The notes under the pieces: generated by a model
What the model was told of the DNA's origin: nothing
The model's database searches: none
The model's input: only the letters and a program-made list of their open reading frames with translations
Made by a program: the position numbers and the translations under genes
Source of the DNA: Candidatus Atabeyarchaeum deiterrae
Lineage (GTDB): Archaea > Asgardarchaeota > Atabeyarchaeia > Atabeyarchaeales > Atabeyarchaeaceae
Direction: 5' to 3'
Assembly: GCA_037310415.1 (NCBI GenBank)
Contig: CP147780.1
Location: forward strand, 2,464,001-2,528,000
Length of the DNA: 64,000 nucleotides
Shown: piece by piece, positions 1 through 64,000 of the stretch
How positions within the stretch are numbered: position 1 is the first letter of the stretch
How the letters are laid out: each line of letters starts with the position of its first letter

Positions 1-1
1 T

Positions 2-391
2 AGAGCGGTCTTGGAAGGAGTTGCACTCAATATCCGCTGGGCATTCAGATGCATGGAGAAGAAAATAGGAGAGGCCGATTATGTCAACTTCAGCGGCGGT
101 GGCGCCAAAAGCAGAGTATGGTGCCAGATAGCAGCAGATGTTCTCAACCGAGAAGTGAGGCAAGTTGAGAATCCAGCTGCGGCGGGTGTAAGGGGAGCGG
201 CGATGATAGCTGCCGTGGGCTTGGGGGTCTACAAGAACTTTTCTGCAGCGGCAAGAAGACTGAGGATCTCCGGAGTCTTCGAGCCTAATGCGAGATACGC
301 CAGGCTGTATGACAGGCTCTTCCTCGAATTCCAGAAGCTCTATAAGAGTACTAAAGGTGTCTGCAAGGATCTCAATGCTAGAAGTACTTAA
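2..391 (+). CDS. FGGY-family carbohydrate kinase (xylulokinase-like), C-terminal part; 5' truncated by window
   Basis: Frame is open from position 2: RAVLEGVA...SGGGAKSRVWCQIAADVLN...GAAMIAAVGLG, the FGGY_C signature. Confidence 0.85.
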   Translation, partial: RAVLEGVALNIRWAFRCMEKKIGEADYVNFSGGGAKSRVWCQIAADVLNREVRQVENPAAAGVRGAAMIAAVGLGVYKNFSAAARRLRISGVFEPNARYARLYDRLFLEFQKLYKSTKGVCKDLNARST

Positions 392-524
392 TGGCGGAGA
401 ATTGCAGATTATCTGCTCGACCATATTCAGGAAGTTCAAGTCCACACTAAATCAGAAAAGTGATTGTCGGTAGGCTTATCTACCACGTTTCTGAATAGCT
501 GCACCTAGTGCATCATGTACTGCC

Positions 525-1238
525 GTGGATGATGAATTGACTTTGACTAGGGCTATCGTCTTCGACTTCGACGGAACACTGTTTCATTTCCTCATCGATT
601 ACATGGGTATGAGGAACGCCGTAAGGAGAGAAGTCATCGCGTCAGGTGTTCCCGCTTCAAAGTTCTACGAGGATGAGAGAATAAGAGACGTTGTGAACAA
701 GATGCTTGACTATTCAAAATCTGAAGGCTGGTCCGATTCCAAGGTTAGTTCGCTCATGAAGAAAGTGGACTCCATCATGGATGAATATGAATGGGCGTCT
801 GCTCAAGGCAATACCCCCTTGGATGGGGCAGAGGAGGTCTTGCGCAGATTGAGAGGAGAGAGATACAAAACTGGACTTCTTACAAACAACAGCAGGAGAA
901 GCATCGAGTTTCTGCTTGAGAAGTATAGTTTTTCGCTTTTTTTTGATGTGATTGTTACTCGCGATGAACTAGTAGACGTAAACAATTTGAAGCCTAGTCC
1001 AGTGGGACTCAGACGTATTCTTGGCGAGCTTGAGGTGGAGCCGAACGAGGCGATGTACGTCGGAGATAGCGTGGTGGATGTAAAGGCAGCGTTGAGCGTT
1101 GGCGTAACGCCCATCTTCGTGACCACAGGATATTCTACGGAGAAAGAAGTCAGGGAAGTCTATCCGGACGTCCTCATCATTAACGATCTGAGGCAACTTC
1201 TGACCTTCCTTAATCAGAAGGATACTTCGGCTACATAG
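525..1238 (+). CDS. HAD-superfamily hydrolase (phosphoglycolate phosphatase-like)
   Basis: Motif I DFDGT, motif II LTNN, KPSP, and motif IV YVGDSVVD. Confidence 0.9.
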   Translation: MDDELTLTRAIVFDFDGTLFHFLIDYMGMRNAVRREVIASGVPASKFYEDERIRDVVNKMLDYSKSEGWSDSKVSSLMKKVDSIMDEYEWASAQGNTPLDGAEEVLRRLRGERYKTGLLTNNSRRSIEFLLEKYSFSLFFDVIVTRDELVDVNNLKPSPVGLRRILGELEVEPNEAMYVGDSVVDVKAALSVGVTPIFVTTGYSTEKEVREVYPDVLIINDLRQLLTFLNQKDTSAT

Positions 1239-1277
1239 CGAAACTGTCAACCTAGAAGGATGGAGTAGAATGATGCT

Positions 1278-2138
1278 TCAACTAACCTGCATGAATCTCC
1301 AGAACTGCATGGGGGCGCGATTGAAGACAACTGAAGTATCATGCTGAAGAACGTACGAATGTTGAAAAGCGGTCGTCTTGATTTTGAAGTTTTCGGCGTA
1401 TGCCTTGCCCAACCTATACTTAATGGCGATAAGAGACATTCCCATGTAGAGGCCATCTTTCAGGATGTTAACATGTGTTTTTAGACCCGATCTCTTTTCA
1501 GTAAACTTCACTGGAACCTCAGTTACTTTGTATCCAAGTCGTCTAGCCAGTGAGATGACTTCAGTGTCCCATGCAAAACCTTTCTCCTGAACATATTGGA
1601 TTAGTATATTGGCAACATGGCGACTAATAACTTTCAGCCCGCACTGGTGGTCACGAATGTCATCTCCGAATAGAAAGCGCACGAGTCCGTTATAGAGTTT
1701 AGTTGCAACTCTGCGCACAATCGGTCGAGAGTCCGCGACACCACTTAGCACTCTCGAACCCAGAGCTATTCCGTCAGTCTCTCTAGCTGTCCTAATCAGG
1801 CTCGGAAGAGTATCCAGACCGCTGTCAATATCCGCATCGAGAGTCACTATCAGATCTCCACGTGAAATCCCGATTGCGTTCTTCAGGGCAGCTCCTTTCC
1901 CCAGCTTCATTACAGAGCAGGAACAACGAACATTAGGATTAGCTGATGCAATCCTGTTGACAATTTCTCTGGTGCTATCAGTGCTACCATCTTCAGCTAC
2001 GATTATTTCATAAGAATACGCGAAGGACTTGAGGCGCCCCTCGACCTTGTCTATACAACGTCTAGCGTTCTCTGATTCATTACGCATCGGTATTACTACC
2101 GAGAGTTCAACACGGCCAGATGTAGGGGCGACAACCAT
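1278..2138 (-). CDS. GT2 glycosyltransferase (dolichyl-phosphate glucose/mannose synthase-like)
   Basis: SVVIPMRNE, EDGSTD, GKGAA, DAD, DHQCGLK, FAWDTE. Start placed at ATG 2138 (ORF track 2189). Confidence 0.88.
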   Translation of the reverse strand: MVVAPTSGRVELSVVIPMRNESENARRCIDKVEGRLKSFAYSYEIIVAEDGSTDSTREIVNRIASANPNVRCSCSVMKLGKGAALKNAIGISRGDLIVTLDADIDSGLDTLPSLIRTARETDGIALGSRVLSGVADSRPIVRRVATKLYNGLVRFLFGDDIRDHQCGLKVISRHVANILIQYVQEKGFAWDTEVISLARRLGYKVTEVPVKFTEKRSGLKTHVNILKDGLYMGMSLIAIKYRLGKAYAENFKIKTTAFQHSYVLQHDTSVVFNRAPMQFWRFMQVS

Positions 2139-2456
2139 TTTTCCTACACCAACAAAACTAGATAGGCTCAGACAATAGACATGTGTCAATTAATGTGAGT
2201 GATCGCCTATATTATTATCGGCTAAAAAAGAAAACTCAAGACACTGACGAGATAGTAACAACGGCTGCCAAGACTAGCCTAACACGTTCTTTCCTTAAAC
2301 AATACTTTGAAAGACAAGAGGAAAACGAGGTTGCTCCTTGACATTATGCGAAATAAGATAACGCCGTGAATATGGTATTCTGCAGCAACCAAATGGAGGC
2401 TGAAAAAGGAATCTTCGATAAATAGGTTCAACTGAGTCAACTGGAGACAGAGCAAG

Positions 2457-2470
2457 TAATTATATATACG
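2457..2470 (+). promoter_or_regulatory. Possible archaeal TATA box upstream of the GT4/GT2 pair
   Basis: TAATTATATATAC about 45-55 bp upstream of the ORF at 2514. Confidence 0.35.
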
Positions 2471-2513
2471 GGGTTAAAGATGTGAGCCAGTGTTTTGACT
2501 AGACTCCAAGCGC

Positions 2514-3677
2514 TTGACCGTGATACTTCCGAAGCGAAATGATAGTTATTGGGAGAGAAGGAGATTGCGTGTACTATGGTTCAACTGGCGATCTTGGGTT
2601 CATCCATTAGCTGGAGGCGCCGAGGTACAAATCAGGGAAATCGCTAGGCGGTGGGTTAAGTGGGGTCATGATGTTACAGTTTTCTCCGGAGGATACAAGG
2701 GTGGAAGAGAACACGAAGTACTCGAAGGCGTTGAGACTATAAGAAAAGGCAGCCAATTCACAGTTTATATGTACGCAGCCTGGAACTATATGCGACACTT
2801 GAAAAAGAGTGACTATGATGTGATTGTTGACGACATCAATGGCATTCCCTTCTTTACTCCGCTCTACGTTAGAAGTCCCAAGATGGCAATAGTACATCAC
2901 TTGGTCAAAGACATTTTCTTTAGAGAACTATCTTGGGGGAAAGCGCTGATAGGCTACATGTCTGAAAAAATGATTCCATTTGTCTATCGCAAAACACCGA
3001 TTGCTGTAGACTCGGAGAGTACCAAGAGCGATCTTCTAGCCATCGGAATGCATGAAGGGAAGATACGCGTTATGCACAACGGAGTTGATCAAGAAGTCTA
3101 CAGGCCCAAGCCGAGCGCCAAGAGCCCTCACCCCAACGTGATCTGCCTGGGGAGAGTCATGAAATACAAGAACCTGGATCATTTGTTACTGTCATTCAAG
3201 AGCATATTGGATCAATCGAAAGGAAAGGATTTGAAGGGCATCAGACTGACGATAGCTGGAAAGGGTTCTTACAAAGAACTAGAGAAATTGGCTGAGAGAC
3301 TCAAGATTTCGTCTAACGTAGACTTACTGGGAGAAGTAACTGAAAAAAAGAAAGTGAAGCTGCTGCAAAACGCCTGGGTCTATGTGACGACATCAATGCG
3401 GGAAGGATGGGGTCTGACCGCAGTGGAAGCGATGGCTTGCGGAACGCCTGTTGTATGTTATGATGTCGAAGGACTAAGGAATGCCGTGAAGCATATGAAG
3501 ACTGGTATCCTTGTCCCCGCAGGAGACATCGACGCACTAAGCAAAGCAATAGTACGTTTGCTCAAGGACGACCAGCTCCGTGCAAAACTCGCCAAGAACG
3601 CATCAGAGTGGTCGACAAAACAGAGTTGGGACATAACTGCTCGGGAACTCATGGACATAGCAAGATGCGCTTGCTAG
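2514..3677 (+). CDS. GT4 glycosyltransferase
   Basis: NWR..HPLAGGAE N-terminus and EGWGLTAVEAMACGTPVV (EX7E). Confidence 0.92.
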   Translation: MTVILPKRNDSYWERRRLRVLWFNWRSWVHPLAGGAEVQIREIARRWVKWGHDVTVFSGGYKGGREHEVLEGVETIRKGSQFTVYMYAAWNYMRHLKKSDYDVIVDDINGIPFFTPLYVRSPKMAIVHHLVKDIFFRELSWGKALIGYMSEKMIPFVYRKTPIAVDSESTKSDLLAIGMHEGKIRVMHNGVDQEVYRPKPSAKSPHPNVICLGRVMKYKNLDHLLLSFKSILDQSKGKDLKGIRLTIAGKGSYKELEKLAERLKISSNVDLLGEVTEKKKVKLLQNAWVYVTTSMREGWGLTAVEAMACGTPVVCYDVEGLRNAVKHMKTGILVPAGDIDALSKAIVRLLKDDQLRAKLAKNASEWSTKQSWDITARELMDIARCAC

Positions 3678-3715
3678 ACGAAATGCTTTGCACTCTTCGT
3701 TGGAGTTGACTTGAG

Positions 3716-4756
3716 TTGAGCGACAAGAAAAGAGCCACGCCGACGGTGTCCATAATCATAGTCAATTTCAACGGTCTAAAACATCTGAACAAGTGTCTCT
3801 CTTCAGTCTTGAAAACTGAATATTCCAATTTTGAAATAGTACTCGTCGACAACGGTTCATCGGACGGGAGCGTAGACTACGTCAAGAAGAACTTTGCCGT
3901 CGAACGATTGAAGCTCATTGAGCTACCGCAAAATAGGGGTTTCGCTGAGGGTAACAATTCTGGAGTCAAGAAGGCCAGGGGAAAGTACATCGTGTTACTC
4001 AACAATGATACTGAGGTCGATTCGGAATGGCTAACCCCTCTCGTCAACACCATGGAGTCCGATGCTGGCATAGGCGCTGCGCAACCCAAAATACTTCTAA
4101 TGAATCGACGAAATAGATTTGATTCAGCTGGCAACTTCATAAACCTGATCGGCTCTTCGTACGCCCTGGGACTTCTGCAAGTTGACAAAGGACAGTTTGA
4201 TTCCACCAATGAGATCTTCTATGCAAAGGGCGCTGCAATGATAACGACAAAGACTCTTTGGGAAGAACTAGGTGGGTTGGATCCGATTCTGTTTCTTAGT
4301 TTCGAGGACACTGATTTCTGCTGGCGAATTTGGAGGCACGGCTACCGAGTGGTCTTCGTTCCTGCCTCGAGAATCTATCATGTAGGTTTTGCCTCAACTT
4401 CCAAGGTTCCCGAAATCAAGAGATTTCATGATACAAAGAATCGCCTCATGATTCTATTGAAGAATCTTGATGCAAAGCAGTTGGCTCTATACTCTCCCTT
4501 GATAATCTCTTCATTCATGGTGGAGTTTCTTCTATCTTGGCTCAGGCGCGATGGTGAAGCAAGGCCTATCCTCAAAGGAATGGGTTGGGTCGTTCTTCAT
4601 TTTAGGAAAGTCTGGTCTCGCCGAGTAATAGCTCGTTCACAATCAGAAATATCTAGCAACGACATAATGAAGAAGTTCCTAAAGGCGATGCCATTCCTCA
4701 AGAGAGTTGAAACGCGCACAATGTACAAAACCCTTAAACTTGGAGGAATAATCTGA
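3716..4756 (+). CDS. GT2 glycosyltransferase (rhamnosyltransferase-like)
   Basis: SIIIVNFNG, VDNGSSDGS, GFAEGNN, LLNND, EDTDFCWR. Confidence 0.92.
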   Translation: MSDKKRATPTVSIIIVNFNGLKHLNKCLSSVLKTEYSNFEIVLVDNGSSDGSVDYVKKNFAVERLKLIELPQNRGFAEGNNSGVKKARGKYIVLLNNDTEVDSEWLTPLVNTMESDAGIGAAQPKILLMNRRNRFDSAGNFINLIGSSYALGLLQVDKGQFDSTNEIFYAKGAAMITTKTLWEELGGLDPILFLSFEDTDFCWRIWRHGYRVVFVPASRIYHVGFASTSKVPEIKRFHDTKNRLMILLKNLDAKQLALYSPLIISSFMVEFLLSWLRRDGEARPILKGMGWVVLHFRKVWSRRVIARSQSEISSNDIMKKFLKAMPFLKRVETRTMYKTLKLGGII

Positions 4757-4786
4757 ATTAACAGAGCCATTCTCAGCAGGCTCTCA

Positions 4787-5932
4787 TTATCTCAGAGAGA
4801 GCTCTTTATAAACTTGGTAGCACTCCTTGGCACACTTGCTCCAAGTGAAATTCAAACTCCGCTTATAGCCCTTCTCAGAAATGCTGGCCCTGAGATCATT
4901 GTTCTTTGAAAGTTCGTACATCCAGTGGGCGAAACCCTCGACGTCGAAGGGATCCAACATTATCCCACTGTCACCAATTATCTCTGGAATAGAGGATCGA
5001 TTTCCCGCTAGAACTGGTAGACCTGAGGCCATTGCTTCAAGCGGCGGGAATCCAAACCCTTCGTGGTACGAGGGGAAGCACAGCATATCCGCTGCATTAT
5101 AGTAGTAAGCTACTTCCCACGCTGAGGGGTACTTATAGATCACCTTGCCGTCGAGTCCTAGCCCTCTAATCAGGCTGTCACTCTTCTCCGATCTCTGACC
5201 TATCCTCACTAGTATAGCGCCTGGAACATATTTCAATAGATTCTTAAAAGCATTAAGTAGGGTTACGATATTCTTTCTGGATTCTTCTGTGCCCACGTTT
5301 AGAACTGTCACCCTGTCAACTGGCAGATTGAGACCAAGTCGCGTTCTCCGTTTATCCCGACGTCTGAACAAGTTATGGTCGACACCAAGGTACACGACTC
5401 TGGTCTTCTTTGGTTCTACGTCCATCATCCGGATTACGTCCTTTCTTGTGCTCTCTGAGTCACATAGAACCCTGTCCGCGTGAACTATGTCTCTCGTGCT
5501 TAGTTTCAAGAAGAAGTCTATGAACGAGGATCTAATCCAAGGCATGAATGGAATTAGGTCATGAACTGTGACAACAGAAGGCTTGAACCGTCTTGCGATG
5601 GGACTTAGACTCGCATTAGTCAAGTGGTAAACCTGATAGCCTGCTGGAACTCTGTAGGACCCCAAAGTCTTCCATGATACGTTCATCACTTGCCCAATTC
5701 TGTGCAAGAGCGGGTGTCCACTCGCCTTGCTCAGCAACGAGTTGAGAGTGCCACTGTCTAGTGATAATACTTCCACATCTTGACCACCGATCTTTTTCGA
5801 CTCGGTAGCCAAAGAAAAAGCGTATCTTCCTATTCCAGAAGTAGAAGGCATATCCTCAATCAACAAAACACGCATCTGGATCACTCGGTCAACTGCAGTT
5901 CTGTTCAGGAGCAACCTCTGAGCACTACTCAT
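4787..5932 (-). CDS. GT4 glycosyltransferase (MtfB/WbkA mannosyltransferase-like)
   Basis: TVHDLIP, RKN, FPSYHEGFGFPPLEAMASG. ATGA overlap with the upstream epimerase; alternative start 5875. Confidence 0.92.
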   Translation of the reverse strand: MSSAQRLLLNRTAVDRVIQMRVLLIEDMPSTSGIGRYAFSLATESKKIGGQDVEVLSLDSGTLNSLLSKASGHPLLHRIGQVMNVSWKTLGSYRVPAGYQVYHLTNASLSPIARRFKPSVVTVHDLIPFMPWIRSSFIDFFLKLSTRDIVHADRVLCDSESTRKDVIRMMDVEPKKTRVVYLGVDHNLFRRRDKRRTRLGLNLPVDRVTVLNVGTEESRKNIVTLLNAFKNLLKYVPGAILVRIGQRSEKSDSLIRGLGLDGKVIYKYPSAWEVAYYYNAADMLCFPSYHEGFGFPPLEAMASGLPVLAGNRSSIPEIIGDSGIMLDPFDVEGFAHWMYELSKNNDLRASISEKGYKRSLNFTWSKCAKECYQVYKELSLR

Positions 5933-6912
5933 GTGGTTGGTCTTGCTTCCATGAATGATCTCCAGTAACTTATTGTTTTCTTTAGTCCTTCATCTAGACT
6001 GGTCTTCTGTCTCCAGCCTAATTCGTTTCTAGCCTTGTTCGGATCAAGTATGATGTATGGTTGATCAGAGATGGCTGGTCTAACGGGATATCCTGGTGGA
6101 TAAGCACCTAGGACAATCTTGCTGCCGTCGTAGCCAACCATTTTCGCGATTCTTTCCGTTATCTCTCTGTTCTTCATGCCCTCTCCTGTGCTTATGTTAT
6201 AGACTTCACCTTGCACTCCTTTCTCCATGGCTGCTAGATACCCACCAGTGTGGTCATCAACGTATATGTATTCACGGATTGAATCAGGAGCCCCAATATA
6301 GACTCTTTCCTTTTTCAACATGGTGGTAATCAAGTACTCGACCATGAAGTTGGTCTCAAACTTCCTTCCAAATGTGTTGACTGGACGCAAGATTACTGCA
6401 TTCAGTTCGTATGCTCTTGCAGCCATTCTCAGATACATATCTGCGGCTGCTTTTGACACCGAGTATGGTGAACTTGGGTTCAGTTGGTCCTCCTCTTTCA
6501 AAGGTCTTCCATGGGTATGTATTCCATATACCTCAGCGGTTGATGCGGCGATCATTTTTCTTTTCTTATAATCCGGCAAATCCGTTAATGCGTGAGCCAC
6601 GTTCATGGTTCCAAGGTAGTTGACTTTTTCATACTCGAAAGGCCTCTCAAAAGATAATCTAACCGGCGAAAGCGCGGCCAAGTGGCAAATGTAGTCTGGA
6701 TCCGCTGTCCTAAGAGCGTGAAGGATTGACATATGGTCTGTAATGTCTGCAGACAAGAGAACAATATCATTCGCAATCTCCTTAATGGGCAGAAGCATCC
6801 TACTTGCGACTGGTCTTTCTATACCGTACACGGAGTAGCCTTTTTCGATTAGCCTTTTTGCTAAATGACTTCCAATAAACCCAGTTATTCCTGTTACAAC
6901 TACGTTAACCAA
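5929..6912 (-). CDS. NAD-dependent sugar epimerase/dehydratase (NDP-hexose 4,6-dehydratase-like)
   Basis: VTGITGFIG, HLAA, STAEVYG, SPYSVSK. Likely TTG start at 6912, overlapping the nucleotidyltransferase end. Confidence 0.9.
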   Translation of the reverse strand: MVNVVVTGITGFIGSHLAKRLIEKGYSVYGIERPVASRMLLPIKEIANDIVLLSADITDHMSILHALRTADPDYICHLAALSPVRLSFERPFEYEKVNYLGTMNVAHALTDLPDYKKRKMIAASTAEVYGIHTHGRPLKEEDQLNPSSPYSVSKAAADMYLRMAARAYELNAVILRPVNTFGRKFETNFMVEYLITTMLKKERVYIGAPDSIREYIYVDDHTGGYLAAMEKGVQGEVYNISTGEGMKNREITERIAKMVGYDGSKIVLGAYPPGYPVRPAISDQPYIILDPNKARNELGWRQKTSLDEGLKKTISYWRSFMEARPTT

Positions 6913-7616
6913 GCCTTTTCGCCCACCTTGTTTTTCAATACGCATTCGGTGTTCTCCAAGTCTTTCAGAGTGTCTACAGTCATCCATTCTCCTTTTATCC
7001 TGCAAGCTCCAAGAAGCTTACGTTCAGCAAGTAATGGAAAGGCTGTTTTCTCGATTGCACCCGTTTCTGGCAGGTACTTCACAATTTCGCGATTGAATAT
7101 GTAGGCTCCAGTGCTTATGAAGAGAGTTGGTATGATTGGCTTTTCTTCGAATGATTCTATCAACCCATTTTTCCCGACTCTTATCACTCCGAATGGGCTC
7201 CTAGGGTTTGTTACTGCTATAGTGGCGACGAGTCTATTCTTCAGATGGTAATCTATCATCTCGCTCAAACGAAAATTCGTTATTTGATCACCATTCGTGG
7301 CAAAGAACACGTCGTCATTAACATGTCTGGTTATAGCAAGCCTGAAGCCTTCCCCAGTTTCTCCTTCAACACTATGAACGCTGTACTTTATCTTCACGCC
7401 GAACCTGCTTCCGTCTTCAAAGTAAGACTTAACAGCTTCTTTCTTGTATGCCACGCCTATCACGAAATTCGTGATGCCGTTAAACTTCAGCCATTCAATG
7501 ACCCATTCAAGCACAGGTTTGCCTGCGACTTGGAGCATTACCTTGGGTTTGTCATTCGTTAGCGGCCTTAGTCTGAGCCCTGCGCCGCCTGCCAGTATCA
7601 CTGCCGTATTGATCAT
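6900..7616 (-). CDS. Sugar-1-phosphate nucleotidyltransferase (NDP-sugar synthase)
   Basis: ILAGGAGLRLRPLT..KPK, NGD, FEEKP. Start at ATG 7616. Confidence 0.92.
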   Translation of the reverse strand: MINTAVILAGGAGLRLRPLTNDKPKVMLQVAGKPVLEWVIEWLKFNGITNFVIGVAYKKEAVKSYFEDGSRFGVKIKYSVHSVEGETGEGFRLAITRHVNDDVFFATNGDQITNFRLSEMIDYHLKNRLVATIAVTNPRSPFGVIRVGKNGLIESFEEKPIIPTLFISTGAYIFNREIVKYLPETGAIEKTAFPLLAERKLLGACRIKGEWMTVDTLKDLENTECVLKNKVGEKAWLT

Positions 7617-7735
7617 GATTCTGAACCTCGAATCGGATCTGAGGTTGCATACGTTGCTCTCTGCAATAGAGCAGTTTGATATGTGTTGTATTGCCACTTA
7701 TTAATATTACATGTGCTAGAAAAGACCAGCTAGAA

Positions 7736-8803
7736 TCATTGATTCGCATGCACTCGGTCAAATACCTCAGGGTAGAGTGATTGTAGCTTGCTGTACGAAA
7801 AGAGGAAGACGACATCGCCAACAACTGGAAACTCCCTATCACAGTGGGTACATTGAAGCGAAGATCCTTTCCAGACCAACTTCGATTCCAGCCCATCTTC
7901 AGTGCAGGAGGGGCAGATCAGTGCTTCATTTATCTTCAGGATTCCTTTGGTTAACTCGCCTGACTTGCGACAAAACGCAGAAACTTTACCTCCAAATAGC
8001 CCTCCTCCGAGATAGGCTAGGATGAATTTCACGTAGTTGGTAGGTCTGAGCAATTCATATTCCATTCCGAGGTTGGTTTTCAGTTTCACATTCTTGTTAT
8101 CAAAGAAACTCAATGCCCTTCTCCATTGAGTCACCGACAACTCATCGTTTTCCACAATGCCATGCTCAAGTTCGTTACAACTGCGTTTAGCGAAGAGCCG
8201 ATCAGCCATGCGCTTCATGATGCCTGCGCCCATTGACTCTTCTGAGTATAGTTTCCTACCCTCGTACAAGTTGAGGTGGAAGATCCTCGCGAAAGGTTCC
8301 TCGTCGAAGAAGAAATGTCCTCCAGGAGACAAGACTCTATGGATTTCTTTGACTATAGGAGTGGGATCGGGAAAGTGGTGAAGTGTTTCGTAGCAAAATG
8401 CAAAAGGAATTGATCCGGCCATGAAGGGCAAGTTGTAAGCGTCACAGCATATTCTCAAAGGCATCTTGCTTTTCTTGAACACGCTTCTGTAATGGTCACA
8501 GCTTTTCAAAGAGTAGAAAGATATGTCTACAGCCGCACCACTCGCACCGAGATCATTTTCCATGACAAGGGACCGCTGACATCTTTCTGCACCAAGCTCC
8601 AGATAGGGAGACACAGTTATTCCGTTTCTCTTTAGTAGTGAAACATGCTTGTAAGTCTCCTTCATCCTGTTGAGGAGCACCCCTTCGATGTTTTTTGAAT
8701 CAAGCTCGTCTCTGAAGATATGCTTGCCGTCGACTTGTTGTTCGGAAACTTTCTTTCTGAACTGAATTTCACCCTTCTTGGATTTGAGAGACTGTGTTCC
8801 CAA
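7736..8803 (-). CDS. Class I SAM methyltransferase with C-terminal Trm112-like zinc module
   Basis: LELGAE, CDAYNLPF, LHHFPDP, VLSPGG. C-terminus LICPSC...LQCTHCDREFPV. Confidence 0.75.
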   Translation of the reverse strand: MGTQSLKSKKGEIQFRKKVSEQQVDGKHIFRDELDSKNIEGVLLNRMKETYKHVSLLKRNGITVSPYLELGAERCQRSLVMENDLGASGAAVDISFYSLKSCDHYRSVFKKSKMPLRICCDAYNLPFMAGSIPFAFCYETLHHFPDPTPIVKEIHRVLSPGGHFFFDEEPFARIFHLNLYEGRKLYSEESMGAGIMKRMADRLFAKRSCNELEHGIVENDELSVTQWRRALSFFDNKNVKLKTNLGMEYELLRPTNYVKFILAYLGGGLFGGKVSAFCRKSGELTKGILKINEALICPSCTEDGLESKLVWKGSSLQCTHCDREFPVVGDVVFLFSYSKLQSLYPEVFDRVHANQ

Positions 8804-9098
8804 GTTAGACCAGCCTTCGAGGTTACCCGTTTCAGGTTTGCAGGCCGTTGTACCCGTAATCCTCGAATTAATATAGTTGTTTCGCCCACCAGCAACGACG
8901 ATTCCACTAGGGGCGACTGAGCTGGAGCGGTCAGTATTTTCCTAGTCGTTTCTGAATTGTTTGCTCGAGTAGAGGATCAAACCCGCCTTGAGCGCCTTTC
9001 TTTGGGCACAACTGGTGAACAGAGATAGACACCCTTTTATCTTGGGTCAAGAGTTCTAAAAAGAATGAGTCAAGATCGCTGGGCGACGAGCCAACTGG

Positions 9099-10535
9099 GT
9101 GTTCCAGATGCAGGTGAAGACGGCCTCCTCTGTTGGAAGGTTTTCTCAGAGCATTGCCTTCCTGCCACGTACTATCGTTAAACATCCGAACGCGTTCGTA
9201 GTTCTGTGCTTCAAGGCATTTTTATCAATGATTACACCGCTTAGCGGAGACTTCCTCGGTATCACTTTGTGGGCAGTGGGAGGCCAAAATTACTATAATG
9301 GTTCGTACATTGCATGGGTTGCCATGTCCAGATTGATTTACGTATTCTGGCTTGCTTTACCAATTGCACACCCATCAGTAACGGCCTTCCTTGGTATTTG
9401 GTTTTACAACCCTGTCCCAAGCATGGTTCTCCTACTCTTCCTGCTCAAGTTACCTATGCTGATAGCTGATGCAGTCATAGGCGTGCTGATTTACAAGATT
9501 ATTCTTTCTAGGCGCAATTCGCATGAAGAGGCCTACAGAGGCTTTAAGGCATGGTTCTATAATCCTCTTGTCGTTCTCCTCGGTGTGATGTTTGGTTCGA
9601 TAGACATCGTCGCAAGCATGCTGGTCCTTGCAAGCGTATATTGCTTCGCGAGAAATAGGATTCTTCCAAGCTTCCTACTTCTTTTTGTCAGCATAGTGCT
9701 ACGAACTTATCCAATCTTGCTCACACCTATTCTACTCATATTGTTGTGGCAACGAGAAGGGACAAGAAGAAAGCTCATGATCGGACTCATAGCAGTGACT
9801 GGGTTCGCAGTCATCCTGATCATGTTTTGGTTAAACATGGTAACAAATGGGCTATTCTTTCTCACCATTACGATCCTTCAGCATGATTATTTGTTCTTTC
9901 TTAGTTCTCTCATATACCCCGCGAGTGGGACAGGCGGTGAACCCATTGCTTTAACAGTAGTCTTACTCGTGCTCACAATGTTCTTAATTTACGACCGAGG
10001 TGCTGGGAAAGAGGCGCGGTCTGGTACTTTTGATAACCGTTTTCAGGTCTTAGATTATGTCTCTCTGTTCCTCCTTGTATTGTTGGGATTCTCATATTGG
10101 AATCCGCAGTTCTTGTTGTGGATTCTTCCCTTCGCAGCGATAGACCTTGGCCTGAGGAAATCATCCAAGTGGCTTTTCTCATTCTTTATCCTAACGGCAG
10201 CACTTGTAATAATCATCTCTTTTGGATTCTATTTGACATCCCTAGGCAACTCATTCTTCTTCATCCAGAATTCTAATCCTCTAATGGCGCAGTTGTCACA
10301 ATGGATCAATACTCTGAGCAACGATGTAAATCAGACTCTAATCTCTGTTGTGTTAAGGTTTCCTTTCATCGCCGTTTGCACGGTCTATCTTCTGAAGGGA
10401 AGCAAGCGGCTTATTTTTGCTGAGAAAGATGCAATCTCAGATCCCGTGCGTATCAGAGGCGGAAAACACGTGGAAAGGAGACCAGCACTTCAAAAGAGTG
10501 TCAAAGGATCAGTTCCCCGAAAAGTGAACCACTAG
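9099..10535 (+). CDS. Polytopic GT-C fold glycosyltransferase (GT87/PIG-M-like)
   Basis: About 10-12 hydrophobic helices; LKLPMLIAD, WFYNP, FGSIDI, WNPQFLLWILPF. Confidence 0.65.
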   Translation: MFQMQVKTASSVGRFSQSIAFLPRTIVKHPNAFVVLCFKAFLSMITPLSGDFLGITLWAVGGQNYYNGSYIAWVAMSRLIYVFWLALPIAHPSVTAFLGIWFYNPVPSMVLLLFLLKLPMLIADAVIGVLIYKIILSRRNSHEEAYRGFKAWFYNPLVVLLGVMFGSIDIVASMLVLASVYCFARNRILPSFLLLFVSIVLRTYPILLTPILLILLWQREGTRRKLMIGLIAVTGFAVILIMFWLNMVTNGLFFLTITILQHDYLFFLSSLIYPASGTGGEPIALTVVLLVLTMFLIYDRGAGKEARSGTFDNRFQVLDYVSLFLLVLLGFSYWNPQFLLWILPFAAIDLGLRKSSKWLFSFFILTAALVIIISFGFYLTSLGNSFFFIQNSNPLMAQLSQWINTLSNDVNQTLISVVLRFPFIAVCTVYLLKGSKRLIFAEKDAISDPVRIRGGKHVERRPALQKSVKGSVPRKVNH

Positions 10536-10555
10536 CAAGGCGGAGTAGAAAAAGC

Positions 10556-11950
10556 ATGCACCGAATGACAATGAGGAGCAGAGTATCGGACCTATACCAA
10601 GAGGGGTCCAGATTCATCAGCTCTTGCGCACACATTCTGTCACAGAGACCTGTCTTTCTGCTCATGACAGTCTCATTGAAAATCGCTTTAATGTCAATCA
10701 CGCCACTAAGTCCAGAATTCGTAGCGTTCACCCATGTGACGACAGCTAACGATATCACGTACACATTATCTTCAGGTTCCTTCATGGTCTGGAGCTTAAT
10801 GCTGAGACTCATCTATGGCTTTTGGCTTGTACTCCCCGTGGAGCATCCAAGTGTCTGGAATACAATTGGATTCTCGTACTACAATTCCTCGCCTAGCATA
10901 AATCTACTGGTCTTCCTACTGAAAACTCCGCTGCTAGTCGCAGACATCTTTATGGCACCAGTGATATACAAAATCCTAACACAACTCAAAGTGTCCAAAC
11001 ATAGGGCTCAACTCGGAATGAAATTGTGGCTCCTGAACCCTTTCGCAACTTTGATTGCCGAGATGGGTGGCGCGCCTGATATCGTCGCTCTATTATTCGT
11101 AACTGTTTCTGTCTACGCGTTGATGAGAAGAAGGTTCACCATAAGCTCGTTCATGTTGATCTTGAGTTCACTAATTAGAATGTACTCGTTATTTCTGATC
11201 CCCATCTACTTCATGATTATTAGACGAGAGCTAGGCAACAAAGAATCATTACGATTCATTCTCCGTTGTTACGCATTCCCCATGGCGATCGCGATAGCGT
11301 TGCCTATCCTATTGGCTAATCAAGCAGTTGTAAACGGACTGATTGCAGGTTCGCCGAGATACTGGTTCCTTCTCGGGCCACTAGTCTTTCCGTTCTATTT
11401 CGCACCTGATCTTCCAACAGCACTAACCGTTGGTTTTTCCTTCGTACTGATTCTGGCCATGTGGCTCGGTTTTTGGAAGGCAAGTTCACAGAACGCCGGA
11501 GACTGCATATTCATCTTTCTTCTGTCCCTTTTTACATTTCCATATTGGAATCCAAACTTTCTGCTCTGGATTATTCCATTCATGATACTGGATTATGGTC
11601 TCAAGAAGGAGGGAAGGATATATTTGATCTCATTCTTCATTGTTGCTCTCGCATACCTATTGCTAGGTTACAGCGACTACTTTGCCTCCGCTGGAAACAG
11701 TGTGTTTTTTATACCGAACTTTAATGAGGCTATGACCTTCGTATCAACTAATCTGTACTCTCTGCAAAGCATCATATGGATAAGTAGACTCTCGATAATA
11801 ACCATCCTAAGGTCGATGTTCGCGGGGATCTGCTTGGCGTACGCACTCAGGTTATCATTGGAGAATCTCCACCAAGGCTCACGCACGACCACAAGAGGCG
11901 CCAAGCGCCAAGAAAAAAGGCTGAAAGAATCTGTTGCTCTTCCAGGCTAA
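10556..11950 (+). CDS. Polytopic GT-C fold glycosyltransferase, tandem paralogue of the preceding gene
   Basis: LKTPLLVAD, WLLNP, GGAPDI, YWNPNFLLWIIPF and GNSVFFIPN match the 9099 gene motif for motif. Confidence 0.65.
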   Translation: MHRMTMRSRVSDLYQEGSRFISSCAHILSQRPVFLLMTVSLKIALMSITPLSPEFVAFTHVTTANDITYTLSSGSFMVWSLMLRLIYGFWLVLPVEHPSVWNTIGFSYYNSSPSINLLVFLLKTPLLVADIFMAPVIYKILTQLKVSKHRAQLGMKLWLLNPFATLIAEMGGAPDIVALLFVTVSVYALMRRRFTISSFMLILSSLIRMYSLFLIPIYFMIIRRELGNKESLRFILRCYAFPMAIAIALPILLANQAVVNGLIAGSPRYWFLLGPLVFPFYFAPDLPTALTVGFSFVLILAMWLGFWKASSQNAGDCIFIFLLSLFTFPYWNPNFLLWIIPFMILDYGLKKEGRIYLISFFIVALAYLLLGYSDYFASAGNSVFFIPNFNEAMTFVSTNLYSLQSIIWISRLSIITILRSMFAGICLAYALRLSLENLHQGSRTTTRGAKRQEKRLKESVALPG

Positions 11951-11997
11951 AGGTTATGCTGTTGATAGGTTCATGGCTACCGAGGCCTCCAGAAATG

Positions 11998-13206
11998 CTA
12001 TCGACACTTCTTGACTCTCGAAATTGACATCATTTGCTGTTTCACTGATAGGTTTCTCTCCAGCTGATCTACAATGTCAGTTAGGCTGGCCGCTTTCTCA
12101 ACAAACAAGCGGGCAGATTTGCCCATTTTCTCCTTCAGTTGCTCATTGTTAAGGATCTTCAGAATTGCTTCTTCAAGTTCTCTCCGGTCATAGTTAATTG
12201 TTATTCCTGCCTGATGCTCATCTAGTCCCGGGATAGAAGCTTGTTTCGTCACTATTACTGGAGTGGAACTCGCGCAGGCTTCTAAGGCTGCCTTGGAAGT
12301 CTCTTCAAAGTGCAGAGATGGCATGACGAAGACGTCGGCGTCAACATATGCCTCTATTCTGTCTTTCCCGTAGAGTGGACCAGTCAGAACCACTTTGTCC
12401 CCAAGCCCTAAGGCTTTTATGAGTCTGAGTGTGGCCTGTAGATAGCCGTCGTCTCTTCCCACAATAACCAACTTGCTCTGCTTCTTTTTCTCGCTTACCA
12501 TGGAAAAAGATTGAACCAGCAAGTCTAGCCCTTTATATTTATGCAACCTGCCTAAGAATAGTATTACTTTTTCATTGCTTTCTATGTCCAGTTTTCTTCT
12601 GAAATTGCCTCTCGGCGGCAAAATCCGAAATTCAGAAAAGTCGACATTTAGAGGCATCAATTTCACTGCCGAATTTGAGGCGCCATATTTCCTAGCTTCC
12701 TGCATCTCATGCTGAGTTTGCGCAAGCACCATTGAAGCATCTCTCAGCGTTCTGTAACCAAAGAGAGGATCTATTACCCATTTCATGAGTTTCTTTAGTC
12801 CTGTCCCTCTGGGCAGTGAACCGTATGGGAACAAGACGTAGGGCTTGCCGAATTTCCTTGCATAATGATAACACAGCAAGTTGAAGATTGTTCTAATAGA
12901 TGCGAGCAGAATTATGTCGAAACGCTCAATCTTTTCTCTAAGTAGCTTTCTTAGTCCGATGGGGATGAAGACTTTTGTGTTCCAAGCGAGCCATCTGCTC
13001 AAGGTCCTCAGGTAGAATACTTTGATTCCTTCAAGAACATCGTAACTCTTCTCTGTTTCCCTCTGTTCGTCGAGAACATTTGTTGTGAAGACTGTCACCA
13101 AATGTCCTCTTTTGACAAGTTCTCGTGCTATTTCAAACAGAACTTTTGGTGGACCGCCGAAACCCCATGCTGGCGCAAAGTACTCCGTCACAATCAGTAT
13201 TCTCAT
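11998..13206 (-). CDS. GT4 glycosyltransferase
   Basis: FGGPP, FLGRLHKYKGLD, PSLHFEETSKAALEACAS. Confidence 0.9.
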   Translation of the reverse strand: MRILIVTEYFAPAWGFGGPPKVLFEIARELVKRGHLVTVFTTNVLDEQRETEKSYDVLEGIKVFYLRTLSRWLAWNTKVFIPIGLRKLLREKIERFDIILLASIRTIFNLLCYHYARKFGKPYVLFPYGSLPRGTGLKKLMKWVIDPLFGYRTLRDASMVLAQTQHEMQEARKYGASNSAVKLMPLNVDFSEFRILPPRGNFRRKLDIESNEKVILFLGRLHKYKGLDLLVQSFSMVSEKKKQSKLVIVGRDDGYLQATLRLIKALGLGDKVVLTGPLYGKDRIEAYVDADVFVMPSLHFEETSKAALEACASSTPVIVTKQASIPGLDEHQAGITINYDRRELEEAILKILNNEQLKEKMGKSARLFVEKAASLTDIVDQLERNLSVKQQMMSISRVKKCR

Positions 13207-13371
13207 GGCGGTTGTCCTTCAGAGGATCCCTTGTTTCTTTACATCAATTGCCCCGTCGCATTATAAGAATTATGTTTTCAGTGTCATTCAAGGGGTTTCT
13301 TGTTAGAATGTTGGTTCCCGCGGGGTACGAAGAGTCTGACTTCATCCATGGGAAAAATGATTGAGGACTAA

Positions 13372-14328
13372 TCAGATCCTCTGGTCTAAGGTTCTATTTT
13401 GCAGGTACCAGTCAATGGTCTTTCTCAGTCCTTCTGAAAAATCAGTTTTGGCTTCAAACCCGAATTCTCTTTTTGCTTTGCTTGTGTCTAAGCACCTTCT
13501 TGGCTGTCCGTCGGGCTTTGAGGCATCCCAGGCGATTCGTCCACTGTATCCTGTAAGGCGAGTTATTACATCGACAAGTTCCTTGATTCTTATTTCCTTC
13601 CCGGAACCCAAGTTCACGGGATCCGGCTTATCATATTTCTTGGTCGCAAGGATTATTCCTTCTGCCGCATCTTCAACATAGAGGAACTCCCTGGAAGCTT
13701 TTCCCGTTCCCCAAATGACAACTTCTCTTTGTCCTTCAAGTTTTGCGTCCACCATTTTCTTTATGAGTGCGGGAATCACGTGCGATTGATCGGGATCGAA
13801 ATTGTCTTTTGGTCCATACAGATTGACTGGCAATAAGTAGATGGCATTGAACCCATACTGCTGTCTGTATGCTTGAGCTTGAATTAGTAACATTTTCTTT
13901 GCAAGACCGTAAGGTGCATTTGTTTCTTCCGGGTAACCGTTCCATAGATCTTCTTCTCTGAATGGGACTGGTGTGTACTTTGGATACGCACACACTGTTC
14001 CCAATGCGACAAACTTCTGCACACTTTCCAGTCTTGCCGCTTCCATCAATTGGATTCCCATGATGGCGTTTTCATAGAATAGTGCGCCGGGGAATTTCCT
14101 GTTAAATCCTATGCCACCCACCTTGGCTGCCAAATGTATTACAATGTCAATTCCCTTGACAACTCTGAGGCAGTCTTCCCATTTTCTGAGATCTGTATCT
14201 TTGCTTCTTGGAACAAGGATGTTGTCTGGATCAACCTTTTCATCATTAATCAATTTGTCAGTTATGAAAGATCCTAGGAATCCAGCGCCCCCTGATACCA
14301 GTATTCTCTTACCGCCCCAGAATCCCAT
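13372..14328 (-). CDS. fcl: GDP-L-fucose synthase
   Basis: [62 protein letters not shown]. Confidence 0.93.
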
Positions 14329-14330
14329 GT

Positions 14331-15374
14331 TTAGTCCACCTTCCACCATCTCTTCGGGAACCTCTGTATCAGCGTTTTGTCTCCGTCTCCAGGCGGCTCC
14401 AGATTCATTTTACGCACGTCAGCGTCAATCATTATCTTCACCAAGTCCTTGAATCTGATCTCCGGCTTCCAGGATAACTCCTTCTCTGCTTTTCGTGCGT
14501 CTGCAGACAACAATTCTGTTTCAGTAGGTCTGAGATACCTTGGATCTATTCTCACGTATTCTTCGTAGCGGAGATCGACATATGAAAATGCTTCTTCGAC
14601 AAATTCCTTAACCGAATGAGTTTCTCCGGTACCTATAACGAAATTGCCAGGTTTCTCCAGTTGCAGAATCTTCCACATTGCTTCTACGTACTCGGGGGCA
14701 TATCCCCAGTCTCTTTTTGCATCTAGATTGCCAAGGTAGAGAGTCTTTTGACTTCCTGCCAGAATGCTAGCTACTGCCCTAGTTATCTTTCTGGTTACGA
14801 ATATTTCACCTCTGCGGGGAGATTCATGATTGAAAAGAATCCCGTTACTTGCAAAAAGACTGTAAGCTTCTCTGTAATTCGTTGTCATCCAATAGGCATA
14901 TGCTTTTGCAATTGCGTAGGGACTTCTTGGTCTCAAAGGGGTTTCTTCGTTCTGAGAAGGTGGAGAATCGCCAAACATCTCACTGCTAGAAGCCTGATAG
15001 AATTTGGTATTGTTTCCGCTTCTTCTAATGGCCTCCAAGATTCTAGTTGTGCCTAATCCAGTCACGTTACCAGTGTATTCAGGCATGTCAAAACTAACCT
15101 TAACGTGACTCTGCGCCCCCAGGTGGTAAACCTCATCTGGTCTCATGTTATAGATAATATTCGTTATCTGTTCACCGTCTGAGAGATCCCCGTAGTGAAG
15201 GAAAAGTCTTGCATTCGGCTCGTGAGGATCTACGTAGATGTGGTCTATTCTGGAAGTATTGAAAGTACTACCTCTTCTGATGATCCCATGCACTTCATAA
15301 TCTCGGGAAAGCAAAAACTCCGCTAAATAGGAACCATCTTGTCCAGTAATTCCAGTGATTAAGGCGGTTTTCAT
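14331..15374 (-). CDS. gmd: GDP-mannose 4,6-dehydratase
   Basis: [58 protein letters not shown]. Confidence 0.97.
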
Positions 15375-15468
15375 TGGTCTTCACCTTGTATATTTGGCAG
15401 TTCTGATCGCAAGTTGCTCCATAGCTGATAGGGGCATACGATGCAGGATAAACACTTCGGCACGCGCT

Positions 15469-16818
15469 TTACGCTTTTCCTAGTTGTCGATCATGTTCAT
15501 TTGGTGCGATCTTAGTGAAGATACGAGTTATCTCCTTTTTGAAAACGTCGTTTGAGAAGAGATGCAAAGCCAGCTTCCTGGCATTTGTGCCCATTTTTTT
15601 TCTCAGAGTGTCATTTTCCTTGAGCGTTAGCACGGCTTCTGCTAAGCCAATGTGATCGTTTGGCGCTACGGTTAAACCTGCTTTTGAACTTGAAACGAGT
15701 TCTGGAAGATATCCCTCTGCGCAGCATAGAACAGGCTTTCCGCAAGATATGTAGTCGAGAAGCTTCATTGGCATAGATGCGTCAGGGTACTCACATTTCT
15801 TCATTGGAAGAAGATATGCATCAGCAATATTCAAGTATTCGACCAGCACTCTACGGTCCAGCATTCTGTCATCTAAGACAACATTCTTCAATCTGTGTCT
15901 GCTGATGTGGCTCGCTATGGTCTTCTTCATCTCACCGTCTCCTCTTATTATGAAGACGATGTCGCCCCGATCTCGTAGTTCTTCCGCACAACTCAACACA
16001 GTTCGAAAATCGTAGTTTGAGCCAATGTTCCCAGAGTACATTACGATGAATTTTCCTTTGAGTTCTCTCGGTCTATCAACTGCAATCGGCGCGAACAAGT
16101 CGGTGTCGCCTGGATTTCTCAGTATCTGTAGCTTTCCTCTTGAACTTCTCCACTCACTTGATATGAAAGAACGCATTGCCTCAGTTAGTGTCAGAATACA
16201 GTTGCTTGTCATAAAAATGTAGGAAACAAATGCACTTATCATCACAAACAATTTGCTTTTCGTCTTCAGATAGCCTGTGTTGACCAGGGCTTGCGGCCAG
16301 ATATCAGTCATGTCCGTAACCAAAACAGCTCTTTTCAAGGACTTCAGCAAAGTGGCAGGCAATGATGAAAAGACCTTTGGACTAAAAGCCCAAACTATGT
16401 CTGTCTTCCTGACCAGAGGCAGTGAGAAAGACGAAAACATGGCAAATGACAAGTATAACAATAAACGATTAAGAAAACCCTCATGTGGACGGGACATAAT
16501 TGGAACCCTGATAATGTCTATTCCTTTCCAATGCTCTCGGTAGAACCTCTTGCCTCTGTACTTTGGAGGGATCCTTCCCAAAGGATAGTGAGGAACTGCC
16601 GTTACAAGAGTGACTCTGAATCCTGCAGTCATCAAAGCATCTAGAGCGCCTAGGAGCCGAGTCACGTCACCATTCATGTCTGGAAGGAAGTATTGTGAAA
16701 TGACACAGATGTCTGTACTCTTGAGACATATTCTGTTGCCTTCACGATCGTGCATCGGGCTTGGGCGAGTAGAGCCGTATTTACCAGCTGACAAACCATC
16801 TTTGTTCCTTCTGAACAA
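15469..16818 (-). CDS. GT4 glycosyltransferase (WbuB/Cap1E-like)
   Basis: SQYFLPD, PHYP, DIWP, YSGNIG, PMKLLDYISCGKP. True start probably downstream of 16818. Confidence 0.88.
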   Translation of the reverse strand: MFRRNKDGLSAGKYGSTRPSPMHDREGNRICLKSTDICVISQYFLPDMNGDVTRLLGALDALMTAGFRVTLVTAVPHYPLGRIPPKYRGKRFYREHWKGIDIIRVPIMSRPHEGFLNRLLLYLSFAMFSSFSLPLVRKTDIVWAFSPKVFSSLPATLLKSLKRAVLVTDMTDIWPQALVNTGYLKTKSKLFVMISAFVSYIFMTSNCILTLTEAMRSFISSEWRSSRGKLQILRNPGDTDLFAPIAVDRPRELKGKFIVMYSGNIGSNYDFRTVLSCAEELRDRGDIVFIIRGDGEMKKTIASHISRHRLKNVVLDDRMLDRRVLVEYLNIADAYLLPMKKCEYPDASMPMKLLDYISCGKPVLCCAEGYLPELVSSSKAGLTVAPNDHIGLAEAVLTLKENDTLRKKMGTNARKLALHLFSNDVFKKEITRIFTKIAPNEHDRQLGKA

Positions 16819-17076
16819 GTTCGCGCCTCAATGTTTCGATTGTTCTGAAAGCGACGTTGCGAGTCCTGAAAGGGTTTGTTCGACTATTGCACTTGCTGAG
16901 CGCGTCCCGTTCCTATGATGATCAACGTTGGGTTATTGTCAACGAGACCTTTTGACCCAACTCTCAGCATATTCTTTCATCACGCATTCTGGCTTAGAGC
17001 AACGCATTGAGCTCCTAGGACGCATCCTCTTCCAGCGGCAACGCACATTTCTCACGACTCCTCCTAAACGGCACAT

Positions 17077-18003
17077 CTAATTCGAGGGGCGCCGGTAGCT
17101 CTGTCCCTCGACGATCGATGTCTCTCTCACGACACTGACCAGCACCCACAGGATCACGGCTGTTGTCAACAGCATTAGGCCCACCATCGTTGCTCCAATC
17201 GCTATCAACGTGACATTAGTTATTACTTGTCTTGTTGCCGCGAAGTTCTGGATAGTCCATATCCAAAATATAAGAGAAATTGACAATGCAACAACCCCAG
17301 GTATGCCATAGAAGCTTAACGGTCTTCGGATTGATAATCGTTTTATCACACTTAATGCAACACCACCAGCTTGCGACACGGAGCCCTGCTTCGATGGGTA
17401 AGGAACATCGTATCTAACCGTTATTGGCACTTCAACCATTCGCAGTTTCTTCTCTTCCGCTTTCATAATGAGTTCCGAATCTACGCCTATGCCCATCTCT
17501 GTCGGAACCAAACACCTTAAGGCCACCCTACTATAAGCTCTGAAACCCGATTGGGTATCAGCGATATGCCTGTCCGTAATCGCATTCAGCATCTTATTGC
17601 CAATCGCTCGGCGCCTAGGAACCTTAGTCTTTCCTTTCATTTCCTTCATGAATCTCGATCCGACGACTATATCAGCACGTCTTGCCTGCAAAGCTTTGGT
17701 AAGTTTTGGTATTTCGTTGGGATCGTGTTGTCCGTCAGCATCGATTGTAACTACAATGTCGGCACCGACGCTCCTAGCAGTATTGAAAAGAGTGCGCAAG
17801 GCAGAGCCTTTACCCATGTTTCTAGCATGCCTTAACACGGTTACGCCAAGAGCTTCTGCAATATCGTAAGTCATATCTTCCGATCCGTCGTCGCATACGA
17901 TGATCTGATTCACGTACGGTCGCGTCTGAAGTATGACCTTGGCTATTGTTGCCTCTTCGTTGTACGCTGGTATAACGGCGACGATCAAAGGTTTCCTACT
18001 CAA
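17077..18003 (-). CDS. GT2 glycosyltransferase (polyprenol-phosphate glycosyltransferase-like) with two C-terminal TM helices
   Basis: IPAYNEE, DDGSED, DADGQHDP, DTQSGFRAYS, and hydrophobic C-terminal segments. Confidence 0.9.
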   Translation of the reverse strand: MSRKPLIVAVIPAYNEEATIAKVILQTRPYVNQIIVCDDGSEDMTYDIAEALGVTVLRHARNMGKGSALRTLFNTARSVGADIVVTIDADGQHDPNEIPKLTKALQARRADIVVGSRFMKEMKGKTKVPRRRAIGNKMLNAITDRHIADTQSGFRAYSRVALRCLVPTEMGIGVDSELIMKAEEKKLRMVEVPITVRYDVPYPSKQGSVSQAGGVALSVIKRLSIRRPLSFYGIPGVVALSISLIFWIWTIQNFAATRQVITNVTLIAIGATMVGLMLLTTAVILWVLVSVVRETSIVEGQSYRRPSN

Positions 18004-18257
18004 ATTCCACCCGCCCCGTCAGTCAGTGAACTTTCCTGGTCTTCCCAAGTTGCCGACACTCCTCTGCGAGCTGGATAGTCTATATCTGTAGCACGGGTTT
18101 TCAGAACCAAAGTCAGATTTGTGCTTTCCAGAGGATCGATGTCTGCTCGTCGCAGAAGCATGTGCAACGCCATACATACTTGAACGGAATCACTTTTCTG
18201 CTACTAGTCTCTATAGAATACAAGAGACACCCATCTGTAAGATCCTAATGAATCTTG

Positions 18258-19490
18258 CTATTTTCCGTGATTCCTCATCACATAGGATATGGCTTGAATG
18301 AACCCCTGAATCATTTTGTCGACAGAAAAACGCTTCTTTATCATTTCCTTGGATTTCAGGCCCATCTTAGAGGTAAGTGAGTCTGACGTTATCAACGTAA
18401 CGAATCGATCAACAAATGCGTCAAGATCACCTTCCTTGACAATGAAGCCATTTTCGCCTTGCCTGACGATGCCAGGAAGCGAAAGGAGAAGGTTGTTCTG
18501 ATCCGAGATAACTATAGGTTTTCCGCATGCCATAGCTTCGACCACTGTGATTCCTCCCTGCGATGGCAAGCAAAATACGTCCGAAAGATCGTAGTAGAGA
18601 GGCATATCTAAATAGGTTATCTTGCCCAAGAAATGAACGTCCTTCAGGCGCTTTTCGGCTTTCAACTTCAACAAGTAATTCTTGTCAGGACCATCACCTA
18701 TAATCAAGAGTGCAGCGTATGGGACTTCGCCCTTTAGCCTTCTAAACATCTCAAGGAGATGATCTACTTTCTTACGCCTCTCCAAAGAACCCACGTACAC
18801 TATTGTCTTCTTTCCCTGTAACCCTAACCTACTCCGCAGATTGGCTATCTCATTTCCTCTTTTTGAGATTATCCTTTCAAATAACTTGTTGTTCACGGTG
18901 TTAGGTGCGATGAATATCTTTCTCGAATCTGCACCTAGATAAGTCTGAAAATCTTTCGAGCCCTCACCATACACGACAGCAGCATCCTCATGTCTAGTTA
19001 TGAACCGCACAAAGATGTAAGCAACTTTCTTAATTATGCTATCAGTGGATTTTGGCGCATTGTCTTTTATGTTTCCGCCATCCCATATGATTAGACGCTT
19101 CCCAGCTAGCTTACAAAAGACAAAAAGCGGAATGAGGTTCAGAATAAAACCTGCTCCTTCAGTAATAACAACATCATGCTTGCCTTTCGCTATCGCTGGT
19201 AAGAGAGTTGGAAGAAGGTTAAGAGCACGCTTCCAGTGAAAAGGTGACTCCTGCAGACTTCCAGGGTAGACAAATGTTGGAAGAAACCTGTATTTGAAAG
19301 TAAAATCTAATTTTGACAGCTCGGATTCGGTAAATGACATGTGCTCGCGGTTCTTGCCAGGATTGCCGAAGTAGAAGACAAAGTCTACGCCTTCGGATCT
19401 GGCCAGCTCTTCGTAGAAGCCTGAATTGTAAGGAGTGCACACATTCTGAATAAACGCTACTCTTAGAGCGTCATTTCCCGCATGTGGCAA
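18258..19490 (-). CDS. GT4 glycosyltransferase
   Basis: YVGSLERRK, IGDGP, LPSQGGITVVEAMACGKP, GENGFIV. Confidence 0.9.
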   Translation of the reverse strand: MPHAGNDALRVAFIQNVCTPYNSGFYEELARSEGVDFVFYFGNPGKNREHMSFTESELSKLDFTFKYRFLPTFVYPGSLQESPFHWKRALNLLPTLLPAIAKGKHDVVITEGAGFILNLIPLFVFCKLAGKRLIIWDGGNIKDNAPKSTDSIIKKVAYIFVRFITRHEDAAVVYGEGSKDFQTYLGADSRKIFIAPNTVNNKLFERIISKRGNEIANLRSRLGLQGKKTIVYVGSLERRKKVDHLLEMFRRLKGEVPYAALLIIGDGPDKNYLLKLKAEKRLKDVHFLGKITYLDMPLYYDLSDVFCLPSQGGITVVEAMACGKPIVISDQNNLLLSLPGIVRQGENGFIVKEGDLDAFVDRFVTLITSDSLTSKMGLKSKEMIKKRFSVDKMIQGFIQAISYVMRNHGK

Positions 19491-19983
19491 TTCAATTTAC
19501 CCCGAGAATTTCTCAAGCCAAAGTTGGCGTCATTGCGTCAGACTTTACGGACTCACTTTGTCTTTATTTAAATCTTTCCGACTTTCTAATTCTCGGAGTA
19601 ATCGCTTGAGGTTCGCGATGATATTGAGGGCGTACTTGGCGATCCATAGCCTCAGCAGTCTCTGGAATATCTATCTCGTGCTTCTTGGATTGATAGCTTT
19701 GACAACTACATCTCCGCCTAGATGCGAAGACAAGATGCTTAAACCTGAGAATCCGACAGCGCGAGTCAAGTTAATGATGCTGAATTTCGACATTTTCAGA
19801 TCACTAGTCATTGTCCGTTTAGTGAATCTTGGACGCGTGCTCAGTCGGCACCACCCAAGCCATATTGAGTTGGCTACCTGCCGCACGACAAGGTAATGCC
19901 GTCGTAAATACGATCATCCTGTTGGATGTTTGCTCAGGGCCAATCATCCTGCGATGGGTGGGCAATGTCTGGATTCCAGAAAA

Positions 19984-20982
19984 TCAAAGATAGCTCTGGA
20001 TTCTGTTGGAATAGAATTGAACGGTGTTCTTCAATCCTTCTTCAAGCTCCGTCTTGGGATACCATCCTAAGAGTCTAACTATCTTCCTAATGTTCAAAGA
20101 GACGTCTCCAACTTCCGTTGATTTTCTCTCAGGTGGCCATGGAAGAAATCTCCATTCTCCCCTGCCAGTCACTTTTATTATCAGTTTAACCAAATCTATG
20201 AACTTGTAGGCCTTGCCTGATGCCACGAAGAATACTTCACCATTAGCCTCGGTAGACTGGGCAGCCAAGATCATTGAATCGACGACATCGTCGACATAGA
20301 CGCAGTCACGTGTTTGCGTCCCGGGTTCGTATACCGTTATGACTTCGTTCAAGAGGGCCATCCTGATGAGATAGTTTATTATCCCGTAGCCCTTCTGCTT
20401 TATTTGAGCTCTTGGACCATATGTGTTGCTCAATCTAAGAGAAGTTGTCGGAATACCATAGACAGAATGGTAAATCAAGTGATACTTTTCAGCTGCAGAC
20501 TTGTTTGCGGCATAAATATCAGTCGGGAACTCGGGGTGTCTTTCATCTATTGGCGAGTACTCCATTTTGCCCACTTGCGAACGTGTTCCTGTGTAGACTA
20601 TCTTGACATCGTCATTGAACCGTCTTGCCGCCTCAAGGAGATTGATTGTTCCCCTGCAGTTTATGTCAATATCGGTACCTGGATCGTTCATGGATTCTGT
20701 ATGACTTGCTTGTGCTGCGCAATTAAAGATGAGGTCTTTGTTCTTAACATGTTCCTTTAATCGATCGAAATCACGTATGTCTGCTCTCACATCCGCGACT
20801 TTGTCCTTGATTTCTTGGATATTCACCAAGCTGCCGCCATATTGCGGTAACAAAGCATCGTAACTTGTCACATTTGCCCCAAGCTTAACCAAGATATGAG
20901 CTAAGTTGCTACCGACGAACCCCAACCCGCCAGTAATCAGAACGTTTTGGTCATCCATTCTCTTGAGTTCATATTCGCGCAT
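19984..20982 (-). CDS. NAD-dependent sugar epimerase/dehydratase
   Basis: ITGGLGFVGS, YAANK, NTYGPR, RDCVYVDD. Confidence 0.92.
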   Translation of the reverse strand: MREYELKRMDDQNVLITGGLGFVGSNLAHILVKLGANVTSYDALLPQYGGSLVNIQEIKDKVADVRADIRDFDRLKEHVKNKDLIFNCAAQASHTESMNDPGTDIDINCRGTINLLEAARRFNDDVKIVYTGTRSQVGKMEYSPIDERHPEFPTDIYAANKSAAEKYHLIYHSVYGIPTTSLRLSNTYGPRAQIKQKGYGIINYLIRMALLNEVITVYEPGTQTRDCVYVDDVVDSMILAAQSTEANGEVFFVASGKAYKFIDLVKLIIKVTGRGEWRFLPWPPERKSTEVGDVSLNIRKIVRLLGWYPKTELEEGLKNTVQFYSNRIQSYL

Positions 20983-21115
20983 TGTCTTTGCACCTTGATT
21001 CTCTCATGGCCGATGACGGCTCCTTCCAATAAGGCTTGAAGCCAGACCAAATAACGCTTCTGGCAGATCCTGAGACTGTGCTCATGTCAGTTGTCTTTGA
21101 TCATCTATAGAGATA

Positions 21116-22222
21116 TCATTGCTTCTCTTCGAAGAATATTTTGATCATGCCGGCAACTTTCTCAACTTGCTCTCCCTTGAGTTCGGCGAAAATAGGCAAA
21201 CTCAGTATTTCGTCTGCGACTTCTTCTGTGAGCGGCAACGAACCTCTGCGCATCCCCAAGTCCTTGTATGCCATCTGCAGATGGATGGGGATCGGATAGT
21301 GAACCAGAGTAGTTATCCCTTTTGATTCCATGAAGCGTTGCAACTGATCTCGTTTTCGGCACCTAACTACGTAAAGATGGTATATGTGTCTGGCATAATC
21401 CTTCTCCACTGGGCAGGCCAGATCAGTCCCTTGAAGCAATTCATTATAGAGTCTGGCGATATCTCTTCTCTTCCGGTTCCATTCATCCAAATGTCTCAGT
21501 TTTACTCTGAGTATCGCCGCCTGCATTTCGTCAAGCCTGCTGTTAATTCCCTTGAGTGAATGCACGTATCTTGTTTCCTGACCGTAGTTCCTCAGTAGAG
21601 AAACTTTCGCAGCTATTCCATTGTCATTTGTAATTACGATTCCAGCATCTCCATAAGCGCCCAAATTCTTTGTTGGATAAAAGCTGAAGCAGCCAACGTC
21701 ACCTAATCCCCCGACTTTTCTGGCGTTGTACTCTGTGCCATGAGCTTGGGCTGCGTCCTCAATAACTAGCAGGTTGTTTGCGTGTGCAAGTTCCACCAAG
21801 GGATCCATGTCGACGGGGTGACCGAACAGGTGCACGGGCAGAATGGCTTTGGTTCTCTTGGTTATTCGCTCTTTGATTTTTGACGCGTCCATTTCATAAG
21901 TTTCTGGGTCTATGTCAACAAATACAGGTTTCGCACCTGAAAGGGAAATTGCAAGGGCGGTTGCTACTGCCGTGTTGGCCACAGTAATAACTTCATCCCC
22001 GTCTCCTATTTTGTGGGCAAGTAAAGCCAGTTGAAGTGCTTCCAGTCCGTTGCCTACGCCTACTGCGAATTTGACTCCACAGTAATCTGCGAATTCTTTT
22101 TCGAATGCCTTAACTTGCGCACCTAGGATATACCAGCCGCTTTCCAGAACTTCGGAGATCGCCTTGTCGATTTCTTCTTTGATCGAGCAGTATTGTAGCC
22201 TGAAATCATTCATGGGGATCAT
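21116..22222 (-). CDS. DegT/DnrJ/EryC1/StrS PLP sugar aminotransferase (FdtB-like)
   Basis: [32 protein letters not shown]. Confidence 0.95.
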
Positions 22223-22475
22223 TGATTACACCATCGAGTTTGAGCTGATGCTCCTGAATACTGGAATATGCTTTTTCTTAAGGTTATCCTTCGATCGTGA
22301 TCAAATAGGGAAACAGCTTTTTTCGTTAGCTCACCTCTACTGTCTTCTTACGTTGGCAACAAACGTCTAGTTCAATTGATTCGTCAGTAGGACATAGCCC
22401 CTTGATACTAGAAAAGCTCAGTATCAGAGCCTTTTGAGGCGACCTCTAAAGCCCATCTTTTCTAGTCAATACAAT

Positions 22476-23240
22476 CTATTTCAGTACCTTGAACATGTAG
22501 AAGAAGTTAGTGTCGTAGTACTCGTAGTCAGAAGTAATGGGCAGCTGGTAACTCGTCTTTCCTGCGAGATACACGGGAAGAGGGATCCACCAGCCTTTTT
22601 TGCAGCTCTTGATGAGCTTGAATCCACGTGATTCCAGATGAGTAATGAACTCATCAAAAGTCCACTTGTTGCGATGATCTGGATTCTGCCCCTTTACGTG
22701 ATACTTGTAGCAATAATTGTTCGGGATGCTTACAAGGAACAACGCCTTCGGTCTCGCCACACGGCGAATTTCATCTAGGGCTTTATCTACTTGTGGAATA
22801 TGTTCTAACACTTCAGTAGCAGTCAGTACATCCACTTGATTTGAATCTAACGGTATCTTGGTAGCAGATGCGATGGCAATATTTGTAGATTTAGATCTCA
22901 ATGCTAAATCTAGGGTGTATTCCGAGAACGAGATATCAAACGCATTATAGGTTAATTGTCTCGGTAACTGCTTTTTTAGCCTCAGATCACCACATCCAAT
23001 ATCCAAGAAAGTTGTACCCTTGTTCACGTTTTCCCTGATCCACCCGCCAATAATTCCATGTATGAAACCAGAAACAAAGAAGTAGTCGCGTAAATACGCG
23101 AGAGGTTTGGCAAAAGACATTACTCTCCTCATGAGGGGGGAATATTGCAGTATTGGATTCATGGGGACTTCCTCGCCCACAGGAATTCTGCTACCCTTGA
23201 GAACTAGGTATTTCGATACTTTCCACTCTAGCGCGCCCAC
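22476..23240 (-). CDS. Class I SAM methyltransferase
   Basis: FLDIGCG, EVLEHIP, SIPN. Start may be ATG 23162. Confidence 0.85.
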   Translation of the reverse strand: MGALEWKVSKYLVLKGSRIPVGEEVPMNPILQYSPLMRRVMSFAKPLAYLRDYFFVSGFIHGIIGGWIRENVNKGTTFLDIGCGDLRLKKQLPRQLTYNAFDISFSEYTLDLALRSKSTNIAIASATKIPLDSNQVDVLTATEVLEHIPQVDKALDEIRRVARPKALFLVSIPNNYCYKYHVKGQNPDHRNKWTFDEFITHLESRGFKLIKSCKKGWWIPLPVYLAGKTSYQLPITSDYEYYDTNFFYMFKVLK

Positions 23241-23519
23241 GACCCATTAACCCCCTAACGCCTTATCGACAATCGCTTCTTGCAGGCAATCCGAATGATC
23301 AATTTCGAAAAGTCTTCCTTCAGCCGGGTTGCCTTGCTCATTCTAATCTCATTGGCGTCTTATATTCAAGAACACTCGCATATATGCATTACTATTAGCT
23401 GTCAGAAAAGTTTAGCCAAACGTTTCTCGTTCATCTCTGGCACTTGCTGGGGTCTTGGAAGCGGACTGCTTCTCGGAGCCGCATAGTCGTCGGACCGTGT
23501 AGGGTTAGGCCAAGGAGTT

Positions 23520-25052
23520 TCACGTTTTCTGTTCGCCATAAAGGATTCGAAGCAACCAGCGGAGTCTTTCACCTGTCCGAGCAACTTTTTCCTTTGAGGC
23601 AAAAGCCAGAGCTATATCTGATAGATCGCTGCGTTCGATCACGCCTAGTCTTCCATATGCTAAGACCGATACGAGAAATATGATCATACCTCCGATAAAC
23701 CAGTCTAGTCTCAGGAAGAAATCTAGCATCGCTACAGCCAAGGGGACTGCGATTGTTGCAGTGATCTTCCATATTGATGCTTGAAACCGTGTTGCTTTCG
23801 AGACGATCACAGCTGCGACCAGACCCGTGATCGAACCTAAAAGGAATGTCAAGGCAGCTCCAAATCCGCTATAGATTGGAACAAAATAGAAATACAGAGC
23901 GACTCGCGGAATATTCGTTGCCAGACCGATTCCAAGTACTTTTCCATAGCAGCCTTTGGCATATACAAAGCTAGTGATAGCTGAAATGATCGTCAGAGGG
24001 ATTACGCTCAAAGCTAGAAGGGACAGGGTGGATGCTGCATCCGTGAATCCTGCACCCAAGAATGAGAGTGGAAAACTCGAATAAAATGCAAGGAAGATCC
24101 CGAAAGGACATGCTATCGCTAATGAGAGTTTCAGCACTTTCCATTCCATTCCTCGACTTGTATCATCAGAACCACTAAGGAGCGGGAAGAGTATTGACAA
24201 GAAGCTGGTTGGCAACATGGCGAGGATGCCAAAGATTGCGTAGGATACATAGTATGTTCCTCCTTCGGCAAACCCTTGAATGCCAGAAACTGCTAGGATG
24301 CCCAATTGTTGACCGACTAGAGCCATAAGTTGGGGAAGCCAACTCGGGAAACCCGCTCGCACGGATTCGCGCAGTGCCTTCGAAGAGAGGCGCACCTCCG
24401 CACTACCTAGGCGCTTCAATTGCCTAGAAGTGAAGATCATCATCAGGGTTATGAGAGCTAGATTGCCCAGTAGTATTCCGATTACTGCTCCAAACCATCC
24501 GAAGCCCATGTAGACCAAGAAAACGCCAAAAACAACTTTGACAATGCTCGAAATGATATATGCAACAGCCCAATACTGTGTTTTTAAAGTTGACGTGAAA
24601 AATGCGTCAAACATCCCTGAAAAGCTCAGCAGAATCATGAACCCCGCCAAAATCAGCATTGTGTTGTCGAATTGCCAAATGGTCACGCCAAGCAAGGCCA
24701 CAACCCAAATGAAGACTGCTGACAGCAGGCAAAACATCGCAGTGAATACAAAAGACGACCAGAAATGGGTTCTTAGACTTTTGATATTCCTGTGACCGAA
24801 ATCTCGACCTAGAAACCGTTGAACTCCAATTGGCACTCCTAATGTGGCGAACCATGAGACAAGCAAACTCAAACTGTAGATGGAACTCGCTATGCCAACG
24901 GCTTGCCTCCCGCTGAGAATCAAGATGAGAAACCAGTACGCGTATGCAAGTACTGCTGTTACAACCGATCCCACGAAAAGGAACAACCCACTGCGTGCAA
25001 CGCCACCAATACTCAAATCGTGTTCCAAGCCTCCATTGGTTCCATAGCTCAA
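23520..25052 (-). CDS. Oligosaccharide flippase (Wzx/MOP family)
   Basis: About 14 TM segments, located in the glycan cluster, MOP-like pattern (TLGVPIGVQRFL; FVPIYSGFGAA). Confidence 0.8.
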   Translation of the reverse strand: MSYGTNGGLEHDLSIGGVARSGLFLFVGSVVTAVLAYAYWFLILILSGRQAVGIASSIYSLSLLVSWFATLGVPIGVQRFLGRDFGHRNIKSLRTHFWSSFVFTAMFCLLSAVFIWVVALLGVTIWQFDNTMLILAGFMILLSFSGMFDAFFTSTLKTQYWAVAYIISSIVKVVFGVFLVYMGFGWFGAVIGILLGNLALITLMMIFTSRQLKRLGSAEVRLSSKALRESVRAGFPSWLPQLMALVGQQLGILAVSGIQGFAEGGTYYVSYAIFGILAMLPTSFLSILFPLLSGSDDTSRGMEWKVLKLSLAIACPFGIFLAFYSSFPLSFLGAGFTDAASTLSLLALSVIPLTIISAITSFVYAKGCYGKVLGIGLATNIPRVALYFYFVPIYSGFGAALTFLLGSITGLVAAVIVSKATRFQASIWKITATIAVPLAVAMLDFFLRLDWFIGGMIIFLVSVLAYGRLGVIERSDLSDIALAFASKEKVARTGERLRWLLRILYGEQKT

Positions 25053-25332
25053 ATGAGTTACCGCTACAATTTATTTCATGATTTCTTGCTAGATTATCTG
25101 GGGGCACGTCCCACTTGATCCGTTACAGCTTGGACCTTCTTGGATTACTACCGATGGTCTTCAGCTGAACTCATTTGGCCATAGGGCTCTGGTTTACCGA
25201 TTCAGAAGTTTGTCATGCAACGCAAGTGATGGTAGTATAAGATCTCTTTTTAGCGTTCCTATAAATACTATAGGTGTCGTTAGTAGTAATGAACTGAAGA
25301 CTGCTAGGTCATCTTTCGAAGATGGCGATCAA

Positions 25333-26643
25333 ATGATCTCGATAGTCGTCGTTTACAATGACAAGCGATCACTAAACCAAATTCTACTTAGTAGTCTGAA
25401 TAAGCAAACTTCCAAGTTTGAGTTGTTAGCTCTTGATAACACTAAGGGCAGATTCGTATCTGCAGCAGAAGCGCTGAACTACGGGGGAGCAAAAGGAACT
25501 GGAAAGTACTTGATGTTTGTCCACCAAGACGTAGAACTAGACTCCGAGTCGTGGTTGAAGAAGGTCGAGCAGGTTCTTGATCGCATAGATGACCTCGGAG
25601 TTGCTGGAGTAGCTGGCATGAGCGAAAGAGGAAGGACAAATAGGGAAAGGGGAAGGGGGTGTATAAGTAACAACGGCGTGATTTGGGAATGGGGTAACCC
25701 CGTCAAAAAACCTCAGCCAGTACAGACCCTAGACGAGTGCCTATTAATAGTACCAAAAGTGGTTTTCAATAAGGTCAAGTTCGATCAAAAGACATTTGAC
25801 TACTGGCACAGTTACGGTGTGGACTATTGTCTGACTGTGAGAAAAAAGGGGCTAAAAGCATATGTGATTCCTGCGTTTGTCTACCACAGGTCACATAAGA
25901 CGAACGTCAAAGATCTGCATAAATACGAAAGGAGATTGTTGGACAAACACAGGGAATATAAGCGCATCTTCACGTGCTCAGGCGAGGTTTCCAGACAAAA
26001 ACTTAGAGTGAATTCGCTCACTGATTTTATCCGGCCCTACTACAAGGAAATGTTTCCCGACAGGGTTGCGCTCTTAAAAAGAGAGTTTTTTAATGGTGAG
26101 TCCGTCTTGGATTTGGGTTGCGGTTATGATTCCCCAATTCAGTATTGTAGAGTAAGGTCTTCGCTTGGCGTCGATCTGTCTGAATCCAATCTGCAAGAGA
26201 GTAAGAAGAAATTTATTCACACACAGTACATCAAAGCTGACGTAAAGGACATACTTTTCAAACCCAAATCGTTTGATGTAGTCATGTGTCTAGAGGTTCT
26301 CGATTATCTGACCAAGGAAGAAGGCTACGGTCTGATCTTAATAATGGAGCAACTGGCAAGAGGCAAAGTCATAATATCCACTCTAAGCGGATATCTGCCG
26401 CGAGGGAAGGATGAGAATCTTGTGCGGAATCCTAAGTCCAGTTGGTCAATTGAAGAACTCGGCAGGCTTGGCTTTAAGACACGAATAGCCTACGGCTGGA
26501 GAAGACTCGCGCTCTATAGCAAGACAAGCTACAATTCTTCTTTCTTGTGGGAGAGAGTATTAGAGCTGTCCCAGAAATTTACTCATCATTTTCCAAAGCA
26601 GGCATACCAGTTGCTGTGTGTGAAAGATATCGGGCAACGCTAG
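25333..26643 (+). CDS. Fusion of GT2-like glycosyltransferase and class I SAM methyltransferase
   Basis: N-domain ISIVVVYN, FVHQDV, QTLDECLL, WHSYGVDYCL. C-domain VLDLGCG, FDVVMCLEVLD. Start at ATG 25333; TATAAA at about 25260. Confidence 0.85.
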   Translation: MISIVVVYNDKRSLNQILLSSLNKQTSKFELLALDNTKGRFVSAAEALNYGGAKGTGKYLMFVHQDVELDSESWLKKVEQVLDRIDDLGVAGVAGMSERGRTNRERGRGCISNNGVIWEWGNPVKKPQPVQTLDECLLIVPKVVFNKVKFDQKTFDYWHSYGVDYCLTVRKKGLKAYVIPAFVYHRSHKTNVKDLHKYERRLLDKHREYKRIFTCSGEVSRQKLRVNSLTDFIRPYYKEMFPDRVALLKREFFNGESVLDLGCGYDSPIQYCRVRSSLGVDLSESNLQESKKKFIHTQYIKADVKDILFKPKSFDVVMCLEVLDYLTKEEGYGLILIMEQLARGKVIISTLSGYLPRGKDENLVRNPKSSWSIEELGRLGFKTRIAYGWRRLALYSKTSYNSSFLWERVLELSQKFTHHFPKQAYQLLCVKDIGQR

Positions 26644-26707
26644 ACTAATACGAATTCTCCACAAACAAACTTGTCACCAATATGGAACGACGCTCCTTGC
26701 AGCGCCC

Positions 26708-27832
26708 CTACCTTTTGTAAGCGTCCTTCATTTCCTCTATTTTGGAGATAACGAATTCTTGATCCTTTGCCTTCATCGAATGAAACATTGGAAGGGCAAT
26801 TAGGTTCCTATACAGCTTGTCCGCTATCTCTAAGTTGCCTATTTTCCTCGCATTTCTAAAGGCTGGCTGCAGGTGTAGCGCATATGTACCAATTTGTGTC
26901 TCGACGTTCTGCTTATTCAGGTCTGCGATAATTCTGTCTCTAATCCCGTCGATTTCCAAATACGCAGCGTAGGTCTGGTAAACATGTTTGGCATTCTTGT
27001 CTTTCATGGGAGGTCTCATGAAATCTGTCTTCGCTAGGAGCCTCGTGTATTCATTTGCCAATTCAATTCTCCTTGCAATTATCTTGTCTATTTTCCTCAT
27101 TTGTGCAACGCCTATTGCTGCAAGAACATCGCTCAGTTTATAGTTTGTCCCAATCCTTTCAAAACTCTTTGACTCTTTTGTCGTTCTCATGCCAAAGGTC
27201 TTCAAGGACCTGATCTCTGTCGCAAGCTCCTCGTTGTCGGTAGTAATCATCCCTCCCTCTCCAGTAGTCACCAATTTTCTGGGGTGGAAACTAAAACAGG
27301 TAATATCCGCCATCGTACCTGTCTTCTTTCCGCCATATTCCGCCCCCAACCCACAGGCCGCATCTTCTACGATTGATAGACCATACTCCCGTTTCACTTC
27401 ATCTAGCAGTTCGCAGTTTAATGGGTTGCCCCCCCATGAAACTGGAATGATGCACTTGGTCTTATTGGTTATTGCTTTCTTGACTTCCTTCATGTCTATG
27501 TTATAGGAGTGAGGCTCCACATCGACTAACACTGGTTCGGCTCCGACTAGTCTCACGACATCGGCGGTTGCAGGGTGAGTAAAATCTGGTACTATGACCT
27601 CATTTCCTGGTCCTATCTGAAGTGCTCTCAGTGAAATCTCCAAGGCTGTTGTGCAGCTTGTGGTAGCTACTGCGTACTTGGCACCGGTGAACTTTCTCAC
27701 ACTCGCCTCAAATTCCTCTGTCACTTTACCCTCTGTCAGCCATCCAGATTCGAGCACTTTCTGAATCATTTGAAGTTCTTCTTTTCCTACTACAGGCTCT
27801 ATTAGCTTGAGTCTTCTATGTTCGGCGTTCAT
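26708..27832 (-). CDS. DegT/DnrJ family PLP sugar aminotransferase (perosamine synthase-like)
   Basis: SGWLTEG, EDAACGLG, FSFHPRKLVTTGEGG, NYKLSD. Confidence 0.94.
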   Translation of the reverse strand: MNAEHRRLKLIEPVVGKEELQMIQKVLESGWLTEGKVTEEFEASVRKFTGAKYAVATTSCTTALEISLRALQIGPGNEVIVPDFTHPATADVVRLVGAEPVLVDVEPHSYNIDMKEVKKAITNKTKCIIPVSWGGNPLNCELLDEVKREYGLSIVEDAACGLGAEYGGKKTGTMADITCFSFHPRKLVTTGEGGMITTDNEELATEIRSLKTFGMRTTKESKSFERIGTNYKLSDVLAAIGVAQMRKIDKIIARRIELANEYTRLLAKTDFMRPPMKDKNAKHVYQTYAAYLEIDGIRDRIIADLNKQNVETQIGTYALHLQPAFRNARKIGNLEIADKLYRNLIALPMFHSMKAKDQEFVISKIEEMKDAYKR

Positions 27833-28815
27833 TTTGGATCCCTCTTATCAGATGACTGCGACTCGTACCAGCGTATGGTCTTCTGCAGTCCGGTTTCAAA
27901 GTCGGTCTTTGGCGAGTAACCTATTAGTTTCTTTGCCAATGAGATATCTCCTTTGTGTCTTCTGACATCTCCTGGCCTCTCTTCTCCGTGGATAATTTCT
28001 CCATCGTAGTTTGTGAGTTTGACAATCAAGTTGATGATATCCTTTATACGGATTTCTTTCCCACTTGCAATGTTTATGGTTTTGCCTCTTGTCGAAGAGA
28101 TTTCATATATGCTAGCGATCGCCTCAGCCGTATCTTCAACGTATGTGTAATCCCGCGTCTGAAGACCATCACCATGGATAATTGGAGGTTGCCCAGACAG
28201 GATTCTACAAATGGTGATCGGGATGACGGCAGCGTAGGAACCTTCGTTCTGACGAGGACCGTATGCATTAAATGGTCTTGCTATCGCTATGTCAAGATTG
28301 TATGTTCTGTAGTATGACATAGCGATGTGATCGCACGCAATCTTGCTGGCGGCATAAGGAGTTAGTGGGAAGGTGGGATGCTTCTCATCCATTGGAACGT
28401 ATAAAGCGCTGCCATATGCTTCTGACGATGAGCAGTGAACAAGAGAAGCACATAACTTATTTCGTAGGAGTTCGCATACGGTTGAAGTGATTGATATGTT
28501 CTTGTCTATTGTTTCTTTAGGCGCTTCTAGAGATTTTGGCAGCGGAATTACCGCTAGATTAAACACAACTTCCACGTGATTTTTCTCGAAGAGATTTGCC
28601 ATCTCAGAGTAGTTGGAAGCATCCAACCTGTGTATCTCAACGATAGGGTTTTTCGCTAATTGCTCGATATTTCTCATTTTGCCAAGAGAGAAATCGTCAA
28701 TTATCAGGAGCTTGCTGGGTTCAAAAGCAATCAACTTGTCACACAGGTGACTTCCTATGAAGCCTGCGCCTCCTGTGACTACAACTACTTTACCCGATAC
28801 TTTGTTGGTTTTCAT
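27829..28815 (-). CDS. NAD-dependent sugar epimerase/dehydratase
   Basis: VTGGAGFIGSH, SSSEAYG, PYAASK, GDGLQTRDYTYVED. Confidence 0.93.
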   Translation of the reverse strand: MKTNKVSGKVVVVTGGAGFIGSHLCDKLIAFEPSKLLIIDDFSLGKMRNIEQLAKNPIVEIHRLDASNYSEMANLFEKNHVEVVFNLAVIPLPKSLEAPKETIDKNISITSTVCELLRNKLCASLVHCSSSEAYGSALYVPMDEKHPTFPLTPYAASKIACDHIAMSYYRTYNLDIAIARPFNAYGPRQNEGSYAAVIPITICRILSGQPPIIHGDGLQTRDYTYVEDTAEAIASIYEISSTRGKTINIASGKEIRIKDIINLIVKLTNYDGEIIHGEERPGDVRRHKGDISLAKKLIGYSPKTDFETGLQKTIRWYESQSSDKRDPK

Positions 28816-29249
28816 GCTTGCTCCACTATCCTTTCAGGGTTACATGCATGATATCATTATTCAGTCTTGCTTCCAATTTCACATTTAGGCATCTGACTTT
28901 TTTCTACGCGGTTTGTCATTGAATTCATCCAACTTTCTTGTCTCCGATCCTCAATATATTTGTTCGCCAAACACCTAGTTGATGCCTTACTCAGGACTGG
29001 TCCGTGTCATCAATATCGCCAATGGGGAAAAGTGCACTCAATGGTTTGCACGATGATCCGAGGTGACTTTCATCGATTTTAGCTTTCGCATACTTGGATT
29101 TTGTCATCAGATGGTAGCTGAGACAATCTCGTGCGTACCGGCTATTGAATAGGGGAAAGAAGCGAGTCTACAACAAAACTTGGCAATCGCTGGGCAGAGA
29201 GACTCTGCTGATAGGAGACGAGTGTTTGCAACGAGGTCTTTCGTTTATG

Positions 29250-30527
29250 TCAGGACCTTAGTACTCTCGCCTTGAGTTCGTTCTCACTTAGATGGTGACC
29301 ACACATCGGGCAGATTCCCTTGACGTGCAACCATTCTATGATATGATCTTCGTGGGCAGAGTTCCCGCAATATGGGCAACGGACAATTCTGTCTACGGAA
29401 CTCAAACCCAATCCGCACACCATGCAGATCGACCCTGATGGCCTCTGTTTCGTCTCATCCTTCAACGCAGTGACTCCACTATCCACTTGTGGGCTCATTC
29501 CAACCCTCCAAACAGAAGCTGCACTTCGTGCAACTATACCGGTACCATTCGTGATAGTAGTTACGGTAGGCGGAACCTTAAGCCCAGATCCCTCTTCAAG
29601 AGAAGTCGAAACACTATCTCTGGGCTCGACGCGACCTGGGTCACGTTGCTCTCCATCCGCTGCACTTCTTCTTCTCATGTATGCTGGTGCTACAAAAAGC
29701 ATTAGCACTACTACCACGATAATACTCACTGTCACTACATTTGAAGCAGGTATTACGAAGTTACCAGATTGCACCGTCACGGTCATGTTAGTGTCAACTG
29801 GCACAACATGTGTGTCCTGAACAGCTGCGGCGCTACTCGTTGGGCTTACGGACGTTGTATAAGTTGTCGCGCCGGAGTTCAAGGGATTAACGCTCGTCAC
29901 ATGGGATGATGCGCCGCTAAATGGATCCCAGGCAATGCCTCCACCAGCATCCAACTTGACAACCCAAGCATTACCAAAACTAGGACCAAACGAGCATGTC
30001 CATCCTGCCACGATGTACCCCCCATCGGAGGTCTGCTCACATGACGCCGCATTATCGCTGCCGCCACCTCCGTAGGCACTCTGCCAAACCACGCCTCCAA
30101 CGGAATCAAGCTTCAAAACCCAGAAATCATACCAGCCTGCGCCAAATGACCATGTGCTTCCCACTACTATGTAACCGCCGTCCGCTGTCTGCTTGACACC
30201 GTATGCGAAATCGTCGTTAGTCCCTCCATAGGTCTTCTGCCAAACCACACTTCCTGTGGAGTCGAGCTTCAAGACCCAGAAATCACCCATATTATCAACA
30301 GTATTTCCTCCTAAACCAAACGAACCTGTCCATCCTGCTACTATGTAGCCTCCATCAGAGGTCTGCTGAATAGAGTATGGCGTATCTTCCATATCGCTTC
30401 CGTAGGTTTTCGCCCAGTAAGTCATGGTTGCAGGGGAATTCTGTCTAACAGCTGAGTTCTTTGGGCTGGGGGTCTGCTGGCTCGGGTTGCCTAACACCAC
30501 TATTGTCGGCAGGGGAGCTATTATCAT
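29250..30527 (-). CDS. Single-pass membrane protein: extracellular beta-propeller-type repeats, S/T-rich stalk, TM helix, cytoplasmic RING-type zinc finger (putative E3 ligase)
   Basis: Three W.KTYG...QTSDGGYIV.G...D.WVLKLD repeats. TM VVTVSIIVVVVLMLFVAPAY followed by RRR. C-terminal CMVC-x12-CPYC-x4-H-x2-H-x3-W-x6-CPMC. Confidence 0.8.
   Translation of the reverse strand: MIIAPLPTIVVLGNPSQQTPSPKNSAVRQNSPATMTYWAKTYGSDMEDTPYSIQQTSDGGYIVAGWTGSFGLGGNTVDNMGDFWVLKLDSTGSVVWQKTYGGTNDDFAYGVKQTADGGYIVVGSTWSFGAGWYDFWVLKLDSVGGVVWQSAYGGGGSDNAASCEQTSDGGYIVAGWTCSFGPSFGNAWVVKLDAGGGIAWDPFSGASSHVTSVNPLNSGATTYTTSVSPTSSAAAVQDTHVVPVDTNMTVTVQSGNFVIPASNVVTVSIIVVVVLMLFVAPAYMRRRSAADGEQRDPGRVEPRDSVSTSLEEGSGLKVPPTVTTITNGTGIVARSAASVWRVGMSPQVDSGVTALKDETKQRPSGSICMVCGLGLSSVDRIVRCPYCGNSAHEDHIIEWLHVKGICPMCGHHLSENELKARVLRS
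29940..30416 (-). repeat. Three intragenic ~50-aa beta-propeller blade repeats
   Basis: QQTSDGGYIVAGWT / KQTADGGYIVVGST / EQTSDGGYIVAGWT, each followed by WV(L/V)KLD. Confidence 0.85.
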
Positions 30528-30758
30528 GAGTACTGTGATTAGTGTAACAAATCCTCTCTTGGTCGCTCTCGACGATCAACTGTATACAAGCCCCATCCAT
30601 TCCTCCGTCCGCGAATCTTCCTCGTGTTCGTACTTTAATGTCTTTCTCTGCTATTTACGTTTTGCCCGTTCGTGGGCAACTATGTTGTTGTGGCCCGTCA
30701 CCATTTTATCAGGCGCGATTACTTCGTGGTTATTAGTTTATGGTCGTAATTGTCTCTC

Positions 30759-31838
30759 TCATGAAAGAAGAGAACAAGGTGTGCCATATGCTTTGGATGG
30801 CTTAGACGAGAAGCTTGCTCTAGTCCAGAGGCATTTGTATAACTCTATTGTCTGTCTTGCGATGGTTCTAGAATCATGCATTCTTCTTACGTACTTCCTG
30901 CCATCTGCTCCAAGCTTCTTGCGCAGGTCGGGGTTTTCGATTAGCAGTTTGACGTTATCATAAAGATTATCACGATTCGTATTCAGGATTGGCAAACCTG
31001 GATAGCATTTTACAAATGCCTTATCGATGCGACACAGCACAGGCTTCCCCAATGCCATGCACTCGACAGCAAAAACGCCATAGGTCTCCGACAGCAACTG
31101 GTCAATGACAATGTCCGCTTCTCTGTATATTTCCAGTGCTTCTTCATGTGGTTTGTTTTCGACCAGTACAAAATCAATATTATATCCTTCTTCTTTGAGT
31201 CTTCTTATAACTGGTAGTACATACTTCGTCCCTTTTCCCTTTCTATTTGACGGCGCGTGAACTATTCTTATTCTATCATTATTCGTACCACAACCTGCAA
31301 ATCTGTATTTTGTCAGATCAACTGACTTCTCAATAACGAGGCTGTTTGGTACGTAGGGCAACAGTGGATAGTCTCCTACTACCAACGCATTAGCATATTT
31401 GCTGACTGTCCTTATTCTTCTCCTTTTTGCATCATCATTATCTTCTTCAAACTTCTCCTTGGCAAGTCGTGTGTAATTTGCCGCAATGTCCATTTGCCTG
31501 ACTTCAGACCCCCAATAATGCATGACTATTTTCTTTCTGAATAACTTCAGAATAGGTAAATCCAGGTAAAAAGGTAACAAACTGGTGCCAAAGTGGAAAT
31601 GAAATACATCATACTTGGCGAAGCATTTCACAAAATTCGCGATCAATGTGATCGCTTTTATCATAGTCGGCTTTTCATTTAGATTAAGGTTTAGATCATA
31701 TTTGTAATTAAGGGCATGACTGCTGCTGACAATCACTTCACTTCTGACACCCAGTGCTCTCTGCGCTTCTGCTATTGTACTCAGTTGTCCAGCAACTTCA
31801 TGAAGTGCGTGTAGCACTCTCGGGGGTCTGCCTCTCAA
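30759..31838 (-). CDS. GT4-like glycosyltransferase
   Basis: HYWGSEVR, HAPSNRKGKGT, DIVIDQL, GVFAVECMALGKPV. Confidence 0.88.
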   Translation of the reverse strand: MRGRPPRVLHALHEVAGQLSTIAEAQRALGVRSEVIVSSSHALNYKYDLNLNLNEKPTMIKAITLIANFVKCFAKYDVFHFHFGTSLLPFYLDLPILKLFRKKIVMHYWGSEVRQMDIAANYTRLAKEKFEEDNDDAKRRRIRTVSKYANALVVGDYPLLPYVPNSLVIEKSVDLTKYRFAGCGTNNDRIRIVHAPSNRKGKGTKYVLPVIRRLKEEGYNIDFVLVENKPHEEALEIYREADIVIDQLLSETYGVFAVECMALGKPVLCRIDKAFVKCYPGLPILNTNRDNLYDNVKLLIENPDLRKKLGADGRKYVRRMHDSRTIARQTIELYKCLWTRASFSSKPSKAYGTPCSLLS

Positions 31839-32128
31839 TAGTCTGCTACCTCCATAACAACACCCACAGCACTATCACAGTTGTCAGCAACATTAGACCT
31901 ACAAGTGTTGTCTCTAAAGGATTTAGTGATTTCACAAGTCATATCAATTGGGCCATTATCACATACTATGATACTACCACAAAGGGTTTCGTTAGAAGGG
32001 TAACTTTGGCTATGGTCGCCTCTTCTTAATATGCCGAGATGGTTGCTACGACTAGAGGATTTTCATTCAAGTCTGTACTCCAATCTTCAGTAAACGTTGC
32101 TGATGAGCATCGCTAATTCGAAGTTCTA

Positions 32129-33232
32129 TTATCTGATTACTTTGTAGCCCTTTAATTTACTCAAGACCTTTTCGTGGTAGCAATCATTCATAGCTAAGAA
32201 AACGGTCTTGCATGGGTATTTTGACATGTCGTGCGGGGGAATTACGGGTTTTCCATCTAGCCGCAGTTTCCAATACGAGGGATTATCATCGACGAAAGCT
32301 ACGACATTTTCGGGTTTAACGAATCCTTTTGCTTTTAGAAACAGGTATATCAACCCGAGTCCGTACACGAATATTTCCTTATGTATGATATCGCCTGCCT
32401 TCCATTGCTCAACAACGCGTTCTATGTAACTTGTCGACTTCTGTATGTAAGGGTTGACATCCATCTTTTCCACGCGTCTCTCAACATCTTTCACAGCCAG
32501 ATACCTCATAGGAACACCCTTGGAGACCTCCTTCTCAATTACGCGTAGTCCACTCAAGTTGAAGATATTCGATAGACTTCCCTCTGTAAACTTCCACTTG
32601 TGATCAACGACTAATAGATCGGTCTTATTATTATCAAAGTTGGGAACATCCACTAGCAACACCGTATCATTATGCATACATTTCCTTATTAAAGAAAGAA
32701 ACTCTCTAGGGTTATCGACATGCTCTAAGACTTCAATCAATGTTATGATATCAAACTGCTCTCCTACGAAAGGAGAATCTTCAAAAAAACCTTTGAACTT
32801 GTTTATTTTGACTAGTCGCTTACTCAACATTTCGAAAGACTCGCTTGGTTCAACGCCGTATAAGGCTAGATTAGGGAAATGCTCATGGAGATAATAGAGA
32901 AAGTCTCCCTTACCGCAACCTACATCCAGAAGAGACCCTACACTCAGCCTTGTAAGATAGGGACTTATGAAATCGACGAGATACTTGCCTTGTTCAACAG
33001 CGCCTTCCGCAGTTATGATTGAACACTCGGTTTCTTCATGTAGAAGCTGATATCCCCTGTAGAACATTCTAGCATTAATGCTTGAGCCGTCTGCTACTTT
33101 GACTGCACCGCAATTGACGCAGAAATCATGCGAAAGGTCGCGTCTAAGAATTCTGTAGTCAGAAGTCAAAGCCACATCAGTAGCAAATTCAAGGGGCTTC
33201 AGCAGACCCCCACAGATTTCGCATTTAGACAT
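32129..33232 (-). CDS. Class I SAM methyltransferase with N-terminal Zn motif (sugar methyltransferase-like)
   Basis: CEIC...CVNC, LLDVGCGKG, EVLEHVDNP, and a C-terminal VYGLG...FVDDNP Rossmann-like tail. Confidence 0.85.
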   Translation of the reverse strand: MSKCEICGGLLKPLEFATDVALTSDYRILRRDLSHDFCVNCGAVKVADGSSINARMFYRGYQLLHEETECSIITAEGAVEQGKYLVDFISPYLTRLSVGSLLDVGCGKGDFLYYLHEHFPNLALYGVEPSESFEMLSKRLVKINKFKGFFEDSPFVGEQFDIITLIEVLEHVDNPREFLSLIRKCMHNDTVLLVDVPNFDNNKTDLLVVDHKWKFTEGSLSNIFNLSGLRVIEKEVSKGVPMRYLAVKDVERRVEKMDVNPYIQKSTSYIERVVEQWKAGDIIHKEIFVYGLGLIYLFLKAKGFVKPENVVAFVDDNPSYWKLRLDGKPVIPPHDMSKYPCKTVFLAMNDCYHEKVLSKLKGYKVIR

Positions 33233-33250
33233 ATTCTGGACTTCCCTTAG

Positions 33251-34090
33251 CTAGATTAGGGATCCTAAGGCTTCGGATAAGGCGGTTCTGGCTCTCCATC
33301 CAAGAAGATGAAAACCCTGTGCAGGGTCAACCACTAGGTTGGACGTTTTATTGTTTATGGAGACTATTTCTATCTCAGATCGTGAATTCGAAAGGTCTCT
33401 AATCAGTTCAGCCAACTGAAGAATAGAAGTCCCTGTTCCAGTTCCAACATTGATGGTCTCCCGCACGAATGACCATTGTTTCAGGCTTGCCACTATCGCT
33501 TCAGCAAGGTCCTCTTTGTGGAGATAATCTAGTACTTGGAAGCCATTTACATATTTGTGGACAGTGATCCGCACATTTCTTTTCGCGTTGTCAATGAACT
33601 TGTATATGACTCTGCTCTTGTCCATTCCTGGACCGTATATGTAGCTTGGTCTTAGTAAGACGGCTTTCAAGCCATAAAGCTCTTCATACGATTCAATTAG
33701 CTTCTCACAAAGATATTTGGTTTGGCCATAGACTCCTTCTGGTAGAGGTCGAGTCTCGGGAGATATAGTTTCCAAATTGTGATAACCAGTAAACACTGCG
33801 AGACTAGACAGGTAAAGTAGGGGTATATTGTTTAATCTACAGACTTCAAGTATATTTCTCAGCATCATGATTGCTTCTGACATGGAATTCAGAATATGCG
33901 GTAACCTTGGATGAGCTAGATGCACAATGAACTCGATGTTCTCTTTCTTTACTGCTAGGTCCAATTCGACTGGGCTGTTGACTGAGTCTAGATCGGTTCT
34001 CCCAGGACAGACAAGTCGATGATTACCCTCCAGTTTGGGAACCAGAGCACTTCCTACAAAGCCTGTCGAGCCCGTTAACAGTATGTTCAT
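33251..34090 (-). CDS. NAD-dependent epimerase/dehydratase
   Basis: LLTGSTGFVG, YGQTK, IYGPG, NVGTG. Confidence 0.88.
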   Translation of the reverse strand: MNILLTGSTGFVGSALVPKLEGNHRLVCPGRTDLDSVNSPVELDLAVKKENIEFIVHLAHPRLPHILNSMSEAIMMLRNILEVCRLNNIPLLYLSSLAVFTGYHNLETISPETRPLPEGVYGQTKYLCEKLIESYEELYGLKAVLLRPSYIYGPGMDKSRVIYKFIDNAKRNVRITVHKYVNGFQVLDYLHKEDLAEAIVASLKQWSFVRETINVGTGTGTSILQLAELIRDLSNSRSEIEIVSINNKTSNLVVDPAQGFHLLGWRARTALSEALGSLI

Positions 34091-34437
34091 AAGGTCCTTG
34101 TGACCTCCATTATGTCATTGAGTAATTCCAGGTTTATTGCTTGAGCCCCCATTTTTCTGGACACAAGTTTTATGGCTTCTTCGAGTGTTAGACCTAAGTA
34201 TGTTAATACTCCAATGGCAAGAGTATTGCTTCTAACGATGCCCTTGTCGCAGCGAATGACAACTTTTCTCCCTGCCTTAATTTCTCTTATGCACTGAAGC
34301 ATTCTCTCCTTTAGGATACGTCTATCATTTCCTTTTCCCTCAACTAAGTCTCTGACTTCAATTACCTGAACACCATTCTCATCGAGTTTCTCAGCGTAAG
34401 ATGCGGTTCCCAGGTTATCCTTCAGCCATACCACCAC
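34087..34437 (-). CDS. Small Cys-based (dual-specificity-like) phosphatase-fold protein
   Basis: VVIRCDKGIVRS = CX5R(S) P-loop; LEEAIKLV helix. Overlaps both neighbouring genes. Confidence 0.65.
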   Translation of the reverse strand: MVVWLKDNLGTASYAEKLDENGVQVIEVRDLVEGKGNDRRILKERMLQCIREIKAGRKVVIRCDKGIVRSNTLAIGVLTYLGLTLEEAIKLVSRKMGAQAINLELLNDIMEVTRTL

Positions 34438-35497
34438 TCTTCTTCACCTTCTCAAAAGGAATGTACAGCTCCGTTAATCCACGAAGATAATAACCCTTGT
34501 TTAATCTTTCAGGTTTCAACAGCCTATCTCCAAAAACAGACTGTAACAGTATATCAGGCTCGTTGAAGCCTGCCAAGGCTCTTAGGTATGTTGTTCCAGA
34601 GTGCCTAGGGTTTATTTCAAAAACGTAGAAAACGTCGCCTACTAGACGACCTTGAACATTCAAGCTCCACTTGCTTCCTAATATTCGGGCGATTCTCTCT
34701 GATTGCTCCTGCACGAGGCTGAAATTATCTATGATACCCTGACTAACCCCTGTGGACAGAACTCTTTCACCATATCTTATCATGTAAGATAGTCTATTAT
34801 GCAAAAGCCTCTTCAGAGCTATAGAACCAATGATATCTCCATGTGGAGTTGACAACACTCCAACCGTATACTCGCCTTCTTGTTCACCAATATATTCTTG
34901 CATTAGAGGACTGATGCTCCTTCTCATCAGATATTTCACAAAGAATTTGGCTTCTTCCTCGTCTTCAGCAAGAAATGCAAACCTCGAACCCCCGCTTGAA
35001 GTGGAGGGTTTAACGACAGACGGATAGACACCAAATTCTGTTACATCCTCTTCTCTGGAGATGATTTCAGTCTTCGGCACAGGAATGCCGTTCTCCTGCA
35101 GGTATTTGGTTTGTTTCGCCTTGTCACTGCATATGCGAATAACCTTGGGATCATTAATCATAAGCATGATTCCTGTTTCATCGAATGTCTTCTTATTATC
35201 GGCCAAAACCATGAGCTCTGCTTCTGAACCCGGCGCCAAAGCGCTGACCCTCTCCTTCTTGCACAGAGACAACATTGTCGACAAATAAGATGAGTTGTCT
35301 GCCCTGGGAACCATGAAGGTCCTTTCAAATTCTTCCATGTATAGCCCCATGCTTAGGGGTGATGCATCAACGCCAAGGAGCCGATATCTATTGGCAAGCC
35401 TCAACGCCTTGAATATCTCTAATCCTACTCCTCCTCCACTTACCCCTGTTATGAGAACCGTTTTCTGCGTGTCTCTGAGGGGAATCCGTATGGTCAT
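34415..35497 (-). CDS. ATP-grasp domain protein (carbamoyl-phosphate synthase-like)
   Basis: CSDKAK, VVKP...GGS, MQEYI, EYTV, FEINPRHSG. Confidence 0.88.
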   Translation of the reverse strand: MTIRIPLRDTQKTVLITGVSGGGVGLEIFKALRLANRYRLLGVDASPLSMGLYMEEFERTFMVPRADNSSYLSTMLSLCKKERVSALAPGSEAELMVLADNKKTFDETGIMLMINDPKVIRICSDKAKQTKYLQENGIPVPKTEIISREEDVTEFGVYPSVVKPSTSSGGSRFAFLAEDEEEAKFFVKYLMRRSISPLMQEYIGEQEGEYTVGVLSTPHGDIIGSIALKRLLHNRLSYMIRYGERVLSTGVSQGIIDNFSLVQEQSERIARILGSKWSLNVQGRLVGDVFYVFEINPRHSGTTYLRALAGFNEPDILLQSVFGDRLLKPERLNKGYYLRGLTELYIPFEKVKKSGGMAEG

Positions 35498-35711
35498 TCT
35501 CCATAAACCTCCAGACCATTTCTCAAACGAAGTCTATTCGACATTGCTCAGTCTTCACTCTCCTAATAGTTTACTAGTAAATGCTATTAGCTTTGAGGTC
35601 TGGTACCACTCTATCTGAGCTATCCTGTTCAAGAAATGCCTTCTCTCTTTCTATAGGACAGTCTCCCGTTATCTTTGTCTGATGATAGCAACCTGTTCAG
35701 CAAAGCAGTAA

Positions 35712-36632
35712 TCACTTCTCTGTTTCTGACGCCATTAACCTCTTAACGAATTCCCTCTTCTTCGCAAAATCAGATACAGGCTCAGCAGGGACACCTGCCA
35801 CCGTTGTATTGTCAGGAATATCCTTTGTTACCACAGCACCCATACCTACCAGACAGTTTCTGCCAATCCTGATGTGTTCCAAGACGGAAGCGTTTCCTCC
35901 GATCCATGTGCCATCTCCTACGCTACAACTTCCCCCCAGTAATGCGCATGCTACTACCATACAGTTCTTACCTAGGTGAACACTATGAGCCACGTGAACC
36001 AGGTTGTCAATCTTGGTTCCTCTGCCGATTATCGTCGCGTCCAAGGGCGCTCTGTCAATAACTGTGTTTGCCCCAATTTCAACATCATCCTCTATCATAA
36101 CTTTCCCAACATGAGGGAACTTCAACCAAGCTCCGTCTTTGTCTCGCTCGTAGCCAAAACCCGACTTACCGATAACAACCCCTGCGTGAATAACAACTCT
36201 ATCGCCTATCTCTGTGTCTCCGTAAATTATCGCAGAAGGATGTATTACTGCATGATGTCCAATAGTCGGTTTTCTGAAAGATCTGAAGTATTGGCTCTTC
36301 ACATCTTCCTCAGGCAAGATCAGATTGCACGCTTTTATGAAGTCAAGTCTGGGATTTTCGGAGATAATCACTCCCAGACTAGTATCCTTCAATATTGGGC
36401 CCGAAATCGAATCATAGACCTTTCTCGGCATTATCACTATCAGGGGCTGTGAGAACCCGCTGACGCTGCGTAGATACTCCAGGAATTTCACATCCTTAAT
36501 AAAAGTCAGACTGTCCGATCGTGGATTCACCGCCGAACAAATATCTTTCACCGCATATTCTTTGCCAATATACACAAGACCTAACTTCTTAGCAATCTGT
36601 CCACCAGTTAGGTTCCTAACTACGTAATCCAT
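35712..36632 (-). CDS. LpxD-like left-handed beta-helix N-acyltransferase
   Basis: [42 protein letters not shown], and hexapeptide repeats. Confidence 0.85.
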
Positions 36633-36787
36633 CCAACCACCTCAGCACTTGGACAAACTTAGGATTGTCTTTCCTAATCTTGGCAATACATTCACAAGCT
36701 TCCTAGAAGAATACTATCTGAATTCAAACTGCTCTGACTTTCTCATAGGAGTGAAGCTCCAACAATCCAATTTACTGTTTCCTGAAT

Positions 36788-37564
36788 CTAGAATTCTGAT
36801 TGCTCACCCTTTCCAGCCAGTTTTTTCGCCACATGGTCAAGCAAATTTCTATTGCCTGCTATAGCGCGATATGTACTATTCGGACGGAAGTGTGCATCTA
36901 TTTCCAAAGCCATTTCGATTATGAAATCAGAGAATATGTCAAGATAGTTCGATCCCTTGTCAGTGTAGTGCAGTGGATGCAACAATATCTGGATAGGATG
37001 TTCCTTGGCTTTCATGACAATCTTGTATGGATCTTTGCCCTTGAAATCCATGCAGGAATCAGAAATATAGCGGTCGTCGGCATATATCTTACTGTCATAT
37101 GCGTTCCTGTAGCCTTGAGTAGTGGGATATTTGCCGCTCAGAGAAGGATTGTGTAGACTAAGAGATCTTACTTTCTTGCCGACGATAGATTCGAGGATTT
37201 TTGCCTCCCGATCGGCTTCATCGTTCAATCGGTCTATTGGTATTTCACCATATACTACTGGGTCGAAATGCAGACCAATCTCAAAATTCATTCTCGATAT
37301 TTCGAGTAGTAGTTTCCTATTGGAAATCGACATCGGGTTGTAGGTGTGGCAAGTTGTCATTACTAGGAACGTTGCGGGAATGCCGCATTCATGTTCCAAA
37401 ACTGCGAACCTGTAAGCTGCTTTTAAGTCAAAATCAACGTCATGCCTAATGATGACGGCATTGGATCCGTCCCAGTCGCCAAGAGTGGTTACTTTGAAGT
37501 TATCTCTCAGGTAATTAAGGAATTTTCTCATCTCTGTGTAGCGAAAAATCGTGTTCTTGCTCAT
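36788..37564 (-). CDS. Polysaccharide deacetylase-like (NodB/WbmS-like) protein
   Basis: IIRHDVD, EIGLHFD, LHNP, YISDS, QILLHP. Start at ATG 37564. Confidence 0.7.
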   Translation of the reverse strand: MSKNTIFRYTEMRKFLNYLRDNFKVTTLGDWDGSNAVIIRHDVDFDLKAAYRFAVLEHECGIPATFLVMTTCHTYNPMSISNRKLLLEISRMNFEIGLHFDPVVYGEIPIDRLNDEADREAKILESIVGKKVRSLSLHNPSLSGKYPTTQGYRNAYDSKIYADDRYISDSCMDFKGKDPYKIVMKAKEHPIQILLHPLHYTDKGSNYLDIFSDFIIEMALEIDAHFRPNSTYRAIAGNRNLLDHVAKKLAGKGEQSEF

Positions 37565-37619
37565 GTATTGTCCGCCCTTCCTTTGCTGGATTGGCTCGTG
37601 TTCTCGATTTCCAATAGGT

Positions 37620-38729
37620 TCAAGCGTTGCTCTTGGCTTTCTCTTCACCTCTCAGGAGACTTACGATTCTCTGACTTGCATTGCCATCTCCGTATGGATT
37701 AATGACATTCTTGAATCGCATCAGAAGGTCATCTTGATGCTTGATTGCATATTGGATGGTTTTGATGATCTTGTCCTTCTGAGTTCCGGCGAGTAAGTTT
37801 ACACCGAGTTTATTTGTCTCGATCCACTCGGTTTCGTTTCTTAGAGTTATGCAAGGCACTTTTGACCAAAAAGCTTCCTTCTGTAGACCTCCAGAGTCTG
37901 TTAGCGCGAATCTGGCGGATGTGAGCAGATTTAGCATATCATGGTATCCCAATGGTTCAATTAAAGTCAAGTTTTTAGCAGATGGTTCGATTCCCAGTTC
38001 TTTTATCTTACTCTTGGATCTTGGATGAATGGGAAAAACTATTTTCAGATCGGACGCTAGAATCGCTTCAATCATTCCAAGGAACGTGTCTTTGTCATCG
38101 ACATTCTCAGCCCTATGAAGGGTCAATAAGTCGTACTCCTTGTTGTCCAAATCGAGCTTGTCCAATATGTTGCACTTCTTCGCTTGAGGCAGGTGCTTAA
38201 GATATGCGTCATACATCGTGTCTCCAGTTACGTCTACGTCCCCTAGCACACTTTCTTTGTGGAGGTTATTCTTACAGTTTTCAGAAACAGCAAAAAGCGA
38301 GGAGGAGATATGGTCGATGATGCGCCTGTTTACTTCTTCAGCCATGAACATGTCGTAGCTTCTGGCGCCGGCTTCGACATGTGCAACTTTGAGGTGAAGT
38401 TTAACAGAGGTGAGAGCCGCGCCCAGCGCTGAATTCGTGTCACCAGGTACCAAAACTATATCAGGTTTATAGTCCAGAAGGATCGCTTCAAGTTTAGTCA
38501 TTATCTGAGCAGTCTGATACGCATGTGAACCGGAACCAACCTCCAGATTAGCTCTGGGGGGAGGAAGGTCATTCTCGTCGAAGAAGATCTTTGATAATTC
38601 GTAGTCGTAGTGTTGTCCCGTGTGGACAAGTTGCAGTTCGACATCTCTGTGCTTCTCCGCTTCGTGAACAATGGGCGCTGATTTGATTATCTGAGGTCTA
38701 GTTCCAACGACAACCATTAGCTTGAGCAT
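37620..38729 (-). CDS. wecB: UDP-N-acetylglucosamine 2-epimerase (non-hydrolysing)
   Basis: VGTRPQIIK, HTGQHYD, GDTNS, HVEAGARS, TLHRAEN, TDSGGLQKEA, YGDGNAS. Confidence 0.95.
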   Translation of the reverse strand: MLKLMVVVGTRPQIIKSAPIVHEAEKHRDVELQLVHTGQHYDYELSKIFFDENDLPPPRANLEVGSGSHAYQTAQIMTKLEAILLDYKPDIVLVPGDTNSALGAALTSVKLHLKVAHVEAGARSYDMFMAEEVNRRIIDHISSSLFAVSENCKNNLHKESVLGDVDVTGDTMYDAYLKHLPQAKKCNILDKLDLDNKEYDLLTLHRAENVDDKDTFLGMIEAILASDLKIVFPIHPRSKSKIKELGIEPSAKNLTLIEPLGYHDMLNLLTSARFALTDSGGLQKEAFWSKVPCITLRNETEWIETNKLGVNLLAGTQKDKIIKTIQYAIKHQDDLLMRFKNVINPYGDGNASQRIVSLLRGEEKAKSNA

Positions 38730-38878
38730 AATGCGCCCAACCTTGTTACCAAGGGTACTAGTTACTAGCTATCCTTTTTACCATCTATTTAAGTAGGATG
38801 TTAATCGCATACCTTGACAATTAAGAAGCGCTTGGAACCTTATGGTTTTTCTCCAGCTAGACTCACACTTGTCTAGTT

Positions 38879-40282
38879 TCACTTGATGAATATGTTGAAG
38901 CCTTCGACCTGCCTAAGAATGAGTCCCTCCATGGCTGCGTCAGAGATGTTTATGGGAAGTATGTTCCGTGCGTCGATCAGTATGGCGTGTGCTGCCGCTG
39001 TCTTCAACACTTCACCTGCTGTCAACGAATCCTTGAAAGCTGAGTGTTCGGTCATAATGATTAACAGTTCCGCGTCTCTAGCAGCTTCACTTGTGCTGTG
39101 GGCAAGTCGTATCTTCTTATCGCCTAAGCTCAGATCTTCCGATACGTAAGGATCATAAGCAGTTATTGCCCCAACTCCTTTCTTCAGTAACAACTCTATG
39201 ACTTCATAGCTGGGAGAGTTCCTTGTATCCGCAATGTCTCCGCGGAATGCCAGTCCAAGGATTGTCACTTTGGAGTTCTTGAGTCCTTTTCCGCGGACTT
39301 CCCTAAGTGTGGAATCAGCCACTCTGATAAGCAGTTCAGGTTTGTCCTCGTTTACCTTCCTTGCAAGACTAGTCAATGGCAGTTCCTCGTTCTTATCCTG
39401 GGCGACTTGCAGCACGAAATAAGGGTAGAAGGGGATACACCATCCTCCCACGAACCCCGGGTAGTGGAGATAGCAAAAGGGTTGCGAGTTGGCTATTTTT
39501 CTGACTTCTATGAAGTCTATTCCCACGGATGTGCAGAACCTCGTGAGCTCATTGGCCAATGCTATGTTTACGTCTCTGTAAATTCCTTCGAAAAGTTTTT
39601 CAGTCTCAGCCACGGTTGAACTTGATGTCTTTATGACGCCTTGCTTGGCTATCACACCATATAATGCCGCTCCAGCTTCCGTGCTCTTGGATCCAATCCC
39701 GCCTACCACTTTTGGGTACCTTCTTTCTATGTCTTCAATTGCTCGTCCTTCAAAAACTCTTTCAGGGCTAAACGCCAATCCGAAATCCTCTTCAACTCTG
39801 AGTCTACTGCCCATCTCAAGTATTGGCTGAGCTACTTTGATAGTTGTCGTTGGAGGCACGCTTGATTCAATTATAACGAGATCGCCTTTCTTCAGTCCTC
39901 TGGCGATGACTTGTAAGACCTGCTTGAGAGCAGCAATGTCACAGTTTTTCTCCTTGCTCAGAGTCGTTGGTACGGCTATGATCTTGACATCAGATTCTCT
40001 AGACGCTTTGACTCCATCAAGAGTGGTTCTTAGTTTTCCTTCGGCGACGGACTCGCTAATGGCTTCGGGAATACCCGGTTCGTCTTTTATTGGCGATACA
40101 CCGGCACCTATTGATCTTACAACGTCCTCTCTCACATCGACTCCAATGACTTTTGCTCCAGCGCGGAGCCATACGGTGGCGATCGACAAACCCACATGTC
40201 CAAGACCATAGACTGCCACAGTGATCTTTCCTTCCTTTAGACTACTGTTAAGCGATTCTGGAGTACTATGAAGAACGTCCAT
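38879..40282 (-). CDS. wecC: Nucleotide-sugar dehydrogenase (UDP-ManNAc/GlcNAc 6-dehydrogenase)
   Basis: GLGHVG, ESSVPP, SPER, KLFEGIYRDVNIALANE, GGWCIP, GLAFRGD. Adjacent to wecB. Start at ATG 40282. Confidence 0.85.
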   Translation of the reverse strand: MDVLHSTPESLNSSLKEGKITVAVYGLGHVGLSIATVWLRAGAKVIGVDVREDVVRSIGAGVSPIKDEPGIPEAISESVAEGKLRTTLDGVKASRESDVKIIAVPTTLSKEKNCDIAALKQVLQVIARGLKKGDLVIIESSVPPTTTIKVAQPILEMGSRLRVEEDFGLAFSPERVFEGRAIEDIERRYPKVVGGIGSKSTEAGAALYGVIAKQGVIKTSSSTVAETEKLFEGIYRDVNIALANELTRFCTSVGIDFIEVRKIANSQPFCYLHYPGFVGGWCIPFYPYFVLQVAQDKNEELPLTSLARKVNEDKPELLIRVADSTLREVRGKGLKNSKVTILGLAFRGDIADTRNSPSYEVIELLLKKGVGAITAYDPYVSEDLSLGDKKIRLAHSTSEAARDAELLIIMTEHSAFKDSLTAGEVLKTAAAHAILIDARNILPINISDAAMEGLILRQVEGFNIFIK

Positions 40283-40528
40283 AATACGAACACAACTCCG
40301 CAAAACCATTCGGAGAGCAGGAATGCTGATTGATACCAAGTTTTACGATGAAGAATATGCTCCTATAAAGAAAGGCCGTTTATGAAGATTGCGATGGAAA
40401 GCGATAAATAATGTAAGTATTTGTTTTTGTCATCAATCCGACACCTTGCCCGGTTTACCGAGTTTCACCAAATTGGACGTTAAAAACTGGGGAAAAGCCA
40501 ATAACTGGAATTCAGAGGTAATTCAATC

Positions 40529-41254
40529 ATGAGCGCCAAGAAAGCACTACAATTCCTTAGGAATGAGGCAGACACGCTGAGGAATTTCGTCCGTTATGGG
40601 AACTATATCAATCCCATGCAAGAGAAAAACAACATGGACTGGTTCCACAAAACGTACTACAACGCTGCCTCTCGTGGTCAAACATGGGACAACACATATT
40701 GGCTTGGAGTCAAGGCTCTGAAGTGCCCATTCGACCTCTGGGTCTATCAAGAACTAATCTGGGAACTAAAGCCAGACCTTCTAATTGAGTGCGGCACAGC
40801 AAATGGAGGAGGAGCTTTGTTCTTAGCCACAATGTGTGACATTGCAAACAATGGCAAGGTTGTGACGATAGATATCGAGGATAGAAAAGACAGACCGAGA
40901 CATAAGCGAATAGAATATCTCACTGGATCATCAACCTCAGAGGAGATTGTGCAGCACGTAAGCAAAATGGTGCCTAGTAGGGGCAAAGTGATGGTACTGC
41001 TGGACTCCGATCATCACAAAGAGCATGTCCTTAACGAGTTGAGGATTTACAGCAAGTTCGTAACGAAAGGAAGCTACTTGATAGTTGAAGACACAAACAT
41101 GAACGGTCACCCCGTAGCGCCCGATTTTGGTCCAGGTCCGATGGAAGCAGTGGAAGAATTCCTAAAAGGGAACAAGAACTTCATCATAGACAAAGCGAAA
41201 GAGAAATTCTATTTGACATTCAACCCGAATGGCTATCTAAAAAGAATGAGATGA
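40529..41254 (+). CDS. CmcI/cephalosporin-hydroxylase family O-methyltransferase (rhamnosyl O-methyltransferase-like)
   Basis: WLGV..LKCPFDLWVYQE, IECGTANGG, LDSDH, YLIVEDT, GPGPMEAV. Confidence 0.92.
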   Translation: MSAKKALQFLRNEADTLRNFVRYGNYINPMQEKNNMDWFHKTYYNAASRGQTWDNTYWLGVKALKCPFDLWVYQELIWELKPDLLIECGTANGGGALFLATMCDIANNGKVVTIDIEDRKDRPRHKRIEYLTGSSTSEEIVQHVSKMVPSRGKVMVLLDSDHHKEHVLNELRIYSKFVTKGSYLIVEDTNMNGHPVAPDFGPGPMEAVEEFLKGNKNFIIDKAKEKFYLTFNPNGYLKRMR

Positions 41255-41287
41255 ATAAGATATCCACTTCGTAAATCCAACTTCGAG

Positions 41288-41839
41288 ATGAAATCCCATT
41301 TGAGTCCAAAAATAGACAAGGGGCTTGTCCAAGTTTACACTGGAAATGGCAAGGGAAAAACTAGCGCCGCGCTAGGTCTAGCCTTGAGAGCGATTGGTAG
41401 AGGATTCAAGGTCTGCTTTATCTGCTTCTTCAAGAAGAATGTGTCTGGGGAGATGCTGGCGGCCAAAGAATATTTTCCCGAAAAACTCGTCATCTATCAG
41501 ACTGGTCGCCCTGGTTTCATCTGGATCGATACCAAACCCTTGCCCAAAGACTATGAGCTCGCTAAGACAGCATTGGAGCTAGCGAAGAAAGTTGTTGAAA
41601 GTGAGGAGTACGATATTGTCGTATTAGACGAGATCAACCCCGCCATGGATCTCGGACTGATCAGTGTCGATGATGTCATCAAATTGATCAAGGAGAAGCC
41701 TCCCATTCTTGAATTGGTTCTGACCGGGCGAAGCGCCCCAAAAGAGATCCTGGATGTAGCTGATCTTGTAACCGACATGGTCGAAGTGAAACACTGGTAC
41801 AACAAGGGAGTATCAGGTAGACTCGGCATAGAATTTTAG
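41288..41839 (+). CDS. cobO: Cob(I)alamin/cob(I)yrinate adenosyltransferase
   Basis: QVYTGNGKGKTSAALGLALRA, VLDEI, LVLTGR, ADLVTDM, GIEF. Confidence 0.93.
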   Translation: MKSHLSPKIDKGLVQVYTGNGKGKTSAALGLALRAIGRGFKVCFICFFKKNVSGEMLAAKEYFPEKLVIYQTGRPGFIWIDTKPLPKDYELAKTALELAKKVVESEEYDIVVLDEINPAMDLGLISVDDVIKLIKEKPPILELVLTGRSAPKEILDVADLVTDMVEVKHWYNKGVSGRLGIEF

Positions 41840-41871
41840 AAATACCCTCAGGATTTTTAGCGGGGATCGGA

Positions 41872-42690
41872 ATGCTCGGTTTCATGGTCTTAGTCGATGA
41901 AGTGTTCAACCGCGAACGACTCATGATCAGCTATCAAAATGCAGAGAAGAAATACCCAAAGGAAGCCACGAAACTCATAGAAAGAATCTGGCTTGAGAAA
42001 AAAGCCTCTGGAATCAGGTTGTTTGACGGAAAGCTTTTCGAAGTCATATCCTACAAGACGAGAGATCAAATACTATCCCTTGAGTTGCAGAATACGTCGT
42101 ACAAGTACCTCGTTGGAACCAGGGAAGCGGAGTTTGTGTCCAAGTTTGGTTCGGAGATGATATCCAACTCACTATCTGTCGGCGCGGTAGTTGTATCATC
42201 TGATGACTGTTTTGTTCTGGGCAAAAGGCGCAGCGACCTTTACTTCAATCCCGGAAAGTATAGCACAATTGCTGGAACAATGGACCCAGAAAAAGACTTC
42301 AAGGGTGGCAACCCAGATCCTTTCGAAGCTATTCTGAGAGAGCTATTTGAAGAGAAGGGTGTTGAAGAAAGCAATGTTCGGGATGCTCTTTGTTTGGGAC
42401 TAATCTATAACATCGAATACAAGCAGACATACATGCCGTTTTATATCAAGCTCGGCATATCTTGCGGTGCTCTTCAGAATAGCTCGCCGCGTGAGGAGGA
42501 GTTTGAGAGGTTCATATATGTTAAAGCTGATGGCAATGGAGTGTCCGATTTCCTCGCGAAGAATCTAGAGCAAGTATCTCAGACCTGCCAAGGAAATATA
42601 CTGATGTTCGGCAAAAGAATGTTTGGAATACCTTGGTTCAAGGATATTCTGAGCAGACTCAAAGTAGAACCAGAGTTCATCAGTTCTTAA
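41872..42690 (+). CDS. NUDIX-fold hydrolase (NUDT22-like)
   Basis: LFDG, SYKY, LSVGAVVVSSD..FVLGKR, and the partial Nudix box AILRELFEEKG. Confidence 0.7.
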   Translation: MLGFMVLVDEVFNRERLMISYQNAEKKYPKEATKLIERIWLEKKASGIRLFDGKLFEVISYKTRDQILSLELQNTSYKYLVGTREAEFVSKFGSEMISNSLSVGAVVVSSDDCFVLGKRRSDLYFNPGKYSTIAGTMDPEKDFKGGNPDPFEAILRELFEEKGVEESNVRDALCLGLIYNIEYKQTYMPFYIKLGISCGALQNSSPREEEFERFIYVKADGNGVSDFLAKNLEQVSQTCQGNILMFGKRMFGIPWFKDILSRLKVEPEFISS

Positions 42691-44239
42691 TGGCGCCCCC
42701 CGCTTCCTGAAACGTAATCTTCCCACTGATTAGCTTTCTGATTGTCGATGGCAACTCCTCCGCAGATGCTCGCACTTGTTTTGCGCTGTCTCTGTCTCTG
42801 ATGGTTACAGTGTTGTCTTCCAAGGTAGTATAGTCGACTGTAACAGCGAATGGAATACCGATCTCATCTGCCCTCGCATAGATCTTGCCCACAGATCCTT
42901 TCTCGTCGTACGTTACATCAAGACCATCTATCTTTAGCGCTCTGTAGATTTCTTTCGCCTTCTCAGGCAGCTTGTCTTTTCTCATTAGAGGGACTACTAT
43001 TGTGTGTATCGGGGCAATCTTCAGCGGGAACTGGAACCATGTCCAGTCACGGTCTCCTTCTCTAAAGCAATGCTCCAACACGCAGTAGGTTATCCGCTCG
43101 ACCCCGATTGAAGGCTCGATCACATGTGGAATTATCCGGTCCTTTTCATCAGGCAACATGACAGATAGGTCTTCTCCACTCGTCTTCCCGTGGCTCTTCA
43201 AGTCATAGTCGGTTCTATACGCGTTTCCAATGATCTCCTTCCATCCCATGCTGAGTTCAACTTCTGCGTCGATGTTTCCGCCAGAGTAGTGTGGAGTTTC
43301 CTCAGGCATCATATACCTAAATCTGAGCCTTTCGAAGGGGATCCCAAGCGTAGTGAAAAGCAGTGTCTCTTTCACAATGAAATAGGCAATATATTGGTTA
43401 GGCACGAGTTTTCTGTTGACCGCTTCTTGCGCTGTGACTTCGACAACTTCTCCATCCCCACCGGGTTCCTTGTTTTGTTTTTGTGCTTCCCTCGGGAGAA
43501 TTCTAATATGGATATTTTTCACTTCGTCGAATCTCGGGTGATTGTTAAGTTGTCTTTGGTCCACAAACATCTCGATCTCCATCTGTGTGAATTCGCGGAC
43601 CCTTATGACTCCTTGTCTCGGAGATATTTCGTTTCTAAAGACTCTACCTACTTGGGCAATCCCAAAAGGCAGTGTTCCTCTCATCGTGGGGAAGACCCGT
43701 TTGAATGCCGTGAAAATGTTCTGTGCGGTTTCTGGGCGTAAGAATCCTTGGTTAGCTTCTGCACCTATGCCAACCCCAAACATCAGTTGGAAAGGCTTGA
43801 CATCAGAAAGGTCTCCTCCACACTTGGGGCATTTTACCTTCTCTTTTCGAATGATTTCAGTCATCGCGTCAAACGGGACTCCCTCAACGTTCCGTCCAGT
43901 GACCTCTTCTATCAAGTGGTCTGCTCGGAAAACTTTCTTGCATTTCGTGCATTCAACTTTCGGATCGGTGAAGTGGTCAACATGTCCAGAAGCCTTCAGC
44001 ACATTATATGGAAGAATAGTTGAGCCCTCAATCTCATGGACATTGTCTTCAGATTTGACGAAAATCTCTCTCCAAGCATCAATTACTTTTCTTCTAAGAA
44101 GAGAACCGACTGGCCCCCAATCGTAGAACCCGGCCACGCCGCCATAGATCTCTGCAGTAGGGAAGAATATGGCTCTGCGTGCAGCGACATCGTTTATCTT
44201 TTCAGTAAGTGTCCTCTCTTTCTTGCTATCTGGAGTCAA
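42680..44239 (-). CDS. glyS: Glycine--tRNA ligase (homodimeric archaeal/eukaryotic type)
   Basis: IYGGVAGFYDWGPVG, LRPETAQ, FRNEISPRQG..RVREFTQME, IEPSIGVER, anticodon domain YARADEIG. Likely TTG start at 44239 after GGAGGT. Confidence 0.96.
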   Translation of the reverse strand: MTPDSKKERTLTEKINDVAARRAIFFPTAEIYGGVAGFYDWGPVGSLLRRKVIDAWREIFVKSEDNVHEIEGSTILPYNVLKASGHVDHFTDPKVECTKCKKVFRADHLIEEVTGRNVEGVPFDAMTEIIRKEKVKCPKCGGDLSDVKPFQLMFGVGIGAEANQGFLRPETAQNIFTAFKRVFPTMRGTLPFGIAQVGRVFRNEISPRQGVIRVREFTQMEIEMFVDQRQLNNHPRFDEVKNIHIRILPREAQKQNKEPGGDGEVVEVTAQEAVNRKLVPNQYIAYFIVKETLLFTTLGIPFERLRFRYMMPEETPHYSGGNIDAEVELSMGWKEIIGNAYRTDYDLKSHGKTSGEDLSVMLPDEKDRIIPHVIEPSIGVERITYCVLEHCFREGDRDWTWFQFPLKIAPIHTIVVPLMRKDKLPEKAKEIYRALKIDGLDVTYDEKGSVGKIYARADEIGIPFAVTVDYTTLEDNTVTIRDRDSAKQVRASAEELPSTIRKLISGKITFQEAGGAIKN

Positions 44240-44442
44240 TATGGAATCAACCTCCACAAGACCTCTCCGCGAAAGTGGTTTGCTTGATCTGCAGGCAATG
44301 TCTGAGTCCTGACGTATCGAATGACAATCCAATAGTCCCCAATTAGATGCTGGTTCTCAAGTTGATATGTTGGCAATATATTTTAATCTATTCTCTGCAT
44401 CAAGTGACGACGACCACATGATCAACGGAGGGTTATGCTAAA

Positions 44443-44787
44443 TTGAAAGTTTGGCTAGATGGAAGCTCAAAGGGTAACCCAGGTCCCGCGAAAGCGAGTG
44501 TCGTATTCGAAGACGGGGAGAAGATTAGCAAGGAACTTGGTGTAACGACCAACAATAGGGCCGAGTACAGTGCGCTCATACTTTGTTTGAAGATGGCCGC
44601 TAAGAAGGGTGTTAATGATCTGACAATCTTGACTGACAGCCAATTAATAGATGGTCATATCAACAAGGGGTGGAAAGTCAACGAGAACGGCGACTTGGTC
44701 AGTGAAGCCAAATCATTATTGAAGAAATTCAAACGTCCCAAGATCATTTGGATTAGAAGAGAAGAGAACAAGGCACATATTGATTGA
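44443..44787 (+). CDS. rnhA: Ribonuclease HI (archaeal type)
   Basis: DGSSKGNPGPA, TNNRAEYSAL, TDSQL, WIRREEN. Confidence 0.9.
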   Translation: MKVWLDGSSKGNPGPAKASVVFEDGEKISKELGVTTNNRAEYSALILCLKMAAKKGVNDLTILTDSQLIDGHINKGWKVNENGDLVSEAKSLLKKFKRPKIIWIRREENKAHID

Positions 44788-44802
44788 AATTAGTGTTCGA
44801 AG

Positions 44803-45420
44803 CTAATCGACGAGTATGAGCGCATAGTTCGTCCAGTTCTCGTATATGCCAGTCTTTACATTTACGCGCCACCCTGTGTTCTTCACAGTCGAAAACATGT
44901 CAATTCCGAGGCTTTCTGGCGATGGTCGTGCTTCCGCCGGGTGTCTACATCTATCTCCTTGTCTAACACATTCTTCGCATCGAGTGCATATTCCCGGTTC
45001 CATTGAGAATGTCTTGTAATAACCTCTCAACATCAGTTCATTCTCGATCTTCAATGTAATATCGTTTACCTCGCTTTGCCGCTTGTTGAACTCCTTCATG
45101 AATCCCTCTGCGCCAACTTTTTCGGGAATTGGCGGCTGCTCGAACCGTACCAGCAGGATATTCCTGTATTCTGAGAGCATCCTCCTAACTTGCTCGATTG
45201 ACGGCGTGAATGGTGGGCACGTAAGTCTTCTACCATATTCAGGACACCCGTATTGGCATTTGAATCTCACCCACTCGCTCACGACGACTTCGCTTGGGTT
45301 TATTCGCTTGGCATCTGAAGCGCCGAGCTTCAAAGCAACATCAATGATAAGGTCATCATGTCTTGTGAAGTTCTGGCTATTCTTTCTGGTACTTCGGTGC
45401 TTCTGGGAACGCATATTCAC
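44803..45420 (-). CDS. DUF2284-family Cys-rich metal-binding protein
   Basis: WVRFKCQYGCPEYG..LTCPP, C..CEEC, CRHP..ARPSPESLGID. Confidence 0.85.
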   Translation of the reverse strand: MNMRSQKHRSTRKNSQNFTRHDDLIIDVALKLGASDAKRINPSEVVVSEWVRFKCQYGCPEYGRRLTCPPFTPSIEQVRRMLSEYRNILLVRFEQPPIPEKVGAEGFMKEFNKRQSEVNDITLKIENELMLRGYYKTFSMEPGICTRCEECVRQGDRCRHPAEARPSPESLGIDMFSTVKNTGWRVNVKTGIYENWTNYALILVD

Positions 45421-45482
45421 GGCAGCTCCTTGAACAGGGAATTGAGATTCAAACGCTGGAAGAAGTATCTTATCGGTTCTGG

Positions 45483-46424
45483 CTAGGCTTTCTCGAGCAC
45501 GCTTTGTTGTAACCCGATGTCCTTTGGCTTTACGCCTTTGTTACGGAGGTTTGCAGCTTTTGCCTTTCCTTCAGGGTGCCCAAGCCCAGCGGCAACATCG
45601 TAGCAGTACAGTGCGTTGCTCTCTTTCTTCTGATCAGCAAATATGTCTCCAGTCAGTATCCACGTTGAGGAGGTATTGAATCTGACCACGGCTTTACGGC
45701 ATGTTTCAATTGCCTCTTTGTATTTTCTTGCCACTGCATGTGATAGTGCTAGGTCTTCCCATCTTCCGACATCATCTTGGTCAAGTTCAAGTAGCTTGGC
45801 TTTAGTCTTGATTGCTTTCTCGTGTTCTCCGATCGTAGTGTACATGATGGACAGTTTCTGCAGAATCGGCTCGGAATCAGGCTTAAGCCGAAGAGCTTTT
45901 TCCAAGGCTATGATAGCATTGTTCGGTTGACCCAGCTTCTCGCAAAAGAATGAGTAGCTGTACAGAAGATTGGGGTCATTAGGGGTCAGACCAAGTGCCT
46001 TTGCGTAGTATAGGTTAGCATCTTGAATCCTTCCAGATTTCTCGTAGGCACGAGCTGCCTTCCCCACTATTGACCGATCTTCAGGAGACTTCTGCTGCAA
46101 AGCAGTATAGGTTTCCACTTCCTTCTCAAAGTTAGCCGCTTTTGAATATGCGTCAGCGAGACCATTCAAGATGAGAATCTCTTGTTTCTTATCAGGAGAC
46201 ATAAGCAGAGCCTTGTCATAGCACTTGAGAGCTTCGTCGTGCTCACCCTTGCCACTGTAGGCATTTCCTAGGTTAATCAATGTCACAACATCTGTATTAC
46301 CTGACCTGATCTCTGCTTCATACTTCTCAATCACAGCAGCATAATCTTCATCGCCGCCTTTGCCTTCCCCACCACCCTTTGGGGACCTTCCTTCGTGAGG
46401 ACGAGCCTTTTCGACTGGATCCAA
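45483..46424 (-). CDS. Tetratricopeptide repeat protein
   Basis: Repeated LG.AY...G..DEA..CY.KAL...P pattern, about 6-7 TPRs. Confidence 0.9.
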   Translation of the reverse strand: MDPVEKARPHEGRSPKGGGEGKGGDEDYAAVIEKYEAEIRSGNTDVVTLINLGNAYSGKGEHDEALKCYDKALLMSPDKKQEILILNGLADAYSKAANFEKEVETYTALQQKSPEDRSIVGKAARAYEKSGRIQDANLYYAKALGLTPNDPNLLYSYSFFCEKLGQPNNAIIALEKALRLKPDSEPILQKLSIMYTTIGEHEKAIKTKAKLLELDQDDVGRWEDLALSHAVARKYKEAIETCRKAVVRFNTSSTWILTGDIFADQKKESNALYCYDVAAGLGHPEGKAKAANLRNKGVKPKDIGLQQSVLEKA

Positions 46425-46553
46425 GCCGCTTCTCCCCTTCTACAACTTGCAGGTATTCACTCTGCTTAGTGTCAACAAATTCAGTTTGCAGCAGTCTGTT
46501 AGAGTGTGGCTATTATTATATAAAAAGAGGTAGATGAGTGTTGTGTTTTGCAC

Positions 46554-47432
46554 TCATGCGCCTTTGGCGATTCCACGGAATCCAAATGCGAGCGACAGGA
46601 ACGCAAACATCGTTAGGATAGGAATCGTTATCATCTTGAGAAATACGCCGACCCCGAACAATATCAGTGGTACAAGCAATGATGAGATGTCTGGAATGCC
46701 GCCGCCACCGCCGCCCAGCCCACTGATCAAGGTTGTTATGGCTCCTTGAAGGAGTGGGACAGCTATGAACAGTGCGACCATGGAGATTAGATTCATGATT
46801 GAGACCGTTAGAATGAGCCTTCCTCCGCGTGCTATTTTTCCATAGGTGTTGTTGATTTTGTTTAGTGTTTTCCGCGTGAAGAGTCCAAAGATGAAGAATG
46901 CGATCCCTTGAATCAGGAAGATTGTTACGAAACCGAAAAGCCCCAAGACGATGCTTCCGAATATGATTATGTTCATCGGCGATCCTGCTATAGCCATCTG
47001 GTCGAATGACAACATTATCGGGGGCAATAGGAAGAAGCGAACGTACAATGCAATTCCTGCGAAGAAGAAAGCTCCGAGTGCAGCCATGAACGCGCTTCCG
47101 CCAGATTCCTTGATTTTCATCCACAAAAGAATGAGTGCAATGCCCATGAAAATGAATGCCATGATGTCCAAATAGAATGTGAAACTTACGCTAGACGTAG
47201 AGGCACTCACGATGCCTAAGGCTTGACCGATGAGGTTGAATGGATCACTGAATCCGATTGTCTGAAATAGCCCAACGATGCTGTATATTGAGGATAATAT
47301 AAGGTAGACTGTGAGGGCGTTGACTATGAAGAGTACCAAACCTGCTGCTGCCCCAAAAGCGCCTGCGAGTCCTGCTCTTGTTCCAGCTCCGCCAACTGAC
47401 ACTACCTTAACATCTTTACCTGCTTTGGCCAT
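46554..47432 (-). CDS. Polytopic membrane protein of unknown function
   Basis: About 6-7 hydrophobic segments; strong SD GGAGGT/AAGGTG upstream. Confidence 0.75.
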   Translation of the reverse strand: MAKAGKDVKVVSVGGAGTRAGLAGAFGAAAGLVLFIVNALTVYLILSSIYSIVGLFQTIGFSDPFNLIGQALGIVSASTSSVSFTFYLDIMAFIFMGIALILLWMKIKESGGSAFMAALGAFFFAGIALYVRFFLLPPIMLSFDQMAIAGSPMNIIIFGSIVLGLFGFVTIFLIQGIAFFIFGLFTRKTLNKINNTYGKIARGGRLILTVSIMNLISMVALFIAVPLLQGAITTLISGLGGGGGGIPDISSLLVPLILFGVGVFLKMITIPILTMFAFLSLAFGFRGIAKGA

Positions 47433-47459
47433 TCTTGATTCACCTTACCTCCCTTGAGA

Positions 47460-48266
47460 TCACTTTCTCCGAGGACGTATCACCACAGCGAAGAGCACTG
47501 AGAGTCCAAAGAGGATACCCGCCGCTTCGAGCCAAAGAACTATGTCGCCACCGATGTTCCATGAGAAACTAAAGATGTTTGTGCTGTTCATGACCACTGG
47601 GAAACTGATAATGGACACACCTGGTAGAAATGAACCGATTCCCAACGCAGTGGCATTGATGGATAGTGCTTCCGCCATCAGTACATGCGTTTGAGTGTCA
47701 TAGTACTTCGTTACACCAATCGTTCCAATCATTGGAATTGGAATACTCAGATTGCCCGTATTCTTGACACAACTTCGGCCTCCAATTGAGAATGGTGAAG
47801 GCTGCATGCCAGCTATACTCTCAACCCACAATGTAGTATTGTGTCCATTCTGTTCCTGCATGAAGAGATCGAAATAGTGCGTCTGGATTACTTGGCTTAT
47901 GCTGAGGTCGATCCATTCGTACCCCCCCGGGGTTGAGGTATAGAGAGCCGAGGCACTCATGTTTGCCATGGTAATATTCAGTAGAGCGAGAAAAGCGAAT
48001 GAACCAGTTACGTATGCCGTAGTATCATTTGACTGTGGACCTACTTCCCAGTTGAACTCAACCATCACCAAGATCTTTATGTATGTTGGCTCACCAGGGT
48101 TTCCAAATTGTAGGTTGATTCCGCCTTGATACTTGGCGTATTTGCCGGAGCTGTTAGGAGGCTGCATCCATGAAGGAGCCCATCCACTTGCAGGTGCCAT
48201 AGCACTGAACCCAAGCAACGTTGCGATGAGAAGGATTCCCACGAATTTGTACTTGTTGCTGCCCAA
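47460..48266 (-). CDS. Exported protein with signal peptide and C-terminal membrane anchor (probable surface glycoprotein)
   Basis: N-terminal KYKF plus hydrophobic stretch and ASG cleavage-like site. Many N-x-S/T sequons (NSS, NDT, NIT, NMS, NTT, NLS, NAT, NST). C-terminal TM plus RPRRK. Confidence 0.75.
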   Translation of the reverse strand: MGSNKYKFVGILLIATLLGFSAMAPASGWAPSWMQPPNSSGKYAKYQGGINLQFGNPGEPTYIKILVMVEFNWEVGPQSNDTTAYVTGSFAFLALLNITMANMSASALYTSTPGGYEWIDLSISQVIQTHYFDLFMQEQNGHNTTLWVESIAGMQPSPFSIGGRSCVKNTGNLSIPIPMIGTIGVTKYYDTQTHVLMAEALSINATALGIGSFLPGVSIISFPVVMNSTNIFSFSWNIGGDIVLWLEAAGILFGLSVLFAVVIRPRRK

Positions 48267-48399
48267 TTGACTTCTCTCACACCTTTTTTGATCTGATCTT
48301 CTACGCTAAGATTTATCCGTAGTCGGCAAATTTAAATGTTCTTTATAAAGAGAATACTGGAGCCAAGGTCGTTGCGAGGTCGGCAAAATGAGAGACGGG

Positions 48400-48425
48400 C
48401 GGCTACGCCATATTGGCGTAGACCG
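48400..48425 (-). terminator. Short hairpin immediately 3' of the V4R gene
   Basis: CTACGCCA-TAT-TGGCGTAG is a perfect 8-bp stem (48403-48421), extendable by CGG/CCG. Confidence 0.35.
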
Positions 48426-48428
48426 TTG

Positions 48429-48968
48429 CTATTTGGTGTTCGATTCAAGTCTTCTAACGCATCTTATCTCAGTGAGGCATGACGGTGCGCCAGCTGCCTT
48501 GCATTGTATTTCTCGTCCGATCCCTTCATAACCTCGTAGCGTTAGCACCTCTAGGAATACGCCTGCTAGAGTATTGCAGTATTTCAGGTCTTTTAGCTCG
48601 GGTGATAGTGTGATTCCTCGGCACAAGGGACAATCTTTGTCCTCATAGATGATTCTCTCTCCGTCTCCGTCGTTTAGATATGTGATTTTGTCGAACTCCT
48701 TGCCAAAGTTGTACTTGTAGGCTAGGTTGAGTGTGTTTTTGAATTCCTTGAATTCGGCCGCGTGCTGGCCGACTCTATCATGGAATCTGGCGAGAAGCTT
48801 TGGAGCTAACGACCTTCCTGTCTCCATGATACCTTCATTTGTTTTCGGTATGTCACCAGCGTTCATCTGGAGAAGCAGTTCAGTGACACTTCCGTACAGT
48901 GCTTGCAGAAGTGTCAGGTTGGCTTTCTCCGCCATGAATCTCCAAGCGATCTTACCTTTCATTCCCAT
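48429..48968 (-). CDS. V4R/Bet3(TRAPP)-like domain protein
   Basis: G...A helix, CPLC, YCNTLAGVF, REIQCKAAGAPSC (V4R metal-binding signature). Confidence 0.8.
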   Translation of the reverse strand: MGMKGKIAWRFMAEKANLTLLQALYGSVTELLLQMNAGDIPKTNEGIMETGRSLAPKLLARFHDRVGQHAAEFKEFKNTLNLAYKYNFGKEFDKITYLNDGDGERIIYEDKDCPLCRGITLSPELKDLKYCNTLAGVFLEVLTLRGYEGIGREIQCKAAGAPSCLTEIRCVRRLESNTK

Positions 48969-48976
48969 GGATATAG

Positions 48977-49843
48977 TTACCCCCTGAATACTTCTTTGAT
49001 TTCCACCTTACGGGCATTCTTGTATTTGTTTGCAACCTGGAGGGCGTCAAAATACGGTACGCCAAGCCTTCTGGCGATTTCGTTCAAGCTGAGGTTTCCA
49101 TCAAATAGCTCAAGGAACCTGCGATCTTTATCTGGGCATTTCTCCAAGACTTTCGGATCGGTTAGTACCGGTACCGTGACCCGTTCCATTGACTTCCGCT
49201 GTGCAGTGACTGGTGCAACAGCAACCGTGGACTGCGGTGCCTTAGGCTTCGGCTTCGTTTCCGGCTGTGGCGGTGGCTGTATTTTGGGCTCCGGTCTAAC
49301 CTGGGGTTGAATCTTCGGCTCGGGCTGAGCTTGTGGCTGATACTGAGTCTGCCGCTGTTCTTCTTGCGGTATCTGTGGTTGAACTGTATTAGATGTTTGA
49401 ACCTCTTCGACGACAGAGGATGACTCATTGTAGCTGGAAACCGTCTCCACTGTCGGATTTCTTGAACTCTGATCAGGTCCACTCCTTGATTCATCCATAG
49501 TTATGAGTTCATCTAATAGTCTACCAAACTTGTCAGCTACCCCACTCATCTTAGTGAGAACGATCCCCACTTTCTTGTCTGTCAAGGCGATTAAGATCGC
49601 CCTGTTGGAGATTCTTGAGGCTATGATTGTCTTTACGTTGTCCAAAGCCAGTGAGAGGTTGTCTCCCAGCCCCATAATCAGCATGCTATCGTAGAAGGGG
49701 GAGATTCTACTCATGGCAGGCCTGCTCAAGTCAGAATACAACACCTTGCCTGTGTTTGATATGAGAGCCATCTCAAGTACCGACGGGATTCCCAGGGTTG
49801 TTAGTTCCTTTCTTATGGCCTCAGACAGACTTGGTATGCTCAG
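48977..49843 (-). CDS. Roadblock/longin-like N-domain, Pro/Gln linker and NPRL2-like winged-helix domain
   Basis: N-domain ALISNTGKVLYS...ILIALTD..VGIVL. C-domain VPVLTD...FLELFDGNLSLNEIARRLGV. The frame is open upstream of ATG 49771 to a CTG at 49843 preceded by GGAGGG. Confidence 0.65.
   Translation of the reverse strand: MSIPSLSEAIRKELTTLGIPSVLEMALISNTGKVLYSDLSRPAMSRISPFYDSMLIMGLGDNLSLALDNVKTIIASRISNRAILIALTDKKVGIVLTKMSGVADKFGRLLDELITMDESRSGPDQSSRNPTVETVSSYNESSSVVEEVQTSNTVQPQIPQEEQRQTQYQPQAQPEPKIQPQVRPEPKIQPPPQPETKPKPKAPQSTVAVAPVTAQRKSMERVTVPVLTDPKVLEKCPDKDRRFLELFDGNLSLNEIARRLGVPYFDALQVANKYKNARKVEIKEVFRG
49250..49339 (-). repeat. Three degenerate 30-bp (10-aa) Pro/Gln repeats in the linker
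   Basis: QPQAQPEPKI / QPQVRPEPKI / QPPPQPETKP. Confidence 0.75.
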
Positions 49844-50053
49844 GTGGCGACCCTCCGCTTGGTCATTGTCGATCCTGCTCGATGAATCAACTAAATCGTT
49901 TCGTCCTTATTGCCTTTTCTATATACGCAATGATAGTTGGTCTCCCCTTGCGACATTCTGAATTGACGAGGTGATATCTATCGCGTCGTTGTTAGGTTTT
50001 TGGTCTTGATTCTTCATGATTATCCCCGTTATCCTTAAATTCCTGTTGAAATA

Positions 50054-50067
50054 TATCGTATTAGATA
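50054..50067. promoter_or_regulatory. Putative PadR operator (autoregulatory site)
   Basis: TATCG-TATT-AGATA near-palindrome between a TTAAAT box and the padR start; the same motif recurs twice before the ABC genes. Confidence 0.7.
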
Positions 50068-50094
50068 CAGGGTTGCGCGGAGAGTGGACTGACG

Positions 50095-50658
50095 TTGGTA
50101 AGAGAGCCACATGCGGTTCCAAGAGGGTTGCTCAGATTCTATATTCTGAGGCTACTTGTGAACAAACCCATGAAAGGATATGAAGTAATCACTGATATCG
50201 AGAGCAGGACAGAAGGGATCTGGAAACCAGGACCAGGTTCGATTTATCCCATGCTCGAGTCACTTAAGAACGAGGGCTTAATAAAACCAGCTTCCGCTTC
50301 AAAGGGCAAAAAGACCCAGACGAGAGGAACGACGCTTCAGATTACAGAGAAGGGAAAGGAGTCACTTGCCGAGTTTAGACAGAATGTGACACACGGTATT
50401 ACTGCAAGATCAAGAAATCTCTTCAAGATTTTCATGGATTTGGCATACCCAGGCTTGGGGTTTGATGAGGTAGTTCTTGCTCAGCGCAGAAGAGAAATTG
50501 ATACGCTCAAGGAAGTGTTAAGCGATGACTACTGGAATACCGTTTCAGACGAGAAAAGAAGGAAGTTTCTTGATGCTTTCTCGAAAATAACTGAAGAGGA
50601 GCTTGAGATAGTCAAGAAAGAGTTGCTGACTGTTCGGAAGAAGGAGGATAAAGTTTAA
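50095..50658 (+). CDS. PadR-family transcriptional regulator
   Basis: PRGLLRFYILRLL..KPMKGYEV...WKPGPGSIYPML..L...G...ITEKG. Confidence 0.93.
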   Translation: MVREPHAVPRGLLRFYILRLLVNKPMKGYEVITDIESRTEGIWKPGPGSIYPMLESLKNEGLIKPASASKGKKTQTRGTTLQITEKGKESLAEFRQNVTHGITARSRNLFKIFMDLAYPGLGFDEVVLAQRRREIDTLKEVLSDDYWNTVSDEKRRKFLDAFSKITEEELEIVKKELLTVRKKEDKV

Positions 50659-50659
50659 A

Positions 50660-50687
50660 TATCTTATTAGATATATCGAATACGATA
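50660..50687. promoter_or_regulatory. Tandem putative PadR operators upstream of the ABC exporter
   Basis: Two abutting perfect inverted repeats: TATCT-TATT-AGATA (50660-50673) and TATCG-AATA-CGATA (50674-50687). Confidence 0.75.
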
Positions 50688-50733
50688 ATTCTGACTACAC
50701 AAAACAAAAAAAGTTTTAGGTCGTGTACACAAA

Positions 50734-51924
50734 ATGGCAAATGAGCATATACACTCGCATGCAATAGAAGCAAAGAACCTTACCAAAGTTTTCCCCGGAG
50801 GACTAAAGGCGGTCGACAATGTATCATTTGACATCAATGAAGGCGAAATATTCGGGTTCCTAGGCCCGAACGGAGCGGGCAAAACTACAACCATTATGAT
50901 GCTGATCACACTTACCAATCCAACAAGCGGAACGGCTACGATCTGTGGGCATGACATTCGAGAAGAAAGGGATGCTGTGCGTAACTGTATTGGCTATGTG
51001 AGTCAAGACACAGCTGTTGACGATCAGCTCACGGGACGAGAGAATATAATGCTCCAAGGAAGATTCTACCACGTGCCCAAAGATGTACTGCAGGAACGGG
51101 TTGACGAGGTTCTCAAGCTGCTTGAATTGAGCGACAGAGACAATGACAAAGTTGAGACATACTCCGGTGGCATGCGAAAGCGTCTAGATATCGCCGAAGG
51201 ACTAATTCACAGACCTGAAGTCCTGTTTCTTGACGAACCAACACTAGGCTTGGACATTCAGACGAGAGAGAAAATCCATGAGTACATCAGACTACTACAA
51301 GAAGAGAAGAAAATGACCATATTCATTACAACACACTACATGGACGAAGCGGACAAACTGTGCGACAGAGTCGCAATCATAGACCACGGACAGATAAAAG
51401 CCATGGATAACCCTGAGAAACTGAAAAGCGATCTCGGAGGGGAAATCGTCACCCTGAAAATCGCACCCGAGTCAAAAGACAAGGTGCAACAAACCATTGC
51501 AGAGATCAAGAAGCAACCATTCGTTCAGAACATTATAGAGACACAGAATGCGCCACAAATGAGCCCAGAGCAACTTGCAAAAATCGCTGAAATGATGAAG
51601 AAAGGTGGGGGAATGCCAGAAGGTTCCCCAGCAGGACCGGGTGCAGAAGCCATGAAATCTTGGATGGCAACGCAGTCAGCCAAGAAATCAAGCATTAACG
51701 GGGACAACGTCTACAATATCGTGGTGAAGGAAGGCGCAACAGCTATACCTCAGATATTCAAGGTCGCCGCACTCACTGGCGCTACGATAGAAAGTATCTC
51801 TACGAAAAGACCATCACTTGATGACGTATTCTTGTCTTTCACTGGCAGAGCGCTTCGTGAAGAGGAAGGCAGCCGAATAGAACACATAATGCAAACGATG
51901 AGAATGAGGAGGGCAAGACAATAA
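50734..51924 (+). CDS. ABC-2 exporter ATP-binding subunit (DrrA-like)
   Basis: GPNGAGKTT, YSGGM, LFLDEPTLGLD, TTHYMDEA, PSLDDVFL..TG. Confidence 0.95.
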   Translation: MANEHIHSHAIEAKNLTKVFPGGLKAVDNVSFDINEGEIFGFLGPNGAGKTTTIMMLITLTNPTSGTATICGHDIREERDAVRNCIGYVSQDTAVDDQLTGRENIMLQGRFYHVPKDVLQERVDEVLKLLELSDRDNDKVETYSGGMRKRLDIAEGLIHRPEVLFLDEPTLGLDIQTREKIHEYIRLLQEEKKMTIFITTHYMDEADKLCDRVAIIDHGQIKAMDNPEKLKSDLGGEIVTLKIAPESKDKVQQTIAEIKKQPFVQNIIETQNAPQMSPEQLAKIAEMMKKGGGMPEGSPAGPGAEAMKSWMATQSAKKSSINGDNVYNIVVKEGATAIPQIFKVAALTGATIESISTKRPSLDDVFLSFTGRALREEEGSRIEHIMQTMRMRRARQ

Positions 51925-52817
51925 TGGTAGCAAGAGGACTTGCAGATACATGGAACGTGACTTGGAGAGAGCTAAAGCATTTCTCTAGATCAAGGGCGGC
52001 AATGTTCTCGACGCTCATCCAGCCATTCATATGGCTAGCATTCATGGGAAACGCCTTCAACTTCTCAAACATTGGGACACAGGCCATGAGCCAATTCATG
52101 CAGTCGTTCGCGAATACAATACCACCCTCACTTCTGGCGCAGCTCCTACCATACTTGGGCAGCATACAAATCCCAAATTTCACCGCATTGGCCTTTAATG
52201 GCGCGCCGACTTTCTTGAACTACTTCACTCCTGGTGTAATAGCGATGACAACGCTGTTCGGTGGAATCTTCGGAGGGTTCTCGATAGTCTGGGATCGTCG
52301 ACTTGGGTTTCTTAACAAGATGCTTGCGGCGCCGATTTCAAGAACGTCGATAGGTACAGGTAAGATATTCTCGGCTAGCATTAGAACAGGGCTTCAAACC
52401 GCGATAATCGGTATGATAGCTGTTTTTCTGCTTGGCGTCACAGTAGCGACCGGTGTACTAGGATTCATAGTTGCAATCCTGATAGCTATGCTGTTGTGCT
52501 TAGCCTTTGCAGGATTGTCGATGGCAATCGGGGCATCGGTGAAGAATGTGGAGGCTATGATGCCCGTAATGAACCTGTTGACTATGCCACTACTCTTCAT
52601 GAGTACCGCTATGTTCTCAACGACTATGATGCCCGATTGGATGGTTACTGCAACAAGGTTTAATCCGGTGACTTATGCCGTCGACCCTATCAGAGCGTTG
52701 TTCAATAACGACTGGACTACTTTCTTCGGACTATTGCCTGATCTTCTCGTGGTAGGCGTATTTGCATTGGCCTTGATGACTTTAGCAACGATTCTCTTCA
52801 GAAGGAGCGTCGCTTAG
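51924..52817 (+). CDS. ABC-2 exporter permease (DrrB-like)
   Basis: QPFIWL, PGVIAMT, DRRLGFL..ML.APISR, NPVTYAVD. Confidence 0.93.
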   Translation: MVARGLADTWNVTWRELKHFSRSRAAMFSTLIQPFIWLAFMGNAFNFSNIGTQAMSQFMQSFANTIPPSLLAQLLPYLGSIQIPNFTALAFNGAPTFLNYFTPGVIAMTTLFGGIFGGFSIVWDRRLGFLNKMLAAPISRTSIGTGKIFSASIRTGLQTAIIGMIAVFLLGVTVATGVLGFIVAILIAMLLCLAFAGLSMAIGASVKNVEAMMPVMNLLTMPLLFMSTAMFSTTMMPDWMVTATRFNPVTYAVDPIRALFNNDWTTFFGLLPDLLVVGVFALALMTLATILFRRSVA

Positions 52818-52829
52818 AAGATACTCCTT

Positions 52830-54182
52830 TCATTTTTTTTCTTTCAGGAGTTTCTTAGCTTTTTCTTTGTGCAGGGATTCCACATCTTTTTTCAGTTTTG
52901 ACAGTCTCTCGCCGACTAGTGGGTACTTCGCTAGTACTACGAGCCCTATTGCCACAGGAACCAATGTTACTAGTCCCATAAGGAGGCGTATGCCAAGTAT
53001 TGCAGACGCCGGCTGCACCGAGTAAGTGGAGACATATCCAGAGAATGCCAGAACGCTAGTCACTATTAACCCGGACATCGAAATCGATAGCTTCACTATG
53101 AAACCTGAGATTCCCGTGTACATTCCCTCTCTTCTTGCATCCGTTTTAAGTTCATCTTCATCACAGACGTCAGCAAGCATCATTGTCGGGATCATCATTG
53201 GCCCCGCTAGAGCGATCCCCGCTACGATCAGGACAGCAATAACTTCGATGGTCTCCGTAACGAACAGCGTCAAGAAGAGTGCAATCATTAGAATCACCAT
53301 CGAGACTGACAACGCTTTTCTGGGACCACTTCTGCGGCTGAACACAAACCACACTGCCAGACCGACAACGATAAAGACGAACATTATTATTAGAAGCGTG
53401 AACAGATCTCCTCCGAGAACATCATTGACGAAGAATGGAATTGTCATCACAGCAATTGAATAAGTTAGCTGCAATGTCAGTTGCGTGCCGAGGTAAGTCA
53501 GAAATGATCTGTTCTTGACCGATGTACCAAGAGCCTTTCTGAATGAGAGGGGCTTGTCTAGGCTAAATTCGCCGTGCTCCTTGACAGAGATTACGGGCAT
53601 GTAGAAAGAGACCAGTATGATAGCGCAGAGGATCAACGCTATGGTATTCCAGCCGTATCCCATACGGGTAAGCAGAGAGGGAACGGCATATGCGAAAGCG
53701 AGACCCAAGATTCCAAAAACCTGAAGATATGTGGATATCTCCAGCCTGTCACCCATAGTTGTCGAGATCTCGGGGTACATAGCATACCACAGCGTCGACA
53801 TAGTGAGAAAAGTATCATAGATGCAGAGCAATACCGCAAGAATGAAGAACATCAAAAATACATCCGTTGAGACTACCGGATTCCAAAGCAGGTAGTAGAA
53901 GACAACCAAGAACGGTACGCCAAACATTATGAACGGCTTTCTTCGTCCCCATCTGCTTCTTGTTCTGTCGGACCATTGCCCTATTAAAGGATCATTCGAT
54001 GCATCCCAAATCGTGAAGATTAACAGTGCAATCCCCACCAGCAGAATGCCGCCAGAAGACTGCCCCAACACAGTACCATTAACATAATTGTATACCAGAT
54101 ACATCCCTACAGCTTGCGGCGCCATCAGACTGCCGAAATTTGTAAGACCAAAACCTACCTTTCGCTTCCTGCTTAGAGACAA
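52830..54182 (-). CDS. MFS transporter, glycoside-pentoside-hexuronide (MelB/MFS_2) family
   Basis: WDASNDPLIGQWSDRTRSRWGRRKPF, ADVCDEDELKT..RREG, 12 TM segments. Confidence 0.92.
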   Translation of the reverse strand: MSLSRKRKVGFGLTNFGSLMAPQAVGMYLVYNYVNGTVLGQSSGGILLVGIALLIFTIWDASNDPLIGQWSDRTRSRWGRRKPFIMFGVPFLVVFYYLLWNPVVSTDVFLMFFILAVLLCIYDTFLTMSTLWYAMYPEISTTMGDRLEISTYLQVFGILGLAFAYAVPSLLTRMGYGWNTIALILCAIILVSFYMPVISVKEHGEFSLDKPLSFRKALGTSVKNRSFLTYLGTQLTLQLTYSIAVMTIPFFVNDVLGGDLFTLLIIMFVFIVVGLAVWFVFSRRSGPRKALSVSMVILMIALFLTLFVTETIEVIAVLIVAGIALAGPMMIPTMMLADVCDEDELKTDARREGMYTGISGFIVKLSISMSGLIVTSVLAFSGYVSTYSVQPASAILGIRLLMGLVTLVPVAIGLVVLAKYPLVGERLSKLKKDVESLHKEKAKKLLKEKK

Positions 54183-54292
54183 GTGGAGACCTCTCCTCCG
54201 AATGAAATCCGAGGATCCTATTCAGGAACGTTTTGTCTGTTCTTGTGGACTTGTTATATAAGGATTTACTTTTCTAATTCGCTCAAAGATAT

Positions 54293-55438
54293 TCACACGT
54301 GGTCAAGTGTAATCTGGGTCGACGATCTTGCTGTAGCGTAAAGAATCTTCTTGTCATATGGGAACTGTAAAGCAAGTTGAGACTTTCCGCAGGGAGGATT
54401 CTTTGAGTTCGGGCAACTTCTAACACAATCAGCGTTGCATATTGGTTTGAATTTCCCTTCTTTAGTTCTTATCATCATGTAAGAGTTGGGCGAGCCTTCA
54501 CAATGTGAGAGTTGAGAAGAGTCGAATGATCTTTCAAGCTCCATGCAGACAGCATAGGTCATGCCGAGTCTTTCAGTCTCTGCCTTGAGTCGTTTGTGGA
54601 ATCGTTCACGTTTCTCTCGGGGAACTCTCAGCCATCCATTCTCGCGAGCGTAGCTTTCCTTGATTTGCAGGTATGATTTGTCCATTCCTTCTCTCAGCAG
54701 TCGATCCTTCACTGCTTGAAGCCCTAATGAATCAAATCTTGTTGTACTTGTAATGATATGCTTGACACCAATTCTCTTTGCGATTTGCAGAAGTTGAGTT
54801 AGCTCGTTGTGGTCATTACTGTATCCGAATATTATCGGGTCGATCCGCATCACCGTGTAGAAGCCTCGTGCCGCAAAGAGTCGTAGCGTTTCGATTCTCT
54901 CTTTTATGGGCGAGGAGTATGGAGATAGTACTCTTCTTTTTTCGTCATCGATTGTTTCCACGGACATCTGAAGGAAGAAGTACGGGTAATTTGTGAATCC
55001 TGGGATCTCGAGGAGCCTCTTAACCTGCATATTCTTTGTGATGATGTGAAATGAGACGCCAAACCTCATTATTGTTCTAACGGCTTTCATAGTTGATTGA
55101 ATTATATCCTCAACTGGCTGGAACACGTCCGTCGTAGCACAGAGGTAAAGTGGAGGACAAAGTACTATTTCGGAAAGCTCGTTTTCAAGTTTGTCGGGGA
55201 TATTATCGTAATAGGTGACTTCCCCAGTTTCCTCAGGATGAGCGCTCCACTTGTATCCTCTCGCATAGCAGTATGCACATAAATGTGTACATTGCCCAGG
55301 TGGCGTAAGATTGACCAGGCCCATGTGGGGGCACTTTCTGTTGGGCAGTTGATAAGTGAAATCGTGTATCAATCTGCCTTTTAGGCTTAGCGGCACAGCT
55401 TCAAACATGTGTCTGACTTTCACCACAGGGAAACTCAT
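54293..55438 (-). CDS. Radical SAM protein, spore-photoproduct-lyase-like family
   Basis: CTHLCAYCYA (CxxxCxxC), TTDVFQPVE, ITK, RIDPII, and an extra C-terminal Cys cluster. Start placed at ATG 55438. Confidence 0.85.
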   Translation of the reverse strand: MSFPVVKVRHMFEAVPLSLKGRLIHDFTYQLPNRKCPHMGLVNLTPPGQCTHLCAYCYARGYKWSAHPEETGEVTYYDNIPDKLENELSEIVLCPPLYLCATTDVFQPVEDIIQSTMKAVRTIMRFGVSFHIITKNMQVKRLLEIPGFTNYPYFFLQMSVETIDDEKRRVLSPYSSPIKERIETLRLFAARGFYTVMRIDPIIFGYSNDHNELTQLLQIAKRIGVKHIITSTTRFDSLGLQAVKDRLLREGMDKSYLQIKESYARENGWLRVPREKRERFHKRLKAETERLGMTYAVCMELERSFDSSQLSHCEGSPNSYMMIRTKEGKFKPICNADCVRSCPNSKNPPCGKSQLALQFPYDKKILYATARSSTQITLDHV

Positions 55439-55549
55439 AGTGAAGCATATTAATCCCTTTGCGTATAGTCTGATTGTTGTTTTTTGGACAACAGACATAG
55501 GAAACAAGAGCTGGAATCGTGTTGTCTGGCCAAGGAGGGAATGTGCATA

Positions 55550-55777
55550 TTGAAGCGCGTGGTTATTGAGAAGTTGGGGCCAGAGGGTCACACAACGCTT
55601 GAAACTGATTTTGACGCGGCACTAGTCCTGTTGACCGATGAGATGGCTCGTGGATATCTTATTTTCAGTAGAGATACCCAGCAACGCGTAGCGAAGCAAG
55701 AGGATTTGGAGTCGCTAAAGGATCGTGTGGAAGACTCCATTAGAGTCATGGTCATACCACCTGTGGCTGGTGGGTAG
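55550..55777 (+). CDS. Small ubiquitin-like (beta-grasp?) protein with C-terminal di-glycine
   Basis: 75 aa ending VMVIPPVAGG-stop. GGAGGG upstream (start TTG 55550 or ATG 55541). Its stop codon overlaps the next start (TAGTG). Confidence 0.75.
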   Translation: MKRVVIEKLGPEGHTTLETDFDAALVLLTDEMARGYLIFSRDTQQRVAKQEDLESLKDRVEDSIRVMVIPPVAGG

Positions 55778-56613
55778 TGGTGACGGAGAACCTCATGCGC
55801 AATCAGAACATTGAAGTGGAAAAAAGAGCTCTGGCTCTCCTCAAAAGGATTTTGGAGGAGAACAGGCAGTCATTCAGATTGGAAGATGGCGCACTCAACG
55901 TAACGGCGCAGAATGGCGTTAAATACTCCATAGATACGAAGTCAGCCAGAGTCTACGACGACTCTGGCAAGTTCATATGTCTGAGAGTGTTGAGCCCAAG
56001 GTTGCCCGTCATTGACCAAGTCATAGCCAAGTCTCTCTACCTGTTGACTAATCCTCGACCGTCAATCGGCATTGATCATGACATGTTGTTCAAAGTTGCC
56101 TTCTTGGGATCCGACCCCGAAATTGAATGGCCTTGGATAAAATCAATCTCCCTCGCCACCCTTGGGGACGATTTTTCGAGTCTAATCGGAGTTGATTTTG
56201 CCGTCAAAAGAATTGAGACAATGGATCATGTGATAAAACTGCAGATGTGGTATTTGAACTGCGTCAATAGATTCAAGTCGGTGGGTGCAAGGTACATTCA
56301 TGGTGCGATGGGAGGAGTCGTACTGTGGAATGCAAGTGAAGATCCTGGTAAGATCGTTGATTTGCAGAGAAGCATTAATGATTTCTATTTCTGCAACGAA
56401 AGAAGCATGCCAACAATAATCATTGGATTGTGCGACGATACGAATGGCTGCAATGGAGATGAAAGGGCGCTGGAGGCTGGGGAAGATATCGCCAGGCGCA
56501 ATAACATACCTTTCTTTAAATGTGAACTCGGTCATCCTTCAACGACCGAAGCCCCTCTCAAATACTTAGCGAACATAATTATCAAGATGACCAACGTTTG
56601 CGCCTCAGGATGA
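55777..56613 (+). CDS. Fusion of an uncharacterised Cys-containing N-domain and a degenerate Rab-like small GTPase
   Basis: Rab-family motifs IGVDF, KLQMW, RFKSV and YIHGA are retained, while the G1/G3/G4/G5 nucleotide motifs are absent. N-domain ALALL...NGVKYSI...FICL...LP..D.VIAK.L.L. Confidence 0.75.
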   Translation: MVTENLMRNQNIEVEKRALALLKRILEENRQSFRLEDGALNVTAQNGVKYSIDTKSARVYDDSGKFICLRVLSPRLPVIDQVIAKSLYLLTNPRPSIGIDHDMLFKVAFLGSDPEIEWPWIKSISLATLGDDFSSLIGVDFAVKRIETMDHVIKLQMWYLNCVNRFKSVGARYIHGAMGGVVLWNASEDPGKIVDLQRSINDFYFCNERSMPTIIIGLCDDTNGCNGDERALEAGEDIARRNNIPFFKCELGHPSTTEAPLKYLANIIIKMTNVCASG

Positions 56614-56684
56614 TGATCTCTCTCTAGTCATTGAGCAAGTGCTTGGAGATTCCTTCTTTTTCATCAAGTGTGCGGGGAATTAGG

Positions 56685-57251
56685 ATGACACAAGAAGTAC
56701 TACTAGTCTCTACTAGTGGTTTGCCCAAAAGCGAAGCGCGACATGCCATCAAAGTTCTTGAGGAAAAACTCGGTCAGATCTTTTCGTTCAGGTCAAGCCA
56801 TGCAGGTGTCTTGCCTCTTGGTGCGTACGACAACAAAAGGAGGCAGTACGCCGCAGAAGCTTTTCTATCAATTGCAGAAGACATCAGAGTGAAAGAGAAG
56901 TGCGTTGCATCACTTGTGCTCACAGAAGTTGATATATTCGCCGCATCCACAAACTATGTCTTCGGGCTAGCTGACCTAGAGAGAGGCGTTGCTGTTGTGT
57001 CAAGTCACAGGATACATCCTTCTTTCTGGGGGATTGTGGAGCGTAGAGATTTCTTTGAGACTCAGTGGGGGAAAGTGGTGACTCATGAATTCGGGCATAC
57101 AGTTGGATTAATACACTGTCAAGATTGGAGTTGCGTTATGAAGTTCAGTAACTCGCCATCAGAGCTCTATGCGAAGGGAACGGGCTTCTGCAAGAAATGT
57201 GGAATAGAGCTGCAAGAAGTAGTCACAAAACTAGTAGAACAGAGACGATAA
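56685..57251 (+). CDS. amzA: Archaemetzincin zinc metalloprotease
   Basis: AYD..RRQY.A, NYVFGLA, HEFGHTVGLIHC...CVM.FS...FCKKC. Start at ATG 56685 (ORF track 56631). Confidence 0.92.
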   Translation: MTQEVLLVSTSGLPKSEARHAIKVLEEKLGQIFSFRSSHAGVLPLGAYDNKRRQYAAEAFLSIAEDIRVKEKCVASLVLTEVDIFAASTNYVFGLADLERGVAVVSSHRIHPSFWGIVERRDFFETQWGKVVTHEFGHTVGLIHCQDWSCVMKFSNSPSELYAKGTGFCKKCGIELQEVVTKLVEQRR

Positions 57252-57293
57252 GAAACGGGCAAAATGGGGCAGTCGAATCATGGCCAAATGTCC

Positions 57294-58034
57294 TCATTTA
57301 TCATTTTGTGTTCTTGTATAGTCTTCTCTAGTATACTTAGCACCAGGAACTTTTCTCTTCAAGAGAAAACTGAGCACTGCCTTTCCCATAAGTGAATAGT
57401 ATTTTCTTATCCCGATTTTCTGAATCCGGCGCGCCGAGGTATACACAACCCAATTCTTGTCAAACACGATCTTACCATACTCTCTTGCTCTCATGCCTAT
57501 TTCCACATCATGTATCATGCTAAACTCTGGCTTGTAACCACCTATTCTCCTGAAGACATCCAGACTTATTGCGCTTCCCTGACCTGAAAGCAGCGGCCTT
57601 CCAGCGAAGGCACAGACCCTTGCCCAAACTGCTAGCAGATCTAAGCTTACCCTCGACATGGAATCGCGTTCGATTGAATGGCTTACCCCGGCAAGACCAA
57701 TCACACGTCTGTCTCGAAATCTCTCAAGAATTGTTGCCACCCAGGTTTTCGGTGCGATGACATCTGCATCCATTGTTGCGACTATTTTTCCTTTCGCGAT
57801 AGCAGCAGCGTCGTTCTTTGCTCCTGCAACGCCCTCACCTTTCTGAATAATGATTCTGTCGGCACCGTAGTTTTTCGCAAGCTCTCTTGTTCCATCATTA
57901 GATCCGCCATCCACCACGATTATCTCATAGTTCACCCTGAGAGTAGTCTGGTGGTTGAGTGCCCTCAGGCAGGTTCCTATGTTCTCCCTTTCGTTGAAAG
58001 TTGGGATTATTATGGACAGCTCTGGTCCTGCCAT
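57294..58034 (-). CDS. GT2 glycosyltransferase
   Basis: SIIIPTFNE, VDGGSNDGT, DAD, TSARR. Confidence 0.9.
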   Translation of the reverse strand: MAGPELSIIIPTFNERENIGTCLRALNHQTTLRVNYEIIVVDGGSNDGTRELAKNYGADRIIIQKGEGVAGAKNDAAAIAKGKIVATMDADVIAPKTWVATILERFRDRRVIGLAGVSHSIERDSMSRVSLDLLAVWARVCAFAGRPLLSGQGSAISLDVFRRIGGYKPEFSMIHDVEIGMRAREYGKIVFDKNWVVYTSARRIQKIGIRKYYSLMGKAVLSFLLKRKVPGAKYTREDYTRTQNDK

Positions 58035-58094
58035 TTCCAGCACCACACAAAAGTATATCACTGGGGGCTCTGCAATTCTCCGCCAGTTCCAGCT

Positions 58095-58865
58095 TTATTT
58101 CCAGACCACTGAGTACAGATCGCCCTTTGTTCGACCTTTCTTGGGTTTATCTCGAAGTCTGAGATTGACGTTTGCATAGTCATTTGAGATCAGCCGCAAT
58201 GTGAAACTGTCAGAGCCCTTCCCGTACTTTGGCAGCTCATACGTTAGCGTATTGATGACCGTCTGTGCCAGATCTTTACATGTCTCCGAGAGATCCTCGA
58301 TCATTGTCGCGCCATACTTCCGTATTCCCTCTACGTTTCTATTCATAAGCTTCCTCAATCTTGACTGACCATAGAATTGCAGTCCGAAAACTAGTACGAA
58401 AGCCCCGATAACAATGTATATGAAGTACGGTCCGTTGAAAACGTACAATGAAACCATCAAAACAGCGAAAGCAATGAATCCCCCAAGGAGGCTTATCAAT
58501 CTCCACGGATTCTTCCCCGATGATAGCTTCATGAGTTCCCCCAAGGCTTCCTTGATCTTGGGAGCTGTCCTGACTTTCTGCACTTTTTCAGTCAGTGTGC
58601 TCCAGCCGTCAATAACCTTCTTGAAGTCTCCTGCACTAGTCTTGACAGCTTGATCGGCACGACTCAGATTCGTGAAGAGCAAAGATGATGGCTCAAGTCT
58701 CCAGTAGTCCAAAGTTGTTGCAAGACTGCCCAATAGGTTCAACTTTGAGTCGATTTCCTCTGGAGCGCCAGCTGAGGCTCTCTTCTCTGATGAATCGTTC
58801 TCCTTGTCGTCTTTTGATCTGCTAGGCAAATGACACAGCTCCTTTATCTGCTGATCTTGCAGCAA
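58095..58865 (-). CDS. Hypothetical membrane protein with a two-TM hairpin
   Basis: Two adjacent hydrophobic helices flanked by soluble regions; the ORF fills the gap between genes. Confidence 0.6.
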   Translation of the reverse strand: MLQDQQIKELCHLPSRSKDDKENDSSEKRASAGAPEEIDSKLNLLGSLATTLDYWRLEPSSLLFTNLSRADQAVKTSAGDFKKVIDGWSTLTEKVQKVRTAPKIKEALGELMKLSSGKNPWRLISLLGGFIAFAVLMVSLYVFNGPYFIYIVIGAFVLVFGLQFYGQSRLRKLMNRNVEGIRKYGATMIEDLSETCKDLAQTVINTLTYELPKYGKGSDSFTLRLISNDYANVNLRLRDKPKKGRTKGDLYSVVWK

Positions 58866-59013
58866 TATCTGTATTCGGTATGGAAGATTAGACAGGTTGG
58901 CTTTAGTAAGAAGAGTTCTAGTAATTAAACTCTATGATTAAGGAACCCCGAAGCAGATGATTTATAGCTTAGAACGATCGAAGTCAAGAAATGAGTTTAG
59001 TTTGGAGTGAAGA

Positions 59014-60885
59014 CTATTTCTTTTGTGCCCAAAGGTTCTCTGCTTCCTTCTGAAGTCCAAGCTCGATTAGTCTCTGCTCCGTAGGTTTGCCCGTCGCGTC
59101 CCACTTTCTCAGTGAGTAATACTCCTTTATCAAGCCCGCAAAGTTCTGAATGGCTTGACCTTGGTTGCCACCCTCAGTCTGCGGCTGCATGAGGCGCTTA
59201 GGAAGCACGTCATCCTTCGCCGTCAAACCTTGCCGTATGTTAAAAGCTCTTGTGACGTTAGAGATACGTTCGCCTGCTTTCATGAGGTCATCCACAGATA
59301 TTGTCCAGCCAGTTGCAGCATTTAGTAGGGAAGCCAATTGTCCAACACTGAAACCCGTTGACGTAGCATACGTGCAGACGCCGAGAGCATCGATTATCAT
59401 GTTCAGGTTGATTGCGGCCAGTGAGAGAGCTGCCTTGTGATCTTCTGAAGTAGCGTCGACTGACTCTGAGAGAGCTGGAACATCTGGTACGGGCGACTGA
59501 CCCATCTCTGCCGATTGTCCTTCAGTGTGTCGTCCACCTGTTGAGCCTACGGCATAGGTGACCGCCAATGATTTGTTGTATCTTGGGTCATGCATGGCCA
59601 CTTCAAGACCTTTGACATGAAGAGCGAATTCATCCGAGCCCTTGCCTATTTTCTTGGAAGCTCTCAGAACACCCTCAGCTAATGTGTTTCCAATGTCTTT
59701 CCGATATGCTATTTTTCCTATCATTTCAATTGTCGCGTTGCTGTCTCCCCATTTCAGTTCGATTTCGCCACATTCCCTCTTTGTTATCAAACCTTTTTCG
59801 TAACACTCCATGGCGAACGCTATAACCGTGCCAGTAGATATCGTGTCCAATCCCAGTCTATTGCACATGTCGTTTGCTTTGCAGAGCGCTGGAAGGTTGT
59901 CATTCATGCACAGTGTACCGAGAGAAGCGCATGTTTCATACTCTGGTCCGCACCCTTCGCAGACATAAGGCTTCTCAGTTATCTTCACCCATCGACCGCA
60001 TGCGATCTGACAGTTATAACAAGCGTATTTCCTTTTCAGATATGTTTCAGCCAATGCTCCTCCAGAGATCTTAATAGCATTCTCGAATTCGCCTTTGCTC
60101 CAATTCTTGACTGGTGTGTCTCCAGTGCCGACAAGCATGATCAGGCCGCCGCTCGATCCGTAGGCTGATAGTGCGGGAGTGATGGGGCTTTCTTTTATCA
60201 TTCTGATCGCTTCAAGACTCAGCTTTCTTAGCTCTCCCTCGTCTGCCAGGAGAGGCTTACGTGTTCCTCGGGCTGCAATGGCTTTCAGGTTCTTTGAGCC
60301 CATTACCGCGCCCATGCCACACCTTCCGGCTGCTCGATGCTTGTCGTTCATGACCGCCGCGAATCTAACAAGGTTCTCTCCTGCAGGACCACAGCATGCA
60401 GTTCTAATCTTCTTATCGCCCAAATCGTCTTGAATGATATCCTCCGTCTCAAATGCATCTTTTCCCCAGAGGTGGTCAGCTGACTTGAGCTCGGTTTCTC
60501 CATCATGAACCCAAAGGTATACTGGTTTGGGTGCTTTGCCTTGGAAGACTATCCCATCAAAGCCAGCACATTTCAGTTCGGGACCGAAATATCCACCACT
60601 GTTCGCATCTCCCCATGCCTCTGATGCAGGAGACTTGGCACACACTTCGTAGCGCCCACTTGAGGGGACTTGTGTCCCAGTTAGCGGACCGGTCATGAAA
60701 ACTATTCTATTCTCAGGATCAAAGGCGCCGACCTTCGGGTCAACCTCATCATAGATGATCCTGGCTCCAATGCCTCGCCCCCCTATGTAGGATTTGGCGA
60801 TGCTCTCTTTCAGAGGAGACTTTGTGATTTTCTGCTTAGTGAGGTCAACTCGAAGTATTTGACCAGCGTATCCGTATTTTGTCAT
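59014..60885 (-). CDS. aor: Tungsten-dependent aldehyde:ferredoxin oxidoreductase family protein
   Basis: GYAGQILRVDL, YIGGRG, GPAGENLVRFA, GRCGMGAVMGSKNLKA, CYNCQIAC, GPEYET, GLDTIS. Confidence 0.95.
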   Translation of the reverse strand: MTKYGYAGQILRVDLTKQKITKSPLKESIAKSYIGGRGIGARIIYDEVDPKVGAFDPENRIVFMTGPLTGTQVPSSGRYEVCAKSPASEAWGDANSGGYFGPELKCAGFDGIVFQGKAPKPVYLWVHDGETELKSADHLWGKDAFETEDIIQDDLGDKKIRTACCGPAGENLVRFAAVMNDKHRAAGRCGMGAVMGSKNLKAIAARGTRKPLLADEGELRKLSLEAIRMIKESPITPALSAYGSSGGLIMLVGTGDTPVKNWSKGEFENAIKISGGALAETYLKRKYACYNCQIACGRWVKITEKPYVCEGCGPEYETCASLGTLCMNDNLPALCKANDMCNRLGLDTISTGTVIAFAMECYEKGLITKRECGEIELKWGDSNATIEMIGKIAYRKDIGNTLAEGVLRASKKIGKGSDEFALHVKGLEVAMHDPRYNKSLAVTYAVGSTGGRHTEGQSAEMGQSPVPDVPALSESVDATSEDHKAALSLAAINLNMIIDALGVCTYATSTGFSVGQLASLLNAATGWTISVDDLMKAGERISNVTRAFNIRQGLTAKDDVLPKRLMQPQTEGGNQGQAIQNFAGLIKEYYSLRKWDATGKPTEQRLIELGLQKEAENLWAQKK

Positions 60886-61087
60886 TTTGGATTGTTCCTC
60901 CACAGAGGTACGATTCGCGCTGAGGTCGTAACCAAATAATTAGCTAATGCAGATGTCACCAAAGAACGTTGATGATCCCATGACTAAAAAAGCATTTTGG
61001 ATTCTGTCCCGCTATAGGCAACACCTCAGTCGTTGTCAACCTATAAGTTAAAACAGTCTCGAAAATGTGCTCGATTCCTTCGTTCTG

Positions 61088-62050
61088 CTATAAATGCCTT
61101 CGTCGCAATGGGAGTGAGCGTCCCCTCTTCTTTTCTGCTCTGGTGTCAAAAAGTGCGTAGTCTGCAGCAACTGAACAGCGATGTCCTTCGACAAATGGCT
61201 TCCCTAAGTGTCTTATGGCATGAATTACATTAGGATCCAGTAGGCATCCGCTTTGCGCGCTCGGACATGAATGAGGACACGATCCATCATGCGCCGTGTA
61301 GCTGTTTATGAAGGCAATGTCTCCCTGCAATAGATCGAGTGGATCCTTCGGCAACACTCCCTTGACAACATCTGAGTTCGGAACTAGCAGCGCAACGGAA
61401 TCTGATGGTGGATCGAGGAAAACGATGCCGTCTCGCAATGACTTTATCGCGGGAGAGCATTTTCCATCTTTGGCAACATTCTGATATTCATCTTTTAGCT
61501 TCGAGGGGCTACCAAGCACTCTCAGAGAAGTGGGGGAGAATTGATGCGACTCAAGAAGCTTGAACATCACACTCTCGCTTAGAGAATCCGTATTGTACAT
61601 CAGAACTGAAGTCACGTTTCTGGCTGAACAAATCAGGCTAATAATTTCTTTGTGAAAAGAAAGTGCATCTTCGTCTGTCGCACTCTCTTTCAGAAAAGGA
61701 ACTGAAGTAAGTTCAGCTGCCATGCTTAACCGCGCATCTCCCTCAAGTTTACTGACTTCTCTCTGGATTGTGTTCAGGTACAAGGATCTGCCAGACTCTT
61801 CCATGTTTGGCGCATGGGAGCCATTGAGCAGAGTATAGCTGCTGATGCTTAGTAGCTTGACATATTGTTCTGCGTCTGCATCAATTAGGAGTCTATTAGA
61901 AAGAGCTTCAATTCTTGATGCCTTCAAAAAGGAGTTCAGGAATGCTAGTTTTTCTCCTAAGCCTGAGTAAAGGAAGAGGTAGCATCCGTCGCGCTCTGCC
62001 ATCCGGCTGTATATTAGTTCCCGCAATGATATGTTCAGACCTTTGGACAT
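61088..62050 (-). CDS. MEDS-like sensory domain protein with C-terminal Cys/His cluster
   Basis: LFLYS...LNSFLKA N-terminus, RLSMAAEL, VLMYNTDSL....MFKLLESH (MEDS-like), and C-terminal HDGSCPHSC....GC...H...HRC. SD GGAGGT before ATG 62050. Confidence 0.5.
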   Translation of the reverse strand: MSKGLNISLRELIYSRMAERDGCYLFLYSGLGEKLAFLNSFLKASRIEALSNRLLIDADAEQYVKLLSISSYTLLNGSHAPNMEESGRSLYLNTIQREVSKLEGDARLSMAAELTSVPFLKESATDEDALSFHKEIISLICSARNVTSVLMYNTDSLSESVMFKLLESHQFSPTSLRVLGSPSKLKDEYQNVAKDGKCSPAIKSLRDGIVFLDPPSDSVALLVPNSDVVKGVLPKDPLDLLQGDIAFINSYTAHDGSCPHSCPSAQSGCLLDPNVIHAIRHLGKPFVEGHRCSVAADYALFDTRAEKKRGRSLPLRRRHL

Positions 62051-62364
62051 TTGCGGCACCTCCTGCAAAAACTACCTGAATATGAAGCTCCACACTCACC
62101 ATCCACTCAGGCGGCTCCTTGATGCAAACGGCATGGATGGAGAGGCACTCAAACTATCAGACTTTCTTAATCCCTCTCAACATACTCGTTTTTCTGCTAC
62201 TATTGTGGGACATGAGAAGCAGTTGTTGCAACGATCTTAAATGTCTATCGTATCGCGTGAGATAGTCGCAACAAGTTGGATACACAGTTGGTATTTCCGC
62301 AATCAACAACTCGCCTAAGGGAATTGGATCTGCTTGATTATAGGGCTGACGGGCCAAAACCCAC

Positions 62365-63210
62365 CTATGCCTTAAGTTTTTCAGGATTCTCCGTCGATTT
62401 CTCTTCGATCTTGGCGCCTGCTTTGATCGCACCTTCCATGATCATCTGAGTAGCTTTCCGCACTCTCCTTTCGGCTTCATCTTCCGTCAGTGCCGTTGTT
62501 GAGATGCATACTTCTGACTTCCCGTGGCCTTTGACGCAACTCTTTATCCATGTGTCGCCCACCGTTCTCATAGCTTCAACAATTGTCGGCGCGAGCAAGG
62601 CCTCCGCGACGCCTGTGACCAGTAGGGTTTTTTCAAAATGGAAAGCACTCCCTAGATGGTTTTTGATCCATGGGATTATGCTGTAGTTGAATATTGCTTT
62701 CATTTCCGAAGGGACCCCAGGGACAGAGAAAATGACGGTGGCTTCATGCTCAATCATTACTCCGGGGGCAGCGCCAGCTGGATTTGGGAGAGGAGTTGAC
62801 TGCCATGGCAAGGTTGCCATTTTTCCCATTGATGACTCGACGTCCGTTATTCTAAGTATTCCTGCTTTCTCCGCAAGGTGGTACCTTTCCTGCACCATTC
62901 TTAGAGCGATCGAGTTGGTCTGAAGCTTTTTATTAAGTGCTTTTGCCACACCTTCGAGGGTCACATCGTCGTATGTTGGTCCGAGTCCACCAGACGTTAT
63001 GATGTAGTTTGGTCTTCTGCCAAGAGCTCCTCGAATAGCATCAGCAATAATATCGACGCGGTCTTCGATCACGGTCATCCTTCTGACTTGAATGCCTATG
63101 GATGTGAGCTCCTTTGCTATCCATTGTGAGTTTGTGTCTAGAATGTTACCATTTAGCAGTTCATTTCCAGTAAGTATCAGTTCAGCAGTCTTCCAAGCGT
63201 TGTCATTCAA
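62365..63210 (-). CDS. CinA N-terminal-like molybdopterin-binding (MoCF) protein
   Basis: TGNELLNGNILDTNSQWIA, SGGLGPTYDDVT, NPAGAAPG, PGVPSEM. Confidence 0.9.
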   Translation of the reverse strand: MNDNAWKTAELILTGNELLNGNILDTNSQWIAKELTSIGIQVRRMTVIEDRVDIIADAIRGALGRRPNYIITSGGLGPTYDDVTLEGVAKALNKKLQTNSIALRMVQERYHLAEKAGILRITDVESSMGKMATLPWQSTPLPNPAGAAPGVMIEHEATVIFSVPGVPSEMKAIFNYSIIPWIKNHLGSAFHFEKTLLVTGVAEALLAPTIVEAMRTVGDTWIKSCVKGHGKSEVCISTTALTEDEAERRVRKATQMIMEGAIKAGAKIEEKSTENPEKLKA

Positions 63211-63294
63211 GGTACCACCAGAGAGAGTATTGAATAGCCAGTCTTACAAACAGACCTGTCTCAGTGTTCTACGAGTTTGTAATTTCGGGGGTTC

Positions 63295-64000
63295 CTACTT
63301 CTTGAGCCTGCATATTACGTCGAATCCTCTGTTGAAGTACTCCACTTTGCCTTCTTTTCGGAGTTTGCTTAGATATGCAAGGACACATGATGCTAAGAAG
63401 TAGACCTCACTCGGAGGGCAATCGTACACCTCTTTTGTGATAGTCCAGATGTCTTTCTCATCGACTCCTTTAATGGATTCAATAATTGACTTTTCCCGTT
63501 TGAGTTTCCTTTCTATTGTTTCGTCTATTCTTTTGTATGGTTCCGTAACAAGCGGTCCATGACTTGGCAGAATCAGATTCAGATCAAGTTCTTTCAGTCT
63601 CTTGAGAGATGCTAGGTAATCACCCATGTCTCCGCTTGCATCATATCCCCATCGACCCACATAGGGTGTACCCGTGCCCAGCACTTGATCTCCTGAGAAC
63701 AGAGTCTTCTTATCTTCATCGTACAGGCATATGTGTCCTCTGGCGTGCCCTGGGGTGTGAATGACTCGGAGTGCCTTACCATCCACTTGATCCAGCAAGT
63801 CCCCATCTTCGACGATCCTACTCACTTTGGTTGGCTTGATAAGATTGAAAAAGCTGCCCCATCGTCTCAGTTGATCACCGGCTTCTTTGGGCAGGCTCTT
63901 TATGACATCCTCTCCTTCGACCATCCTTGATGGGTTCTCAATATACTCTCTGGCGATTCTGTGGGCAACTATTAGTGCGCCTGTCGACTCGACCAGTGAG
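63295..64000 (-). CDS. MBL-fold metallo-hydrolase (LACTB2-like), 5' truncated by window
   Basis: HTPGHARGH, LFSGD, ILPSHGP, and a C-terminal winged helix. The frame stays open to the window edge (STGALIVAH). Confidence 0.88.
   Translation of the reverse strand, partial: SLVESTGALIVAHRIAREYIENPSRMVEGEDVIKSLPKEAGDQLRRWGSFFNLIKPTKVSRIVEDGDLLDQVDGKALRVIHTPGHARGHICLYDEDKKTLFSGDQVLGTGTPYVGRWGYDASGDMGDYLASLKRLKELDLNLILPSHGPLVTEPYKRIDETIERKLKREKSIIESIKGVDEKDIWTITKEVYDCPPSEVYFLASCVLAYLSKLRKEGKVEYFNRGFDVICRLKK

What the first reader, a model, noticed from the sequence alone, without database searches (positions are those of the whole stretch)
29250..30596. Receptor-like transmembrane RING protein (ectodomain-TM-RING)
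Seen: signal-like N-terminus, propeller repeats, S/T stalk, a single TM with RRR on the inner side, a low-complexity linker, and a C-terminal C-x2-C-x12-C-x2-C-x4-H-x2-H-x3-W-x6-C-P-x-C zinc finger. Established: the Trp and CPxC match the E2-binding face of RING E3 ligases. Asgard archaea encode ubiquitin E1/E2/RING components, and eukaryotes use ectodomain-TM-RING ligases such as RNF43/ZNRF3. Inference: an archaeal surface-sensing membrane E3, notable for lying inside the glycan island.
Basis: partly seen in the sequence, partly recalled or inferred. Interest (0 to 1): 0.75.

Follow-up and report, generated by a model that had tools for sequence, protein, structure and literature searches.

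The report
Asgard membrane protein with RING tail
An Asgard archaeon encodes a single-pass membrane protein with a small propeller outside the cell and, inside, a true RING finger of the kind used by its own ubiquitin operon, so it is probably a membrane-bound ubiquitin ligase, though one of a large family and with a damaged export signal in this strain.

Summary
The gene is real: a 425-aa minus-strand ORF at 29250-30527. It has three delta-60/DUF5122 propeller blades, an S/T stalk, one TM helix followed by RRR, an ~80-aa linker and a C-terminal eight-ligand finger.

The finger is a RING-H2 variant. Its profile hits solved RING-H2 E3 ligases, and its AlphaFold model superposes on RING domains. 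It is 49% identical to the 86-aa small RING encoded in this genome's own cluster of ESCRT, JAB, RING, ubiquitin, E2 and E1 genes. The genome holds 12 such fingers; three sit on type-I membrane proteins with unrelated ectodomains.

Across 151 genomes of the phylum, the finger family and the E2 co-occur family by family.

Caveats:
A low-depth strain variant and the sister genus keep it.
- The zinc ribbon usually found before the RING has lost all four Cys.
- The linchpin Arg is absent.
- No activity, ligand or expression is shown.

The scan has already reported this architecture on other DNA: 34 notes in at least 20 genomes.

Verdict: a probable membrane-anchored E3 and a new variant of a known kind. 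Interest is moderate.

The parts
29250..30527 (-). ORF of 425 aa (stop codon included): partial propeller, stalk, TM, linker, RING.
   Evidence: Identical protein P0001 is on record on a 2,756,679-base contig.
30528..30606 (-). Remnant of the ancestral 5' end. It holds an SD-like GGAGGA (30601-30606), ATG 30594-30596, TTG 30587-30589, the in-frame TGA 30576-30578, and codons for a basic n-region plus the first half of the h-region (30528-30575).
   Evidence: A 280-base contig of an independent study (depth 2.8) reads GGGG for TTG at 30577-30579. That opens the frame from TTG 30589 and gives an intact signal peptide. The sister-genus orthologue has an intact signal peptide.
30489..30527 (-). 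aa 1-13: residual hydrophobic stretch, i.e. the second half of the former signal peptide.
29925..30422 (-). aa 36-201: three delta-60/DUF5122 beta-propeller repeats (three four-stranded blades).
   Evidence: TIGR02608 and PF17164 sub-threshold on the target. 7570 homologues, most annotated as delta-60 / DUF5122. AF2 model with 12 strands. Foldseek matches cover only parts of larger propellers.
29742..29924 (-). aa 202-262: S/T-rich stalk with one N-x-T sequon (N247), predicted disordered.
   Evidence: Collinear with the stalk of the G023 orthologue.
29679..29738 (-). aa 264-283: the single transmembrane helix.
   Evidence: Kyte-Doolittle 19-residue window scores 2.92.
29667..29675 (-). aa 285-287: RRR stop-transfer on the cytoplasmic side.
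   Evidence: The same basic cluster follows the TM in paralogues L013 and L017 and in G023 L039.
29427..29666 (-). aa 288-367: cytoplasmic low-complexity linker.
29502..29558 (-). aa 324-342: decayed double zinc ribbon. The four Cys positions of the orthologous ribbon now read T324, N327, V339 and V342.
   Evidence: Collinear BLASTP alignment with the G023 152-aa zinc-ribbon-RING protein (37% identity, E 7e-28). A ribbon-like C-x2-C...C-x2-C lies upstream of the finger in 114 of 148 relatives.
29301..29426 (-). aa 368-409: RING-H2-variant finger. Ligands are C368, C371, C384, C387, H392, H395, C406 and C409. E2-face residues are V370, W399 and P407.

Best explanation
The gene encodes a type-I membrane protein of an Asgard archaeon, most likely Atabeyarchaeia.

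Layout:
- Outside the cell is a three-blade DUF5122/delta-60 partial propeller on a probably glycosylated S/T stalk.
- One TM helix with an RRR stop-transfer crosses the membrane.
- Inside is a flexible ~80-aa tail ending in a RING-H2-variant finger. This finger belongs to the family of the small RING E3 (srfp) of archaeal ubiquitin operons.

Proposed mechanism:
1. The finger binds the genome's single catalytic E2 (G000:C1:348421-348894). The E2 is charged with ubiquitin by the operon's E1.
2. The bound E2 transfers ubiquitin to lysines on the protein's own tail or on neighbouring membrane proteins.
3. The tag can then be read by the UEV-Vps23/ESCRT genes of the same cluster, and removed by its JAB/MPN protease.

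Shown: the anatomy, the RING fold, family membership, the orientation rule, the presence of E1, E2 and ubiquitin, and co-occurrence with the E2 across the phylum.

Inferred: E2 binding, ligase activity, the substrates, and any ligand of the ectodomain.

In the reference strain the gene has lost the start and n-region of its signal peptide, so export of the ectodomain may be impaired in this allele.
For: Finger identity:
- The eight ligands are invariant in the 12 paralogues; V370 and P407 are conserved and the Trp is in 10 of 12. In 80 relatives, seven ligands and the Pro are invariant, and the second Cys, the Val and the Trp are above 90%.
- The profile of the finger hits RING-H2 E3 ligases in the PDB: RNF24 1.1e-8, EL5 4e-8, RNF126 5e-7, RNF165/Arkadia ~4e-6, ZNRF1, AMFR, HRD1 and ZNRF3.
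- The AF2 model has core pLDDT 87-94 and a beta-beta-alpha layout.
- All listed (top-50) Foldseek hits are RING, U-box or RING-like zinc-finger domains. RMSD is 1.2 A to RNF165 and RNF24 and 1.6 A to EL5.
- Four paralogues pass Pfam Prok-RING_1's gathering score.

Link to the ubiquitin system:
- The 86-aa finger-only paralogue (49% identical) lies between JAB/MPN and ubiquitin-E2-E1, beside the ESCRT-I/II genes.
- A small ORF of the same family lies within about 1 kb of the E2 gene in 36 genomes listed in both.
- The finger family and UQ_con E2 show the same presence and absence in 27 families of the phylum. Twenty have both and six have neither. In the seventh, both occur in the same single genome of seven. 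Only one genome differs overall.
- Operon small RINGs of this kind are active E3s in vitro (Caldiarchaeum, PMC5654768; Helarchaeia, bioRxiv 10.1101/2023.07.25.550441).
- The Caldiarchaeum srfp has the same oddity of an extra Cys at ligand 3/4, and its I30 and W58 are needed for activity. The target has V370 and W399 at those places.

Orientation:
- Searches support a cytoplasmic finger.

Modular family:
- Within this genome the ectodomains include CarboxypepD_reg and an FG-GAP propeller.
- Elsewhere they include fn3, SBP_bac_5, PPC and DUF5122+fn3.
Against: - The target itself scores below the Pfam thresholds: zf-RING_2 20.5 bits against 27.3, and Prok-RING_1 22.5 against 29.1.
- The linchpin Arg/Lys after the last Cys, needed in the Caldiarchaeum srfp (R69A), is Gly410 here. 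It is not conserved in the family.
- The reference allele lacks an intact signal peptide.
- The upstream zinc ribbon has lost its Cys.
- Only three blades are present.
- In the sister genus the propeller-stalk-TM gene ends without a RING. There the tail orthologue is a separate soluble ORF whose second RING Cys is Gly. So this fusion is young and may be weakly constrained.
- No biochemical data exist for any membrane-anchored member.
Confidence: 0.6

Rival explanations
1. The gene is a decaying or non-functional copy in this strain. It would be a recent fusion of a propeller-stalk-TM module to a soluble zinc-ribbon-RING gene, which has since lost its signal-peptide start and its ribbon cysteines. 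The family may be E3 ligases, but this allele would do little or be mislocalised.
For: - There is an in-frame TGA, and no start codon before ATG 30527.
- Contigs of two runs agree with the reference, while a variant contig and the sister genus have an intact signal peptide.
- All four ribbon Cys are lost.
- Only three blades are present.
- The two halves are separate genes in G023.
Against: - The 425-codon frame is otherwise open.
- All eight RING ligands and the E2-face residues are intact.
- The three blades are modelled with pLDDT above 90.
- A strong TM with RRR could still insert as a signal-anchor.
- The variant allele rests on a single contig at depth 2.8.
Confidence: 0.2
2. The finger is a non-catalytic RING-like zinc module, as in IFT-A or GATOR2 subunits. 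It would tether the surface protein to cytoplasmic partners, for example ESCRT or the cytoskeleton, without ligase activity.
For: - The best Foldseek hit is the IFT-A WDR19 zinc finger, and GATOR2 RINGs also appear.
- The linchpin residue is absent.
- There are 12 fingers for one E2.
Against: - The strongest sequence hits are catalytic RING-H2 E3s.
- The E2-contact residues are conserved.
- Presence and absence match the E2 almost perfectly, and the finger is adjacent to the E2 in 36 genomes.
- Two operon members are active in vitro.
Confidence: 0.15

Closest known systems
Archaeal small RING finger protein (srfp) E3 of ubiquitin operons (Caldiarchaeum subterraneum, PMC5654768; Helarchaeia, bioRxiv 10.1101/2023.07.25.550441); Pfam Prok-RING_1 PF14446
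   Same: - It is the same finger family. The target is 49% identical to this genome's own operon srfp.
- Ligands 3/4 are C-x2-C rather than C-x-H, the 'C3B' oddity described for the Caldiarchaeum srfp.
- A hydrophobic residue lies between C1 and C2, a Trp sits on the helix, and the motif CPxC is present.
- It co-occurs with the E2.
   Different: - It is not in the operon; it lies 2.1 Mb away.
- It is fused behind an ectodomain, a TM helix and a linker.
- The linchpin Arg is replaced by Gly.
- The target scores below the Pfam cut-off.
Eukaryotic ectodomain-TM-RING-H2 ligases: PA-TM-RING (RNF13, GRAIL/RNF128, plant RMR) and ZNRF3/RNF43
   Same: - The layout is type I: an extracellular binding domain, one TM helix and a cytosolic RING-H2 near the C-terminus.
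- The RING profile reaches ZNRF3 (E 0.0037) and RNF13 (E 0.035).
   Different: - The ectodomain is a DUF5122 partial propeller, not a PA domain.
- Ligand 6 is His and ligand 4 is Cys.
- There is no evidence that the whole architecture is inherited rather than assembled independently.
- The ligand and the substrates are unknown.
MARCH / RING-CH membrane E3 ligases
   Same: They are membrane-anchored RING ligases, with Cys at ligand 4 and His at ligand 5.
   Different: - RING-CH is C4HC3, N-terminal, and on two-or-more-TM proteins.
- Here ligand 6 is His, the finger is C-terminal, and the Trp/CPxC signature is that of RING-H2.
Delta-60 / DUF5122 beta-propeller surface proteins of bacteria and archaea
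   Same: Its repeats are 50-65% identical to those of such proteins, and it has the same four-strand blade.
   Different: It has only three blades, against six to eight, and it is joined to a TM helix and a RING. Only two of the proteins examined combine DUF5122 with this finger (P0034 and P0211).

Membership tests
RING-H2 finger (cross-brace RING; Pfam zf-RING_2 PF13639 / Prok-RING_1 PF14446) | Eight Zn ligands with RING spacing | tested here: met
   C368, C371, C384, C387, H392, H395, C406 and C409 are invariant in the 12 paralogues; in 80 relatives seven are invariant and C371 is above 90%. There are deviations: ligands 3/4 are C-x2-C, the 4-5 spacing is 4, and ligand 6 is His.
RING-H2 finger (cross-brace RING; Pfam zf-RING_2 PF13639 / Prok-RING_1 PF14446) | Score above the Pfam gathering threshold | tested here: not met
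   The target scores 20.5 against 27.3 and 22.5 against 29.1 bits. Four paralogues pass Prok-RING_1 with 29.4-40.4 bits.
RING-H2 finger (cross-brace RING; Pfam zf-RING_2 PF13639 / Prok-RING_1 PF14446) | Beta-beta-alpha cross-brace fold | tested here: met
   The AF2 model has core pLDDT 87-94. The listed (top-50) Foldseek hits are RING, U-box or RING-like zinc-finger domains, with RMSD 1.2-1.6 A to RNF165, RNF24 and EL5. Zinc is not modelled.
RING-H2 finger (cross-brace RING; Pfam zf-RING_2 PF13639 / Prok-RING_1 PF14446) | E2-contact residues: a hydrophobic residue between C1 and C2, a helix Trp, and a Pro after C7 | tested here: met
   V370, W399 and P407 are present. In 80 relatives they are >=90%, >=90% and invariant respectively.
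RING-H2 finger (cross-brace RING; Pfam zf-RING_2 PF13639 / Prok-RING_1 PF14446) | Linchpin Arg/Lys directly after the last Cys | tested here: not met
   The residue is Gly410, and the position is variable (G/S/N/H/E) in the paralogues.
RING-H2 finger (cross-brace RING; Pfam zf-RING_2 PF13639 / Prok-RING_1 PF14446) | E2-dependent ubiquitin ligase activity | not testable with these tools
   This needs in vitro reconstitution.
Archaeal srfp family (operon small RING E3) | Sequence homology to the operon-encoded small RING | tested here: met
   The target is 49% identical over aa 364-421 to the 86-aa ORF at G000:C1:347655-347915 (E 1.3e-16; phmmer 4e-19).
Archaeal srfp family (operon small RING E3) | Encoded beside ubiquitin, E2 and E1 | tested here: not met
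   The target lies at C1:2493250-2494527, and the operon lies at 342.6-350 kb.
Archaeal srfp family (operon small RING E3) | Phyletic co-occurrence with UQ_con E2 | tested here: met
   The tallies by family are identical in 26 of 27 families, and only one genome differs.
Eukaryotic ectodomain-TM-RING ligases (PA-TM-RING, ZNRF3/RNF43) | Signal peptide, ectodomain, one TM and a cytosolic RING-H2 | tested here: inconclusive
   The TM, the positive-inside rule and the cytosolic finger are met. The signal peptide is truncated in the reference allele. It is intact in a low-depth variant and in the sister genus.
Eukaryotic ectodomain-TM-RING ligases (PA-TM-RING, ZNRF3/RNF43) | Protease-associated (PA) or PA-like ectodomain | tested here: not met
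   The ectodomain is made of DUF5122/delta-60 propeller blades.
MARCH / RING-CH | C4HC3 ligand pattern | tested here: not met
   The pattern is C4-H2-C2, with the RING-H2-type Trp and CPxC.

The most novel reading that the evidence does not exclude
Asgard archaea may possess receptor-type transmembrane RING ligases that put ubiquitin on membrane proteins for capture by UEV-Vps23 and ESCRT. That would be a prokaryotic forerunner of ubiquitin-dependent down-regulation of surface receptors. In this gene the family's module shuffling would be caught in progress: a propeller-stalk-TM cassette joined to a formerly soluble zinc-ribbon-RING gene, with alleles that differ in whether the ectodomain can be exported.
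Probability: 0.3. Interest if true: 0.8.

Novelty: new variant of a known kind. Interest (0 to 1): 0.5.

Why it matters
Biochemistry on Asgard ubiquitin systems has covered only the small soluble operon RING. What gets ubiquitylated in these cells, and why the ubiquitin genes sit beside ESCRT genes, is an open question; the Helarchaeia preprint says so explicitly.

A family of membrane-anchored RING proteins could supply the missing step, an E3 positioned at the membrane to tag cargo. Its exchangeable extracellular domains include propellers, fn3, Ig-like folds and even a solute-binding protein.

In the full-text library searched, I found no paper describing such archaeal receptor-like RING proteins.

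This particular gene is a weaker exemplar than its neighbours L013 and L017. However, it documents how such proteins are assembled and lost.

Tried and rejected
- Full-length structure model: two composite alignments (A3, A4) meant for this were misaligned by MAFFT. Ectodomain tails were smeared over the tail region, or RING fragments were split. I dropped them and modelled the RING and the ectodomain separately.
- Complex prediction on two copies of the three-blade ectodomain, to test a dimeric six-blade propeller, gave no verdict: score 0.15 against a mark of 0.42.
- The look-up of sequencing runs listed no RNA holder, so expression could not be assessed.
- Searching the two sister-genus genomes with the flanking GT1 protein found nothing. 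Synteny of the glycan island could therefore not be used.
- Foldseek E-values for the 71-residue RING model are weak (3e-3 and up). I relied on which folds were hit and on RMSD, together with the sequence-profile E-values.
- Reading TGA 30576-30578 as a recoded codon was considered and rejected. The variant contig removes it by a 3-to-4-base change that shifts to a TTG start, which points to an indel allele rather than recoding.
- Literature searches for membrane-anchored Asgard RING proteins and for 'Prok-RING' found nothing relevant.

Full report
**What is there**

- The minus strand carries a 425-codon ORF at 29250-30527.
There is no ATG, GTG or TTG between that stop and ATG 30527.
- The protein has three tandem repeats of 52-62 aa (aa 36-201) with the delta-60/DUF5122 signature.
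- It then has a 61-aa stalk with 33% Ser/Thr and a single hydrophobic helix at aa 264-283.
- That helix has no K/R in the 15 residues before it and four after it, including RRR.
- A 79-aa low-complexity linker follows.
- At aa 368-409 lies the finger C-x2-C-x12-C-x2-C-x4-H-x2-H-x3-W-x6-C-P-x-C, exactly as described.

**The finger is a RING**

- On its own the target scores just under Pfam's thresholds for Prok-RING_1 and zf-RING_2.
- The genome holds 12 copies of the finger, with all eight ligands invariant. Four of them pass the Prok-RING_1 threshold.
- A profile of the 12 hits solved RING-H2 ligases: RNF24 1.1e-8, EL5 4e-8, RNF126, RNF165/Arkadia, ZNRF1, AMFR, HRD1 and ZNRF3. FYVE appears only at E 0.05.
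- These alignments show that the second Cys of CPxC occupies canonical ligand 3. The canonical His-4 position is Asn, and the first Cys of CPxC supplies the fourth ligand.
- This is the same 'extra Cys, out of register' feature reported for the biochemically active Caldiarchaeum srfp (PMC5654768).
- An AlphaFold2 model from an 80-sequence alignment is confident in the core (pLDDT 87-94) and has the hairpin-helix layout.
- All 50 listed Foldseek hits are RING, U-box or RING-like zinc-finger domains, with RMSD 1.2-1.6 A to RNF165, RNF24 and EL5.
- The residues whose mutation disables the Caldiarchaeum srfp at the E2 interface (I30, W58) correspond to V370 and W399. Both positions and Pro407 are conserved in the family.
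- The linchpin Arg is not conserved; it is Gly410 here.

**The genome has the partners**

- One cluster at C1:342.6-350 kb encodes ESCRT-I/II-like proteins, UEV-Vps23 and a JAB/MPN protease.
- It also encodes an 86-aa finger-only protein that is 49% identical to the target's finger.
- It further encodes a ubiquitin ending in GG plus one residue, one UQ_con E2 with an HPN...C active site, and an E1.
- This is the arrangement in which Asgard and Aigarchaeota small RINGs were shown to act as E3s.
- Across 151 genomes of the phylum, the finger family (110 genomes) and the E2 (109 genomes) have the same presence and absence in every one of 27 families. Only a single genome differs, and in one family both occur in the same one of seven genomes.
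- In 36 genomes a small ORF of the family lies within about 1 kb of the E2 (same calls).
- Related genomes are not independent, so I count this at family level: 20 families have both and 6 have neither.

**Orientation and family architecture**

- The finger also ends soluble TPR and HEAT/PCI proteins, and two-TM hairpin proteins whose N-terminal zinc ribbons must share its compartment.
- I classified 148 representative relatives:

| Architecture | Count |
|---|---|
| Signal/anchor, ectodomain of 150 aa or more, TM, finger | 28 |
| One TM with a short N-terminus | 35 |
| Two-TM hairpin | 24 |
| Other TM arrangements | 10 |
| No TM | 51 |

- In the 28 type-I forms, K/R averages 0.18 before the TM and 3.2 after it. 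The finger is therefore cytoplasmic.
- Ectodomains are exchangeable. In this genome they include a CarboxypepD_reg fold (L013), an FG-GAP propeller (L017) and the DUF5122 blades of the target.
- Elsewhere they include fn3, PPC, DUF5122+fn3 and a family-5 solute-binding protein.

**What is special, and weak, about this copy**

1. *Signal peptide.*
   - The sister-genus genome G023 has an orthologous N-terminus with a textbook signal peptide.
   - In the reference, the corresponding codons lie upstream of ATG 30527 and are cut off by the TGA.
   - Contigs of two runs agree with the reference, though these runs may be the source of the assembly.
   - A 280-base contig from an independent study (99% identical, depth 2.8) has GGGG for TTG at 30577-30579.
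   - That change opens the frame to a TTG at 30589, 11 bases after GGAGGA, and restores the basic n-region and a full h-region.
   - The published description of this lineage mentions strain variants.
   - One low-depth contig is thin evidence, but together with G023 it shows that the reference allele is the derived, truncated one.
2. *Zinc ribbon.* The tail (aa 280-422) is collinear with a 152-aa soluble zinc-ribbon-RING protein of G023. In the target the four ribbon cysteines read T, N, V and V.
3. *Fusion or fission.* The N-terminal part (aa 136-287) is 42% identical to a G023 propeller-stalk-TM gene that stops right after the membrane helix. The two halves are therefore separate genes in the sister genus. 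The G023 finger has lost its second Cys.
4. *Ectodomain.* It is only three blades and matches only parts of larger propellers. A test for a dimeric six-blade form gave no verdict.

**Surroundings**

- The gene does lie among glycan genes:
  - two DegT aminotransferases and two NAD-dependent epimerase/dehydratases;
  - GT1 and GT2 glycosyltransferases;
  - methyltransferases and an ATP-grasp enzyme;
  - a hexapeptide transferase and a flippase.
- It is separated from them by spacers of roughly 230 and 430 bases.
- Nothing links its function to them. The flanking GT1 gene was not found in the sister-genus genomes.

**Identity of the organism**

- A relative of the family comes from 'Atabeyarchaeia-1' (2.81 Mb), which fits handle G012 of the same family.
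- The window's genome is a 2,756,679-base single contig. The runs that hold the stretch are wetland and freshwater-sediment metagenomes.
- It is therefore most likely the second complete Atabeyarchaeia genome of PMC11291895. This is an inference.

**Verdict**

- The reading as a membrane-anchored RING E3 is the best-supported one (0.6). Activity, substrates and sensing are untested.
- This scan has already described the same architecture in at least 20 other genomes and elsewhere in this genome. I found no paper describing it.
- It is a new variant of a known kind, of moderate interest.

Noticed in passing
window 30576-30589: There is a strain polymorphism in the 5' end. The reference reads TTG at 30577-30579, giving an in-frame TGA. 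One independent low-depth contig reads GGGG, which gives a longer ORF from TTG 30589 with an intact signal peptide.
   Followed up: partly
G000:C1:342626-349948 (outside the window): This is a compact ESCRT-ubiquitin cluster. It holds Vps25/22/28-like genes, UEV-Vps23, JAB/MPN, a coiled-coil protein, an 86-aa RING, pro-ubiquitin (GG plus one residue), E2, and an E1 with a C-terminal Ub-like domain.
   Followed up: partly
P0164 (792 aa, metagenomic relative): A family-5 bacterial solute-binding protein domain (SBP_bac_5, 129 bits) is joined through one TM helix to a zinc ribbon and the same RING. Among the members examined here, this one most clearly suggests small-ligand sensing coupled to a RING.
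   Followed up: no
L038:556-1014 (G023:C146) and L037:507-1037 (G023:C119): In the sister genus the two halves of the target are separate genes. One is a propeller-stalk-TM protein without a RING. The other is a soluble zinc-ribbon-RING protein, beside a DegT gene, whose second RING Cys is Gly.
   Followed up: partly
G000:C1:1778132-1780564 (L019, L020, L022): Three tandem genes encode zinc ribbon / two-TM hairpin / zinc ribbon / RING proteins of the same finger family.
   Followed up: no
G000:C1:2535004-2538960 and 2549476-2550666: The two other type-I RING genes (L013, L017) each lie directly upstream, on the same strand, of another ORF. The one after L013 encodes 1318 aa with a signal-like N-terminus, the one after L017 396 aa. 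These might be partners or substrates.
   Followed up: no
genomes of the phylum: Copy number of the finger varies from 1 to 35 per genome, while the E2 stays at 1-4. This is a hub-and-spoke pattern, with many RINGs per E2, as in eukaryotes.
   Followed up: partly
window 30424-30963 (+): A 179-aa ORF lies antisense to the 5' end of the target and the 3' end of the GT1 gene. It overlaps both and is probably not a gene.
   Followed up: no

What the first reader, a model, noticed from the sequence alone, without database searches (positions are those of the whole stretch)
55541..57251. Candidate undescribed modifier system: di-Gly ubiquitin-like protein, Cys-domain/Rab pseudo-GTPase fusion and archaemetzincin
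Seen: three co-oriented genes. The first encodes a ~75-aa protein ending PPVAGG, with a free C-terminal GG needing no processing. Its TAG overlaps the GTG of the second, a ~95-aa unknown domain with a single Cys (FICL...LP..D.VIAK.L.L) fused to a Rab-like domain. A metzincin protease follows. Established: C-terminal GG marks ubiquitin/SAMP/ThiS/MoaD modifiers, and conjugation operons often pair a modifier, a Cys thioester carrier and a protease. The N-terminus (KRVVIEKLGPEGHTTL) does not resemble MoaD, ThiS or SAMP. From unverified recollection, similar small 'GHT...P..GG' proteins lie beside similar Cys-domain proteins in other archaea and viruses. Inference: a non-canonical Ubl plus partner (E2-like carrier or receptor), here grafted onto a Rab scaffold, with the protease as possible deconjugase. 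No E1 is present in the window.
Basis: partly seen in the sequence, partly recalled or inferred. Interest (0 to 1): 0.88.

Follow-up and report, generated by a model that had tools for sequence, protein, structure and literature searches.

The report
Asgard ubiquitin-like protein with cysteine-domain partner
A small ubiquitin-fold protein ending in Gly-Gly and the gene beside it, which has one invariant cysteine, form a conserved and unannotated gene pair in Asgard archaea; it may be a minimal ubiquitin-like conjugation module, and here it is fused to a dead Rab GTPase.

Summary
Gene 1 (55541-55777) encodes a 78-aa beta-grasp protein ending PPVAGG. Gene 2 follows with no spacer: a ~98-aa domain with one invariant Cys, fused to a Rab-like domain that has lost all nucleotide-binding motifs. 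An archaemetzincin gene follows.

The first two genes form a conserved cassette. The Ubl lies beside the Cys-domain gene in 15 of 16 distinct Asgard-type loci (database labels: Njord-, Hermod-, Hel-, Hod-, Heimdallarchaeota). It also does so in three of four sequenced loci of a more distant subfamily, once in reversed order. GG is invariant in about 30 Ubls. The Cys is invariant in 110 domain homologues. A complex prediction passes its controls (ipSAE 0.73, best control 0.00) and puts the GG tail along the Cys strand.

Best reading: an undescribed Ubl plus E2-like carrier pair. The thioester step is inferred.

The parts
55534..55538 (+). GGAGG ribosome-binding-site-like motif, 2 nt before the ATG of the Ubl gene
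   Evidence: Read directly from the sequence.
55541..55777 (+). Ubl gene: 78-aa divergent beta-grasp protein ending PPVAGG-stop, with a conserved K-L-G-x-x-G-H loop near the N-terminus
55777..56613 (+). Fusion gene (278 aa; probable start GTG 55780): N-terminal Cys domain plus C-terminal Rab-like pseudo-GTPase
   Evidence: 14 full-length homologues at 44-78% identity, all with the same architecture.
55777..56070 (+). Cys domain (aa 1-98): helix, five short strands, Cys68, conserved L-P-x-x-D-x-x-I-A-K helix. Unannotated family.
55978..55980 (+). Codon of Cys68, the only Cys of the domain and the only invariant column across 110 homologues
   Evidence: It lies in the predicted interface with the Ubl tail.
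56077..56610 (+). Rab-like pseudo-GTPase domain (aa ~101-278): Rab-family core kept, G1/G3/G4/G5 motifs replaced
   Evidence: PF00071 matches from profile position 27. Alignment to Sec4 shows DTAGQ, NKxD and SAK replaced. The replacements are conserved in the family.
56685..57251 (+). Archaemetzincin (amzA, peptidase M54) with intact HExxHxxGxxH. A neighbour, probably not a dedicated component. A T-rich tract lies in the 71-nt spacer before it.
   Evidence: Adjacency only within the window's family. Single copy and widespread.
54293..55549 (-). Divergently transcribed radical-SAM gene. Syntenic with the cassette within the family only; listed as context.

Best explanation
Genes 1 and 2 form a conserved two-gene module of Asgard and some other uncultured archaea. 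Gene 1 is a divergent MoaD/SAMP-like beta-grasp modifier with a ready-made GG end. Gene 2 carries a small alpha/beta domain with one invariant Cys.

Proposed mechanism:
1. The two proteins form a complex. The modifier's C-terminal tail lies along the strand that bears the Cys and against the conserved helix after it. This step is predicted.
2. The modifier is adenylated in trans by one of the genome's two ThiF-type E1 enzymes. This step is inferred.
3. The modifier is passed as a thioester to the Cys, which acts as a minimal E2-like carrier lacking the HPN motif and the C-terminal helices. This step is inferred and not shown.
4. The modifier is then conjugated to targets.

In the window's lineage the carrier has been fused to a Rab-like domain that can no longer bind nucleotide. 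That domain probably serves as a docking or targeting module. The neighbouring archaemetzincin is a housekeeping gene kept nearby by family-level synteny, not a demonstrated component.
For: Fold and family of the modifier:
- Beta-grasp model.
- The tail region is related to ThiS/MoaD.
- GG is invariant in all homologues seen. Three Hermod-type ones carry a short extension after GG, as precursor modifiers do.

Linkage of the two genes:
- The Ubl is adjacent to the Cys-domain gene in 15 of 16 distinct Asgard-type loci with enough flanking DNA.
- In a distant subfamily it is adjacent in L030, L101 and L103. In L101 the order is reversed.
- Stop and start codons abut or overlap.

The Cys:
- Invariant in 17, 110 and 155 aligned domains.

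Binding:
- Complex prediction gives ipSAE 0.73 against a best control of 0.00. That mark was reached by 58 of 80 solved complexes and 2 of 110 mismatched pairs. The runs agree in at least 89% of contacts, and partner pLDDT is at least 83.
- The interface includes residues 67-73 (with Cys68) and 75-88 of the domain, and 70-78 plus 12-17 of the Ubl.
- Conserved columns are enriched in that interface: 7 of 9 (P 0.002) and 5 of 6 (P 0.005).

Fold of the Cys domain:
- The VIA list for the model is dominated by RWD, UEV, eukaryotic E2s, bacterial E2s (8tyz_C, 9eav_D) and UFC1.

E1 availability:
- E1s are available in trans in every cassette genome tested.
Against: - hhalign of the domain family against 30 Asgard E2s gives 0.7% probability.
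- There is no HPN motif.
- The invariant Cys and the same conserved surface persist in relatives with no adjacent Ubl. These are L029, L031, L084, L085 and L102, plus proteins of two large phages. The Cys may therefore have a role independent of a Ubl.
- No E1, E3 or JAB gene is linked in any locus.
- Archaeal SAMP conjugation is known to need no E2 (established knowledge).
- No expression or biochemical data exist.
Confidence: 0.45

Rival explanations
1. Non-covalent modifier-receptor pair. The Cys domain is a UEV/RWD-like, non-catalytic binder or chaperone that holds the Ubl and masks or presents its tail. Conjugation, if any, is done by the E1 alone, as for haloarchaeal SAMPs. The Cys is structural or a redox sensor.
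For: The top structural matches are the non-catalytic RWD and UEV domains. There is no HPN and no E2 profile similarity. The predicted interface is large, with about 75 contacts, typical of a stable heterodimer. The Cys is kept in Ubl-less relatives. E1-only SAMPylation is established knowledge.
Against: A structural Cys is rarely the single invariant column in 110 divergent sequences. It sits in the interface next to the GG tail. RWD and UEV domains have no such Cys.
Confidence: 0.22
2. Sulfur-relay pair. The Ubl is a thiocarboxylate sulfur carrier of the MoaD/ThiS/TtuB/CysO type, and the Cys domain is its persulfide donor or sulfur acceptor.
For: The Ubl tail and last strand are MoaD/ThiS-like. 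The one E1 outside the ubiquitin operon lies beside NifU and a flavoprotein. Predicted insertion of the tail into the partner resembles MoaD-MoaE. Some sulfur carriers also have post-GG extensions (recollection).
Against: The partner is about 95 aa, with no resemblance to MoaE, ThiG, rhodanese or TusA. No cofactor or thiolation enzyme is linked in any locus. The genome already has five ordinary ThiS/MoaD proteins. The distribution is sporadic (10 of 400 Asgard genomes), which is unlike a core biosynthetic pathway.
Confidence: 0.13
3. Three-gene system. The archaemetzincin is the dedicated processing or deconjugating protease of this modifier.
For: The order Ubl - Cys/Rab fusion - amzA is kept in all four loci of the window's family, at about 50-57% protein identity. 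The catalytic motif is intact. The physiological substrates of archaemetzincins are unknown (established knowledge).
Against: No cassette outside this family has an M54 neighbour. amzA is single-copy here and present in 16 of 21 relatives, including genomes without the cassette. The lineage whose Ubls need processing (Hermod type) has no amzA beside them. A 71-nt spacer with a T-rich tract separates the genes.
Confidence: 0.1
4. The Cys domain is a general peptide-tail or partner-binding domain of viral or mobile-element origin, with a function unrelated to ubiquitin-like chemistry. Asgard archaea merely recruited a beta-grasp ligand for it.
For: Relatives occur at the C-termini of unrelated proteins on virus-like contigs and in two large phages. 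Atlas structural neighbours are viral hypothetical proteins (TM 0.69-0.79) and DUF4132 proteins. The distribution is sporadic, with tandem duplications and variable N-terminal extensions.
Against: It does not explain the strict GG end of the partner or the post-GG extensions. No Asgard-type member was found in the viral contig collection. In the window the neighbours are ordinary cellular genes.
Confidence: 0.1

Closest known systems
Archaeal SAMP/UbaA system (Haloferax volcanii SAMP1-3, MoaD/ThiS-type modifiers)
   Same: A small beta-grasp protein with a MoaD-like last strand and free GG. The E1 is encoded elsewhere and serves several modifiers. The organism is an archaeon.
   Different: SAMPs match ThiS/MoaD models; this protein does not. 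SAMPylation has no E2-like partner, whereas here a Cys-domain gene is tightly coupled.
Caldiarchaeum/Asgard ubiquitin operon (RING - ubiquitin - E2 - E1, Rpn11)
   Same: A ubiquitin-fold modifier next to a Cys-bearing alpha/beta carrier candidate. The Ubl model's best Foldseek hit is Caldiarchaeum ubiquitin.
   Different: This genome has that canonical operon separately at G000:C1:347.6-350 kb. The cassette here has no E1, RING or JAB gene. Its modifier misses Pfam ubiquitin and its partner misses UQ_con.
Bacterial Ubl-E2-E1 defence operons (Bil/Bub type, PDB 8tyz and 9eav; CBASS Cap2)
   Different: Those operons always encode their own E1 and usually a JAB peptidase. There is no PADLOC match here and no linked E1.
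MoaD-MoaE (molybdopterin synthase) and other sulfur-carrier/enzyme pairs
   Same: The GG tail of a MoaD-like protein is predicted to insert against its partner. The tail sequence is of MoaD type.
   Different: The partner is a 95-aa domain unrelated to MoaE. No molybdopterin or thiamine genes are linked.
UEV/RWD domains (Tsg101/Vps23, GCN2 RWD)
   Different: Those domains lack a catalytic Cys, whereas here the Cys is the only invariant residue. No sequence similarity was found.
Rab-family small GTPases (Sec4, Ypt1, Rab1/8/10; Thorarchaeota Rab 7ezb)
   Same: The C-terminal domain aligns over about 140-170 residues to Rabs (E down to 7e-11).
   Different: All nucleotide-binding motifs are replaced, so it is a pseudo-GTPase. 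Fusion to this Cys domain was seen only in the window's family.

Membership tests
ThiS/MoaD/SAMP beta-grasp modifiers | Beta-grasp fold | tested here: met
ThiS/MoaD/SAMP beta-grasp modifiers | C-terminal Gly-Gly | tested here: met
   GG is invariant in all roughly 30 homologues. Three carry a short extension after it.
ThiS/MoaD/SAMP beta-grasp modifiers | Match to the family profile above its curated cut-off | tested here: not met
   PF02597 gave no hit for P0001, and 1 of 11 relatives hit at E 0.16. TIGR01682 scored 18.6 bits against a cut-off of 66. hhalign similarity is limited to the last 29 columns.
ThiS/MoaD/SAMP beta-grasp modifiers | Activation by a ThiF-type E1 (acyl-adenylate) | not testable with these tools
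   E1 genes exist in trans.
Ubiquitin family (PF00240) | Profile match | tested here: not met
   No PF00240 hit, whereas the genome's true ubiquitin hits it at 1e-11.
UBC/E2 superfamily (including RWD and UEV) | Fold of N-terminal helix, four-stranded meander and crossover helix | tested here: inconclusive
UBC/E2 superfamily (including RWD and UEV) | Conserved catalytic Cys between the sheet and the crossover helix | tested here: inconclusive
   Cys68 is invariant and lies about 10 residues before helix 78-91. Residue-level equivalence to an E2 Cys could not be checked.
UBC/E2 superfamily (including RWD and UEV) | HPN motif upstream of the Cys | tested here: not met
   The alignment shows K-V-Y-x-x-x-G-K-F at that place and no H-P-N. 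Some non-canonical E2s also lack it (recollection).
UBC/E2 superfamily (including RWD and UEV) | Sequence-profile relatedness to E2s | tested here: not met
   No UQ_con or Prok-E2 hit. hhalign against 30 Asgard E2s gives probability 0.7%.
UBC/E2 superfamily (including RWD and UEV) | Thioester with the modifier | not testable with these tools
   Only a predicted non-covalent complex is available.
Rab/Ras small GTPases | Family profile and fold | tested here: met
   PF00071 at 29.5 bits, above the 21.6 cut-off. 150 PDB Rab/Ras chains match at E<=1e-3.
Rab/Ras small GTPases | G1 P-loop, G3 DxxG, G4 NKxD and G5 SAK motifs | tested here: not met
   All four are replaced, and the replacements are conserved in 14 homologues. 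It is therefore a pseudo-GTPase, not an active member.
Archaemetzincin (peptidase M54) | Profile match and HExxHxxGxxH zinc site | tested here: met
   PF07998 at 66.8 bits, above the 24.4 cut-off. NF033823 at 139.1 bits is just under its 145 cut-off. The motif is present in the translation.

The most novel reading that the evidence does not exclude
The Cys domain founds a previously unrecognised family of minimal E2-like thioester carriers dedicated to a MoaD-derived modifier. That would be an archaeal intermediate between E1-only SAMP-type tagging and E1-E2 ubiquitin-type tagging. In the window's lineage it is welded to a nucleotide-dead Rab, so that ubiquitin-like tagging is aimed through a Rab-effector surface. 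Relatives of the same Cys domain in large phages would then be viral tools that act on, or mimic, such tagging.
Probability: 0.3. Interest if true: 0.88.

Novelty: new variant of a known kind. Interest (0 to 1): 0.72.

Why it matters
Asgard archaea are the closest known relatives of eukaryotes. How E1-only sulfur-carrier and SAMP systems became E1-E2-E3 ubiquitin cascades is an open question.

This cassette offers a testable candidate for a second, independent modifier-carrier pair. It sits in the same genomes that already hold a canonical ubiquitin operon. The modifier has a MoaD-type tail, and its carrier has no detectable sequence link to known E2s.

The lineage-specific fusion to a Rab pseudo-GTPase would be an unusual coupling of ubiquitin-like chemistry to the small-GTPase world in an archaeon.

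Both families are annotated only as hypothetical proteins and are absent from Pfam, NCBIfam, PHROGs and PADLOC. Even the conservative result, a new obligate Ubl-binding domain, fills an annotation gap. That gap extends to large phages.

Tried and rejected
- Foldseek of the Cys-domain model against the PDB found no match at E<=0.001. BFVD gave only a weak hit to what is probably the Rctr197k phage relative.
- The PDB sequence search with the domain profile returned only artefacts: designed 'Cake' and 'Scone' propellers matching a 20-residue hairpin repeatedly. Multi-stretch propeller proteins were excluded for the same reason.
- hhalign against Asgard E2s found no relation.
- Pfam, PHROGs and PADLOC on 110 family members gave nothing relevant.
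With A7, the viral contig collection gave none, and the metagenome and genome collections gave 6 and 4 loci.
- tblastn of P0137 against phages found no match.
- The feature search of the Atlas scored below 0.9, so it gives leads only.
- ThiF near the cassette was looked for in five genomes and not found.
- A conserved third gene was sought in 20-kb neighbourhoods of three genomes. Nothing was shared across lineages.
- The SWIM-finger idea for the Cys domain was considered from the pattern of strands plus helix. It was dropped because there was no Pfam SWIM hit and no zinc ligands.
- A CAAX-like end of the fusion protein was considered. It is not conserved in homologues.
- Expression: no RNA holder was listed for this stretch.
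- Literature searches found no description of this pair and nothing useful on DUF4132.
Full report
ORGANISM AND CONTEXT

The window is G000:C1:2464001-2528000 of a single 2,756,679-bp contig. That length equals one of the two complete Atabeyarchaeia genomes from wetland soil reported in bioRxiv 10.1101/2023.11.21.568159. The DNA holders found are wetland and freshwater-sediment metagenomes. Database relatives of the proteins are labelled Candidatus Njordarchaeota. Below I call this lineage 'the window's family' (f1 in the genome searches).

WHAT IS IN THE SEQUENCE

Three co-oriented ORFs lie at 55541-55777, 55777-56613 and 56631-57251.

- Gene 1 has GGAGG two bases before its ATG. It encodes 78 aa ending PPVAGG-TAG.
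- Gene 2 can start at the GTG that shares one base with that TAG. Homologues begin at the position of the next GTG (55780), so the two genes abut without a spacer. In two sister genomes the ORFs overlap.
- Gene 3 is an archaemetzincin with HExxHxxGxxH. Its likely ATG is at 56685, after a 71-nt spacer that holds a T-rich tract.
- A radical-SAM gene is transcribed divergently upstream.

THE SMALL PROTEIN

- With an 11-sequence alignment, AlphaFold2 gives a confident beta-grasp (pLDDT 87, strand-strand-helix-strand-strand-helix-strand).
- Foldseek's best PDB hits are Caldiarchaeum ubiquitin, SUMO, UBX and FAT10 (prob 0.95-1.0, E about 1e-2).
- At sequence level it misses Pfam ThiS and ubiquitin. 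It reaches TIGR01682 (moaD) only at E 0.0024 and 18.6 bits, against a cut-off of 66.
- The same genome has five proteins that pass the ThiS model.
- A profile-profile comparison with those five gives 87.5% probability, limited to the last 29 columns, that is the final strand and tail.
- So it is a divergent beta-grasp whose C-terminal third is of MoaD type and whose N-terminal two thirds are its own.
- In 5.8 billion proteins the family has only 25 clusters. All are 'hypothetical', labelled Njord-, Hel-, Hod- or Heimdallarchaeota, plus one probably mis-binned.
- Every member has GG. Three Hermod-type members continue for 6-11 residues after GG, as modifier precursors do.

THE PARTNER

The 278-aa protein has 14 full-length homologues at 44-78% identity, all in the window's family.

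- The C-terminal part matches Ras/Rab (PF00071 from profile position 27; best PDB hits Sec4, Rab10, Ypt1, Rab1 and a Thorarchaeota Rab).
- Its P-loop, DxxG, NKxD and SAK motifs are all replaced. The replacements are themselves conserved. It is a pseudo-GTPase under selection for something else.
- The N-terminal 98 aa carry one Cys, followed by a conserved L-P-x-x-D-x-x-I-A-K helix.

This domain is not confined to the fusion.

- In Hermod-, Hel- and Heimdall-labelled genomes it forms the C-terminus of stand-alone proteins of 129-270 aa, which usually end I-x-T-L.
- An exhaustive profile search finds 164 representative clusters at E<=1e-3.
- None of 110 members tested matches any Pfam, PHROG or PADLOC family in this region.
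- The Cys is the only invariant column. G47, Y50, P77 and D80 are nearly invariant.

FOLD OF THE CYS DOMAIN

- The model (pLDDT 82) is helix - five short strands - Cys - loop - helix.
- Foldseek finds nothing in the PDB.
- hhalign of the family against 30 Asgard UBC E2s gives no relation.
- The HPN motif is absent.
- Atlas neighbours are viral and archaeal hypothetical proteins (TM 0.69-0.79) and a part of DUF4132 proteins (TM 0.65).
- I therefore treat 'UBC/RWD-like' as a tentative fold assignment and 'E2' as a functional hypothesis, not a membership.

LINKAGE

- Scanning 400 Asgard genomes, the Ubl profile and the Cys-domain profile hit the same few genomes. About 10 of 400 are hit, in families f1, f9, f12, f15 and f17.
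- I searched every fetched locus in six frames with both profiles. In 15 of 16 distinct Asgard-type loci with enough flanking DNA, the Ubl lies immediately upstream of the Cys-domain gene. These are four of the window's family, two Hermod, four Hel, one Heimdall-labelled and four metagenomic.
- The exception is L031.
- Hermod loci carry two tandem partner genes. One contig, L021/L082, starts inside such a tandem pair.
- A more distant subfamily has partners of 171-461 aa. It keeps the pair in L030 and L103, and in reversed order in L101. It probably also keeps it beside P0148, where an 84-aa gene overlaps but no DNA was available. It does not keep it in L102.
- The most distant members have no Ubl beside them: L029, L085, a virus-like contig with two such proteins (L084), and proteins of two large phages.

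PREDICTED COMPLEX

- With both alignments, the complex test gave ipSAE 0.73 (three runs: 0.71-0.73) against 0.00 for all three controls.
- That mark was reached by 58 of 80 solved complexes and 2 of 110 mismatched pairs. Runs agree in at least 89% of contacts, and partner pLDDT is at least 83.
- The tool's caveat applies: my own alignments were used, and the score is the model's confidence, not a measurement.
- The interface joins Ubl residues 70-78 (last strand and GG tail) and 12-17 (the conserved G-x-x-G-H loop) to domain residues 67-73 (with Cys68), 75-88 (L-P-x-x-D and helix) and the N-terminal helix.
- Seven of the nine conserved columns of the domain fall in this interface (hypergeometric P 0.002). 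So do five of the six conserved columns of the Ubl (P 0.005).

WHAT IS NOT PART OF IT

- No ThiF gene lies near the cassette in five genomes.
- The window's genome has two E1s. One is inside a canonical RING-ubiquitin-E2-E1 operon at 347.6-350 kb. The other lies beside NifU and a flavoprotein at 2681 kb.
- No gene is shared by the neighbourhoods of different lineages.
- The archaemetzincin follows the cassette in all four loci of the window's family but in no other lineage.
- amzA is single-copy here and present in 16 of 21 relatives, including genomes without the cassette.

INTERPRETATION

Shown:
- A conserved, translationally coupled pair of a GG-ended beta-grasp protein and a Cys-bearing domain.
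- Both families are unannotated.
- The Rab part is nucleotide-dead.

Predicted: the two proteins bind, with the tail along the Cys strand.

Inferred: activation by an E1 in trans, and transfer to Cys68 as a thioester, giving a minimal E2-like carrier.

I put this reading at about 0.45. The main rivals are:
- a non-covalent UEV/RWD-like receptor (0.22);
- a sulfur relay (0.13);
- the three-gene version with amzA as dedicated protease (0.10);
- a general virus-derived binding domain unrelated to Ubl chemistry (0.10).

The strongest argument against the thioester reading is that the Cys and the same conserved surface persist where no Ubl is nearby.

NOVELTY

Literature searches found no description of this pair. 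An earlier first-stage note on the same stretch made the same proposal and is not independent. I class the finding as a new variant of a known kind (modifier plus carrier). It would become categorically new only if the Cys domain proves to have chemistry unlike any E2.

Noticed in passing
G000:C1:347600-350000 (outside the window; loci L037, L002): A canonical Asgard ubiquitin operon: an 86-aa RING protein, a 78-aa ubiquitin, a 157-aa UBC E2 and a 349-aa ThiF E1 with a C-terminal ubiquitin-like domain. A second UQ_con-like gene lies 3 kb upstream.
   Followed up: partly
L008:1492-1749 and L019:30-287; protein P0186: Hermod-type Ubls run on for 6-11 residues after GG, so they need processing. 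The same loci carry two tandem copies of the partner gene. P0023 carries two Cys domains in one protein.
   Followed up: partly
L101:2814-3356, L102:3073-3555, and the contig of P0148: In the distant 'R-D-x-P-E' subfamily, a dual-specificity phosphatase (DSPc) gene directly follows the cassette in three independent contigs.
   Followed up: no
L035:10014-10550 and L031:2650-2946: Small, very basic proteins with a C-P-x-C ... H-P-K-K-N-K motif follow the partner gene in a Helarchaeota genome and in an unrelated contig. They may be a further associated component.
   Followed up: no
L034:8238-9152 (-): In the Heimdall-labelled 4.9-Mb genome, the gene after the cassette encodes a membrane protein ending in a C-x2-C ... 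C-x2-C ... C-x2-C RING-like or zinc-ribbon module. It has no Pfam match. This was seen in that genome only.
   Followed up: partly
L084:722-1675 and 3162-4064; KX853510.1:116792-117598; LR756511.1:220786-221031: Ubl-less relatives of the Cys domain sit at the C-termini of unrelated proteins. They occur on a virus-like contig (twice) and in two large phages (197 kb and 595 kb).
   Followed up: partly
L001:44-1135: The NifU-like gene next to the second ThiF E1 contains a LAGLIDADG domain, probably an intein.
   Followed up: no
Stand-alone partners, e.g. P0027 residues 1-70 and L031:2098-2300: Stand-alone partners share a conserved N-terminal module of about 60 aa (W ... F-x-P-V ... G-D-x-L-Y ... 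F-Y ... L-K-x-I-S) with no Pfam match. In the window's family its place is taken by the C-terminal pseudo-Rab.
   Followed up: no
window:56640-56665: A T-rich tract lies in the spacer between the fusion gene and amzA. It could be an archaeal terminator, which would argue for a separate amzA transcript.
   Followed up: no
That study has metatranscriptomes that could show whether the cassette is expressed.
   Followed up: partly
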